From positions 90,768,001-90,832,000 of the forward strand of contig OX597817.1 of assembly GCA_951406725.2 (NCBI GenBank): a DNA stretch of 64,000 nucleotides, read 5' to 3'. The translations under genes were made by a program, and so were the position numbers. The notes below the pieces were generated by a model. The model saw only the letters and a program-made list of their open reading frames with translations. It ran no database searches and was not told where the DNA came from. Source of the stretch: Octopus vulgaris. Lineage: Eukaryota. This document shows, one piece after another, positions 1 to 64,000 of this stretch (positions are counted from its first letter, which is position 1; each line of letters begins with the position of its first letter).

Positions 1-31
1 AATAGCAAGGCCATGTAGGGGGACATGGTGT

Positions 32-357
32 TCATGTAAAGAGTTCAGGCCACTTGAGGTCAAGGGAGGCTTTGAACAAAGCGGTCGTCGGCATCTTCAC
101 CATCTCGTCTGGCAGCTTGTTCCACGGATCCGCAACCCGGACGGAGAAAGCTCCTCTCCTTCGATTGAGATGAAATCGTCGCAGGTAGAGCTTTTGGAAT
201 GACTCCGCAGCCGACGCTCTGGAGCAGGAGTGAACAACAGCTCTTTCGAGAGGTTACACTTTCCGCTTATGATGTTGTGGGCGAGAATGAGATCACCACG
301 GCGGCGGCGTTTTTCAAGAGAATAAAGGTCGAGCGTCCTCAGCCTTTCTTCGTAGGA
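32..357 (-). mobile_element. CR1-clade LINE 3' fragment (ORF2 C-terminus, one frameshift)
   Basis: Minus strand reads SYEERLRTLDLYSLEKRRRRGDLILAHNII...[frameshift]...KLYLRRFHLNRRRGAFSVRVADPWNKLPDEMVKMPTTALFKASLD, stop at 32-34. This matches the CR1 C-terminal pattern YEERL..L.L.SLE.RR.RGDLI / WN.LP / FK..LD. Confidence 0.88.
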
Positions 358-1290
358 CTAAATGCCCAACGAAAATTTTAGCAGGAAAAATAGGAGGAGA
401 AATGATGTTTCAAGCCTGGATCTTTACTGAATAGAGGAAAAAGTCCAGAGATGAAATAAAGGAGGAAAGAGCAGACAGTTTGGGGAAAAGCACATGTATT
501 GTTACATTGCCAAAAAATAACTGACCTGAAGTTGGAAAGAAATAAGGAATGTGGCTTTTGAAGGCAGAAGAAACAGTTGGTGTTTGCATGCTCACGCGTG
601 TGTATATGTGTTTATATGTGAATGCAATTGTCTGTGTATATGTTCAGGTTGCAAGTAGCATGCTTGTATATTAGGGAATGGTATGTGAGATGGTAGTGTA
701 TGTGTGTGTGTATATTTATGTGAGTGTGTTTTGAGGGTAGAACTAACAATTAGTAACAGTAGGATGTTGTAGTAGTGGGATGTATGGTCAAGAGGCTGGG
801 TGATGCGTGTGTGTGTCACTGTATGTACATGTGTTTGTGCGTCAGTATGAGTATGTATGCGTGTGTACAGGAGTGTGTATACAAGTGTGCGCATGAGTGT
901 GTGTGTATGTGTGTGCATGTGAGTGTATGGTAATGTGTGTCAGTGTATGAGATTTCTGTAGGTGGTTATGATTATGTGCGTGTGTGTGTATGCAGTAGAT
1001 ATGTATATTGTGTGTAGTGGGGGGGGGTTAAATTAAGTAAGTGAATGGAAGATAAGTGGAAAGAAAACAGGAGGAGTAAAGCAAAGGAAAGGAGAATGAA
1101 ATTGGTGAGAGAGATGGAATTTGGAAGCTGTTACAAGAAAGAGAGAAGGTGCTAAGACCAAGCAGTGTATGAATTCATAAAGAGATGTACCATTGTTTCT
1201 TGCAAAGTCTTGTGGTGTTAGGTCCATGGTGTAAGGCCACACCTGCACTCTCAAGCCCTTCAATCATTCAATTGTTTCTGCTAAGAAAGT

Positions 1291-1648
1291 GCAAATGTGA
1301 CTGTGTGGTTAGAAGTTTGCTTCCCAACCACATGGTTCTAGATTCAGTCCCATTGCATGGCACCCTGGGCAAGTGTCTTCTGGATTTGGTAGACAGAAGC
1401 TGAACGAAGCTCATTGTATATGTACATATGTATGTGTGCATGTGTATTTGTGTGTCTCCCACCACTGCTTGACAACTGGTGTTGGTGTGTTTACATCCCT
1501 GAAAATTAGCAGTTTGTCAAAAGAGACTGATAGAATAAGTAACAGGCTTTTAAAAAATAAGTCAATCTATTTGATTAAAACTCTTCAAGGCAGTGCCCTA
1601 GCATTGGTTGCAGTCTAATGGCTGAAACAAGTAAAACAATAAAAGAAT
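1291..1648 (+). mobile_element. tRNA-derived SINE family A (internal TA/GT microsatellite), decayed copy
   Basis: A-box/B-box head (..ctgtgtggttagaagtttgcttcccaaccacatggttc..ttcagtccc), central microsatellite, tail ..aatggctgaaacaagtaaaa. The same sequence recurs many times in the window. Confidence 0.88.
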
Positions 1649-1733
1649 ATAATCATGTCTTAAGTTTTATTTTTCCTGTTTGCATCACCAAACTTCACTG
1701 TGCATGTGTGTATATATATATATATATATCTTA

Positions 1734-2020
1734 CTGGCACTTGTGCCGGTGCAACGTGAACAAAACATTTGAGTCAGGTCGTTGCCAGTGCCGCTGGACT
1801 GACTCCTGTGCAGGTGACACATAAAAAACACCATTTTCGAGCCTGGCCGTTGCCAGTACTGCCAGACTGGCCCTCGTGCCGGTGGCACATAAAAGCACCC
1901 ACTACACTCTCAGAGTGGTTGGTGTTAGGAAGGGCATAAAGCTGCAGGAACTCTCTCAGATCAGATTGGAGCCTGGTGCAACCATCTGGTTTGCCAGTCC
2001 TCAGTCAAATCGTCCAACCC
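1734..2020 (+). mobile_element. RTE-LINE 3'-tail-related repeat
   Basis: Shares gagtggttggYRttaggaagggcat...cagtcaaa..gtccaacccat with the 3' tail that follows the RTE ORF at 45720-45955. Confidence 0.7.
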
Positions 2021-3511
2021 ATACACACACAAACATGCATACACACATGCACACACACACATACACTATAAATAAAAGTGTAATGACCTTCCATAGTTTC
2101 TGTCTAATGAATTGTCACAAAGCTTTGGTTAGCCTATACCTATAGAAGAAGACTATAGATGCTGCACAGTGAGACTAAACCCAATATCATGTGATTGTGA
2201 AGCAAACTTCTTAACCACACAGCCAAGCCTGCATCTATGCCTATATAATGTTAGTAAGAAAGTATTTTTTCAAGAAATTGATTTATGGGTGAGAAGCAAG
2301 TATATGATGCTGAGTTGTAGCAGGTTGTAACCAACAAGTTTGTTTTAGTATAAATATATTTATGGAGGGAATGATAAAGATCTATTAGGATAGCAAGTGT
2401 GATTGGAATGGAAATTGTGTGTTTATCTATGGTTGAGTGAATATGTGGAGAAGCAATTCTTAAGTGGAGATTAGATTTGAGATGTGAAAGGAAGTGATAT
2501 AGGTCTAGAAGAATTTAGGTGCAATCTAATTACAAATGTATGCTCTCAGTATCTAAGTTGGTGTGATTAAAAGCTTATGTTATGTGGTGTTTGAATTTGG
2601 GATGTAGTAAGAAGTGAGTGATGATAGAAATTAGTATAGGTGAACGTAAGAATTAGTCAATAGAGTAAGGTAGTACAAATAATTTAAAACCATCAGCTAT
2701 TATTGAAAAACTATGTTATTGAGATATGATATTTTCTTTGAAAAAATATGTATTGCTATATAAAAAGTCAGAATTACAGGGGAAATACAGCAAAGTAAGA
2801 TAAAATAAAGTCAGAGAAATAGAAAAAAATATGTAAAGAGATACAGGTGGAAAACATGGTTAAAAAATAAATCTGAGAAATATAGAATATCTAAAATACA
2901 TAACAATATTATGTACATTCATAATCATCCTTATTAAACATGCCAAGTTTCATTTCTGTATAACTGAATTTATCTTCCTCTGAATTTGAATCTCTAAAAT
3001 GTATACAGAGAGTTGTTTTCTTCATACATCACTTGGTTTTAAAAGGGTTGTCAATACTTTGATCTGCTTGTTTCATTATTTAATAATTCATATTGTCTAC
3101 TTCAATGTTAATTACATTTATATCAATAATTTTCTTAAATTTTTACCAGTGATTTACCATAATTTATGCCTACCTTAAGGCATGGCTCATTGGGTAGTTG
3201 CCCAGAGGCAGCATGAGTCCTGGTGCCCAATTTTAATTTATATATGCTGTGGCTTGCTGTTAATAAGTATAGGGTCCAGTGTATTGATTTGCCTGGGGGG
3301 GGGGGGGTTATAAAATGCTGTTAAGACTGCTCTGCCTATCTATACTTCCACTAATTTTGAAATGTAGTCTTCTAAACAATTCTTTGAAAAAGGTAAATTA
3401 TTGAGTAACTACCTTCCCCTTAATATATATTCATGGTTTTGCAAGCTAACAATTCTAGTAGTTTAATCAATTGCATAGAGGGTTTTCAATACCTAATATT
3501 ACTTGACCATA

Positions 3512-3715
3512 AGGCAGAATCATAAGCACACCAGGCAAAATACTCAGCAGCATTTCGTCCATCCTTACAGTCCGAGTTCAAATTCCACTGAAGCCGACTT
3601 TACCTTTCATTCTTTTGGGGTTGATAAAATAAGTATGAGCTGAGTACTGGGGTTGATGTAATCAATTTACTTCCTCCCCTGAAGTTGCTGGCCTTGAGCC
3701 AAAATTTGAAACAAA
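3512..3715 (+). mobile_element. tRNA-derived SINE family B (Meta-domain-like)
   Basis: ggcagaatc..agca...gagttcaaattcc...gacttt.cctttcat.cttt.gggg ttgataaaataagta. Further copies at about 18820-19030(-), 27975-28172(-), 48882-49100(+), 52985-53165(+), 57230-57400(+), 63455-63670(+). Confidence 0.8.
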
Positions 3716-5819
3716 TATTACTGGCCCATAACTCAAGTAGCACTACCACTTTAATTCTCCACACTCCTACTCTTTAGATGAAACAGAAATGGCTCAGAAT
3801 GTGAGATTCTTCACTCCTGATGTTAACTAAACTCATCATCAAACTTTTCTATGAACTCTTGCTGAGGTGATACTGATAATAACATTAATGTTCTCCCCCA
3901 AATCCAATAACCAACCATTTTGTTCTAAACTATTTTCAGTAGTTTACAATAAATTTCTTTCTAAATTTCCAATATCTTCAAGGTGTCATTCAATAAAATA
4001 TCTATAAACACTGGTAGACATATCGCCCAAACCAGCTCATATCCCATGTCTTTATGAATGATAACTATTTGCTTGAATGAACAATGAAAATGACATTTAT
4101 ACATAACATTTGCTAATCTAAGGGTAGCAACACTGCTGTTATTAAGTCAGGCATAGAACTTGGATGTTGTGAGTTAAAATATTTCTCAAATTCTCACTGG
4201 TGCTTTTGCACAACATGCAATTATACCTGCACACACACCTCATACACATACACACACATACAAACACGGATATGATATATTCAACACACACAACCCCACC
4301 ATACACAAAACACACACAACATACACCACATATATCAAGCATAAGCATACATTCATACACATCACATTCAATTTGTTGAAGGGTTTTATGTTCTACATAT
4401 TTGCTGTGTCATTCAACTCATTCTGGTGGCTATGAGATTAATACTATTTGGTATAGCAAGGAGTTCAATGTAAGAGCTTAGTTATAGAATTATAGAAGGT
4501 AAAGAGCCTCATATAGTGATAACTATACTCAGATTGATACTTTATGTAGGGCTTCATAATAGAATTTGAGCAAATACTTACCAGAATCATTATAAATGCA
4601 ATGAAGATATGACTTGGCATGATACACTTAACAATAACTAATTACCTTTATACAAACATCAAGTAATAATATACAGGATTAAATAAATATACAATGATCA
4701 TGTTCAAGAAATACCACAAAATGGGTATCTAGGAAGAATTATTTAAGAGTGCCATATTGCTTATAACTGCTTAATACACATACTATCAAATGAGCAATAT
4801 CTGCTGAAAAATTGTAGAATATGCCAAAGAGTTGTGGTCATGATAGTATACAGAAATTGTACAAGACAACTGGTCCCAAGTAATTTAACTTTTGCTAAAA
4901 GAAGGTAAAAAACTGTATTGGAAATTGGTACTAGAGGAAATGAACTTGATGAAAAGAACTGCTAAATATTTGATAAATATCTTATGAATGTTTGATGAAT
5001 ATCTTATGAATACAAACCCAGAAAATGATGAGAGTCATATGAAAAGAGGTAAATGGTGAAGATTATTTCATGGGATATTTGAATGGGAATATTAATTGTA
5101 AGTGTGATTATTGCAAGCAATTGAAGTGTTATCAACCAAATGTTGAAGTGGTGGTTACTTTGACCAATACTTCTGACATTAGCAAGCACTAACGACTCTA
5201 TGAACTGTGTTTTTAATTAGTACTCACAATTACTAATGTAAACAGCAACATGGTTTTACTGTTGGCAGACTTACATGGAATAAGCTTCTATCTCTGTTTT
5301 CTATAACTTGTTAGCATGCTATAAAACTCAAAATATAACAACCCTAGGTTGATTTACTGCCTCTATTACAATACATTTGACTATTATTTTATGTAAGATA
5401 CCTACACTCATCATGCCACATGCCACAAGACCTTTGCTTTGGCAGCTATTTGAATCCACTTGTCATTTGTGTCAGTTTGTTTCACACACAGTTGCACATG
5501 AGTGCATATATCTAAAGTATTGCCTATATGCACATTACAACAGTTAAAATAGTAATGATCCAAAGTTTTTTTGCAAAGCAGAGAAAGATATGAAGAGCAC
5601 TTTGTCTATTAATAAAGATATATTTCTTTTCTTGTATATACAGATTTTTTTCTCATAATTTATTTATTTTTGCCTTCAGAATTTGAAAATAATTTTGAAA
5701 ATTTAAAAAGAAAAGGTAACATGCCTCTAAATGTTAAATAAATATTTTTTATGTTTGTTTCATTGAATGTAAATAAAATTGGTACAAATATATTTATTCA
5801 AATACTTAGAGCACACTTA

Positions 5820-5972
5820 TACATGCGTAATATATGTAATATATAAGGTAGGAAATAACTAGAATTTCCTACATGCATAATATAATATATGTAATATATA
5901 AGGTAGCAAATAACTAGAATTTCCTACATGCATAATATAAGTAATATATAAGGTAGGAAGTAACTAGAATTT
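5820..5972. repeat. Minisatellite, 3 copies of a ~50-bp unit
   Basis: Unit acatgc(a/g)taat...gtaatatataaggtag(g/c)aa(a/g)taactagaattt occurs three times in tandem. Confidence 0.9.
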
Positions 5973-6486
5973 TAAAGCTGAACTATCTCTATTATACATT
6001 CAAGTTATGTATAAAATTATTTTAACCCATCTTGAATTATTTCTTTATAAAATTTCCATATCTTTGTTGAAGAAAACTTGGTCATTTCACAAGTGCAAAT
6101 TGGCTATTGTTTTAAGTGAAAATCAAGCTTTCATTCTTTTTTAAGATTTTGAAGACTGCTTGAAGTAATGGTTTATGACATCAAGGAGATACATCCCATC
6201 ATCTGGAAATACAAGTGCAGATGGCCTTATGCCAAATGTAGCTGCCTTTTAAACGTATTGTTAGCTTCTACATCTCTAGATGAGTTTGAAAAAGAAAGCC
6301 ATGTCCAATCAGCAGGTGTTTGAAAATAAACTATCAATTGAACAATAAAGAAAAGAGAAATATAGTATTCTTGCTGTTATAGTGGAGCATGTTTCACATA
6401 TATGCTGTGAATATGACAGGGATAGAAGTATAGCTTGCTTTTGCAACAAGTGCAACTGGTATCTACATAAGTTTAAAAACTTAAGC

Positions 6487-6850
6487 AGGCATAGCTGTGT
6501 GGTAAGAAGTTTGCTTCCCAACCACATGATTCTGGGTTCAGTCTCACAGCATGGCACTTTGAGTGTTTTCTCCTTTAGTCTTGGGCTAACCAAAGCATTG
6601 TGAATGGACTTGGTAGATGAAAACTGAAAGAAGCCCGTTGTATGTGTGTGTTTGTCCCTCACCACCACTTGACAACCAGCGTTGCTGTGCTTACTTCCTT
6701 GTAACTTAATGATTTGGCAAAAGGGATCATTAGAAAAAGTACCCCGCTTAAAGAAAGTACTGGAGTTGAGCCGTTTGACTAAAAAAAAAAACCCTTCAAG
6801 GCAGTGCCCCAGCATGGCCACAGTCTAATGACTGAAACAAGTAAATAATA
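6487..6850 (+). mobile_element. SINE family A copy
   Basis: Head caggcatagctgtgtggtaagaagtttgcttcccaaccacatg, tail atgactgaaacaagtaaa. Confidence 0.9.
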
Positions 6851-7610
6851 AACGATATCAGTAGTCAAATGACAAAATAAAAAAACAATATAACATTTGT
6901 ATGCTACTGAAATAGCGTTATGGAGATGTACTTGCATAGCAGATGTTTTGATCTGAGATCATGTTCTGAAACTAAAGAGATTTCAGTGTGGAATACACAA
7001 GTTAGTCATTCAGAAACATACAAAGACTTTACATAAATGTTTATTTGTAATATAGTGTTGTAGTTTTTGTCCCTTGAAACCAAAACCTGTTCACAGACAA
7101 ACAATTTGTGCTTTAGTTTTGAATGACGAAAATTTTGAATGACAAAAATTTTGACACAATATTATAAATAAATGTTTAACTCTTCAGTATTCTGTCAAAT
7201 GTACTATGACTAGCACTCTGTTGGTTATAATGATGAATTGATCCAATCAATGGAACAATCTACTTGTGAAATTAACATGTAAGTGGCTGAGCACTCTACA
7301 GACACATGTAGTATACCCCATGAAAATAATTACTGATATTATTACTACAACTACACATGTTATATTCATTACTGTTAACATTACTACAGCCAGTTGAAAA
7401 CAAGGCTTAGAAATGATATTTAAACGTAGCTGTCTACTGACCAGCTAGGTCCATGACTATTGCTGACGGATACTGTACTCTTGTTTTCAGAAACGTAAAG
7501 TCTACTTACAGCCAATCTTTTCAGCTTCCTGTATTAACAAAATTGAGAGTTACTACTCTACTACTCAGTTTTGTGTGACAAAAATTTTGACACAATATTA
7601 TAAATAAATG

Positions 7611-8177
7611 TTTAGCCCTTTAGTATTCAGATTATCCTGTCAAATGTTCTACAACTGTCATTCTGTCGGTTATAATGATAAGTTGATCCAATCAATGGAA
7701 CAGCCTACTTGTGAAATTAACATGCAAGTGGCTGAGCACTCCACAGACATGTGTACCCTTAATATAGTTCTCAGGGAGATTCAGTGTGACACAGAAAGTG
7801 ACAAGACTGGCTCTTTGAAATATAGGTATTACTCATTTTTGCCAGTTGAGTGGACCAAAGCAATGTGAAATAAAATGTCTTGCTCAAGGACACAAACATG
7901 TTGCCAGGAATTGAACTCATGACCTTATAATTATGAACTGAATACTCTAACCACTAAGCCATGTACCTTCACATTTGTCAAATGTAATGCTTATTTATTC
8001 ACATGGTTTTGAATTAATCATACTTTATAAAATAGCTTTGAGGTTTTGATGATGTGATGGCTTATTTTTAGAATGAAATTGTAGGGTAAGAGTGAGAAGC
8101 CAGATCTGGGTAGTTTGAACATAAAACATGTAAAATATTTTGGCTGGGTATGGCTACTTTAAATACTAAAGGATTAA
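7611..8177. mobile_element. piggyBac-like MITE interrupted by a SINE
   Basis: Ends resemble degenerate TTAACCCTTT/AAAGGGTTAA (ttagcccttt..aaaggattaa). An opposite-orientation copy of the same family lies at about 37723-37935. Confidence 0.65.
7648..7975 (-). mobile_element. tRNA-derived SINE family C (CORE-like centre) with 10-bp TSD
   Basis: Minus-strand head tggcttagtggttagag...gagttcaattcc followed by tgtgtccttgagcaagac. TSD TGTCAAATGT at 7638-7647 and 7976-7985. Confidence 0.85.
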
Positions 8178-8328
8178 TTGAGGTTAACAGTTTTTGTGTG
8201 TTTCTGAATGGCTAACTTGTGTTTTTTACATTGCAAATACTGTAATAGTGTTAGTTGCTTTAAATGTTTTCTGTGTCATGTGACTTTGTGTGACTTTGTG
8301 TGATGGTCATGTGGTCAGTATTATTTAA

Positions 8329-8436
8329 CCTTTAGTACACTGCGTTTTCTCTAGAATTGTTTCCCTTGCCACTTCCCTGTTACTACAAGGGAGAAAACTC
8401 ATATGGTGACATGATGCAGCTACAGTGTGTTAAAGG
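8329..8436. mobile_element. 108-bp piggyBac-like MITE
   Basis: TTAA on both sides (8325-8328, 8437-8440). TIRs cctttagtacactg / cagtgtgttaaagg. Confidence 0.75.
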
Positions 8437-8756
8437 TTAACTTGACAAGCAGTCTGATGTGAAATCTTGGTTATGCAGTTAAATTAAGCTTCTGGATTAA
8501 AGGATCTTGGGTGAGTGTGGTTTTACTTAGCCAATTACTTTACTGTGAGCTTTTGTTGTTGGACTTGAGGCCAGTATTTAATGGAATTGTTATAACACAC
8601 AAAACAAATACAGATACATACACAAATGCAACATGTACATACATAAGACATATGCATGGCATCTCACCACACACACACACAACATACATACAAACATATA
8701 TCATCATAATCATCATCATCATCATTATTTAACATTTGCCTTCCATGCTGGCATGG

Positions 8757-8802
<46 letters not shown>

Positions 8803-9984
8803 CACATACATTATCTCAGAAGCAATACATGCACACAGAAGACACACAGAACAGCACATATGTGATACACACATATTTACATACAGGCCTAGGAATGATA
8901 CTGAGCAGAAGTGGATGGAAACATAATACCTACTGTTGGTGTTAAAACTTAGCACTTCTGCAGTATCTTGAATGACTGACTGTAACTGGTGGCTTGACTG
9001 GCACCGGTAATTGCAGATGGAGAGATTGATGTAGCAGTCAGTGAAGTAACCCTGTTATTGCAACTGGAGTCACTGATGCAACTAGTGCAGGTGTGATTGG
9101 ATCAAGTGCTACAGAGCCAGAATGATTAGAGCAACCTTATTTTAGTTTGTAACTGGCTTGACTGCAGCTAGAACCACTACTGCATCTGGAGTGTCTGGTG
9201 AAGTTGTACCAGTGCAACTGATGCAACTAGTGAAGCTGTTGGTAGTTTAACTAGCACTGCTGGTGGTGGTGCAGATAGTCCTGGTGATGTTACTAGCTCT
9301 ACTGCATTAGTGCTGCTAGTGCATTTGGGGTGCACCTGGTGTTATAAGCAGTACTTGTACAACTGTTTGTTACAGGGAATGCTTCTCTATTTTGTGGTGT
9401 TTGTGATTCTGGTACTTCTATGCCTATTGTTGTTGTTGTTGTTGCTGGTGTTGGTGGTGTGTAACTTGCAACATATTTTGGTTTTGTTACTGCTTGTACA
9501 GTAAGTGCAACTAATTCTGCAGCTACATTTCAGTACTGCTAATGCTACTTGTTCATGCAGCTGTCAATATTCTGCTCCACTGAATCAATTAAACTCCTTA
9601 ATTAATCAACAACACCATTCCACCCTTACCAACGACGTCTTCACACCAATTAATCAGATATAAACATCTTTCTTCATATCAATATATCTCTTATAATAAA
9701 ACTGACAAATCTATTCATTAACACCCTGCCACCTCCCCTCCACTCCCACTTCCCCTCTGCATACACACTTTCTACGGTTTAATGTTCCAACAAACATTTC
9801 CATACAGCCCCTCCTACCCCTCCCATTCCCCACTCCCCCCATCCTCCTCTTTTTCTTATCAATAAAATATTCACAATTAAAAGACATAAAACATTTAATT
9901 AGTTCTGGTCAGTGAAACATATTGAGGAAGTATATAGGATAAAGTTATCAGAGCATGGTGGATAGTATGTGTATTGATATCTTT

Positions 9985-10305
9985 TGATGGTGGTGGTGGT
10001 GGTGGTGATGGAGATGGTGGAGATGTGGTGGCGGTGGTAGAGTAGAGAGTGGTAGAAGTGATGGTGTTCATAGTGATGGTGGAAGCAGTAGTGGTGGTAG
10101 TGTGGGTTGTTGTGGTTGTAGGAATTATGGTGGTAATGTTACTGATGGTTATGGTGGTAATGGTGTGGTGGTGGTGATGGTAGTGGTGTTGGTAATGGTG
10201 GTGGAAATGATGTGGTTGTAGTGGTGATGGTGGTGGTGATGGTGCAGTGTCGTGGTGATAGTGGTGGTAACAATGGTGGTGGTTGTGGTAGTGGCACTGG
10301 TAGTG
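9985..10305. repeat. Degenerate (GGT/GAT)n triplet low-complexity tract
   Basis: Visible triplet periodicity. It is the source of the His/Thr/Pro-rich spurious ORFs. Confidence 0.9.
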
Positions 10306-10544
10306 ATAGTTTTTGTTCTTCACTTCAGTTCTTTTCCAATAAATGTTCCAGCTGGTTAAAGACATTTCTTTCCCAGCCACGACCATCCTGCCTTTCATGC
10401 AGACTACATCAACTAACAAGTCCTTTGCTTTCTAAAGATGCTAGGGTACAAATTGTGTGAGGTTTGGCTATTTCTAACAGGTTGAGTGATGCAGCAAATG
10501 TTACCTTGATTGCTCATACCCATTAGCTTGTTACTCTTATTATT

Positions 10545-10945
10545 GTTTAGCCCCAGGTCAGCACTGATCCAACAGACCTATGATCAATGCCATTCTTTCA
10601 TGACCATCTTGTCATATTTTTCTTAGTGTTCATTCAGGACCACATAATCCAATATATTGACATAAGACAATACGAGATTGAGTTGTTATTTCTAGCAGAG
10701 CAAGCAACTGTTAGAGGTTTTCTGCCTGGTTTGATGTTGTTATTGTTTAGCCCTGGGCTAATTCTGATCCACCAGACCTATGATCAAACAGATTCCAGCC
10801 ATGACCATTTTGTCTTTATTTTTGACATAGTGTATCTGGGACGACATTTTCAAATGTGCCCTTTGTAATATAGTGATAGCTGTTGTTATTGTTTAGCTCT
10901 CATTCAGACCAGGTTGAGCAAACCCATGATCAAAGATGTTACAGC
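10545..10945 (+). repeat. Three head-to-tail copies of a short interspersed repeat (unclassified)
   Basis: Unit ttgtttagccc..gg..a..ctgatcca.cagacctatgatcaa...ttccagccatgaccat starts near 10545, 10745 and 10890. Related copies at about 26315-26510, 27790-27905, 32180-32345(-), 37435-37620. Confidence 0.7.
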
Positions 10946-11299
10946 TTAGATAAGTGTCACCAGCATGCAAGCAGTGTTCTTCATTTCCAATCTTTCATGA
11001 TAACATCTGGTCATCGAGAAATATTCCTTCACTTAGAAGTAGGTGAGGGTTAATGACAGGGAGGGCATCCAACTGTGGAAAAAATCCACCTCAACAAATT
11101 GTGTCCAATCTATACAGGTATGGAAAAGTGGATGTTAAAATGATGATGATGATGATGACTACTGATGATGATCTCTTGCTGTTGCTTCCTACTACTGCAT
11201 CCTATAAGTCAGAGGTCAAATTTTCTTTCCCATTATCCACTTCACCATCAGTCACAAAGATCCTATAATTGTCATAGAAGCTGCCTTTCATTTTCTGCT

Positions 11300-11905
11300 T
11301 ATCTTCTTTCTTCTACTTGTTATAGTCTTTGGACTGCAGCCATACTGGTGGCCAGCTTTGAAGGAGTTAGTCAAACAAAGCAACCTCAGTACTTATTTAT
11401 TTTTAAGTCTGGAACTTATTCTATCAGTTACTTTTGCTCAACTGCTAAGATCATCATCATCATCATTGTTTAGAGCCTGTCTTCCATAATGGCTTGGGTT
11501 GAATGGTTTGACAGGAGCTGGCAAGCCAGAGGACTGCGCTAGGTTCTCTTTGCTTTGGTGTGGCTTCTACAATTGGATACCCTTCCTAATACCAACCACT
11601 TTACAAAGTGTACTGGGTGCTTTTTACATGGCACCAGCACCAGTGAGATCACCAAGTAACATGCATAATGAAGATCCCTCAGTTGAGAGTGGGGAGTGGT
11701 ATTGAGTGAGATGGCTTTGTACCAGGTGATGAAAGGTTAAACTATGATGACAATAAATGTCATTCACAGTTTTCATCAACCAAATTCACTCACTGGTTGG
11801 CTCAGGAATTTAGTAGAAGACACTTGTCTAAGGTGATGCACAGTGGAGCTGAACCTGAAACATATGGTTGCCAAATGAGCTTTTTAACCACAGAGTCATG
11901 CCTGT
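11300..11905 (-). mobile_element. SINE family A copy split by an RTE-tail element (about 11450-11755)
   Basis: SINE 3' part at 11300-11449 and 5' part at 11755-11905 flank a (cat)n-tailed RTE-tail repeat. Confidence 0.7.
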
Positions 11906-13229
11906 GATAAAGAAGAAATAGTAATTTTACTAAATATGCTACTGAGTACATGGTATTGAATTCTTACTAATTCCCTTTCTACATATCAAACATGGTCATT
12001 TCCAGATGGAATTGATATTTTGAGTTCTTTATTATAAAGCACTAATTCCGTATTCCTTATATTGACCTCCCCACCTTGGAATTCTAGACAGTTCTATTAT
12101 CCTTGGAAGTGTTTCAACTATTATAGGTTAAACATACATATTTAATATTATATTTTTTTATATATTTTTCCATTCTATTTTTCAAAGTATATTTTCATAT
12201 ATTGTGTTCAAAATATATATTTACAATAATGGAAACACTCCCAGAAAACTTGAAACAAAGAACAAGTATGACTGCAACATCATTGATCTCTGTCTTTGGA
12301 TTTTCTTATCCTACATTCTTGGCAGTAACATGCCTTAATTTCTTTCCAGGCTGTTCCTTTATCAGTACTTTAGTCTTACATTAGTATTATCTATTATTAC
12401 TTGCAGAACACTGAAGACTGTGCCTTTGGATTCATGTATACTATCTACATTGTAATAACATTAGTTAATTACTCTCAAGTGACCTGACTTTAACCACCAC
12501 CTCCATCATCATTATCATCATTTGATGTCCTCCTTCCATGCTGGCATGGATCGGATGGTTTGACAAGAGCTGGCAAATCAGAAGACTGCACCTAGCTCTA
12601 CTGCCTGCTTTGGCATTGTTTCTATGGTTTGATGCCCTTCTTAATGCCAACTACTTTACACAGTGTACTGGGTGCTTTTTATTTGGCGCAAGCAGCAGTG
12701 AAGTCAGCACATAACTTGCAAGACTTGCAAAGCAAAACCTCCCAACTGAAGTGGGCAGTAACATTGAGTGATGGTGGCTTTTTGGCAGGTGACGAGGAGT
12801 TAGAATATAATAGTGAGACAGAAAAAGGTGTCCTTTCAGTAAAGGAGATACATGGTTACCTCAGTTGGTGAAAGAAGTGAGAGAGAGAGCGAGAGAGAAG
12901 AGAAATAAGATGGTAAAGATGGGATGGGATGGGGATTGGACAGGGTGAATGGGTGGGTAAATGTGTGAGGTTTTGAAAGGAGAGTGAGACATGGAGGAGA
13001 GAGGAATGTAGTGAGTGAGCATGGACAGAGGGAGGAGTGTTGGAAGGATATGTTGTGGGGAAGAGATTTCACAGAGACATAGTGTAGAGGTGGGTTTTTT
13101 GAGAGAGAGTGGAAGATAGAAGGAGGGGAATACAGCACGTGGGGAACATGAATGGGTGGGGGTGAGGTGTTGGTAAGATGAAATGTGGGGAAGAGGTTTG
13201 TCCCCCACAAAACTCTCCTTCACATGAGA

Positions 13230-14820
13230 ACACAGACATAAAGGACTAGCATTTTGGCCTCGATTTTACTTAACTCGATGGGCCTTCTTAAGCATAGTGT
13301 CTCAGCCTTTTGTCCTCTCTGTGTGGCTCAACTTCTGAAGATCATTTTTGACCACTACATCACACATTGTCCTGGGTCTTTCTCTTTCATAGATTCCCTC
13401 TACATTTAGAGATCAGCTCTTCTTTATGCACCTGTCTTCATTCATATGCATCTTGTAACCACAGTTTCTCTGCTTCCACACTTCATCTTAAGTCTCGTAT
13501 ACACAATTTTCACACAAAACATTTATACTTTGTCATACATGCACACTGACATTGCACATCCACTGGAGCATGCTGGTTTCATTTCTTTCAAGCTTTTGCA
13601 TGTCATCTACATTCATAGCCCATGTTTCTCTGCAACATAGCACAGATGTTTGTGAACAGATATCATACAATCTGTCTTTCCCTCTGAGGGAGGGGCCCAT
13701 TGTTACCAAGAGAGGTAACAGCTCACTGAAATTGGCCGGCTGGTTCTTATTCTAGCAATTATGCTTTTAGAGCACCCACTTCCACTGCTAACTTGGTCAT
13801 GTTGATAATGGATACTATCTACAAACTCTAAGGGTCCCCCTGGGCATTTGAAGAATCTGTTTCTAGGGTGTTTTTATTGTTTATTATTTCTGCACATCTG
13901 TCACACACAAAGACTATTTTCAATGTTAACCTTCCTGTAATTCCACTACTCCTCTAATGTATCCTTAGCTTACACTGGTACACCACATGAAGTTTCTACC
14001 TACACCTTTTTTAGTAATTTGTCTGTTTTCCTACTTACAAGTACTTTAGTCTTTGTTAACTCTAAGGCCCTATATTTCCAGACTTTGGTTACACACCTGA
14101 AGCTTCTTTAATTCTAATATAAATCTTTTGGGTGAAGACTCTCTTTATCCATGTATTTTCCACATTTAGCAGCCTTTCATTCTAACACTTCCATGCCTCT
14201 TTCTCTGCAGAATCACTAAGCACAAGTGCACCATCATCCAGCCAAACACACTTCTTTTTTACAGTATCACAATTTTCTCTGACACACTGTCCTGCAATCT
14301 AGAACATGTCAAGCCTCTAGTCTGCATGCTGCAGAACATTGGCAAAATTTTCTCTTTCTGCTTCTTCCCTAGCTAAATTTACCTGTTACTCAGCTTCTCT
14401 TCTCTCTACCTGGCACAGGTCTCTACTACTCCCATTCTTCCAAATCTTCCAGACCTGTTTCTTCGTTCTAATGGCATTGTTCAACTACCATGTCACCCTA
14501 GGTCTGGTTATGGCTTTGTACCAGCCATAAATTTGGTCTGGGGCCCTCAGTAAACTGTTCCATAGGACCGTGCAGTTATCCTCTATGTTATATGTTTCTA
14601 TATCCTCCACCTTCTGGTCAAATGCTTCAATTAAGACGTCTCTAAATTTCTGATGATGCAAGCTTTTAAGCTATTTAAGCTTCCAAATCTTTCTTTTCCA
14701 GATTGGTTTTCTTTTTGGAGTTCTTATAGCCCAAAGTCTGAAGTTACTAATGATTAACCTCTGTTGAATAGTAAATTCTTAATCAGAAAGGTTGTCAATC
14801 TAGTTTGTGTGGCCACCAAA
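13230..14820 (-). mobile_element. RTE-clade LINE, decayed and internally deleted
   Basis: Minus-strand remnants FSELLPLLVT..LRGKDRLYD, ETWAMNVDDMQKLERNETSMLQWMCNVS and GRPR, homologous to the copy at 45240-45720. Confidence 0.8.
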
Positions 14821-14962
14821 TCATTATTACCATTCATATAAGTAACATTAGTGTTGGAAAATTTATCACTACAATCATTATTATCATTAATATTCAACAC
14901 AAGTCTCATTATTATGAATGTCATTTACAGAACTATTAATAATGATGATGATAATAACAATA

Positions 14963-16850
14963 ATACCAAATGTAAGATATATAGGCAGAGGAAAAGTATG
15001 TAGAGCCGCAGGCAAAGTAAATGATGTTTTGAGCTTGGTAACAACAGAAAACATTAGTGAAACAAACCAGTTAATCATAGCTGCTGCTAATGTTGTAGCT
15101 GACACGATAGGATACAAGCAGAAAATGGAAGAAATGAAAGGAAATGAAAAGAAAGAACCAAACTGGAGGAAGAGACTACGAATGAAGTTGGATAAGACAC
15201 AGAAAGAACTAGGGCAATTGAATAGGATAATAAGAGGAGAGCTCAAGAATGAGGCAGTAATCAGAAAATGAACGGAAAGTACAAATCAGAGGAGAGGGGA
15301 AGAATTATCGCAAAGGGTGACAGAATAAAAGTCTAAATTGAAAAGATATGATGCCAGATGTAAAGGTTTGGAACAAAATAGACAGTTTAAATCAAATAAA
15401 ATGCATCTTTTTAAGGAAATGAAGGAGGACCAGCAACAGAAAATGATTCCAGATGCAGAAGAAAGTAAAATATTTAGAGGAGAACTGTGGAACAGGCTGG
15501 TGAGACATAAAGAAAGTGCAGAGTGGCTAACACAAGTGGAAAGACAACTTGCAACAGTGTCAAGACAAACGGACATCAGAGTTGATCTATTTGCAGTGAG
15601 ACTGAAGTCTAAAAAAATAGCAAATTGGGAAGAACCTGGCCTGGATTGAGTACAAAGCTATTGGCCAAAGAACTTTACACAGCTGTATGAAAGGATTGCT
15701 GCATAACTGGATGAATGCCTGCAGCAGGGGCATGTCCTTACCAGGATGAGAAGTGGATGAATGTTGTTATGTCTCAAGGATCCCTTGAAAGGTGACTTGG
15801 CATCAAATTTTCAACCTGTAACTTGTATGGAAGCTTATGGCAGGTATTTTGGCAGAGAAACTATATAATAATCTATTTATATAACAATCTACTTCCAGAA
15901 GAGCAGAAAGGATGCAGAAAACAAAGTAAGGCAATAGAAGTCCACTTATTAATTGATAAAATGATAATTAGAAATTGTAGATGCAGATTGACAGGACTGA
16001 ATGTAGCATGTGATATGCTTTACAAAAAAGGATGTGACATGGTACCACATAATTGGATAAGTAAAACAATGAGCATGTTTGGAGTGGCAGAAAATATGGA
16101 GAAAAACAGTTAATGAAAGTATGAAACATTGGAATACTGAATTGATTGGAGGAAAGTAAAGACTTGGGAAAGTGAACATTAGAATGGTATATTTCAAGGT
16201 AATTTCACCATTACTATTAGTATTAGCCATGATACCACTCAGTTTGATATTATGGAAAGTTAAAATAGCTAATGATTTGAGAAAAGGATATGGTCAGATA
16301 AATCATCCCCAGGTCGCATAACCAAGTTGTGAAAGTTTTACGCTGAAAGTTTAGTCAGAAATGGAAATTTGAAGCTGTAGGTACATGGTATAACCATCGG
16401 GTCAAAATAGTGTTGGGGTGAGAGGAATGCAAATTTCTGTGGGATTTCCTTTTTCAAATGAATAAGAAACTGGAAATTGATAGATCAGACATAACAATAA
16501 TAGGCAAGGAAAAGCAAAGTTGCTTACAAATTGATCCATCATGTCCATTTGATTCCAGGATTGTAAAGAAAGTGGATGAAAAAAAAAAAAATACAATCCC
16601 TTAAAGTTTGAAATTGCAAGAATTTGGAATATGAAAACTGTAAAGGTTGCACCTGTTATAAATGGTACACTGTAAACTGGGAATATAAGTAAAGATATAG
16701 AGAAATAGTTGAAGGAGATTGGAATAGAATGTCCTATAGAGCTTCTACAGAAAGTTTCCCTCTTAAAAACAGGAAATATTATCAGAAGGGCTTTAAGCAC
16801 TTGAAAGACAATTGAAAGCTTATGGATACCTAAGGTTGATTTTAATGTAA
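14963..16850 (+). mobile_element. R4/Dong-clade (RLE endonuclease) LINE, 5'-truncated, internally deleted, dead
   Basis: ETNQLIIAAANVV, PNWRKRL, PDAEESKIF, NWEEPGLD (NWKAPGPD), LLPEEQKGCRK, DMVPHNWI. The sequence jumps near 16310 from RT (INH) to RHNQV. C-terminal RLE segment LKFEIARIWNMKTVKVAPVING...LQKVSLLKTGNIIRRAL. Confidence 0.9.
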
Positions 16851-17759
16851 AGGAAAGTTACGTAGCCATTAATGATCATGGTAATTGTTTCAACTCCCAC
16901 CATTGCAATAGTAGTGCTGTTAGTGATAAACCTCACTGTCTCTTACATGACCTCAGATAATTTGGGTGATGCTATCAGATCTAACGATAGTTATCACTCT
17001 CTGTGGTCCTTGAATAACACTAAGTACTTTGGCCATAAATCTCCTAAATTATGTAATTATAAAAATAAACTTCTATGCATCACTAAAAATATCTATAGAG
17101 TGAAGTAATAACTAACCTAAACACTTCTACTTACATCAGTTCTATTTCTTTCAAATTCAAGCAGAGGTTATATAATCATTCTTATACCTCCAATAATCAT
17201 AATAAAGCTAGCAGAAAAATATTTAAATACTAAAAGCCAAAAATTGGGATTCTAAATTACCTGCAGCATAATGAAATATGCATTACCTTATTCAAACGAT
17301 AGATACAAGTGTACCTTTTCCTGCACTAAATTATGGGAAATACTTAAAAGTTCAGGTAATATCCTTAACAAACCTAATGAACTTAGGGTGAAATGCTTGC
17401 ATTATATTAGAAATACATTTTCATACTTTAAACCAATTACCAAATAGGCTATGAATAATACTATTTATCTCTTAACTTTTTGGCTTTTTATTAGCCACAT
17501 TCTATAACATAGTTAAGTGTACTCTTCTCATTTAAATATTATTAAATATTTAAATATCATTTGAGTGATATTATGTCATCGACCATCGTCCTCCCAATTA
17601 TACTTTCTCATTATATTTGTTTGCAAACTCTATCATTCAACAAATTGGGAAATATTTGATAATCTGGTGTATGATCTCCTGCCTGTTGTTCATCTTTGTT
17701 TTCATGTATATCTCTCATATATATAGCTTACTTCATGATATATCATTTTGGTTTAGGGC

Positions 17760-17907
17760 TGTGTGTATGTGTGAGTATGTGTGTGTGTGGGTGTGCATGT
17801 GTGTATGTATATGTGTGTGCATATATATATGTATGTGCATTTATGTATATGTGTGTGTGTGTGCATGCCTGCATATGTGTATGTGTGTGTATCAGTGTGC
17901 ATGCATG

Positions 17908-17973
<66 letters not shown>

Positions 17974-17990
17974 TGTGTGTGTGTTCATGT
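17760..17990. repeat. (GT)n / (GTAT)n microsatellite
   Basis: Direct inspection. Confidence 0.95.
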
Positions 17991-19644
17991 TTGAAAAGGT
18001 GATGACAATTTTATAATTTTCTGCTGCCCTGATGTTTGCTTTCTTTCATTTCACATAACCGATAAGATATGTGCCTGACTTTAATAATCTAAAGGATATC
18101 TCTTGGCTATAACATGTCTGTGTCTTTTGCATGTTCTCATAGCCAGTATTGGCTATAAACTAATTAAGTTAAGTGTTTTGAAATAATAGAGTTGTTTGAT
18201 CTCTTTGCCTCTCGCAGGCCTGTTAAAGCCATCCCTATAAATTTGAATGTTATCTTTTTAAAATACTACTTATCCAATAATGTTGGTTGGGTTCATCATG
18301 CTTAAGGTATTATACCTGTTCAAAATTTTACCTAATGATGTAGTCTCCTGATAACTAGCAACTGATACAAGTAGCTTATTTCATGCTTCAGCAATTCTGA
18401 AGATGAAAAAATGTTTCTGAACATCATGGGTGCTACTGTGCTGTTTCCTGATTTTGTAAGCATATGGAATTCATGAAGGTGCCCAAGAATGTTATCAGAA
18501 AAATGGTTTTCAAGAGGGCCATAACTTTGGCAATGTCCATTTTCATATGCAATATGTACATGATGTCATGGGTGTGTGTGTTTTGCAAAAAGTTCCAATG
18601 AAATTGTTAAAGTAAGTTAGGTGTCCCTTGTCAAGAGTAAGACGGTAGAGGTGTATTTTCCAGCAATGTTTACAAATATAAAGGATTAAGAGAGGAGCAG
18701 AGTGGATTAGTGAAGAAGGAGTGGTTAAGGGGAAACATGAAATGAAGATATTGCTTGACTAAGATCAAACATAAAAAAGATAAAGTTAACAGCTGGCCAA
18801 AGAAATATTGTTCTTTTCTTTTCCACTCTAGGCACAAGGCCTGAAATTTTAGGGGAGGGGGCTAGTTGTTTAGATCGACCCTAGTATGCAACTGGTTCTT
18901 AATTTATTGACCCTGAAAGGATGAAAGGCAAAGTTGACCTCAGTGGAATTTGAGCTCAGAATGTAAAGACAGACAAAATGCTGTTAAGCATTTTGCCTGG
19001 CATGCTAACATTTCTGCCAGCTTGCCACCTTAATGAAAAAATAGCGGGGAGCCAAAGTAGTAATCCACAGAAAAGATAAACCAGTTAAGAACAAGACAGG
19101 TGGGGAAATGAGGAGTGTAGGAAAATAAGCACTGCGATTAGGGAGTGGGATTAGCAAAAAAGATGATACTGAAAGTGAGAGAATTTTAGCTATGACAATG
19201 TAAAATTAAAATGATTTTACATAATGAGCAAATGTTCTGTAGAATTTATATCTACACTAAGATTATATTCATCTTGTGTCTCTCCTTAACCACCCTTACT
19301 ATTTGACTGTTCCCTCTACTTCCTCCTTTCCTTCTTCCCTACCCCACTTTGCTCACTTTAATCTATTATATCCATAAACTTTGCTAGAAAATGTATGTCT
19401 TCCACCTATTTTATTTAGCAATTCCATCGGGACTTGCAGAAATTCACTTATGACATCACACACATATTGATGTGAATGTGCTTATTACATAAGTTATGGC
19501 CATCTTAGAAACAGCTGTCAAGATAAGACTTTACAGAATTCTTCTGTTCTTTTGTTATCTTTGTTCTTCATTCTACAATCTGTATTTTCTTAGATCCATG
19601 TAAGCTTACCTGCACTTATCTACCTTACTATCTCTCTCACTCCC

Positions 19645-19677
<33 letters not shown>

Positions 19678-20629
19678 TTATATATGCGTGGATGTATATA
19701 TATATGTGTATATGTGTGCATATATGTGTTTGTGTGCATATGTGTATATATGTGCATGGGAGTGTATGTACGTCTGTGTGCATGTGCTACCTGACAAAAA
19801 CAAAATATTCTTTGCATAATAAATATCAAAAACATCCTCCTCAAGACTTTTACTGATAATACACAAAAAATATATAAATATATATATATAAATAAATAAA
19901 ATGGAAATACCATTTCGAAATATTGATCAGTTGAAGAATATCGATAACTGTTAGTGTATCAAAATATCATGACCTGTTGCTTCATATTTTATAATTATCA
20001 TTGTTGAAGCCATTGACAACAATATCAACAATAGAAAATTATAGAAACAACAACAACAGCAACTAAGTCAGAAATAGCAACAACAATAAGAATGGAAGCA
20101 ACAATAATATAGACACAACAGTTACCCAACAACAACAATAGTAATAACAATGATGATGAAAGCAACATCAATATCAACAAAAACAGCTACAGCAACAACA
20201 ACAACAAAGACATCAGCAGCAGCAGCAACAACAACAACGATTTATCAATAAATCATAAGCAAAAACAAAACCATATTTTCGTCTACAATGGAAACTAATA
20301 GGAAAAAAATATACAGAGTGAAGTGTATTTATGTAAAACACTTCAACTATGAAATTCGGTAATTGTTTGTGCAAAATAAATTGTTTCTACTTTTGTGTGT
20401 GAGAGGGAAGGTGGGTGAATGACGGTGTATAGTCAATTAAATGTTAAATAGACCTGCTACTTATTCTAATAAACCCTGGAGAGATGAAAGTTAAATGGTA
20501 CCCGCTAAAGAAGTCGAACCAAAGACATAGAAAGATCAAACTAAATGTTGTTAGGTATTATTTTGGTGAAGCTAATTTTTAATTCATCTCTTTTGTAGTC
20601 TTTTGTCTTCATGAAGCAATAATTTAAAC

Positions 20630-20978
20630 AAGTGGTTCTCAACCATTTTTTGCCTGCGGTCCCCTCTGATTGATGTTGGTATGTTTACATCCATATAGCT
20701 TGGCAGTTCAGCAAAACACACTGTATAAGTAGCAAACTTAAAAACAAAAAAAATAAGTACCGGGGGCAATTTGTTGGAGTGAACACCATGTATTTATATC
20801 TGTGTACCTTCATAGCCATTCACTGATTGAAAGCTTCTATTATATTTTATGGTTAATATTATTTGGAATTGTATTAAAAATATGTTTAAACATTTGTTGT
20901 ACTGTAGAAATATAACGAGTTTATTGCACATAAATTTTAACAACAAAATCTTATATGGACTCCGGTTGAGAACCACTG
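20630..20978. mobile_element. hAT (Charlie-like) MITE with 8-bp TSD, containing a SINE A fragment
   Basis: TIRs aagtggttctcaacc / ggttgagaaccactg. TSD ATTTAAAC at 20622-20629 and 20979-20986. Confidence 0.88.
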
Positions 20979-21444
20979 ATTTAAACAGTGAATTGGCAGA
21001 CTCATTAGAATACAGGTAAAAATGCTTGATGGTATATGATATGATAATCATTGCTCTGGGTACAAGTCCTGTAGCAGTCAATGTTGTCTTTCATCTTTTC
21101 TGGGTTAATGAAAAAATATAACAGTCTAGTGTAGAGAATTGTTAGAATTGTTAGGGTATTGGCTGACAGACTTTGTGGTATTTGTTCTACTCTTTTATAT
21201 TCAGTGTTCTTGACTTCGATTTATTCTGTAACTCAGTCTAGCACCTCCTCTTGGTGTTTTTGTTCTTTAGTAGAGCTCATTCCGATAAAATAATTCCAAC
21301 CAGATCACAGGTTTGAGGTTATCCCTTCATCCCACCAATTTTAGAGGTTGAAAAAAAAAAAGAAAGAAAGAAAGAAAGAAAAAAATGGGTGTTTTCCTTT
21401 CCTCTCTATCTAAAATGGTAAAAACAAAATTAAAAAAAAATTGT

Positions 21445-21875
21445 CAGTGTGTGGTAAGTTTCTTGCCTACTACATGGTTCTGGGTTCAGTCCCTCTGCAT
21501 GGCACCTTGGGCAAATGTAATCTACTATAGCCAGCCAAAGCCCTGTGAGTAAATTTAGTTGACATAAACTGAAAGAAGACCATTGTGTGTGTATGTGTGT
21601 GTGTGCATATATATATATGTATGTATGTATATTATTCTTTAATAAGAATAGTATTGCAAATGACTTTAAAGTTTTGGCCAGCTAAGCTATTGTCAATGAT
21701 ATGTGTGTGCGTGTGTGTGTGTCTTTCCCATTACTTAGTGGTGTGGCATAAGAGCCTGAGAGAATAAGTACCAGACTAGGCTTAAAGTACAGAAGTTTAT
21801 TTGTTTGACAAAAACCCTTCAAAGCAGTGTCCTAGCATGGCTGCAGTCCATTGATTGAAACTAGTAAATGTAGAA
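21445..21875 (+). mobile_element. SINE family A copy
   Basis: gggttcagtccc..gcatggcaccttgggcaa...gattgaaactagtaaa. Confidence 0.8.
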
Positions 21876-22519
21876 GAAATTTCCATAAATAATTTACACA
21901 GGTAGCATATGGTTTATCAGATTCAGTGTTTGTGGTTGATGAAGCTACTGATACTGTAGCTAATTATATGTATTTGTGATTTGTTTTTATTCTTCAGTAT
22001 TGATGTGTTGTGTGATAGCAGTTTAAAAAATCCTTAAATACTGGACATCTTTTGTGACAATGGTTGTCTGAAATATTGTTAGAATCTTTTAGTCAACCCT
22101 GGTTCCCTTGCTGTAGCATAAACCATATATCCAGAGATGAAATAGGGTAAACAAAATAAGATGTCTTAATGTAATTTGGGCTTTGATAAAACTTCTAACT
22201 ACATGAAATTTTTTTATGGAAAACATGGAGCAAACTGTAATATTGTCTTTATTCTGTATAAATACTTGTTCCCTTGGCCCTGCAAGAAGACAAGTATTCC
22301 AAGATTGAATATAGAGTAAAAAAAAGATGTCAACATTTTCATAATGTCTGAAGAGTCTTAACTCTTGAGATTTCTCTCAACTAACAACAGAATAGTAAGC
22401 TGATATATTGCTACCATCCTGTAATTAATTCTTACTTCAGTATAAATCCAGGCATTCAGATAACATAGGATCTAAAAACAACAAAAAAAAATGCCAACAG
22501 TTTGGTGCTGCCAGACAAA

Positions 22520-23153
22520 TCTATATCTATAAAACAGTCCTTGCACGAAAATTGTATGCACATTTTGCTTTGACGGTTAATGGCAGCCAAACCGAGGCTA
22601 GGATTGAGCTGAAAATTGGCAGGGATACTAAATGCGTGGTGAGGATGAGACCTGCGATGGTTAAAATTTGCAAGCTATAAAGATGTGATTACTATGGCAA
22701 AAAGAGGGAAAATTCATCTTCTTTAAACAGACTTTGGCAAGTGTTTGTTGTTTCTTTCTTACGGTTATCACCCTTTCTTCTTCCATTTCTCTCTTTCCCC
22801 CTTCCCTCGTCTTTATCTATATAACAGTTTTTGACAGCTTCTACTCACTCTCTTTCCCTCTCCATATTCACTATCTCTCTGTCGCTCTTTCTCTCCCAGC
22901 CCCTCTCTCTCTCTGTGTATGTCTTTCTGTATCTATAAAGAGAAAGCATTGACAGCCGCAAGTGTGATTAATGGAGAGGAATAAAATAGTAAATAATTAC
23001 ATTGTGTCGGAAATATATTTCACTCTCTTGAAGTTTAAATATTCCCACTATAGGGCTTTTACAATGGTGAATTATTATCGCTCACCACCACCGCACAATA
23101 ATGATAACAGATATTATTAATCAGATACTTATTATGTTAATTTATATATGTGC

Positions 23154-23196
<43 letters not shown>

Positions 23197-23205
23197 GTGT
23201 ATATA

Positions 23206-23243
<38 letters not shown>

Positions 23244-23621
23244 GTGTATACATATGTATACATAATGCGTATGTATATATATATGTGTGTGTGTATGTAT
23301 ATAATGTGTATATATGTGCATATATATTTAATGCAGATGTATTTCTCCATTTTCTTATCTTGTAATGCATATGTATATATATAATGTGTGCATATGTGGT
23401 CAGATTGAGCTGAAAATTTGCACACCTGTGTTAAAAGTGCTGGCGAGTTTGTATAGCAATTTTGAGTTTGCTCATTTGAAATGCGTGGCCTCCAGAGCAA
23501 CATTCTTAATCGTTTAAAATGTAGCCCACATAGACCCGAATGAAACTGGGTTATAATACCGAAATAAGTAAAACAATAATAAACTATTTTAATCCTGAGC
23601 AAGGCTGGGTTTGTCTTCTAG
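22520..23621 (+). mobile_element. Non-autonomous Helitron
   Basis: A|TCTATATCTATAAAA 5' end. 3' end cctgagcaaggctggg hairpin then CTAG|T at 23618-23622. Internal repeat gattgagctgaaaatt at about 22602 and 23403. Confidence 0.8.
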
Positions 23622-24204
23622 TCCTCAATAATTTGAAAAATAAAACACATAAAATTTACCATACTGCAATCAATTTTCGTTCCTTCAGAGCTTATATGTA
23701 GGTATGTGGATATTTTGAAAATACCCCATGAAGTGACAACTGTACCCAGCATTGTTATGGGTTGCTCTTTGGCAAGGCATAGCACCTGTTCAGCCAACCT
23801 GCCAGGGTTACAGTGAAGTTGTGGGACTGCAGCATGGTGGAGTGTGAAGAGGTAGTGGAAAAGCTCAACTGGGCCAATGGTGCTTCTTACATTGATTCTG
23901 AGTGGAGGAATCCTAGAAGATCAACAGTAAGGATCACCAAGCTCTATTGAGAGAGTAACTGCAATGCATCCATAGGAGTAGCGTCTCTGGTTGTGTAATC
24001 AGTTAATGAAAGATTCACTATGATTCAGGCTCCCAATTCAAACTCATAGTAATGGAATTGGTTGGTGACAGTGAAACATGAGAATCTGAAAAAGTATTGT
24101 GACCAACAACAACAGAGCCTCTATAAAGCTAGGTGTTCACATATGAAATAAGAATCCAAGTAAAATATAAAACAAAAATTATTAAAAAGTGTATGATTAC
24201 TTAC

Positions 24205-24347
24205 AGGTAACACCTTTCTCCAGGTCCTCATAGTAACCAACAATGCAGATCTGATGTAAGAGCATTGGGTGAAATTTATCAAATGCTTGAATTTCTTTGA
24301 GACGACAGTAAATTAAATCTAAATCCTCTCCAGTCCTGTCTCCAGGC
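24205..24347 (-). CDS. RAPGEF4: Internal coding exon of Epac / Rap guanine nucleotide exchange factor 4-like (start of N-terminal cNMP-binding domain)
   Basis: Acceptor ttctgtttttgttttctag|G, donor T|gtaagt, 143 bp = 1+47x3+1. Encodes (R)[47 protein letters not shown](L), closely matching the vertebrate Epac2 N-terminus as I recall it ([49 protein letters not shown]). Confidence 0.93.
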
Positions 24348-25085
24348 CTAGAAAACAAAAACAGAAGAACATGGATTCAATTGATGCTAACATAGAAGAT
24401 ATAATCATTTGGAGTTAAGTAGAATTAGTCTTTAAAACATGGTTTTGTAGTGTTTCTACACAACCACAGGTTAATAAAAGCAGTGAGAGGGAAATTCTAC
24501 AACTAGAATATAATAGATTGTTGGCGGGAATGCATCTTTCTTGTGTGGTAAACTTGAACCATTGTCCAGTTTAACACTACCTACCACCACTTGTTCTTTC
24601 AATGCCTTTAGCAAGATCTACTTTGTTTTGGATAAGGTGCCTGGTCTTCCACCCAGTTCACTTGAAAACTCAAAAAGATTCATAAATGCTGTTTATCCTT
24701 ATCTAATGAAATTATCAAAAGCTGAAAAGAAGAGGAAGGGGTGGAAGGAAGCAGAAGGAACAGTCGAATAGAAGGGTGGTTAAGGGGAGAAATGAGATGA
24801 AAACAATCTTTGGTTGTAGACATAAATTCTACAGAACACTTGCTCATTATGTAAAATCCTTATCGTTTCTCATTGTGTTAGCAAAAATTTTCCCTTACAG
24901 TGATTGTGTAGAAATAAGTAACTTTGATATATCACGTGTGTAGTACCAAATAATATAGGGTTGCATTTCAGTTGAGAATATGTTTTGGTTTTAAAGACAT
25001 TGGAGGTAATGCAGTTAGAAGAGGTGGCTATATCAGTGAATGGATGACATCTCCTGTTAGAGGTTATTTCAGTAGATGTCTTTGT

Positions 25086-25137
<52 letters not shown>

Positions 25138-25923
25138 TGATAGAATGAGAGAAAGAGAGTCAAGCAGATTCATAGAGACATGAGAAAAGGAAGAGTCAAT
25201 CACAAAATGTTTGGTCTCACAAATTAGGTCAAGAATTGAGATGTCTGGTGATATACTGTACATCTTCCACTAGTACGTATGTTCACATGCACACACACTC
25301 CATGTCAAAGAAGGAAAAACAGATGTCAAAACAAAGTCGACAGAGATGACAACATCAATGCTAATGGTAGTGGTTGTTGTTGATGGAGGTTGTCATCCAT
25401 CGTCATCATCATTATCATCATTTAACATCCAAGTTCCATGCTGGCATGGGTTGGATGGTTTAACAGGATCCAAAAGGTCCAAGATTTGCTTTCTGCTCCA
25501 GTGTCTGTTTTTGAAGATGAGGATGATAATGATGATGATGGTGATAATGAGGATGTGGTGATGGTGATAATGTTGTTTAATCTCCAACTAACCCTGATAG
25601 AGTAGAATGATCACAATGGTTATCAAACTGAGAGGTACATGCTACCCAACACAAAAATAAATACATAAAATATATTTTAATGGAATTTCTGTTCCCTGGC
25701 CACTTTGTTTTTATTAATGAGAAAACAAAGTAGAGTTCACAACCAAATAATTCTTCTTTCTTCACCATGCAACTGGAAAAGTTTAAAACAACCTTTGATG
25801 ACTCTCCCCTTTTCAATTCTCATAGCAACCCACTTCTGCTATAAGAAACAACAATCTATGCTGAAAGGTGTCTCAGTTGTGATTAGTCCAATGTTTTTCA
25901 GAGATTCTTGCAGAGTCTTATAG

Positions 25924-26150
25924 TCTTACCTGGTTTCCATGATGACGAGATGCCAGCCTGTCACAGGTAATGGTTTTAAGAAGTTATAGTGGATGAGTCC
26001 AACAATACACCACCAAAGAGTTACCATGGCCTTCATTTTCACCAGCTGAGTGGACTGGAGCAACATGGAATGAAGTGTTTTGCTCAAGAACAAGAGGCAT
26101 TGCAACCATGATTCCATTACTCTAACCATTAGGTCATGTGCCTCCATGTT
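25924..26150 (-). mobile_element. SINE family C copy carrying a ~65-bp mariner transposase fragment
   Basis: Head and ttgctccagtccactcagctgg at 26035-26150. Segment 25968-26035 matches mariner 26970-27035. SINE remainder at 25924-25968. Confidence 0.7.
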
Positions 26151-26514
26151 TTTAAGACTTAATGTAATGTACAACTATGTGATTCAATATGCCCTTTCTT
26201 ATGTAAAAAAAAAGGGTGTGATTTGGAGGAAGATCTAGCTGTTATTTCTGTGATTCTGTTATTTGAAACAATCATGCAGAAGCTTCTTTGTGGTGTTCTA
26301 ACTTGAACTTCTTTAGCCCCAGGTCAGACCTGGTCCAGTAAAGCTATGATGAAAGTTGTCATTATACAGTCATTCATTCACTCATACACAGTGCACCTGA
26401 GACCACATTTTCCTTGCTGTTGTTGTAGCTACTGTTTTTAGCCCACCCCGGGTCAGATCTGAATCAACAAACTGATGGTGAAAAACGATCAAGCTATGGT
26501 CATTCTGTGTTTTA

Positions 26515-27782
26515 TCAGGCTGAGTAAAAAATAAGCAACGTTTTGGAACATGAAATTCATCAGAATATATTTCAACAATGTTGAAATTTTATTCATCAAA
26601 GTAAGCACATTTTTGCCAATGAGTTACAAGTTTGTTTAACCTAGTAACATCAAAATCTGGTGTTCTGCAGCTGATGAACTCTTTGAATGCACTGTCAGCA
26701 TCGGTTTGATTTTTGAACTCCTTCTCTCATAGGAAACCATCAAGGTGCTTGAAAAAATGGTAGTTGATAGGAGAAAGGTCTGGGGAATAAGATGGGTAGG
26801 GAAGAACTTCGTACCCAAGTTTCCTCAACTTCTGGATCATCATAAGTGAAAAATGTGGTCAAGCATTGTCATAAAGAATGATTGGCTCTCTTCTCTTAAT
26901 CAGTCTGGAATGGAAGAGTAGCAGGTTTTCGTTCATTTTAGCAATTTCATGGCAATATGTTTCTGCAGTAATAGTTTTAAGGAGTTATAGTGGATGAGTC
27001 CAACAATACACCACTAAACAATCACCATAACCTTCTTTTTGAAGAGCTCGAGTTTAGGGAAGGTTTTCAGAGCTTCATTTTGGTCCAACTTTTATGAAGA
27101 ATGTTTATTATTAATGTACAGAATCCACTTTCCATTGCAAGTTACAACACAGTCAAGAAATGGATCTGTCTGGTTATGGAGAAGAAGCAACAAGCAAATC
27201 TCATATCTGCGCATTTTCCAATTTTCATTCAAATCAGGTGATACCCGTTTGTCAAGCTTTTTTTATTTTCTGATCATTTGCAAATGGTTGCAGGCAGTTT
27301 TCTGGCTATCTTGAAGTTCTTTTGTCAGTTTTCAAGTGGTTTTATGTGGATCTTTCTCAATGATGGTCTTTAATTGACTGTCATTGATGACAGATGGGCA
27401 TCTACTATGCTTATGATCTTCAAGGCTCAGGTCACCTCTGTAAAATCAATTAAGCCATTTCTGAGCTGACCACTCGCTGGTCATTTCCTCACCAAATGTT
27501 TCGTTGATATCATGAGCACTTTCAGCTGCCTTATATCCTTTTTTGTAGTTGAATAGCAAAATTGCTCAAATATCACGCTTTGACAGTTCCATATCAGATG
27601 ATTGTAACAACGGTGCAAAAAAAAAATATCAATGTTAATTTATTGATGCATTTGAGCAAGTCTATGTCTGCATTATCAGACAATGGCAAAAAAAAAATGT
27701 TTTAAAAAAATTCAAAAGTCTGCAAAAATTCAGTACAAATTCTTCATGGTTCAAAACGCTGCTTACTTTTTATTCAACCTGA
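26515..27782 (-). mobile_element. Full-length mariner transposon, transposase pseudogene
   Basis: TIRs tcaggctgagtaaaaaataagcaacgttttggaacatg and (reverse complement) tcaggttgaataaaaagtaagcagcgttttgaaccatg. TA TSD, 1268 bp. Remnants WILY.N, HDNA*PH, YSPDLSP. Confidence 0.93.
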
Positions 27783-29851
27783 TATTCAGACATAGTATAT
27801 CTAGAACTACATTATCTAATGTGCCCTTCCTTATTGTTGTTATTTAACTCTAGGTTAGTCCTGGTCCATCAAACCCATAGCAAAAAGGTATTCCAGCCAT
27901 GATCAACCTTTTAATTTAAAAACAAAATGAACATATACTTAATATTGGTTTCATCAAATGGTTATACTGTGGTTTTACAGTGGTTTGGGGGAAGGGACTA
28001 AGTTGATTACATCAACCCCAGTGCTTAACAGTTACTTATTTATTTGATCCTGAAAGGATGAAAGGCAATGTTGACTTTGGTGTCATATGAACTCAGAACA
28101 TGAATAAAGATAGATGAAATGCTACTAAGCATTTTGCCTGCATGCTAACAATTCTTTCACCTTGCCATCTTAACATAGTTCATCTTCACTATCACCATCA
28201 CCATCACCATCATCTTGTGTCCATATTCCATGCTGACATGAATTAGACATGTTTGACTGGAATTGGTAAGCCAGAGAGCTGCACCAGGTTCCAATCTGTT
28301 TTGGCTTGGTTTCTATGACTGGATTCCCTTCCTAAGGCCAATGACTCAAAAGAGTGTAATATTAACTAACACATAGAGTTAATATTACAAAATTTAAAAT
28401 GCCCTTCCTTACTTAAGAAATAGCATGTAATTTGAGTGAAATTTGGTTGCTATTTCTAGAGTTTCTACTAACTGCTGACTGCTGGCATAATGGTTTGTAA
28501 GACAAACAGAAGACCTGAAATCTGGCTATGCTTCAAATTCACTCAGTAGACTCAGTATTAGACTGGTGCATTATTTTACCAACACTGGAAAAGATGGCAG
28601 ATAATGTTAAACATAGTGTACCTTATTAATTCCATTCTTATCTAGGGTGCATCACAGGAACATTCAATCTACTTCTGTACTTGAGTGGTACTTTATTTAA
28701 TCAACCTCAGAAAAATTAATGGTAAAGTCAATCTTCTGTTATAGTTCTATTTGTTTCTAGGATGTTTTATAGAAATACTTAAATGAAGTCAGGAATTGAT
28801 TGGTACTTCATTTTATCAACCTCAAAAGAAGGAAAGGTATAAAGTTTACCTTGGTGAGATTTGAACTCAGAATATAAAGGGGTATTTTGTTGAAGGTATA
28901 AAGATCCACCACCTGAGACAACCTCAACACGATATGAGCTCATACCAAAAAAGTATATGAAGTAAACACCACAAAGTATATAATTACCACTCCCTGGTTC
29001 TACAGTGTCTGCTATCTCACTGATTATGACATCATTATATAACAGTATCCCCAATCCTAGACGTCCATGCACCCACTACCCAACTACCCACTGTCTCCGA
29101 TCAATACTCAGATGAAAAAAATATAGAAATGATAGTAAACAAGAGAGAGTAAAAAAATGAAAGAAAAATAATTTTCAACACATACTTCACATATACGTAC
29201 AAATTTATGAATATATTATATCTGTCATGATGCATGCACATTTACACACACACACATGTGCATTGTTTCAGTGAAGTGATTGTAATAACCCACAAATGTG
29301 ACCTCTGTGTTAAACCAGAATATTCTATAATTTTCTCATACTGGCCACAATGCTTCAGCAAAGTGTCTGTCCATTAAGACCATGTTGTAATAATATGACT
29401 AAATTTCTTTCTCATATATATGTGTGTGTGTGCGAGTGTGTGTGTATCATTTAATGTATACTGTAATAAAATAAGAGTTACTAATAGTTTCTTCCTATTG
29501 AGACACATGGTTAGGCAGGAAGTGTATCACTTCTATACTAGAATGGCAATGCACCACTTCATCTATCATACTATCACTGTAGCTCTACAAGACACTGAAT
29601 TTGAACCATCTACTTTAACTGTGACTCAAACTCATCTGTAACACATAACTGACTCTTAACTCCAACTGAGAACTTGTACAACAACTCTAAAATGACTGAT
29701 ACATGGCTCCCTGTACTGGTTGATATTGTCTCACTTTATAGGAGGGGTGTAACATTTCCAATGCAACAGTATTTGGATTTGATGTGCAAAAATAATTATT
29801 TACATAGCAGTTTTTTTATTTTCATGAGCAGAAAAATAAAAAGAGATCAAT

Positions 29852-29890
29852 ATGACTAGTTTCTAGACTTATTAAATCTTCATCAGAGAA
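29852..29890 (-). ncRNA. Decayed minimal (Penelope-type) hammerhead motif
   Basis: CUGAUGA-AGAUUU aau AAGUCU-a-GAAAC-UA-GUC, with palindromic ACUAGU stem III. Stem I pairs poorly. Confidence 0.45.
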
Positions 29891-30136
29891 AGAATAACAA
29901 CCATCTGTCTACAGAGAAAATAACAGCTTATCAGTAGGACTCAGATAAACTGGTCAGTTTAATTTGAACTACAGTGCATTCTCTAACAACAAGGACTAAT
30001 TAAATAAAATTAATTAGATCATTATAGATAGCTCTGTCTGTGTTTAAAGACAGTAAATATAGCTATAAGCTAAGTTAATAATCTTTCTGATGCCAGAAAA
30101 TGGACATTATTTCTGTGAAGGTCCAATAATATATAT

Positions 30137-30339
30137 ACTCTTTACTACTCTTTTACTCTTTTTTTCTTGTTTCAGTCATTTGACTGCAGTCATACTGCAG
30201 CACCGCCTTTAGTCAAGCAAATTGACCCCTGGATTTATTCTTTGTAAGCCTAGTACTTATTCTATCGGTGTCTTTTGCTGAACCGCTAACACACCAGCAT
30301 CGGTTGTCAAGTGATGTTGGGGGGACAATCACAGACACA

Positions 30340-30385
<46 letters not shown>

Positions 30386-30557
30386 CATATATACGACAGG
30401 CTTCTTTCAGTTTCTGTCTACCAAATCCACTCACAAGGCTTTGGTTGGCCCGAGGCTATCATAGAACACACTTGCCCAAGGTACCATACAATGGGAATGA
30501 ACCTGGAACCACGTGGTAGGTAAGCAAGCTAACTTACCACACAGCCATTCCTGTGCC

Positions 30558-30558
<1 letters not shown>
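30137..30558 (-). mobile_element. SINE family A, near full length
   Basis: Reverse complement of the family consensus, with (actcttttt)n tail. Confidence 0.92.
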
Positions 30559-30610
<52 letters not shown>

Positions 30611-30621
30611 TAATAGTAATG

Positions 30622-30878
30622 ATAAGATAACAAAAGAATGAAAGAGACCTCGAAATTATGTAAACAGAGGAATTTATTTGTAATATATGTGATAATTATT
30701 CGGTTGCCATGATAAAACTCTGAGTTTCGGATGTCAGAGCGGAAACCTGCAGCGGCATCTCTTCAGTCATCGAGGCAATTAAAATGACTGAAGAGATACT
30801 AGTGCAGGTTTCCGCCCCAACATCCGAAACCCGGAGTTTTATCATGGCAACCGAATAATTGCCACATATTATATTACA
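30622..30878. mobile_element. Penelope-like terminal-repeat remnant in inverted (palindromic) arrangement
   Basis: ~92-bp inverted arms at 30679-30770 and 30784-30878, both carrying a CTGAAGA...GAAAC hammerhead core. AATAAA lies downstream on the minus strand. Confidence 0.7.
30704..30778 (-). ncRNA. Type I hammerhead ribozyme candidate
   Basis: UUGCCUCGAUGA-CUGAAGA-GAUG(22 nt)CAUC-C-GAA-ACU cag AGU-U|UUAUCAUGGCAA. Intact core, stem I of 5 bp + 2x2 loop + 5 bp, 4-bp stem II with one extra C, 3-bp stem III, GUU cleavage triplet. Confidence 0.7.
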
Positions 30879-32663
30879 TATATATCATCATCATCATCAT
30901 CATCGTTTATATATATATATGCAGTTTTGTAAGCTGTCAATTTGTGCAGTTTTATGTGTGTGTGTGTTGTATGTATATGTATATATATATATGTATGTAT
31001 ATATATAATGAGATTCTTCCCTTTTCTGCTCACTCGGAAATAGAACCTTTAGTTGTAGAAATATTACATTACACAGACTGACAGTTTACAACATTGCATT
31101 GTTGTCTCAAAATCTTCTGTATTTAGTTTAAAGAAGACATAAAAAAGTACATAAGCAGAAATGTGTAACAGCTGTAGAAAAGACATGGAGGTGTTGAAAT
31201 TTGTTTCAGCAATCAATAAGGTAATATTGTTAGGCTCAGCCTGTTTTCTATGACATTGCTGATATAAAAGAAAAATAATAAAGAAGGAAAAGAAAGTCAA
31301 TCCCAATGCAAAGAAAATAGAGATCTGAAGACAAGATTTTGGAGTTGTTCTTGTTTGTCTCTTGACTTTATCTGAGATTGAGTGGTGAAACTGAAATAAT
31401 TATACTGGGTAGAGTCAGCCATTTAGGAACACATACATACAACCACATATACTTTTTAAAATGTTTTTACTCTTTTACTTGTTTCAGTAATTAGACTACA
31501 GTCATGCTGGGGTACTGCGTTGCAGAATTTTAGGTCGAATGAATCAACCTCAGTATTTTTTTAAATGATACTTATTCTATTGGTTACTTTTGCCAAGCCA
31601 CTATATCACAAGGACATAAACACACCAACACCAGTTGTCAAGAAGTGGGTGGGGGACAAACACAGACACAGACATACAAGCTTCCCAACCATATTCTCTT
31701 TCTCTCTTATTCATTTCAGCCCTAAGGCTGTGGCCATGCTGGGGCATACACATATACATAACTGACACCCCACTAGTTACAACGATGATGAGGATGAGGA
31801 TGATGATACACACACACACATGCACATATATACCAAATTGAATATACAACTGAAAGAGTTACTAATAGTTTCATGCTATTATGATACTTGAACAAGCATA
31901 TTCATAAAATATGGCATGTATCTTAAAATCTTTCAGGCTCCGTTAATGAATTATATATAATTAAAAAAGAAAAAAATAAGGACACAGAGTTATTAGTGAG
32001 GGATCATGAATCCAGGCAAAATACTTTATAAGCTCTCACACCAGGTTAACAATATTGTTTAAATTAGTAAAGAACTCTGCATATTTTTGTGGCAGAGTCT
32101 GTGGTTAGACACCTTTCATCATAGCTTTGTTGATTCAGAGTAGAACTGATGATAAGCACTAGCAACAAGTTAATATTGAAGATTATGTGGTAGCTTGACC
32201 AGCTAGAAGTAGTAGCCAAATTTCCTGCTACTTCCCATTATAAAGAAAGGACACATTGGATTATCACCCTTAAGAACACATGATAACCGTGCCTGAAATG
32301 CTAATTATAGGTTTGTTCAAATAGGATAGACCTAGGGCTAAACAACAGGAAGAATGAAGCAACGAGGATTCTTTGCATATATACTCAAAGTTTATACACC
32401 TTACAGTACCAGAGTACTTCATCTTATCTCATTGACTTGGTTACAAACACTCTGTTTCACACTAACTATTATAAGTTATTTGTTGAACATTCTTATTGAC
32501 CAAAGGAGAGGTCTATTGATGAGCTCTTTGAGGTCATAGGAGAGATTAGTAGACTAGTTCTTAGATGCTATGGGAGGTGATTGTGGATCAGTTCTTTGTG
32601 GCCATTGGAAAAGTTTTTCTGTTCCTTTCTTTATGTTTTGAATTTTAAAAAAATACTTTTTAT

Positions 32664-33177
32664 AGGTGCAGGTGTAGCTGTATCTTAAGGAGCTTAATTT
32701 CCCAATTACATGGTTCTAAGTATGGTCTCACTGCATGAAACCTTGGGCAAGTATCTTCTACTACAGCCTTGGGCCAACTAGAGCATTGTGAGTGGACGAG
32801 GTATATGGAAACTGAAAGATGCCAGTTGTGTATATATATATATTCTTCTATTTTTTTACTTGTTTCAGTCATTTGACTGTGGCCATGCCGGAGCACCACC
32901 TTTAGTCGAATCAAATCGACTCCAGGACTTATTCTTTGTAAGCCTAGTACTTATTCTATCAGTCTCTTTTGCTGAACCGCCAAGTTACGGGGATGTAAAC
33001 ACACCAGCATTGGTTGTCAAACGATGTTGTGAGGACAAACACAGATACACAACATATACACACACACACACACACATATATGTATATATATATATACATA
33101 TATATACACATATATATATATACATATATATACACATATATATATATACATATATATATACATATATATATACATAC

Positions 33178-33221
<44 letters not shown>

Positions 33222-33377
33222 GGTGGGCTTCTTTCAGTTTCCATCTACCAAATCCACTCACAAGGCTTTGGTCAACCCGAGGCTATAGTAGAAGACACTT
33301 GCCCGAGATGCCACACAGTGGGACTGAACCCGGAGCCATGTGGTTGGTAAGCAAGCTACCTACTACACAGCCACTCC
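32664..33377. mobile_element. Two opposed SINE A copies (5' half on + at 32664-32840; full copy on - at 32850-33377)
   Basis: Both heads are recognisable, in inverted orientation. Confidence 0.85.
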
Positions 33378-35307
33378 AGTACCTATTATATATATATAAT
33401 AACAATAATTACATGAGGATGGAAATTCATGAGCTTTATGAATGCATCACAATGTATGTTTCTACACTGCACACCATCATTAGGTTACAAATTTTCATAT
33501 TCATACAAAATTACTTATGATTACTCTATGTACATTAGAAAGTGTAGCTAAACCATAAAATATCAGTTAATAGGAAGGACACAAATCCTAAAAATAAACA
33601 GTACACCCCTTTAATAGGGACACTGTAGAGCATAAAAACTATAAAATTTAAACAAGTATCAAAAGATGACATTGAAGGATTTACTTTTCCTTAGCTTGAA
33701 GTTAACAATCAATAGTCTAGAGACAAAGAGGAAAACAAAGAAGTTATAATAGCCAAAGGATCATCATTATCTTCTTTTTAATCTAAACAATGATGTCCTT
33801 TAAAGAGGACTAGAAAACTATAACCAGGAAAAGTAAGAGATGTTGCACTTAATATTATTCTTTCTGTTCTTTTTATTTTTCAATTGAAAATATTGGAATG
33901 ACCTTTTATTTTCTTTCTGTCCCTGTTTATTTTCTTTATTTTTTTTTCATAAGCAACACCCACCAGTTGATAAGGAGGTTTGACTCTTTTTCTTTTTTCT
34001 TTTTTTGTTTTGATTTTTTGTCTCTTTGTGACTGGTTGTAAGTCACACCCACCAATGGAATGAAGTCACCTGATTGATGTAAAATAGTGGCTGACAGATT
34101 GATGTAAAATCTGGCTGACAGAAGTTTATTAATGCAATGCCTGAAGAAGCACTTCACTGGAAATGGAGGAAAACATCTTCATGTTATTATTGTTATTATT
34201 ATATTTGTCCTAAGCTGAAAAGAGTTCCATGTGTATCCCCATACCATTGGATTACTCTGGGAGATGCAAGTAAAAGGTGGTAGCCAACAATAAGAAACAG
34301 AGGAACTTTTAAGAGCACATAACAAGGCTTTTGCCCAAACTAAACTAAACCAATATGTGTGTCTTTCTGTATGTTTTTGTCCCCACCATCACCACCACTT
34401 GACAACTGATGTTGATGTGTTTAAGTCCCTGTAACTTAGTGGTTCAGCAAAAGAAACCAATAACATAAGTACCAGGCTCTACCAAAAAACAATAAGTAGT
34501 TTGACTAATTCTTCAAGGTGATGCCCCAGCATGGCCACTGTCTAATGACTGAAACAGATAAAAGATATATTCAAACTTTAAACACCTTACAATACCAAAG
34601 CATTTTGTCTTACTACAAGGACTTCGTTACAAACATTCTATTCCACTGCAACTGTTACAAGTTATTTGATGAACATTCTTTGAGGTCATGGGAGAGATTT
34701 GCAGACCAGTTCTTACATGTTATGGGAGAGGTTTGTGGATCATTTCATTTTGGCCATAGGAGAGGTTTGTTAACCAGTTCCTTGAGGCCATGGGGGGAAT
34801 TTGTCAACCAGTTCATATTGGCTATGAGAAAAGTTTATTTGTTTCTTTTTGTTTTAATTTAATGTCCTGAATTTTAAAAAAATGCTTTTTAATGATGAGA
34901 AATAGTAATCAATATTGCATATATCTCAGTTTTAGAATTGGTAAGCTGTGTCCTTACATGATTTAAAAGAGTTGGCAACAAGAAGGACCAATCTTTTACC
35001 TCATCACCATCCAAACAACAGCTGTAGATTGAGCAATAGATTGTCCTTAAAAACTGTTGCTGTTTAGTCACAAGTCAATACTGATGGAACAGACTTATGG
35101 CAGTGGTTCTCAGACTTAGAATTTGCTGTTTTTATCATAACCTCTTGCTCCATCTAATCCCACTTCTAGCCCTTTTTTGATTCCTGGACTGGGCAACACA
35201 TTGTGTCCTTGAGCAAAACACTTCACTTCACATTGCTCCAGTCCACTCAGTTGGCAAAAATGAGTAATTCTGCAACAAAATGGTGTCCCATCTAGGTGGG
35301 GTATATA

Positions 35308-36000
35308 CAGGGTGCAATGGGTAAATTGTCACCATTTTATAATTTTATTTTCACACATGTGCATTGTTTGTTTTTGATTTTGTTCACTACACAGTATAGT
35401 AGGGTCAGTTGGGCACCATCTGTGAGAAAAACAGTACTATGATGCAATTCACTCTGCCAGAACTTTGGAAATAACCTATTGTACTGCTTGGCATTCATGC
35501 TAGAAGCTCCAATACTAACATTTCAGGGTATTTGGGTGTCAATCTGAGGACAGTGCAATTTCAGGACAATGCAATCTGAGAACATGTACTGAGAGTAATA
35601 AAAATCAAACATCAGATCAGCATCATTGTGTTTAGAGTAATCACTAGTGATGCCAACATTATGCCTCCATTCATCTTCCCACATGGCCTCAAACTCAACA
35701 TGGAGGCATACATCAAGTGCCTGGTGGAGGTAGTGCTGCTCTGGGTCTAGGGGGTGGTTGCTGGAAGGCCCTATGTCTGACAACAGGAATCTGCATCATG
35801 CTACACAAGCAGGAGAACCCGGTCATGGCTGCCAGACAATTTCTGCGACCCCATCACCCCTAACATCTGGCCACATAACTCCCAGACTGCGATTTTATTT
35901 AGTATTTCAAGATATTTTTATGTTATTCTGGTAAATATGAGATATCAGTGCTATTTTCATTTTTGCATAATTTAAACAACAGTTTATTCACCACACCCTG
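35308..36000 (+). mobile_element. Internally deleted Tc1/mariner (maT/DD37D-like) element inserted in a SINE C copy
   Basis: TA|CAGGGTG ... CACCCTG|TA ends. Remnant GRPYV*QQESASCYTSRRTRSWL.DNFCD.ITPNIWPHNSPDC. SINE halves at about 35180-35300 and 36003-36075. Confidence 0.85.
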
Positions 36001-36114
36001 TATATACCACATGAAACTGGGAAACTGGCCCTTATGAGTCTGTATGACTGGAGATGGTAACTTTAACCTTTTACTTTTACCACTCTCAGCCCTTGCACTA
36101 ATAACTATATTCTA

Positions 36115-37057
36115 TGCTTTACTTGTTTCAGTCATTGGACTGCAGCCATACTGGGGCACCACTTTGAAAGGTTTTAGTCAAACAGATTGACTCCAGCACT
36201 TAGATTTTTGAAGTCTGGTACTTAATCAACCAGTTTCTGTTCCTGAACTGCTAAGTTACAAGTATGTAAACAAACCAACACTAGTTACCAAGCAGTAATG
36301 AGGAACTAACAGAAATGCAAAGATATGCACACACACATGATTGGCTTTCTCATAGTTTCCATTGTCCAAATTTATACACAGGGTATTGGCTGACTCAGGG
36401 CTATAGTAGGAGACACTTACCCAAGGTGCCATGAAGTGGAATTGAATCCAAAACCATGTGGTTGCAAAGCAAGCATCTTAACCACACACCCAAGCATGTA
36501 CCTATGCCCAGTTTTACCTCGTCAGAATAGTAGCCTTCTGGAATCTTTTCCTTGCACACGTCTTCAAACTCAATGGTTTCAGTGGTTCAATAAAGATCAT
36601 GGCCACATCCCCTTTCTCTAGACTTTTATCTTTTTTATCATCTTTTATTTGTTTCACTTATTTGACTGTATCCATACTGGGGCACCACCTTGAAGGATTT
36701 TTAGTAGAACAAATTGACCCCAAAAACCAATTTTTTTTAAAGCCTAGTACTTATTCTATCAGTCTTTTTTGCTAGACCACTAAGCTATGGGGGCGTAAAC
36801 ACCAACACCAGTTGTCAAGGCAATGGTGAGAGGACAAACACAGACACAAAGATACACACACACATATACACACACACATACACAAACACACATACACAAA
36901 CACACACACTCACACATGCATGACAGGATTCTTTCAGTTTCTATCTACAAAATTTATTCATAAGGCTTTGGTAGACCTGACGCTCAAGTAGAAAGACTTA
37001 ACCCAGAATCATGTGGTTGGAAAGCAAGCTTCTTGCCCCACAGCTATACCTGTGCCT
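36115..37057 (-). mobile_element. Two tandem SINE A copies (about 36115-36500 and 36640-37057)
   Basis: Each shows cttgtttca(g/c)t tail, (CA)n centre and head remnants. Confidence 0.85.
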
Positions 37058-37257
37058 ATGTAAACAAAAACCATTTATATATAGCTTTTATAAAATTTCA
37101 TCATAGAGTTGTCTTAAATATATATCTCGACATAATTTTCCTTCTAGCAGAGGGATCTCCAGCTCTTGAAATAGTGATCCCTTCATTGGTTCATTAACCT
37201 TTGTGTTAAGAATGGTAAAAAAAAAGGATTTGAGGAAGTTTTGTTGTTTGTTGAAAC

Positions 37258-37310
<53 letters not shown>

Positions 37311-37440
37311 CAGCAGTAGCAGTGGTGGTGGTAGTGGTTTTTGCGGCTGTAATAGTAATAGCTCTTGTTGTTGTTGGTGGTGGTGGTGGTGATGTTAATA
37401 GTTGTGGTGATAATGTTACCATTATTACTGTTGTTGTTTA
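37258..37440. repeat. (TAG)n and degenerate triplet repeat
   Basis: Direct inspection. Confidence 0.95.
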
Positions 37441-38060
37441 ACCCCAAAACAACCTGGATCAAGCAATCCTAGGATCAAAGGTGTTCCAGGTAAGATCAAT
37501 TTTGTCTTTTTTGGAGGATGCAGAGAAAAATGTCATCCAATATATATTCTTTCCCTTTTCAAGAATATAAGCAGGAAGATTTGGCTGCTATTTCTAACAA
37601 GTAAACAACCACATACAGGTTTCTTCTTTATTTCCCTCTTGAGTATGTTGTTGTTTAGCCCCAGGCCAGGAAACTATCATCAAGTTATGAGTAAAATAAC
37701 AAATGTAGTTCTTGTTATTGTTGAACCCTTTAGTATTTAAACAGGACATGTCTGACCCAAATCTGTTTTATGCCCAGATCAGCCAGATCTAGCCTTTCAC
37801 ACCTACCACAATATGCTATTATAAAAATAAAGAATCACATCTTTAAAATCTTGAAGCTATGAGATAACACATGATTAATTTAAAACAATGTGGACAAATA
37901 AACATTGCATTTAACAGAGTAGTCTGAATGCTAACTCCAAGTTGAACCTGATTATGGCAAACTAAGAATCAAAGACATTCTGGTCATGCCCATTCCATGC
38001 CTTATCTCGAATATTTTTCAGGATTTGAAAAAAATCTATTTTAAAAACAGAACGCTCAGA

Positions 38061-38094
<34 letters not shown>

Positions 38095-38490
38095 CTTGAA
38101 AGAGATTCAGTTGTTATTTCTAGCAGAACTAGTTACACTGAGGAGGCATCAAATGCTGCTTTATAAACAAGAAAGGCATCAATTAAAAATAGTGTCTAAC
38201 ACTGAAATAGAATCTAAAATTGACAGAAATAAAGTTATAGGATATAATTATAATTCTTTTTTTTTTATATGTGACAGCCATAACAGAAACTTCCATGCAC
38301 TGATGTATGCACTTTTACTTGGCTTCTTATTTATATACAGCACTTATTACACCACTACCACAAACACCAACACCATTAAAGTGCACATCTTGTTTTACAT
38401 ATGCAGCTTTATCATTATTTTTCTGTAACATGATAAATTATTTACACATTCTACATGTCAAATATATACCATATATATAGATAGATAGAT

Positions 38491-38528
<38 letters not shown>

Positions 38529-38529
38529 T

Positions 38530-38812
38530 TACGGAGATGTACTTGCATAGCGAGTGACTTGATCTGAGATCATGTGCTGGAACGGAAACAATTGCAGCGT
38601 GGAAGGTATTTATAAGCCATTTAAGAAACACACAAAAACCGTTACAAAACTTCATGCAGCATCATGAGATGCAGCACGAAGTTTGACAGTGAACAGGTCG
38701 CGATCTCAAAGCAACGAAAATATTTTGGCAAATTGAATTTAAATGTTGAAGTGAATGTAACGGTTTTTGTGTGTTTCTTAAATGGCTTATGAACACCTTC
38801 CATGCTGTAATT
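38530..38812. mobile_element. Palindromic MITE, right end truncated
   Basis: 55-bp inverted repeat at 38590-38644 / 38758-38812 with 4 mismatches. Same family as 6920-7030 and 8185-8240. Confidence 0.75.
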
Positions 38813-38828
38813 ATATATTATATATATA

Positions 38829-40658
38829 CTAGCAGAAATACCCAGCGTTGCCCATGTTAAAGAAAATAATGAAATTTTAAAACACTGACTAGATTACGCA
38901 GGTCTCAACTGCTCGTAGCTTAGATGCTGACTTTCTACATAACTCTGCAACCCATGCCAACATGGAACATTGATGTTAAGTGAAATGTGAAAAGAAAGTT
39001 TTCATCTCATATATGTATGTTAAGTAAATACACGTTTGTCTAACTTATTTTGTAACAAGAAAACAGGTACATATTATAAACAATGAAAGGCCGTGCATAG
39101 AGTACACACACACAAACAGACGGTGAATATATCATGTTATTATTTCACTTTTATACACACAGATATACATTCACGCATGTCAGTTGAAAAGTGAAAGTAT
39201 AATAGTAATACTTAACACTCAATGGTTTTACACTTCTGTATATGACATGGACCTACTATTCATGTAAGTGCTTCTTCATATACTGTGTTTTCTGTCTGGC
39301 CATGTTTATCACTGAGAATGAAGAGGCTCCTTTCATCTCCAACTCTAGAACATCTAACATACAGCTGACCATGTGAGAAGCAAGGTTGAAGGAGGTTAAG
39401 TCCCACCACTTTTAGAGATTGACCTTGTGCTTTGTTGATAGACATTGCAAAGCTAAGTTTGACAGGAAACTGCAGTCCCTTGAACTGAAAGGGGAGATCA
39501 TTTGAGATGAGAGGGATCCTTGGAATGAAGACATTCTCATCCATCGTGTTGCTATGATGGAGAAGAGGTTTCTCAGCTGCAAAGAGACTTGCATATTTGT
39601 GCCTTTGTCAGAGTGGCATCCCAGTGTGCATCATCTTCCAGAAGACCTCTGAGATAGCAAGCCTGGTGATATGTTTGACATACTGTGTTATCAACCATAC
39701 ATAAGGCTGTAAATGATGTGGGTCCCTTGACATGGTGCAGTGGAAGCCTTAGATAGTAGCACTCTGAGTAGTTGGAATGGACAACATAGACTCTACCAAG
39801 TGTGTCTGATTTCTTGATTCCCAGATGATGTGTGGGTGCCCCAAGTGCACGTCTTTTCTATTTGTTTTGGTACTAAGTATAGAATTGTGGAACTTCATTG
39901 TATAGAAGTCTTGTAGCAAATTCATCTTGACAGAGCTTGAAGAATACTGTAAGTGTGGTATTTTTGGGAGCTTCCATTTGTAGTTGGACTGTGTCTGTCA
40001 GTGTGCTGTCTCTGAGACGGAGGACAATGTCAAGCTTGTCGTGTTCTTGCCCAACCAGAAGCACAGCTATTTCATTTGCTGTTGGCGCATTAAACCTCCC
40101 TCCATGTTGACCAGATGGTTTCACATCTGACCTGATCTGATAACTACTTTGTAATCCATGGAGTCAGGTGGAATTGTTTCAAGTGCAGTCCTGAATCTTC
40201 TGATCAGTTTGTTGTTGTTATGCAACATCTTTTGCAGAGACACTACAATGTTCATCCTGATGCCGGAATTGCTCTTGCACCTCTCATGCTCTTCTAGTTG
40301 AGAGTCACCCATAAAATATATTTGAAAGAATTTTGGTGATTCATTTGAGAGAGCTAGTAGAGAGCCAATCCAATGATAAATCTGACCTTGGATCTTGAAA
40401 GCTTGCATGAATCCTGGTTCAGTTATAAATCTCTGGTGGCTCCAAATGATGTCATTTATAGTGCAGCATTGTACTGTCTAATTTTTCTTTGGACGTGCTT
40501 GGAATCTTGGTCAGTTGATGACAACAGTCGATTTTGGGAAAATCTTTCTGAAGCATCCAACATTGTGATAAATTTAGAGGAGTTTGCAAAACCTCTGAGT
40601 AGTTTCTGCATTTTCTGCATAGGGCAAAGCATGATGTTTATTTCATCAACTATATAGA
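38829..40658 (-). mobile_element. Helitron with both ends and internally deleted RepHel remnants
   Basis: 5' A|TCTATATA at 40658 and 3' gggcaacgctgggtatttctgCTAG|T at 38829. Remnants RQYNAAL*MTSFG, FKIQGQIYH, GRFNAPTANEIAV and the PIF1-like C-terminus QFPVKLSFAMSINKAQGQSL...FSHGQLYV..SRV. Confidence 0.93.
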
Positions 40659-40672
40659 TATATATATATATA

Positions 40673-40875
40673 CAGGGTGCGACAGAAAGGCTGCCCCAAT
40701 TTCAATGGTTAATAAAAAAACAAACACATGAAGATGAATGAAAAACTTTATATTTCTATGAAGTTAATTAAATGCCATTTGGTTTTTATGATTCAGATAG
40801 TACTCACATTGGCCTGGAGTGGAGAGCATCGTTTTTTTAACTTTTGAAATTGGGGAAAACTTTCTGCTGTATCCT

Positions 40876-40876
<1 letters not shown>
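40673..40876. mobile_element. Tc1/mariner-type MITE
   Basis: TA-flanked TIRs cagggtgcgacagaaaggctgccccaatttcaa and (reverse complement) caggatacagcagaaagttttccccaatttcaa. Confidence 0.8.
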
Positions 40877-40922
<46 letters not shown>

Positions 40923-41276
40923 AATAGACTACATGGTTTCACTATAATTGCTTCATTAAGAGACTTTATTACACTGTAACATCAAACAAGCATGTACGTA
41001 TAACATGCAACACATATAACATGCAACACATATAAGATACTGCAAAACACAACAGAGAATCTCACAAATATTCAGGCAGCACTATATTGCATAAGAGCTA
41101 ATGTCACCATGCTGCTGGACAGCATATCTCAAAAGCATGTGCTGATCAAATGAAGAAAACCAATAGTCCAAAAAAGAGAGGAGGCTAGAATGCAACAGGT
41201 CAATCAGAAGCATAGATTGATTAATTAGGTTGACAGAGAAAGTAGACATTAGAAAAGGGAATGGCTAGACACACAT

Positions 41277-41488
41277 ACTCTTTTACTCTTTTACTTGTTT
41301 CAGTCAGTTGACTGTGGCCATGCTGGAGCACCGCCTTTAGTCGAGCAAATCGACCCCGGGACTTATTCTTTGTAAGCCCAGTACTTATTCTATCGGTCTC
41401 TTTTGCTGAACTGCTAAGTGACGGGGATGTAAACACACCAGAATTGGTTGTCAAGCAATGCTAGGGAGACAAACACAGACACACAAAC

Positions 41489-41519
<31 letters not shown>

Positions 41520-41662
41520 CATATATACGACAGGCTTCTTTCAGCTTCCGTCTACCAAATCCACTCACAAGGCATTGGTTGGCCCTGGGTTATAGCAGAA
41601 GACACTTGCCCAAGATGCCACGCAGTGTGACTGAACCCAGAACCATGTGGTTGGTTAGCAAG
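41277..41662 (-). mobile_element. SINE family A copy, little decayed
   Basis: Close to the best copies, retains CpGs, head truncated. Confidence 0.92.
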
Positions 41663-41709
41663 ATCAACATCTATATATTTTTATATATACTAACATATAT
41701 ATTTATATA

Positions 41710-42959
41710 TTGGGTTGGCAAGAAAGTAATTTCAGTTTCTTAGTGTGAAATAAAAGTCATATTTTGTCATACAAAGGATGAACTTTAATCAATTATATAT
41801 TTTCCATTTTGCTTGATGACCATTTACCCTCTTTCAGGCAACTTCATGATTTCATGTTCATAGAACTTCTGGTCCTTGTCAGCCAAAAACTGAAGCAAGT
41901 GTGATTACAGGTCATCATCATTATTAAAAGTTTTATCATTCAAAGAATTTTGCAAACTTCAAAATAAATGGTAATTTGATGGTGCAGGATCAGGGCTATG
42001 TGTTGGATGTGACATCACTTTCCAATCAAGCTCCAGTAATTTTTCATGAGTTAGCAAAGACGTGTTTGGTCTAGTGTTGTCATGGTGGAACACAATTCCT
42101 TTATGATTTTCCAATTCAGGCTGTTTTTTTCTTTTATTGCTTCCACCAGTTTCATTAGTTGTTGACACTAAACATCTGAATTGATTGTTTAGTTCCAAGG
42201 AAGCAGCTCAAAATACACACATTTGTGAACCCAACAAATTTACAGCATGACTTTTTTTGATGTAATTCAGCTCTTGATGTGGTTTGTGCTGGTTCATTAC
42301 ACTTGGACTATGATCATTTCCGATTGATGTTATTGTAGACAAAAAAGGTCAATTTCATGGCATTTGAGAGGCATATCGCAAATATTGATTCATTGTGTTA
42401 AGTGAATCTCTTTCAATTTATGTGGAACCCAAATATTAAGCTTCTTAACGAGACCAAGACATTTTAATTGATTTTCAGTTGTTGTGTGAGATACATTTAA
42501 CTTGTCTGCAACCCCTTGCACAGCTATATGACAATCTGCTTCAATTATGGCCTTGATTCAGTCATCATCAACCTCAGTAGGTCGATCAGAACGTTGGTCA
42601 CCTTTGAGTGAAAAATATCCAGAATGGAATTATTTTTTAACCATTTCTAACATGTGCATTCTGTTAAGCAATCAACACCATACACTTCACATCTCTCTTT
42701 GTGAGCCTCAGCAGCTTTCTTGCCTTTATGGAAATAAAAAAGCAAAACATGACGAAAATTTCCCTTTTGCATTCCATGTTAAAATTGACACTGAACTAAC
42801 AGTGTAAACAAAATTACAAGCAATTTGCTTCTAAAGTAAACTAAAAGCAACAGCAATCAAATGTCAAAGGAAGACATCATAACATTGACAAAAGTAATTC
42901 AAAATGACTCTAACTCTATCTATTTGCAAAAAAACGAAATTACCTTCTTGTCCACTAAA
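41710..42959 (-). mobile_element. Full-length mariner (second family), transposase pseudogene
   Basis: TIRs ttgggttggcaagaaagtaatttc and (reverse complement) tttagtggacaagaaggtaatttc, TA TSD, 1250 bp. Remnant GIVFHHDNTRP...LLELDWKVMSHPTHSPDPAPSNYHLF. Confidence 0.92.
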
Positions 42960-42964
42960 TATAT

Positions 42965-43330
42965 TCTTTTATTCTTTTACTTGTTTCAGTCATTTGACTT
43001 TGGCCATGCTGGAGCACCATCTTTAGTCGAACAAATCAACCCTAGGTCTTGTTCTTTATAACCCTAATGCTTATTCTATTGGACTCTTTTGCTGAACCAC
43101 TAAATTATGGGGATGTAAACACTCCAGCATCAGTTGTCAAGCAATGGAGCAGGGACAAACACAGACACACAAATTCATGGGCTTCTTTCAGTTTCTGTCT
43201 ACCACTCACAAGTCTTTGGTCAGCTGAGACTATAGTAGAAGACATTTGCCCAAAGTGCCATGCAGTGGGACTGAACCCAGAACTGTGGTTGGAAAGCAAG
43301 CTTCTTACCACACAGCCACTCCTTTGCCTA
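42965..43330 (-). mobile_element. SINE family A copy
   Basis: Family consensus on the minus strand. Confidence 0.88.
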
Positions 43331-43337
43331 TATTAAC

Positions 43338-43410
<73 letters not shown>

Positions 43411-43454
43411 CATGCATATATAACACTGATGTATGATTATAATTGTAAGTATAT

Positions 43455-43740
43455 AAGCAGAAGGATTCATTGGGAGAGATGAATTTGGTTTCAGGAAAGG
43501 AATAGGAGCAAGAAAGATAATCACTGTTGTGAGAACTTTAGGAAAGTGGAGCACTGAGCATGATCAGGAAGTCTTTATCTGCTTTGTCAACTATAAGAAA
43601 GCTTTCAGTCAGATTGATTGGAAGAAACTCATGAGTTTACTCAAAAATCTGGGACTAAATTGGAAAGATAGGTGCCTGATCACAGTTCTATACACAGGCC
43701 AGACAACAGCTACAAGGACAGCTCACAGAATGACTGGACT
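43455..43740 (+). mobile_element. RTE-type reverse transcriptase fragment fused to a SINE A 3' half (43742-44025)
   Basis: EFGFRKGIGARKIITVVRTL...VFICFVNYKKAFSQIDWKKL...LYTGQ, matching the RT QFGFR and F.DY.KAFD motifs. Confidence 0.85.
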
Positions 43741-45239
43741 CAGGCAGATGGAAACTGAAAGAAGCCCACCGTATGTGTGTGTGTGTGTGTGCATGTGTGC
43801 GTGTATGTATGTATCTCTGTGTGTCTTTGTGTTTGTCCCCCATTGCTACTTGACGACCAGTGTTGGTTTGTTTATATCACCATAACTTTGCATTCAGTAA
43901 AAAAAGACCAATGGACAAAGTACCAGGCTTAAAAAATAAATACTGGGGACAATTTGTTCAACTAAACCATCCAAGGAAGTGCCCCAGCATGACTGTAGTC
44001 CAATGATTGAAACAATTAAAAGAAGATACATGCATTTTTTTATGTGTGTGTATACACATACACGCACACACACACACACACACAGATAGATATACAGACA
44101 AGCAGACAGATAGTTAAGAGATACACAAGTTAAACAAGGAAGATAGTGGAGTACGAATGTGATAAAGAAATAAGCTATCAAGTTAGACAAGGATATGACA
44201 GACAAGTAGGGATTGTAAAGAAAACAACAATCAAAGAATGTATACAATGAAAATATTTCTACCAAATGAAAGGAATAAAAGAGGACCTAACATTTTGCAG
44301 GCTTGATGTAAATATGCATACATGTGTGCATATGTGTGTGTGTGTATAGGTAAATGAATTATTTCTTAGCTTCATGAAAGTAGATATGTAAAAACACTTT
44401 CAAGAATGAACAATAAAATAAGAATGAAATAGAAGTTGGTAGATGATAGCAGATGGAAGATTATTCTGGAAATAAATGTGTTTCAAGGAAGTAAAAGAAA
44501 AAAAATAATGTCGCACAAAGAAAAAATAGCAACTGAATATAAGAAATAAATATAAACAAACATGTAATTACATAAATAAATATACCAATATGCTTTGTTT
44601 TTCTGTTTCTTTTTACACAAAACATTGAAAGGGAAAAAAATTGTAAACTCTAAGTAGCTTAGTCAGTCTTTCTGTCACACACTCTTTCTTGCTCTCTCTT
44701 TCTTTCTTTCTCTCTCACTCACTCACTCTTCCCTCTGTATATACTAGAGATCTATGTCACTGCCTCATCATTGACTTCTTATGTTAGCTGTATTCAAACA
44801 CTGATAATATAATCTTTCTATCCTACACTTCTCTCTCTCTCTCTTCTGTAAAGACAATCTATGTATGATGACTGTTAAGCCAATTTGCTGTATTGCACAG
44901 AATGATGATAGGAAGACTCATGTTAAAGACAGCATTAAACAAGTCATTAACAGTAAATTTCAAGAATTTAATTTCAGTTCCTAGAATTTCCAAAAAAATA
45001 CCATGAAATCTATACTTAGATTTGACAAGCAGTAGATACATGTTTCCAGGTTAGTTAGTAGAAGCTGTTTCATTTTGGTTTTAGGTAATTTATTTTAGGT
45101 ATTTTATATTAGATATTTTAAGTAATTTCTATTAAAATCATACAAGTGAATTTTCTATGATTGGAAAAAACACCAGAGCATTGGAAAATTGCTTTGCAGT
45201 ATTTCTTCTGTTTTTTTTCTGTCTGGGTTCAAATCTGCT

Positions 45240-45955
45240 AGAATAAGAATGGGCTGGGTGAAGTTTAGAGAGCTGCTACCTTTGTTGGTAATAAAGGGCC
45301 ACTTCCTCAGAGTCAAAGGCAGATTGTATGATACCTGTGTGTAAACAGCCATGTGAAACATGGAACGTGACTGCAGATGACATGCAAAAGCTTGAAAGAA
45401 ATGAAGCTAGTATGCTCCACTGGATGTGCAATGTGCAGTGTGCATGCATGACAAAGCGTGAAGTGCCTTAAGAGAAAAATTGGGTATAAGAGACATCAGA
45501 TGTAGTGTGCAAGAGAGAAGACTGCATTAGTATGGTCATGTGATGCATATGGACAAAGACAGCTGTAAAAAGAAGTGCCAATTTGTAATTGTTGGGGGAA
45601 CCTGCAGAAGAGGTAGATCCAGGAAGATATGGGAGGAGATGGCAAAAAATGATCTTCAGATGTTGAATCTCATGGAGGGGATGACAAGAAACTAAGATTT
45701 GCTGTGCTTGAGAAGACATGCTAATCTAAGTGAAATTGTAGTTGTGGCTAGTACTGGTGACATGTAAAAGGCACCCATGCCAGTGACATGTGAAGTGGCA
45801 CCTGGTACACCCTTTGGAGTGGTTGGCATTAGGAAGGGCATCTAGCCATATAAGCCCAACCAAAACAGACTGGTGCAGCTCCCTAGCTTACTAGTATCAG
45901 TCAAACTGCCTAACTTATGTCAGTATGGAAAACAGATGATGATGATGATGATGAA
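45240..45955 (+). mobile_element. RTE-clade LINE 3' fragment with 3'UTR and (GAT)n tail
   Basis: RIRMGWVKFRELLPLL..KGRLYDTCV, ETWNVTADDMQKLERNEASMLHWMCN. Ends in gatgatgatg. Confidence 0.88.
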
Positions 45956-46450
45956 AGTTCTAATTAAGTACTGGGTTAATGGTATTGACTAACCCACACC
46001 TCTCAAAATTGCAGGTTTTGTGCCTAAACCATAAGCAATTATTTCTCATAGCAACCATTGAACTAAGGTAGTATACCTTGCTATGCTGCACATTGGTACA
46101 ACATCCTGTCCTGATTGTATTAAATGAACAATGAAATATGCTAATAATTATAGTATTGTAGGAAGCATGGCCATACCACAAGTTCATTTCGCAACCACAT
46201 GGTTTCAGATTCAGCCTTATTACACAACATATTGGGAAAGGGTTTTCTATCATAGCACCAAGCTGACCAGGGACTTCTGAGTAAATTTGGTAAACAGAAA
46301 TTGTTCCAGTGACTTAGAAGTCTGACAAAATGTGTCTGATAGAATATGTACCAGATTCAAAGAAAAAAAAATACAAAATCTAATTTGAGGAGAAGCAGCA
46401 CACACTCTTCAATGAAGCTAGTAATGTGGTATACCATCGTACTAAATATA

Positions 46451-47109
46451 TTGAGCTTTGCAAAAATCCTGTTACACTTGGTTTTGGGTCTTTTGAGAGG
46501 TTTACATGTGTCACAGAAAAGATGGCATCAAACATACCTAAAGTTCTATTTTTCCTGCAAGTGTCACTAATGCATCTTTTCTATTGTGTGCAGGTGTATT
46601 GAGATGGAAGCAAAAAGAACTGAGATCTCTGCTCTTCTGCACGTGGGCCACAACAAGTATGACATCGCCAAGCAGCTCAACATCAGCCAGATGACTATCC
46701 ACAGAATCACGGAGAGGTTCAAGAACAGGAAAGACTTCAAAGAGGTCAAACATGAACTTCTGGCTGAAGGACTTTTGGCCACCACAGTCACAACCCTTTT
46801 GACCACAGCATATGGGTGCACGTCACAGCAATGTCAATGAGCTGAAGTCCTCTGTCAACTGCATCTGGGCTAGCATGAAGAAGGACTTTGTCTGCAACGT
46901 GTGCATGACCTTCAGGTCTTGCCTGGAGTGAGTGCTCACCACCGAGGGTAGCCACTTTGATTAATATTAATACTTAAACATATTTATATGCTAAAACAAT
47001 AAAATTATAAGTTAAAACAATAAAAACATGTCTAACCACATCAAAACTATCGTTTTTCCCTTTGCTGAAAGTGTCGTAATGAGTGTAACAAGATTTTTGC
47101 AAAGTCTGG
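46451..47109 (+). mobile_element. Internally deleted Tc1/maT-like transposon
   Basis: TIR core ctttgcaaaaatc(c/t)tgttacact at both ends, TA flanks. HTH MEAKRTEISALLHVGHNKYDIAKQLNISQMTIHR. C-terminal FWPPQS...VCMTFRSCLE*VLTTEGSHF. Confidence 0.88.
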
Positions 47110-48440
47110 TATGTGGTTCAAACCTTGCTAGTGAGATTGTATGAGATTAGTGTCTATAATATCTTATAACATCAATTTACAGTTTCTTATATATATGTTT
47201 TCCATTACAGTCCCATTGTTTATCACATTCCTTGTGTTAGTTCTGCATTTATAGACAAGTATATTGATGTAACTGACATATTACTTCAATCCATTTGACA
47301 CTGAAGACACATCTCACCAATGTCAAAGCCTACATTTTCTTTCCCCAGTGAGAGAGAGCAGCAACTGAATCCAGAAAACAAAAGACCAGAGATCAGAGTG
47401 CATCCCAACCAATGAACTAACAATACAACATGTCCAGTTATGAGCCTAGTTATGGTTAATCTAGTTATGATTATCTTTCATGCTGCTTCATATTATCTAA
47501 AATTTTACTGTTTAACATATATAGATAGTAGCTATGGCCATTCCATATGTGTTCGAGGCCATACCATCTCACCCTTAACTTCATCCTGTCTATTTTATAC
47601 ACCATTCCAGCAGAAGATATAACCATTTTGTCTGTATTAGATATGTTTTTTACTTTTTTTATAAGTTTGGTCTGTTGGATGAGCCTATAACCTTATTTGC
47701 AAGACCTCTGAAATCAGCAAGACTGATGCTGTTACTATTCCTTTGAACAGTTTTAAATTTGATGGCTGTAATTAAAACATGCCTCAGGAAGGAATTCCTG
47801 AGGACCAATATTCTATGGATGTGTGTGTGTGTATTAGCATAGGGCAGATGTGTGTGTGTATTAGTATGGGGCAGAGGAATATGGGTAACAAGAGAAGGTG
47901 AGATCAGTGAATTGGTAACACTAAAGAGATCTCTCTTTAAAAAAAGTTGGTTGATAACACCAGCCAACCTCAAGGAGCAGAGTAGATAAGGGAGCAGTAC
48001 TGTATTGTGAATATCAATTGAGATTTGTAAAAAGTTATTAGTTATTAGGGCCTGAAGTACTTCTAGTTCTAAAGAAGAAGACTAGTGTTTAGGACATAAA
48101 TTTTGCTGTGTTAATGATGCACATTACATTATACCTAATAGAGGAAGGCATGGCCGAGTGGTTAAGGAGTTCACTTCACAACCATCAGGTCTTAAGTTCA
48201 ATCCCATTTTATAACATCTTAAGAAAGTGACTTTACAATAAACTCAGGTTGAATCAAACCTTGGGTGGAGATATAGGCACACAGAAAGAGGGCAGATGCT
48301 CATTGAATGGACTGCTTCTTCATTCAAAGGTCCAGTTTTGTCACACATTTACTTGAGAACTACGTTACGGATACACATACCTCAACCATTTCATAAGCTA
48401 AACCATTGAGTAAATCATCCTGTTTATCAAACAACTAGAT

Positions 48441-48743
48441 CAAGGGTTCTCAACCATTTTCTGTCTATAGATCCCTTTGATTACTATTTTATTCTGGTGG
48501 ACCCCCATAGCCGTTTGATATTTAAAAACTAGTTTTATAGAAACTTTTACAAAATTCCTATTTTACTTAACTTGTGTAGGTTAAGCTATGTAAAATGTTT
48601 GAGAAAGAAACAGCTGTTTCTTCCAATAAACACCAATACATACAACTAAAGCAAAAGTTTTTCAGGGGCCCTTAAAATACTATTGTGGATTCCCATTTTA
48701 CTATTTTGGTGTGTGGACCTCAGGGGCCATATGAGAACCACTG
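48441..48743. mobile_element. hAT (Charlie-like) MITE with 8-bp TSD
   Basis: TIRs caagggttctca / tgagaaccactg. TSD AACTAGAT at 48433-48440 and 48744-48751. Confidence 0.88.
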
Positions 48744-50558
48744 AACTAGATGATCATACATCAACTTGACCAAATTGGAAATCCTGCTAACGCCATGGCT
48801 ATAGCCTCTTTCTCCAGGATAGTAAAAAACAGAAAAAAGTGAACCAAAAACAAATGTGTAACCATTATTATGCCTATTACTAAGGTGGTGAGCTGGCAGA
48901 ATCATTAGCATGCTGGACAAAGTGCTTAGTGGTATTTCACCTGCCATTACATTCTGAATCCAAACTTTGCCAAGGTTGACTTTGCCTTTCATTCTTTTGG
49001 GGTCAATAGATTAAGTACCAGTGAAACACTGGGGTCGATGTAATTGACTAGTCCTCATCCAACATATTTAAGGCCTTGTGTCTCCAGTAGAAAGGATTAT
49101 TATGCTGAATACCAACTACTGTAGAATCTTAACATTTAATTCATGATAAATCAGTGTTTATGAGAAGAATTGTAACTGAATTTCTTTTTGAAAACAATTC
49201 CACCTGTAAATACATCACAAATTTCACTCAGATGTTTGATGTACATAATTTAATAGACAAGACCGGAATGAAAATCATTGTAGACAGATGAAAACAAAAT
49301 AAATAACTAAAAAAGAATTAACATTATTTGCCACATTACCAGATAATAATCACTTCTCCTTTCTGTGGAACAGACAGATAAAAGTATATCATACATAGAC
49401 TCAGAGAAGCTTCTGGAAGAAATATGTCTCAAAAAATGATTTATAATTGTTGTAGCCCGCAGCTATTTTCATATGAAACTATTTCAGAGTAAACAACACA
49501 GTGATTTTTTAAAACTGTTATGTGGTCAGAAATGAACGGTCATGCATCTGGAACTGAAATTACACTGGACAGCAAACCAAATGATTGATGTTATATATTC
49601 ATTAATGGTGATTAAAACTATAGAAATCATTGCTGTCACACATCCTTGTGACAACGCTTCATCGTCATATCCTCTCATCATTATCATTATCACTACCATC
49701 ATCAACAACATCTATGCTATATTTTCTCCATACTACTGCAGATAGGTTTGTTTTGCAAAGTCACGTTTTTCTCTTGTGTCCTCTCATATTAAAACACTGT
49801 ATTAAAAGCTTTGGTTTATTTTTCTGTTTGAAACAATTATCAAGCAAGTAACAAAGGCCCTTCAGGCAAAGAGTTAGAGTAAAAGGGGAAATGGCAGTAA
49901 CACCATTGAAACTATCATACACATGCATACGAGGTAGAAAATAAAATGACAAATAACTTCTAGAAAATTTTTATGAAATACTATCATCATCATCAACAAC
50001 AACAACAACATTTAATGTTTCTTTTCCATGATGGCATGGGCTTGATGGCTTGACAGGAACTGGTAAGGCCAGGGGCCACACAAGGTTCCATAGTCTGTTT
50101 TGGTTTGGTTTATACAGCTGGATGTTTTTTTATGTAGCACCAGCACCAGTGTACTGATGGCAATAAAATATGGTAAAAGAGATAACAATAAAAGAGCTAA
50201 TAAAATAACTTAAGATGATAATACAATAACCAACAAAAATGTTTAAATGAAGGAAACCACCCATAATGGGTGAGCTATTTAACCGAGAGTTTAGATAGTA
50301 TTCTATCTTCTTCCTGTCTTCAAACTATATCATCTCACTTGTTAAACTCTTGTGTAACCAGTTTTGCCTTACCACCCTTCCCTTGAGACTATTGCCTTAC
50401 CATCACTACCAGCATCCCTAGTTCCCCCATCACACAGCTTGTTATCATCAATTAACATTACATGCCATTCTCCTTCTTCACTGCATTTTGTAATATTGCT
50501 GTTTTCCTACACTCTTTTACTATGATTAAACACATATATTGGTTGTAATTAGTATTAC

Positions 50559-50616
<58 letters not shown>

Positions 50617-50639
50617 TTAATTCTTTTTATTATTATCAT

Positions 50640-51360
50640 TATTTGGCAGAGTCATTGGCATGTTGAACAAAATACTAGCAAAAGTTTCAGGGCTTGGGCC
50701 CATACTAGGCCAGCTGGCAGAATTGTTAGCATACTGAACAAAATGCTTAGTTACTTTATATTCAAATTCTGCTGAAGTCAGGTTTGCTTTTCGTCTCTTT
50801 CAGGTCTATAAAATAGGTATCAATCAAGTACTTGGGTTAATGTAATTGACTAGCTCCTTCCCCCCAAATTACAGGCTTTGTGTCTATATTAGAAGCGATT
50901 ATTATTATTGTTGTTTTGGTTATTAATATTATTATTGCACACTGGTAGAATCATTAGCATGCCAGATGAAATGCTTAGTGGCATTTCTTCCAGCTTTATG
51001 CTCTGAGTTCAAATTCCACCAGGGTCAGCTTTATCTTTCATCCTTTCAGGATTGATGAAATAAGTACCAGTTATGCACTGGGTTGATATAATTGACTAGT
51101 TCATTCACACCAAATTTCAGGCCTATTGCCTATAGTAGAAATATTATTATTGAGGTGGCAAGCTGGTAGAATTATTAGCACGCCAGGCAAGATGCTTAAC
51201 GGTATTTCACCTGTCACTACATTCTTAGGTGAAATTCTGCTGAGGTCAACTTTGCCTCTCATCCTTTCCAGACAGATAAATTAAGTACCAGTGAAGCACT
51301 GAGGTTGATGTAATCAACTAGTTCCCTCCTACCCAATATGAGGCCCTGTGCCTCTATATC
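50640..51360 (+). mobile_element. Cluster of 3-4 co-oriented SINE B copies separated by (ATT)n
   Basis: Heads ctgg(c/t)agaat(t/c)(g/a)ttagca near 50714, 50942 and 51163, each copy followed by attattatt. Confidence 0.85.
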
Positions 51361-51380
51361 ATTATTAATATTATTATTAT

Positions 51381-51940
51381 TGAGTGAGAGAGCAGCGCAT
51401 GTTATGAAAGTGACACTGGGGTAAAATATGTGAAGCCCAGTATTCCCATCTTGACTACCCGTCTGATAAGGGTACACTAGGCACATGCATCACAACCATA
51501 TGTGCATGACATGGTGATTTTATATCAAGATAAACAGTGCCTGACCTTGCAGGTGGGGGTCCAGTTAGAATTTTCTTCAGACTGAGTAGAAGATCCTGCT
51601 CAAAAGATTCTTGAATATGGTTTACTTAAGGATGATGAACAAAACACCCATATTTCCAGGGGTGAATTATTTCAAACAACAAAGAATTCTTTTCAACACA
51701 TAGCTATGATGCTCTTCCACTACTTCTGCACTTGATCAGAGATGCACATATCGTCAGCTACAAAGGGACATGCTCAACTGGTTAAGGTCAAGTAACTAGC
51801 AAGCAAATCTGTGGTATTGAGCAGAATATTTGTTGTAGTCTACCTTTTAAACTAAGACAAAACAATGTACATGATAACACTTCCAATCAGTTAAAATCAA
51901 AAGCCATTAGAGCCACTGTCTAATACTGCATCAGGGCATT
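51381..51940. mobile_element. Unclassified ~560-bp complex insert within (ATT)n
   Basis: Non-coding, higher-complexity block with (ATT)n on both sides. Confidence 0.5.
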
Positions 51941-51943
51941 TTA

Positions 51944-52001
<58 letters not shown>

Positions 52002-52599
52002 TATTATTGGTGGTGGTGGTGGTGTTGATGTTGTTGCAGCAGCTGCAGTTGTTTTCATTGCTGTTCATTTACCTTAATGTGATAAAATGACAGACCTAGA
52101 GTTGAGACTTATTAATTCTATTTATTTCTATGTTAGAAATCATTACTATATCATCACTATGAAACTTCAGACAAAATGTTGTGGTATTTCATTTACTCCA
52201 CCTACATTCTGAGTTCAAAATAAGCAAGAGACAGTTTCACCTTTGCTTTCATCTCAAAGTTGAGTTTACTTTTTCATTTCATCCCCCCAGAGTTAGGAAA
52301 ATTAATATCAGTTAAAGACTAGGTTAACTGTGCCTGACTCTGGCCATCTTCTAGCATCTGTAGTCTTCTGTCTATATCGGCATTTACTTTTACTCCTTTC
52401 TTTAATATAGTTGATACACAGAATTGGTAGTGGGCTAAATATCTTATAGTATTTAGTAGTTCAGATCCAGCTGGATGATATCTTTGGCTTTCATCCTTTC
52501 AGGGTCAATTAAATAAGTATCAGCTATGCATTGGAGTTCATTGTAACTGACTCTACTCATTTCCCCAAATGTGTCACCTTGAGAGTGTAAAAATATTTA

Positions 52600-52969
52600 T
52601 TATCTCCAACTTAGCGAAGGCAGAGGTATTGTTTTCAGTTGTGTTTGTTTGCTTGTTTGTCTGTGGACAAGATATTTCAAGAACTGCTAGATGGATTCAG
52701 ATGAAACTTTCAGGGATGTTTAGCCTCATAGCTGGCAGGAACTGATTAGATTTTGGGATTGATCTGGTCCTGGACAAGGATTCTGGAGTATTTTTCCTGT
52801 TTTTTTACTTAATTTTTGAGGGCAGGCGGGTTCATTTTTAGCATTCACGTTTGTGAGAGCAGTCAAGTTTATTTCAGATATACTCATTTTAAAAATCATC
52901 TCTGGCTAATCATTAAGAGGAGGTTGGTGTTGCCTTGGTAGAGGGTTGTGCTCTCTGAGTGCTCTTGTT
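52600..52969 (+). mobile_element. HINE / DINE-1-like Helentron-associated element
   Basis: Degenerate subterminal IR (atctcc..cgaagg / ccttggtagagg), gtttg microsatellite, gatggattcagatgaaacttt core, 3' hairpin gtgctctctgagtgc. Confidence 0.7.
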
Positions 52970-53320
52970 ATTACTATTATTACTAAGGTGGCGAGCTGGC
53001 AGCTTAGCAGTATTTTGTCCATCTTTACATTCTGAGTTCAAATCCATTGAGGTCAGCTTTGCCTTTCATCCTTTCGAGGTCGATGAAATAAGTACCAATT
53101 ACACAATGTAAGTAACTGGCTCCCTCCCACCAAAATTTGAGATCATGCGCCTATAGTAGAAAGGATTATTATTATTGTTGTAGTTATTTGACTTGACTCA
53201 GGAATAGCCTTGTTCCTGGTAGATTTCGTGTGGGTAGCAGGTTACTAACAATAATGCTAGATATAGGTGTAGGAGTGGCTACATAGGCGTAGGAGTGGCT
53301 GTGTAGTAAGTAGCTTGCTT

Positions 53321-54787
53321 CCGGTTACCCAGAGTGTAATTGGTTTGTCGGTTGTGTGCGAGTCAGACGTTTTTCCTTTTGCTGCTTTGAGGTTAGTAAT
53401 GTACTCGGACCTTAGCGGGTCTGAGCTGTCTTCTTCAGAGGAGGAGCTGCTGAGAGCAGTAGAAGGCATTGATGAATATTTAAAGAAAATGAAGAGTTTT
53501 GCAGAGGCTGTGGAGGTGAAGAGAAAAGAGGTGGATTTATCAAGAATGAAGGAGCATGGAAAAATGGTGCAGAAAGTGGGTGGCAACGTGACGTTGTCAC
53601 CCCCACAAAGAATAATGGATGGCATAAAAAGAAGAACGGTCATATACAAAGTTTACTCGATAAAGAGTAAGAAGGTCGACCTAATAGAAATAGAGAAAGT
53701 AGAAAAGGCAGTAAAGGAGGAATCCAACAGAGTAATATACATGTCAAGAGGATGCCAATATGGGACAATGGTAGTCCAGTTTAGAACAGAGGAGGAGGCA
53801 AGGAGGCTGGCGGGTAGAACGATAAAGATGAAAGAAATGGTCCTTCTACCCACGTATCTTGGAAGAAGGACTTCCAAGATAAGGGTAGAAGGAATTCCGC
53901 CTGATATAAATGTGGCTTGGGTAGCGGCAGCTGTCCTTGTTGGAAGCGAACAGAAGGTGGCTGTCCTCCAAGCCACAGAAACTGAAGAAGGAGGATCAAA
54001 AGGAAGGACACTCGAGTTAATTATTCAGATGGAGGAGGGACAACTTGAGAACTTGGCAGAGACTGTGACGCTGGGGGAAATCATGCTGAGGGTGTGGGTA
54101 GAGGGCAGAGTACCACGTTGTTTTAAATGTGGCCAAAAGGGCCACATTAGAGCATACTGCCCTCTACAAAGGACTATGGCTGAGGATATAGTTGCGGAGA
54201 CAGAAGAGAAAAGAGAGGAAGACAAAATAGACAAAGGAAACGATAAAAAAGAGGAAGAATGGAAAATTGAAGAGCGCAATAGGAGAAAGAGGAAAAAAAG
54301 AAAAGACACTGAGTATGATGTGGCACCCCAGTCCAACCCCATCCCACCGAAGACCACTCAGACCCACCCTCCCCATACAGACACCAAACCCACCCACCCT
54401 ATTTCCCCTCAAGAAAAAAAGAAAAAGAGAGAACAGACACCACAAAATTTAGAAGACCCCCCCCTCCCGGAGAAAAAGGTTATGAATGCATGACGGAGAG
54501 AATGTTATCATTAAGTGACAGTGAAAAGGGAAAAAGGATTGGACGAAAAGAGAAAAAGGACTCAGGACCCAAAGACAGCGAGTTGTGTTACTCAGTGTGG
54601 GGTGAGTAGCACACTCTTCATAATATCGTTTTCAGATATCATTCATATTATCATATTTTAATTTGTTCTTCATGTGCATTTTCATGTTCATTCATTATAT
54701 CATATTTTATTTTTAATTGTTATATGTCCCCACATGTGTTGTAGTGTCCCCTCTGTGTATTGCCTTTATGGCAAATTTAATAAAATA
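53321..54787 (+). mobile_element. ORF1-only non-LTR retroposon (HAL1-like, L1/Tx1-type)
   Basis: 13-bp TSD AAGTAGCTTGCTT (53308-53320, 54788-54800), single long ORF, U-rich 3'UTR, hairpin TTGCC-tttat-GGCAA (54760-54774), AATAAA (54779-54784). No EN/RT sequence. Confidence 0.85.
53399..54493 (+). CDS. Gag-like ORF1 protein (predicted RRM-like region + CCHC zinc knuckle, L1/Tx1 ORF1p/ZCCHC3-like), 364 aa
   Basis: Uninterrupted frame from ATG 53399. Motifs VQFRTEEEA, IRVEGIPP and VWVEGRVPR-CFKCGQKGHIRAYC (CX2CX4HX4C). Basic, Pro-rich disordered tail. Confidence 0.85.
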   Translation: MYSDLSGSELSSSEEELLRAVEGIDEYLKKMKSFAEAVEVKRKEVDLSRMKEHGKMVQKVGGNVTLSPPQRIMDGIKRRTVIYKVYSIKSKKVDLIEIEKVEKAVKEESNRVIYMSRGCQYGTMVVQFRTEEEARRLAGRTIKMKEMVLLPTYLGRRTSKIRVEGIPPDINVAWVAAAVLVGSEQKVAVLQATETEEGGSKGRTLELIIQMEEGQLENLAETVTLGEIMLRVWVEGRVPRCFKCGQKGHIRAYCPLQRTMAEDIVAETEEKREEDKIDKGNDKKEEEWKIEERNRRKRKKRKDTEYDVAPQSNPIPPKTTQTHPPHTDTKPTHPISPQEKKKKREQTPQNLEDPPLPEKKVMNA

Positions 54788-54918
54788 AAGTAGCTTGCTT
54801 TCCAACCAAATGGTTCCGGGTTCAGTCTCACTGCGTGGCACCTTGGGCAAGTGTCTTCTACTATAGCCTTGAGCTGACCAAAGCCTTGTGAAATGGAAAC
54901 TGAAAGAAGCCCGTCGTA

Positions 54919-55015
<97 letters not shown>

Positions 55016-58000
55016 ATATGTTTGTGTGTCTGAGTTTGTCCCCGCAACATCGGTTGATAACCGATGCTGGTGTGTTTACATCCCCGTAACTTAGCGGTTC
55101 AGCAAAAGAGACCGATAGAATAAGTACTAGGCTTCCAAAGAATAAGTCCTGGGGTCGATTTGCTCTACTAAAGGCGGTGCTCCAGCATGGCCACAGTCAA
55201 ATGACTGAAACAAGTAAAAGAGTAAAAGGGTATACCCACAAGCTTTCAATAATCATTCAAGTGCTTAATATCCTTCTGATAATCTTTTCTGTTGCTAAGA
55301 GGCAAACCTTCTATAGAAGCTCTACAGAACATTCCATTCCAATCTCCTTCAACCATTTTTCTATGTCGTTACTCACAGTCCTTAATGCACCAATTATTAC
55401 AGGCACAAATTCTAGTTTTCATATTTCAAATTTCACAATCTCAAATTTTGAGTGATTTTTTTTCTAATTTTTCACCTTTCTTCGCAATCCTGGAATCAAA
55501 TGGACATGATGACTCAATCAGTAAGCAAATTTGCTTTTCCTTGTCTATTATAGTTATAGCTTATTATTCTTTTCTATCCTTTTATCCATTTGAAGTGGAA
55601 AATCCCATAAAATTTTGCTTTTATCTGACTCTTCCTACCCAATGATTATGCCAAGTACATCAGCACAAAACTTTCACAACTTGATCATGCTTCCATTTCT
55701 TATATTCTCCTTGAGCCAATTTGGGACATTCTGCAACAATGTGTGTCATTTTTTCATCCCAAATATAACATTTTGCTGACACCTTCTGCCCATACACATA
55801 TTTTCTCAGGTTCTTTCTTTGAATTGACTGATCTTGAGCTACTATAATAAGGCTCTCCTGTTTCTTTTTGCAATTACCTCTTTTTCAACCAAGCCAAGGG
55901 ATTTGTTTCACATACATCCTTAGTGATTTTCCAAAACTGACCATGCAAAGGTTCCTCATCGATCTGATTTGCATGTTCTCTAACAATTTCATACTTGATC
56001 ACCTGTCCTGTATTCACTGCCTTTAGTAATTTCTCTGGGCTGGTCTCCAAATAATCTAGTAAGCTGTTGCATTCCATCTGCACATACTCTTCCACACCAT
56101 TTAAGCCTCTTCAAATATGACCAGTTAATATCAGCTTTCAAGTAGTGAGCTCCATACATAATCAACAACTTTCTAATTTTTCTGTCAAGCTTCTGTATGT
56201 CACTTTTTGTTCAATCCACAGTTCCAGCTTCATATCTGATAACTGATATTGCTCATGAATCTAATGCTTCAGTAACGTTTTTTTTATTTCAACCTTGGCT
56301 GTAATATTTTTTCTCATTTTCCTTCTATACTCTCTACTTGCAATTTGCTTCATCTTTCCATGTTTTATTTCATCTGTCTTCAGTATTCCCAAATACTTGT
56401 ACCACAGTTCTTTTTCAACTGCTTTCATTGTTTGTGTATCTAGCATTTCAATTCCATAGCTTCCTTCAAACCTTGCCCATTCCATTATCAATATTTCAGT
56501 CCCAAATTCCATACCTACATCATTTGAGAAAATGCAAACAAAACGCACAAAACTTTGAAGCTGCTTCTCACTTTTTGTTTAAAGCCTTATATCATCCATA
56601 AACAGGAGATGATTTATCTGACCATACTCTTTTCTCAAATCATAAGCTATTTAAACTTTCCATAATATCAAACTGAGTGGTATCATTGCCATTACAAATA
56701 GTAATGGTGATAAGCTATCACCTTGAAATATACCACATCCAATGCTCACTCTGCCAAGTCTGTTTTCCTCCAATCAATTCAATATTCCAATGTTTCATAC
56801 TTTCATTGACCAGTTTCTTCATATTTTCTGTCACTCCAAAGAATGCTTATTGTTTTAATTATCCAAATGTATGGTACCATGTCAAAAGCTCCTCTGTTAT
56901 CCAACCTTTATTATTATAATTATTATTATCATTATCATAATTATTATTATTAATCTTGTTGTTGATGCTTTGATATGTACAAGTTGTTCCAAGTCTCACC
57001 CAGATTTTCTCAATTAACAACAGGTTTTACTGTCGGTGTTATTTATGATTAACAATGATGCATAGTAGGAAAAGAAGATCTAATTCTGAGGATTAAGATT
57101 ATATCAAATATCTTTGATTTTAAATAAGTTTCAAGCAAATCAAATAGTCTTCTTCTTCTTCTTAGTAATAGTAGCAGCAGTAGTAGTAGTGGTGAGTGGA
57201 GTAGAAGCAGCAGCGGAAGAGTATGAAAGAAAATATATTGTGGTATTTAATAACATCTGAGTTCAAATCCTGCTGAGGTCAATTATTCTTGTCATCCATC
57301 CAGGGTGGATAAAATAAAGGTACCTGTCAGATATAGGCTAAATTATAATTAATTCTGCTCTGTACCCTGAAAATATGTGACTGTGTGCCTATATTGGAAA
57401 TTGTTGATTCACTTTGTCACAATAGGACAGAATTGGTCGAGCATTGGACATTAAAAATCATTACTATTGACTTCTTTATTCCTTCAAAATAATTTTGTTC
57501 TTTTGACCTTTATCCTCTTTCTCTTTCACCCTCTCCCTCCCTCCTCCTTTTCTCCTCTTTCTCTACCACATCTGTTTCACTTTTTAATTGGTCAGTCCTT
57601 ATATCTTTTATTTATATATTTTTCATTTATTTATATATTTAGTTTTTTTTTTTTCCCCTTTCTATCTATTTCGTCCATTCTTTGTTGTGGCGCCATCCCC
57701 TGACAAAGGACTTTCAAAGAATACAGAAGTGAACAGTAACAATCAATATGTATATCTGAACATGAATATTTGTGTGTTTATTCGTATATATGCATATGAG
57801 TGTATGAGCATGTGTACAAGTGTGTATGTGTGTGTATAATTATTGACAGAAATGACCCGTCCAAAACAAAACTGTATTGTTTACAACATACAAAAACTCT
57901 TGCCAAATATATATAAGAAAGATATATTGATCAAGGTCATTGATCAGGCTATTTATTTCTCAATCCACTAGTTAAGCTAATTTCATAAAACCCTAATTTT

Positions 58001-59619
58001 ATATCACAAGTTTTTTTTTTTTTATCTCAACTCTTGTCAGAAATTTTCCATAAACTATGCTAATACTATTAACAGTATTTCAACAGTTTTTTAGTTTCAG
58101 TCCCAGATTTTTGAACTCTTGTTTGGTTTGTTTGGGGAATAATGGAAAGATTTGCTATAGACATGAAATAATTGTTACTCTCATGGAAATTCCACTTATT
58201 TTGAAAATTGCTGGAAAAATTATTTTAAAGGTTGCTGCAGATTTTTACAGAACTATGAAACATTTGATTTTTGAGATAGTGTAAAGTTCACATCAGCTTT
58301 AGTAAAACTGCAGTTTTAGGAGTGATCATCCTCAAAAACTATATTCTTTAGCATACACTTGTCACTTTTTCTTACTTGAGAGCTGTTAACTCTGAAACAA
58401 AATTAGACATATTATGTTGCAACAGAATACCTATACTAGCAAAATTTTAAATAAATCTTAATGCACTTCACTACATCTCTATTTTCTAAAACAAATATAT
58501 TAATAAAACATATGTCATATTCAATTTGAAATATATTTTTATTAGTCCATTATCATATTTATAATGAAATATAAATGTTGCGTCATTGTCATTATCATCA
58601 TTTTCATCATCATAATAATTTTATATCCACTTTCCAAGATTGCAACAGTCTTATTTAGATCTCCTTTCCTCCTAGAGGCAACATTAAACTATGTTACACT
58701 CATAGATTTTATTTTTTGCATGGTTTCTACGTTTGGGTGCTTTTTCTGATATGAACCACTTTACAGTATGTACTGTGCATTTGATTTTGGTATTTGAGAG
58801 GGTGTCATGTCCTCAGCAAGGCAAGACTAAAGGGTTCTTGCAACCATATGCTGATTCTGCTCAGTTGGCAATCACTTTACAGAACGAACTGGGTGTGTTT
58901 TATCATGGCACCAAAACTAATGAGACTGCTTTGTACTCTGAATAACGACATAATGAGTTCTTACCACACTGTAGTTGTCTATCCTTGAGACAAACAAGTG
59001 ACAGAGCGGATAGGTTAAAGGGTAACTGCAAAAATGAAACAGGGAAGGGAGGAAGATACAAATGTAAGATGTGGGAGGTGGGATTCAGAGAGATGAGATA
59101 ACTGTGGAAGGAAGGACAAATGGGAGAGTGATATGATATTTATCCCCAACCCATCTTCTGCTCTCTCTTCCACAATCCTCTGCAATTATTCTGTCTCTCT
59201 ATTATAGTAAGAGCATATGATGGATATGATTTACCTGGGGAAGAGGAAGTTGTAGGTTGAAGCTAGCTAGTAAAAGAGGGTATGAGTGATGAATAATGAG
59301 ATGGTAAATGAAAGAGAGTGATATATATCAATAGAGGGGTGAAATGAGAGAAAGGGAGTAGTGGCTGATAGAACAGAGGAATTATACTGAAGACAGCTAA
59401 ATGTATCTATAATAGATTTATGTTTTCAATTTCATCTCATAGTTTATCTGTCAGTTTTCTAACAAACAAAATAAATATTGTGTGTGCAACAGGTCATGAC
59501 TTCAGTTTTATTCCCTGGTTAAAGTGTTACATATATAGATTATAGCAACATAATGTTATAGACAACAAAACTCTGAAATTACAATAACAAACGTTTTAAG
59601 GCAGAAATATTATACATAA

Positions 59620-59852
59620 TTCTTTTACATGTTTCAGTCATTTGACTGTAGCCATGCTGGAGCACCATCTTAAAGGGTTTTAGTCCAAGAAATTAACCCC
59701 AGGACTTATCCTTTGTAAGCTTAGGACTTGTTCTATTGGTATATTTGCCAAACTGCTAAGTTTTGGGGACATAAACACACCAACATCAGTTGTCAAGCGA
59801 TGGTGGAGGGTACAAACAAAGACACACATATACACACACATACATACATACA

Positions 59853-59914
<62 letters not shown>

Positions 59915-60080
59915 AATACATGCATACATGACAGGCTTCTTTCAGTTTCCACCTACCAAATCCACTCACAAGGCTTTGGTCAGCCTGAGGCTATAGTAGA
60001 AAGCACTTGCTCTAGGTGCCACACAGTGGAATTGAACCTGGAACTGTGAAGTTGGGAAGCAAGCTACTTACCACACAGCA
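59620..60080 (-). mobile_element. SINE family A copy
   Basis: Family consensus on the minus strand with (CA)n centre. Confidence 0.9.
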
Positions 60081-60249
60081 ACATCTCCACACAATCACAC
60101 CTGTGCCTACACTAAAAAAATGTATAAAACAATAATTTAAACAAAATGTACATAACAAAAATTAAAATGAAATACTATTAGTAAAGTTAGAGTTGCAGTC
60201 CCAACATTTCTGCCAGCTTGCCATCATTCATATTATTGTCTTGTGCACC

Positions 60250-60800
60250 TAAAAGCACTAGTTAACACTTCTTTTCATTGGTTGGGGTTGAAAAATACCA
60301 ACATCTGCAGGGTAAGATTGCCGTAGTTCATTATTGTGCCTTAATTTTATTTTTGCAACATTCTATCTTTTTCTTGCTGTCTGTATTCTAAACTTAACTG
60401 CATTTGCTGCTTTTACCCCATCAGAAAATCTGTGGCACCACAGGTGTGTGATTTCATCTATAAGTTGTCTGCTTGATTTTCTAAGGACAGGGAATTTCAG
60501 CTTCTTGTCTTCTTCATTTTCTTTGTTATTTTTTTGATGTGGGGCATCATTGTTGTTTTGTGTGAGTTGTTCCCTCTCAATAGTTTTAGTTATTCTAGGT
60601 TGATTTTTGATTTTCAAGACATTTCATCCTTTCCATTTTGTGTTTCTTTGATGATTTAATGCTTACCTCAGTAACCATTCTTTCTTCCTTGTTTCTTGAC
60701 AATAGAATGATCCTTTTAATTTCTACTGTTAGAGTACAGGGTGTTTGTGTGTTTGTTTCTAGGACTGATAAAAAACGATTCTTCCCGTCATTCTGAGAGT
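60250..60800 (-). mobile_element. Highly decayed LINE N-terminal region, possibly R4-type
   Basis: A/G-rich minus strand with weak resemblance to R4 N-terminal motifs (..aagaatggttactgag.., ..CGA..). Confidence 0.35.
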
Positions 60801-61523
60801 TTGAACTGCTGGTATGCTAGAAAAGGGGGTTTGTAGCAATTAATGCTGCTCTCATCTTCTTGTCTAATCCTTCTTGGGCATAAAGCTCTGAAGTTGTTTT
60901 TACTACAACAAATTTAACAACTAGGCTTTCTGCTCTGTATCATGACCTTCATGCTCTTTGTTTTAGCACCCCCAACTAGGCACAAGAATCATTAGAATCT
61001 GTAAATCCATTTTGACACCCCCTGACTACATGTTGCCCCTTTTCAGTCCTGCTTTAGCCACTCACCATACTTCAACACAAAAGTGATGGCTAGCTATGGA
61101 TCTACATGTTTCCAATGTCTCATATCACCACCCTTGTATTTCTTTTCTCTCTGGAGAGGGGCATAAACATATTGGCAGAGGTGTGTCTAATAATTTCAGC
61201 CTATATTTTGGCTGAGTCTTGGTTTTGAATATGTAGCAGATAGTGTCATAACTTTTCCCATTTTACAGTTGAAAAGTATTTCTTTTGAGATGTTCTGGAG
61301 AACTTGTAGGAATTCCTGTCATGAGGGTAGATTTAATACTGTGAAACTTTTTTCTAAAGCATTGATATATAATTTTTTTTTCACTGTCTGTCTTACATTA
61401 ACATGGCAAAGAAACATTATTTAGTCAGAAAATGATTTTTGACTACATTTTTGTTTCTCTCAGAACCATGTGAACTCTAAAGAATCTGTTTGTTGAATAA
61501 CATGTTAAAACAACTGTTATATA

Positions 61524-61911
61524 GGCGCAGGAGTGGCTGTGTAGTAAGTAGCTTGCTTACGAACCACATGGATCCGGGTTCAGTCCCACTGCATGGCACC
61601 TTCTACTAAAGCCTCAGGCCGACCAAAGCCTTGTGAGTGGATTTGGTGGATGGAAACTGAAAGAAGCCCGTTGTATATATGTATGTATGTGTATGTTTGT
61701 ATATGTTTGTGTGTCTGTGTTTGTCCCCGCAACATCGCTTGACAACCAATGCTGGTGTGTTTACATCCCCGTAACTTAGCGGTTTAGCAAAAGGGACTGA
61801 TAGAATAAGTACTAGGCTTACAAAGAATAAGTCCTGGGGTTGATTTGGTTGACTAAAGGCAGTGCTCCAGCATGGTGGCCACAGTCAAATGACTGAAACA
61901 AGTAAAAGAGT
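61524..61911 (+). mobile_element. SINE family A, near full-length reference copy
   Basis: ggcgcaggagtggctgtgtagtaagtagcttgcttacgaaccacatggatccgggttcagtccc ... gactgaaacaagtaaaagagt. Confidence 0.93.
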
Positions 61912-62343
61912 ATATAAGAAATTTAAAGTGCAAATGCCACTATTGCTGGTGTTGTTACAATCACAATCATTAAAGATAACCGTTTGACTGTTTGGAATAT
62001 TTTATCTCTTAACTGTTAATTCAAAAGTTCATTTCATTTTTATTCTTCAAATTGTGTATTTAGCTTCATGTGTTTTTCCATATTATCTGCTGTAATGTTT
62101 TGTCATGTATCATATTTTTGCTTGGTGGCCATTTTGAAAATGAAAATGCTGTGTGAGTAAATGAATAAGAAAAGTCTGTAAAAACAACCCACCTTCTAAT
62201 TGTCTAATCCTAAATATCAAAGATGGGGTATTCCTCAGAGTATTATAATCCTTTTTAGCAAGTATGCCAAAGAATATTTCATTTAGTGATGCTATAAATG
62301 GTCTAGCTTTGGAGTGAAATAAACATATGTGTACACTTCAAAA

Positions 62344-62375
<32 letters not shown>

Positions 62376-62479
62376 TGTTGAATGCTGGGAAGATTGGTAT
62401 AAACTGTGGTATTTTTCAATGTGATTCTCTATCACTAGTTCTTTGTTGCAAAACTCTCAGTCCCCTAAGCGAGCTGTTA

Positions 62480-63440
62480 AATAACACAAGACATGGATAG
62501 AGATTATCAATCAATCACCTCTTTTGCATGGATGTTGTAAAGCCTTTTGCAAAAGGAGATCAACAACTGGAGCGGCTTTTAAGTATAGTAAAACAAGTTA
62601 GGGGCAATATTGAAATGTCAGTTGGCTTTAATAAATGTGCTGAAGTTACATTCTTTAAAGGAAAAGTTTTGAAATCATTCAGTAAGAGGAGACTACCACA
62701 ATAAAGAAATTAGATCCTGAAGAAAACTACAAAAAATATTCATGTGTGTGAGGGGATAGCATCCAGTACCCACAACTGCTACCATACTGTGAGAGATAGC
62801 CTACAAAGCAAACTTAATGTGAGAAATAAAATTCATGCCATTAATACCCTGGTTATGCTTTAATATAAAATTGTTCATAAATGATATAAGTAGATATACA
62901 AATATTCAGATTTCTCACAATGCACCAAAGGCAGATGTAGACAGACTATACGTTCTATGAAAGGAAGGAAAACAAGAACTGATGCAGTGATAACTGTCTT
63001 TGAAGACAGCAACCAAAGGGTTAGACACCTATCTCAGGAGCAAAACTGGATACTTGAATTGTTTGCAAGCTCAAGTATTCAGTACCAAAAAATTAAACTC
63101 AGTATCAAAAGAAGTAAACAAATAGATAAAGGAATTAAAGATCACTGAGATTAAAGCATATATAGAAACTGAAGAATACAGTGCAAACGCAAAGCAAATA
63201 AAAGCACAAGTCTAATCAAATGGAATTTCAGAGATGCATTATAAGTGGAAAAGTAAGGCATTACATAGTAAATACTCTATGAGAAACAGCAATTCTGATG
63301 GTGGTATATATGAGTCATGACTCATCAGTAGCTATCTTTACTGAGGCTTAAATCAGAAAAACAGGGCTCCACTATAGCAGCTGAACATCAGTACATGTTC
63401 ACTAGAAATTACCAATCCAATATTCTTAAAAGTCGTGTTG
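62480..63440 (+). mobile_element. R4/Dong-clade LINE RT fragment (different, older family)
   Basis: INHLFCMDVVKPFAK (decayed YMDD), NIEMSVGFNKCAEV, KLNVRNKIHAINTL, KADVDRLYV, WKSKALH, IAAEHQ.MFTRNY. Confidence 0.82.
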
Positions 63441-64000
63441 ATATTTCCTGTCACTGGGGTGACAAACTGACCAAATTATTGACATATTGGACAAAATGCT
63501 TAGCAGCATTTTGTGTGTCTTTATGTTTTAAGTTCAAATTCCACCAAAGTCAACTTTGCCTTTCCTCTCTTTCAGCGTTGTTGAAATACATACCAGTTGA
63601 GCACTGGGGTTGATGTAATCAACTTACCCACCTCCTCTAAAATTACTGGGCTGGTGCCAAAATTTGAAACTGATATTTCCCATCATTTTAGTGGTACCAC
63701 CAGAGAAACAAGTAACCCTTCATCTCTGGGTGCTCAATGTTGGACTTGGTCACTTTTTGCACTGGATCATAGGGGTGGAGAAGAAGGATTGAGTAGAAGG
63801 TGATCATTGTGAGGCCTAGAGTGTACATGAAGAAAGAACTTTGGAATGAATGAGTAGAGATGACATAAGTCGGTTGTGAAGAGCAGAGGCCACTATAGAA
63901 GAGGTAGAGTGAAGAAACAGCATGTCTATAGTTAAGCATTGGATTGTGAGTTCATAGGTCTTGAGTTCAAATCAAATTATTGTACATTCAAGACATTGAA

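Follow-up and report, generated by a model that had tools for sequence, protein, structure and literature searches.

The 64,000-nucleotide stretch of Octopus vulgaris DNA analyzed here (hereafter, the window) contains one copy of an old retroposon that encodes ORF1 alone, comprises multiple subfamilies, inserts at a single base in the head of a SINE and is likely mobilized in trans by a LINE that shares its terminal hairpin and its target. We assign to this reading a probability of roughly 85%. The ORF1 of the window copy (Table 1) is the longest among the 6 ATG-initiated ORFs of at least 120 aa in the window and contains a single CCHC knuckle (Pfam PF00098, E 5.7e-4); no endonuclease or reverse transcriptase (RT) families were found by Pfam in this 364-aa ORF. 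The unit of 1,467 bp is bracketed by an exact 13-bp direct repeat and, once it is subtracted, the flanks rejoin as a SINE head that resembles the empty copy at about 61523. Most of what the earlier note had read from the sequence holds, namely, a ~1.47-kb unit with a 78-bp 5'UTR, a 3' hairpin and AATAAA, without endonuclease or RT and inserted in a SINE head. Two points have to be amended. The ORF described there as intact does have the reported length and CCHC knuckle but carries a frameshift in a C-run near 54458-54466, about 40 codons ahead of the family stop; the C-terminus typical of the family (relatives L123, L130, and L132) is held out of frame, so that the 364-aa product lacks about 40 residues of the family protein. 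The 13-bp repeat, taken there for a target site duplication (TSD), is exact, but part of it is likely carried by the element itself, as discussed below.

Table 1. Features of the ORF1-only element and its host SINE in the window (positions are those of the window).
Feature	Position	Strand	Remarks
Host SINE head, 5' part	53284..53307	+	Left of the insertion; matches the empty copy at ~61523
13-bp direct repeat, 5' copy	53308..53320	+	Likely ~9-10 bp duplicated, the rest target-like and borne by the element
5'UTR, 78 bp	53321..53398	+	Varies between subfamilies; for several relatives, the alignment starts at base 78-79
ORF1, 364 aa as read	53399..54493	+	N-terminal helices, predicted RRM-like domains, CCHC, tail
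ORF1 domains			Predicted RRM-like at ~aa 69-156 and 157-238; CCHC at aa 240-255; charged, proline-rich tail
Family ORF1 C-terminus, out-of-frame remainder	54460..54609	+	Stop codon (TAG) at 54607-54609
Predicted stem-loop spanning the family stop codon	54580..54616	+	-20.1 kcal/mol
3'UTR	54617..54787	+	Layout common to all ORF1-only subfamilies; terminal poly(A) run absent
Terminal hairpin	54760..54774	+	Common to the helper LINE; likely signal for the helper RT
Second AATAAA	54779-54784	+	Missing in many relatives
AATAAA across the element/target junction	54784..54789	+	Last bases supplied by the target
Direct repeat, 3' copy (target site)	54788..54800	+	
Host SINE remainder	54801..55228	+	B-box-like motif, (TA)n/(TG)n tract, SINE tail

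The 78-bp 5'UTR likely holds a putative internal promoter. The 5' ends differ among subfamilies and start with motifs that are similar to ETS or NRF1 sites (window 53316-53325; L008, L015, L128, and L131), which suggests swapping of internal promoters. The stem-loop at the stop codon can be recognized by eye at the same place in distant ORF1-only subfamilies. In the host SINE, the motifs at 53296-53306 and 54819-54829 are A-box-like and B-box-like, respectively, and the direct repeat begins two bases beyond the former; at 53263-53300, the first part of the SINE head is doubled, with two 18-base copies, 20 bases apart.

A DNA search of the genome (G000, 2.8 Gb; 40 scored of 703 candidates) yielded 51 matches, 26 of which, the window copy counted, are near full length (aligned from no later than query base 79 to at least base 1460, with 73-100% identity) and are spread over many chromosomes. 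The ten closest copies show 93.3-96.4% pairwise identity. In the ORF1 protein search, 150 of the 14,885 candidates were scored and 90 loci were fetched around those matches; in none of these 90 loci does an ORF2 start less than 1.3 kb from the best ORF1 match, and in autonomous relatives, ORF2 begins 533-924 bases behind ORF1. Retrotransposition as a unit devoid of ORF2, which had been proposed from the single copy, is thus supported, and so is the existence of a family, with many copies of ~1.45 kb that have the same ORF-to-3'UTR layout. In subfamilies A1-A5, B, C, D, and E, the 3'UTR is arranged in the same way throughout, starting with the stop-codon stem-loop and ending with the tail. This commonality suggests that ORF2 was lost once and that ORF1 then remained under selection for a long time.

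Other ORF1-only elements are present in the same genome. A young subfamily of ~1.73 kb (L144-L148 and L160, e.g., G000:C14:37733500-37750000), which is located off the SINE site, has an ORF1 core 44-45% identical to that of the window copy and forms head-to-tail arrays, with nine ORF1 matches in 16.5 kb. There is also a second, deeply diverged ORF1-only group, with elements of 2.1-2.7 kb and ORF1 about 20-30% identical, that occupies the same SINE site and has the same type of tail (L046, oriented 5974-8634; L049, oriented 1729-4078; L047, oriented 1184-3279); this group likely reached the SINE site independently. One locus (L054, G000:C15:50064000-50073900) contains two 5'-truncated copies within a 3.9-kb tandem duplication that adjoins an unrelated LINE and an assembly gap; it was counted once.

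Structure prediction, proposed in the earlier note as a check of the ORF, gives two RRM-like domains next to the CCHC knuckle. In the predicted model, residues 1-258 (mean pLDDT 84) form two alpha/beta domains; all 10 Foldseek matches of this model at E <0.001 are tandem-RRM proteins, the best VIA-align match is a La RRM (Z 9.5, rmsd 2.4, 80 residues), and Atlas places the protein with CCHC and ZCCHC3-type RNA-binding clusters at 0.90-0.92. The ORF1 protein (ORF1p) is accordingly predicted to be of the RRM-RRM-CCHC type. Pfam and PDB sequence searches recovered the zinc knuckle alone, apart from RRM_3 in 5 of the 30 members searched, so that the RRMs derive from the predicted model. Among the fold matches listed, there is no chain of L1 ORF1p, to which the protein may nevertheless be related. 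The named protein homologues of ORF1 are all from Octopus (three of four; the fourth has no name). In an Octopus bimaculoides protein model, ORF1 (57% identity over 62% of the query) is joined to C2H2 zinc fingers, a fusion that is either a gene-model artefact or an exonised copy.

ORF1 is kept under purifying selection. With frames picked for being stop-free, dN/dS between subfamilies A1, A2, and A3 is 0.27, 0.17, and 0.17 at dS of 0.7-1.3, the other non-saturated group comparisons give 0.07-0.32, and the values inside subfamilies are 0.17-0.42 (A1, 0.42).

The proposal that the element targets SINE heads, originally made from one copy, is borne out by the 3' ends. Among the 68 distinct 3' ends that were collected with the last 150 bases of the element as the query, and that are partly non-independent owing to tandem arrays and to a neighbour common to L131, L132, and L260, the 12-base SINE site is found exactly in 38, with at most one mismatch in 57, and with at most two mismatches in 60; the two-mismatch test is passed by 0.06-0.09% of the window positions and by 1 of 500 AAATA sites. 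Inspection by eye of the 8 failing ends indicates that six (L029, L112, L255, L260, L263, and L267) lie at this SINE site too, obscured by indels or deletions, by decay or by a wrongly called end, whereas one belongs to another subfamily (L161), and one is off target (L277). The exact tail pattern has 13 matches genome-wide, and in all 13 the target comes next. The niche is large because two exact 33-nt variants of the empty head occur 27,720 and 30,096 times (57,816 in total), and the 64-kb window alone contains 9 near-matches to the site. As each duplication restores the target site, different elements can accumulate there head to tail. Certain neighbours are found in an identical order in separate stacks (L130/L289, L131/L112, L132, L260, L110, L294, and L318), an observation suggestive of read-through transcripts that move several elements together.

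A tRNA origin of the SINE head is plausible. Motifs similar to tRNA promoter boxes are visible by eye, and the local matches to 30 genomic tRNA loci are weak and tied (Ala 51, Glu 50, Lys 49); no tRNA was called in the SINE head by ARAGORN, nor by Rfam within 59700-62000 of the window. Real tRNA genes were considered as another possible target; in the small sample of these genes (34 matches; 63 scored of 656,489 candidates), the 12-base site is present in none of the 30 loci on reading. Another short repeat, apparently also a SINE (L023, L057, L252, L267, and L275), ends in the same tail family, of the type not associated with the SINE site; the same 7-base start follows 4 of its 5 complete ends, twice inside another SINE head. 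This repeat may be a SINE that is driven by this LINE group and has a target of its own.

The best candidate for the source of the enzymatic machinery is a LINE of about 5.44 kb, of the L1/Tx1 type (ORF1 and endonuclease-RT), with the same terminal hairpin. The 3' ends of all 61 copies of this LINE that were examined are located at the same SINE site, and 56 copies have a full 5' end; in one stack (L050), a LINE of 5.5 kb that encodes ORF1 and an endonuclease-RT ORF2 comes directly behind a short element. An autonomous LINE sharing the 3' hairpin, which the earlier note had suggested seeking, has thus been found and turns out to share the target as well. The common tail and target make this LINE lineage the likely helper. 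The family is young, with 95-100% identity (40 scored of 6,751 candidates) and a median pairwise identity of 99.2% among ten copies; among 20 copies, three (L095, L106, and L107) have an open ORF1 of 466-467 aa together with an open ORF2 of 1,133 aa. Pfam identifies Exo_endo_phos, RVT_1, and zf-RVT in the helper ORF2, the nearest solved structure is human L1 ORF2p (E 8e-67; R2, 6e-20), and the APE endonuclease, RT and C-terminal zinc finger place the ORF2 in the L1 group. By the measure of insertion specificity given in the available text of PMC4494074 (more than 20% of flanks of one type), both the helper (61/61) and the short element (60/68) are specific.

The helper LINE likely belongs to the Tx1 clade because its sister LINE uses (TC)n as Kibi does; L1-Tx1 families are, moreover, listed for Octopus vulgaris. 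No named Tx1 protein was found among the homologues by protein searches and cluster look-up. The sister LINE, with 77% identity in the RT and about 67% in ORF2, has a 1,138-aa ORF that is open in several copies, and (TC)n follows in all 9 ends with a tail among the 20 loci fetched (L194-L199, L201, L211, and L213, e.g., G000:C6:37278400-37285800). Older LINEs at the SINE site (L202, L203, and L204; ORF2 identity 70-93%) share the same site and span the age of the short family; L050 and L202-L204 are 85-95% related. Given that the young helper copies (99.2%) are younger than the window subfamily (93.3-96.4%), the actual helper was probably an older member of this lineage.

The tails were compared in an alignment of 21 hand-chosen rows, one or two per family, where the 10 SINE-site rows represent five short subfamilies, two second-group copies, and three LINEs. 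Common to the aligned tails are a pyrimidine tract and a hairpin whose loop has 5 bases. Within the 5-pair stem, 75% of the cells pair, and two-sided changes occur in 22 of 105 cells; stem covariation is 0.40, compared with 0.09 in shuffled and at most 0.06 in slid controls, by a statistic that ignores the relatedness of the rows. The outer stem pair is formed in only 3 of the 21 rows. The hairpin of the window copy taken on its own is weak (z -1.52, 15 of 200 shuffles equally good), so that it is the covariation across families that supports this structure. The 10 SINE-site rows have a longer spacer after the stem; in the 11 other rows, AATAA is located directly behind the stem. In the SINE-site elements, the first two target bases complete AATAAA, and poly(A) is absent at the junctions. 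Stem-loops at the 3' end are a mark of stringent-type LINE/SINE pairs, as described in the available part of PMC3747384.

The 5' junctions suggest that the 13-bp repeat is composite. Of the helper LINE insertions, 16 have a T at base 13 of the 3' target, and in all 16 of them the 5' copy has the A of the element; target differences at bases 10-12 are missing from the 5' side in 6 of 6 cases, with 1 difference the other way. In this LINE, the final 6-7 bases of the 5' copy match the element rather than the target. An extra base after base 9 or 10 is present in about 20 of 56 helper junctions. In the short family, the same extra-base junction is seen in L003 and L014, and a longer, inherited target-like lead in L002, L009, L010, L016, and L017. 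The true target duplication is thus likely about 9-10 bp, with the remainder borne by the element. Because the 5' copies keep the bases of the element, target-like bases are likely present at the start of the RNA and would anneal to the upstream part of the target. Among the targets of the young helper, 35 of 61 carry the exact 16-mer of its own 5' end.

The ancestry of the element was examined in a careful tree of 30 representative ORF1 rows and in a quick-search tree of 64 rows. In the 30-row tree, the 17 ORF1-only rows group together at 93/95, just under the star threshold of the tool, with all 9 autonomous rows outside; nested in this group are the 9 SINE-site rows (97/93), whose sisters are subfamilies that do not use the SINE site. 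The 64-row tree agrees with this grouping. A clade uniting the 9 SINE-site rows with 4 ORF1s of the helper lineage is rejected (p-AU 2e-9). In the 197-aa core, the ORF1 is 38% identical to that of the helper and 46% identical to that of the (TC)n LINE. A direct deletion derivative of the present helper, which was considered as an origin of the element, is ruled out by the 38% ORF1 identity and the p-AU of 2e-9. Judging from the sequences of the 90 loci examined among 14,885 candidates, the element is an old independent lineage that does not derive from the present helper; a closer autonomous relative may be found among the ORF1 candidates outside those 90 loci. The nesting of the SINE-site subfamilies among those that do not use this site suggests that the helper was switched through a change of the tail.

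The life cycle of the element could then proceed as follows. The RNA would be transcribed from the element's own 5' end and coated in cis by ORF1p, and such binding of its own RNA would explain the selection on ORF1. The helper ORF2p would recognize the terminal hairpin, nick the SINE head one base past the A-box-like motif by sequence recognition, and prime reverse transcription; the target-like bases at the 5' end of the RNA would anneal to the target upstream, thereby completing the 5' junction. With the target restored by the duplication, the next elements would stack head to tail. Each insertion would place at least 1.5 kb between the SINE promoter boxes and, with the boxes split, the SINE copy would be silenced. 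In a broader scenario that we consider somewhat better than an even bet, an octopus Tx1-type radiation took the SINE promoter as a strict target, an ORF1-only lineage that had persisted without an RT of its own beyond synonymous saturation entered this niche from non-SINE sites by swapping only its terminal hairpin and last bases for those of a new helper LINE, and a second, unrelated ORF1-only lineage converged independently on the same tail and target.

The insertion site could instead be set mainly by tethering through Pol III factors or by RNA-DNA pairing at the nick, with a loosely specific endonuclease. In line with this possibility, only one base separates the A-box-like motif from the site, target-like bases are carried at the 5' end of the RNA, and the junction-spanning AATAAA implies processing inside the SINE, which would leave target bases on the RNA 3' end; furthermore, the helper prefers the variant that matches its own 5' end (the 35 of 61 above) although the two SINE variants are about equally frequent. 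This preference could, however, reflect SINE subfamily age. Tethered elements such as TRE5-A, however, insert some way off their target and not at a fixed base (PMC3706591); the arrays described here stack at a rebuilt site, where the tail of another element replaces the upstream SINE head; and the use of (TC)n by a sister with 77% RT identity points to specificity residing in ORF2p. Recognition of the sequence by the helper ORF2p is therefore preferred, and a dominant role of tethering or pairing seems unlikely, if worth keeping in mind.

Even less probable is an origin of the ORF1-only subfamilies by repeated deletions from lost or unsampled LINEs, in which case the selection on ORF1 would predate the loss of ORF2. 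HAL1s arose several times in mammals (PMC5753468, in the portion available), at least 2 further ORF1-only groups (of the L144/L162 and L039/L148 types) lie outside the main clade, and autonomous LINEs are sampled only in part. Against repeated origins stand the single 3'UTR layout across A1-A5, B, C, D, and E, the lack of ORF2 in all 90 loci, and dN/dS below 1 inside subfamilies too (0.17-0.42). As for a lone LINE copy that lost ORF2 after insertion and hit the SINE by chance, the case that the earlier note had named as refuting its reading, the only point in its favor is the great abundance of the SINE, with the 9 near-matches in the window. The near full-length family on many chromosomes and the use of the same base in 60 of 68 ends, compared with under 0.1% by chance, rule it out for practical purposes.

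Elements of this general kind are known. Non-autonomous LINEs that retain ORF1 include HeT-A (Jockey), HAL1 (L1), and Ag-Sponge (CR1) in the available sections of PMC5786205 and PMC5753468, so that the earlier comparison with HAL1 is apt as to the ORF1-only type but not as to the restriction of such elements mainly to mammals (PMC5786205, same sections). Like these elements, the octopus retroposon combines a 5' part that encodes ORF1 with a LINE 3' end, lacks ORF2, is present in multiple copies and presumably depends on an autonomous partner; specifically, it has a homologous ORF1p, was amplified without ORF2 and shares its 3' end with an autonomous LINE. Unlike them, as far as those sections describe, it has a predicted RRM-RRM-CCHC protein, ends in a hairpin without poly(A), uses a single SINE base and encodes an ORF1 only 38% identical to that of its helper; no Tx1-derived case is listed there. 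Assignment to HAL1 in the strict sense, that is, to elements derived from mammalian L1, was rejected given that the named homologues are all from Octopus and that the protein has a predicted tandem RRM and CCHC. The octopus element works like HAL1, but its origin is separate.

The helper, in turn, resembles LINEs of the Tx1 clade, for which the available text of PMC4494074 and PMC3706591 gives a range of fixed targets: Tx1D for Tx1L, Mariner-N4_AMi for Tx1-Mar, U2 for Keno, 5S for Mutsu, (TC)n for Kibi, (TTC)n for Koshi, and a tRNA-Leu spacer for Dewa. It is an L1-group LINE with an APE endonuclease and a fixed repeat target, transposon targets have precedents in the cases covered by these texts, and its sister LINE matches Kibi in the (TC)n target. 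In contrast to the target in the octopus, the transposon targets given there are DNA transposons, LTR elements, and satellites; here, it is a SINE promoter region, in 61 of 61 copies. SINEU of crocodilians, which likely borrows the target of a Tx1 helper (PMC4494074, available text), is similar in being non-autonomous and taking over the target preference of a Tx1-type helper; SINEU, however, is non-coding, with snRNA heads and a Mariner target, whereas the octopus element encodes an ORF1p under selection. Dada DNA transposons also use a fixed position, in tRNA genes and often in the A box, but these are DDE DNA transposons in real tRNA genes, and the word "SINE" is absent from the main texts of PMC3706591 and PMC8869645. 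For Octopus vulgaris, 13 recently active L1-Tx1 families have been described (PMC13282606, 2026), in a main text where the words "target", "nested", and "non-autonomous" do not occur; "Tx1" does not occur in the text available of PMC9115989. Among the papers listed by our literature searches, none describes a SINE-head-specific LINE or a Tx1-derived ORF1-only element. Within that scope, ORF1-only LINEs and transposon-targeting Tx1 elements are known separately, and their combination, together with the SINE-head target, appears to be unreported.

Altogether, a SINE head can be added to the few strict targets known for non-LTR retrotransposons. The presence in one genome of closely related LINEs with open ORF2s and different targets (the SINE head, (TC)n, and others) makes it possible to map the specificity of APE endonucleases, a long-standing question that is also relevant for targeted gene insertion. 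The element further offers a natural case in which to test what maintains selection on the ORF1 of a non-autonomous element whose helper has an ORF1 of its own. The choice of both helper and target seems to lie in about 25 terminal bases. In the annotation of octopus repeats, nests of LINEs in SINEs and mixed tandem arrays will be mis-split. If the scenario of a Tx1-type radiation on the SINE promoter is true, that radiation would be a parasite of a parasite.
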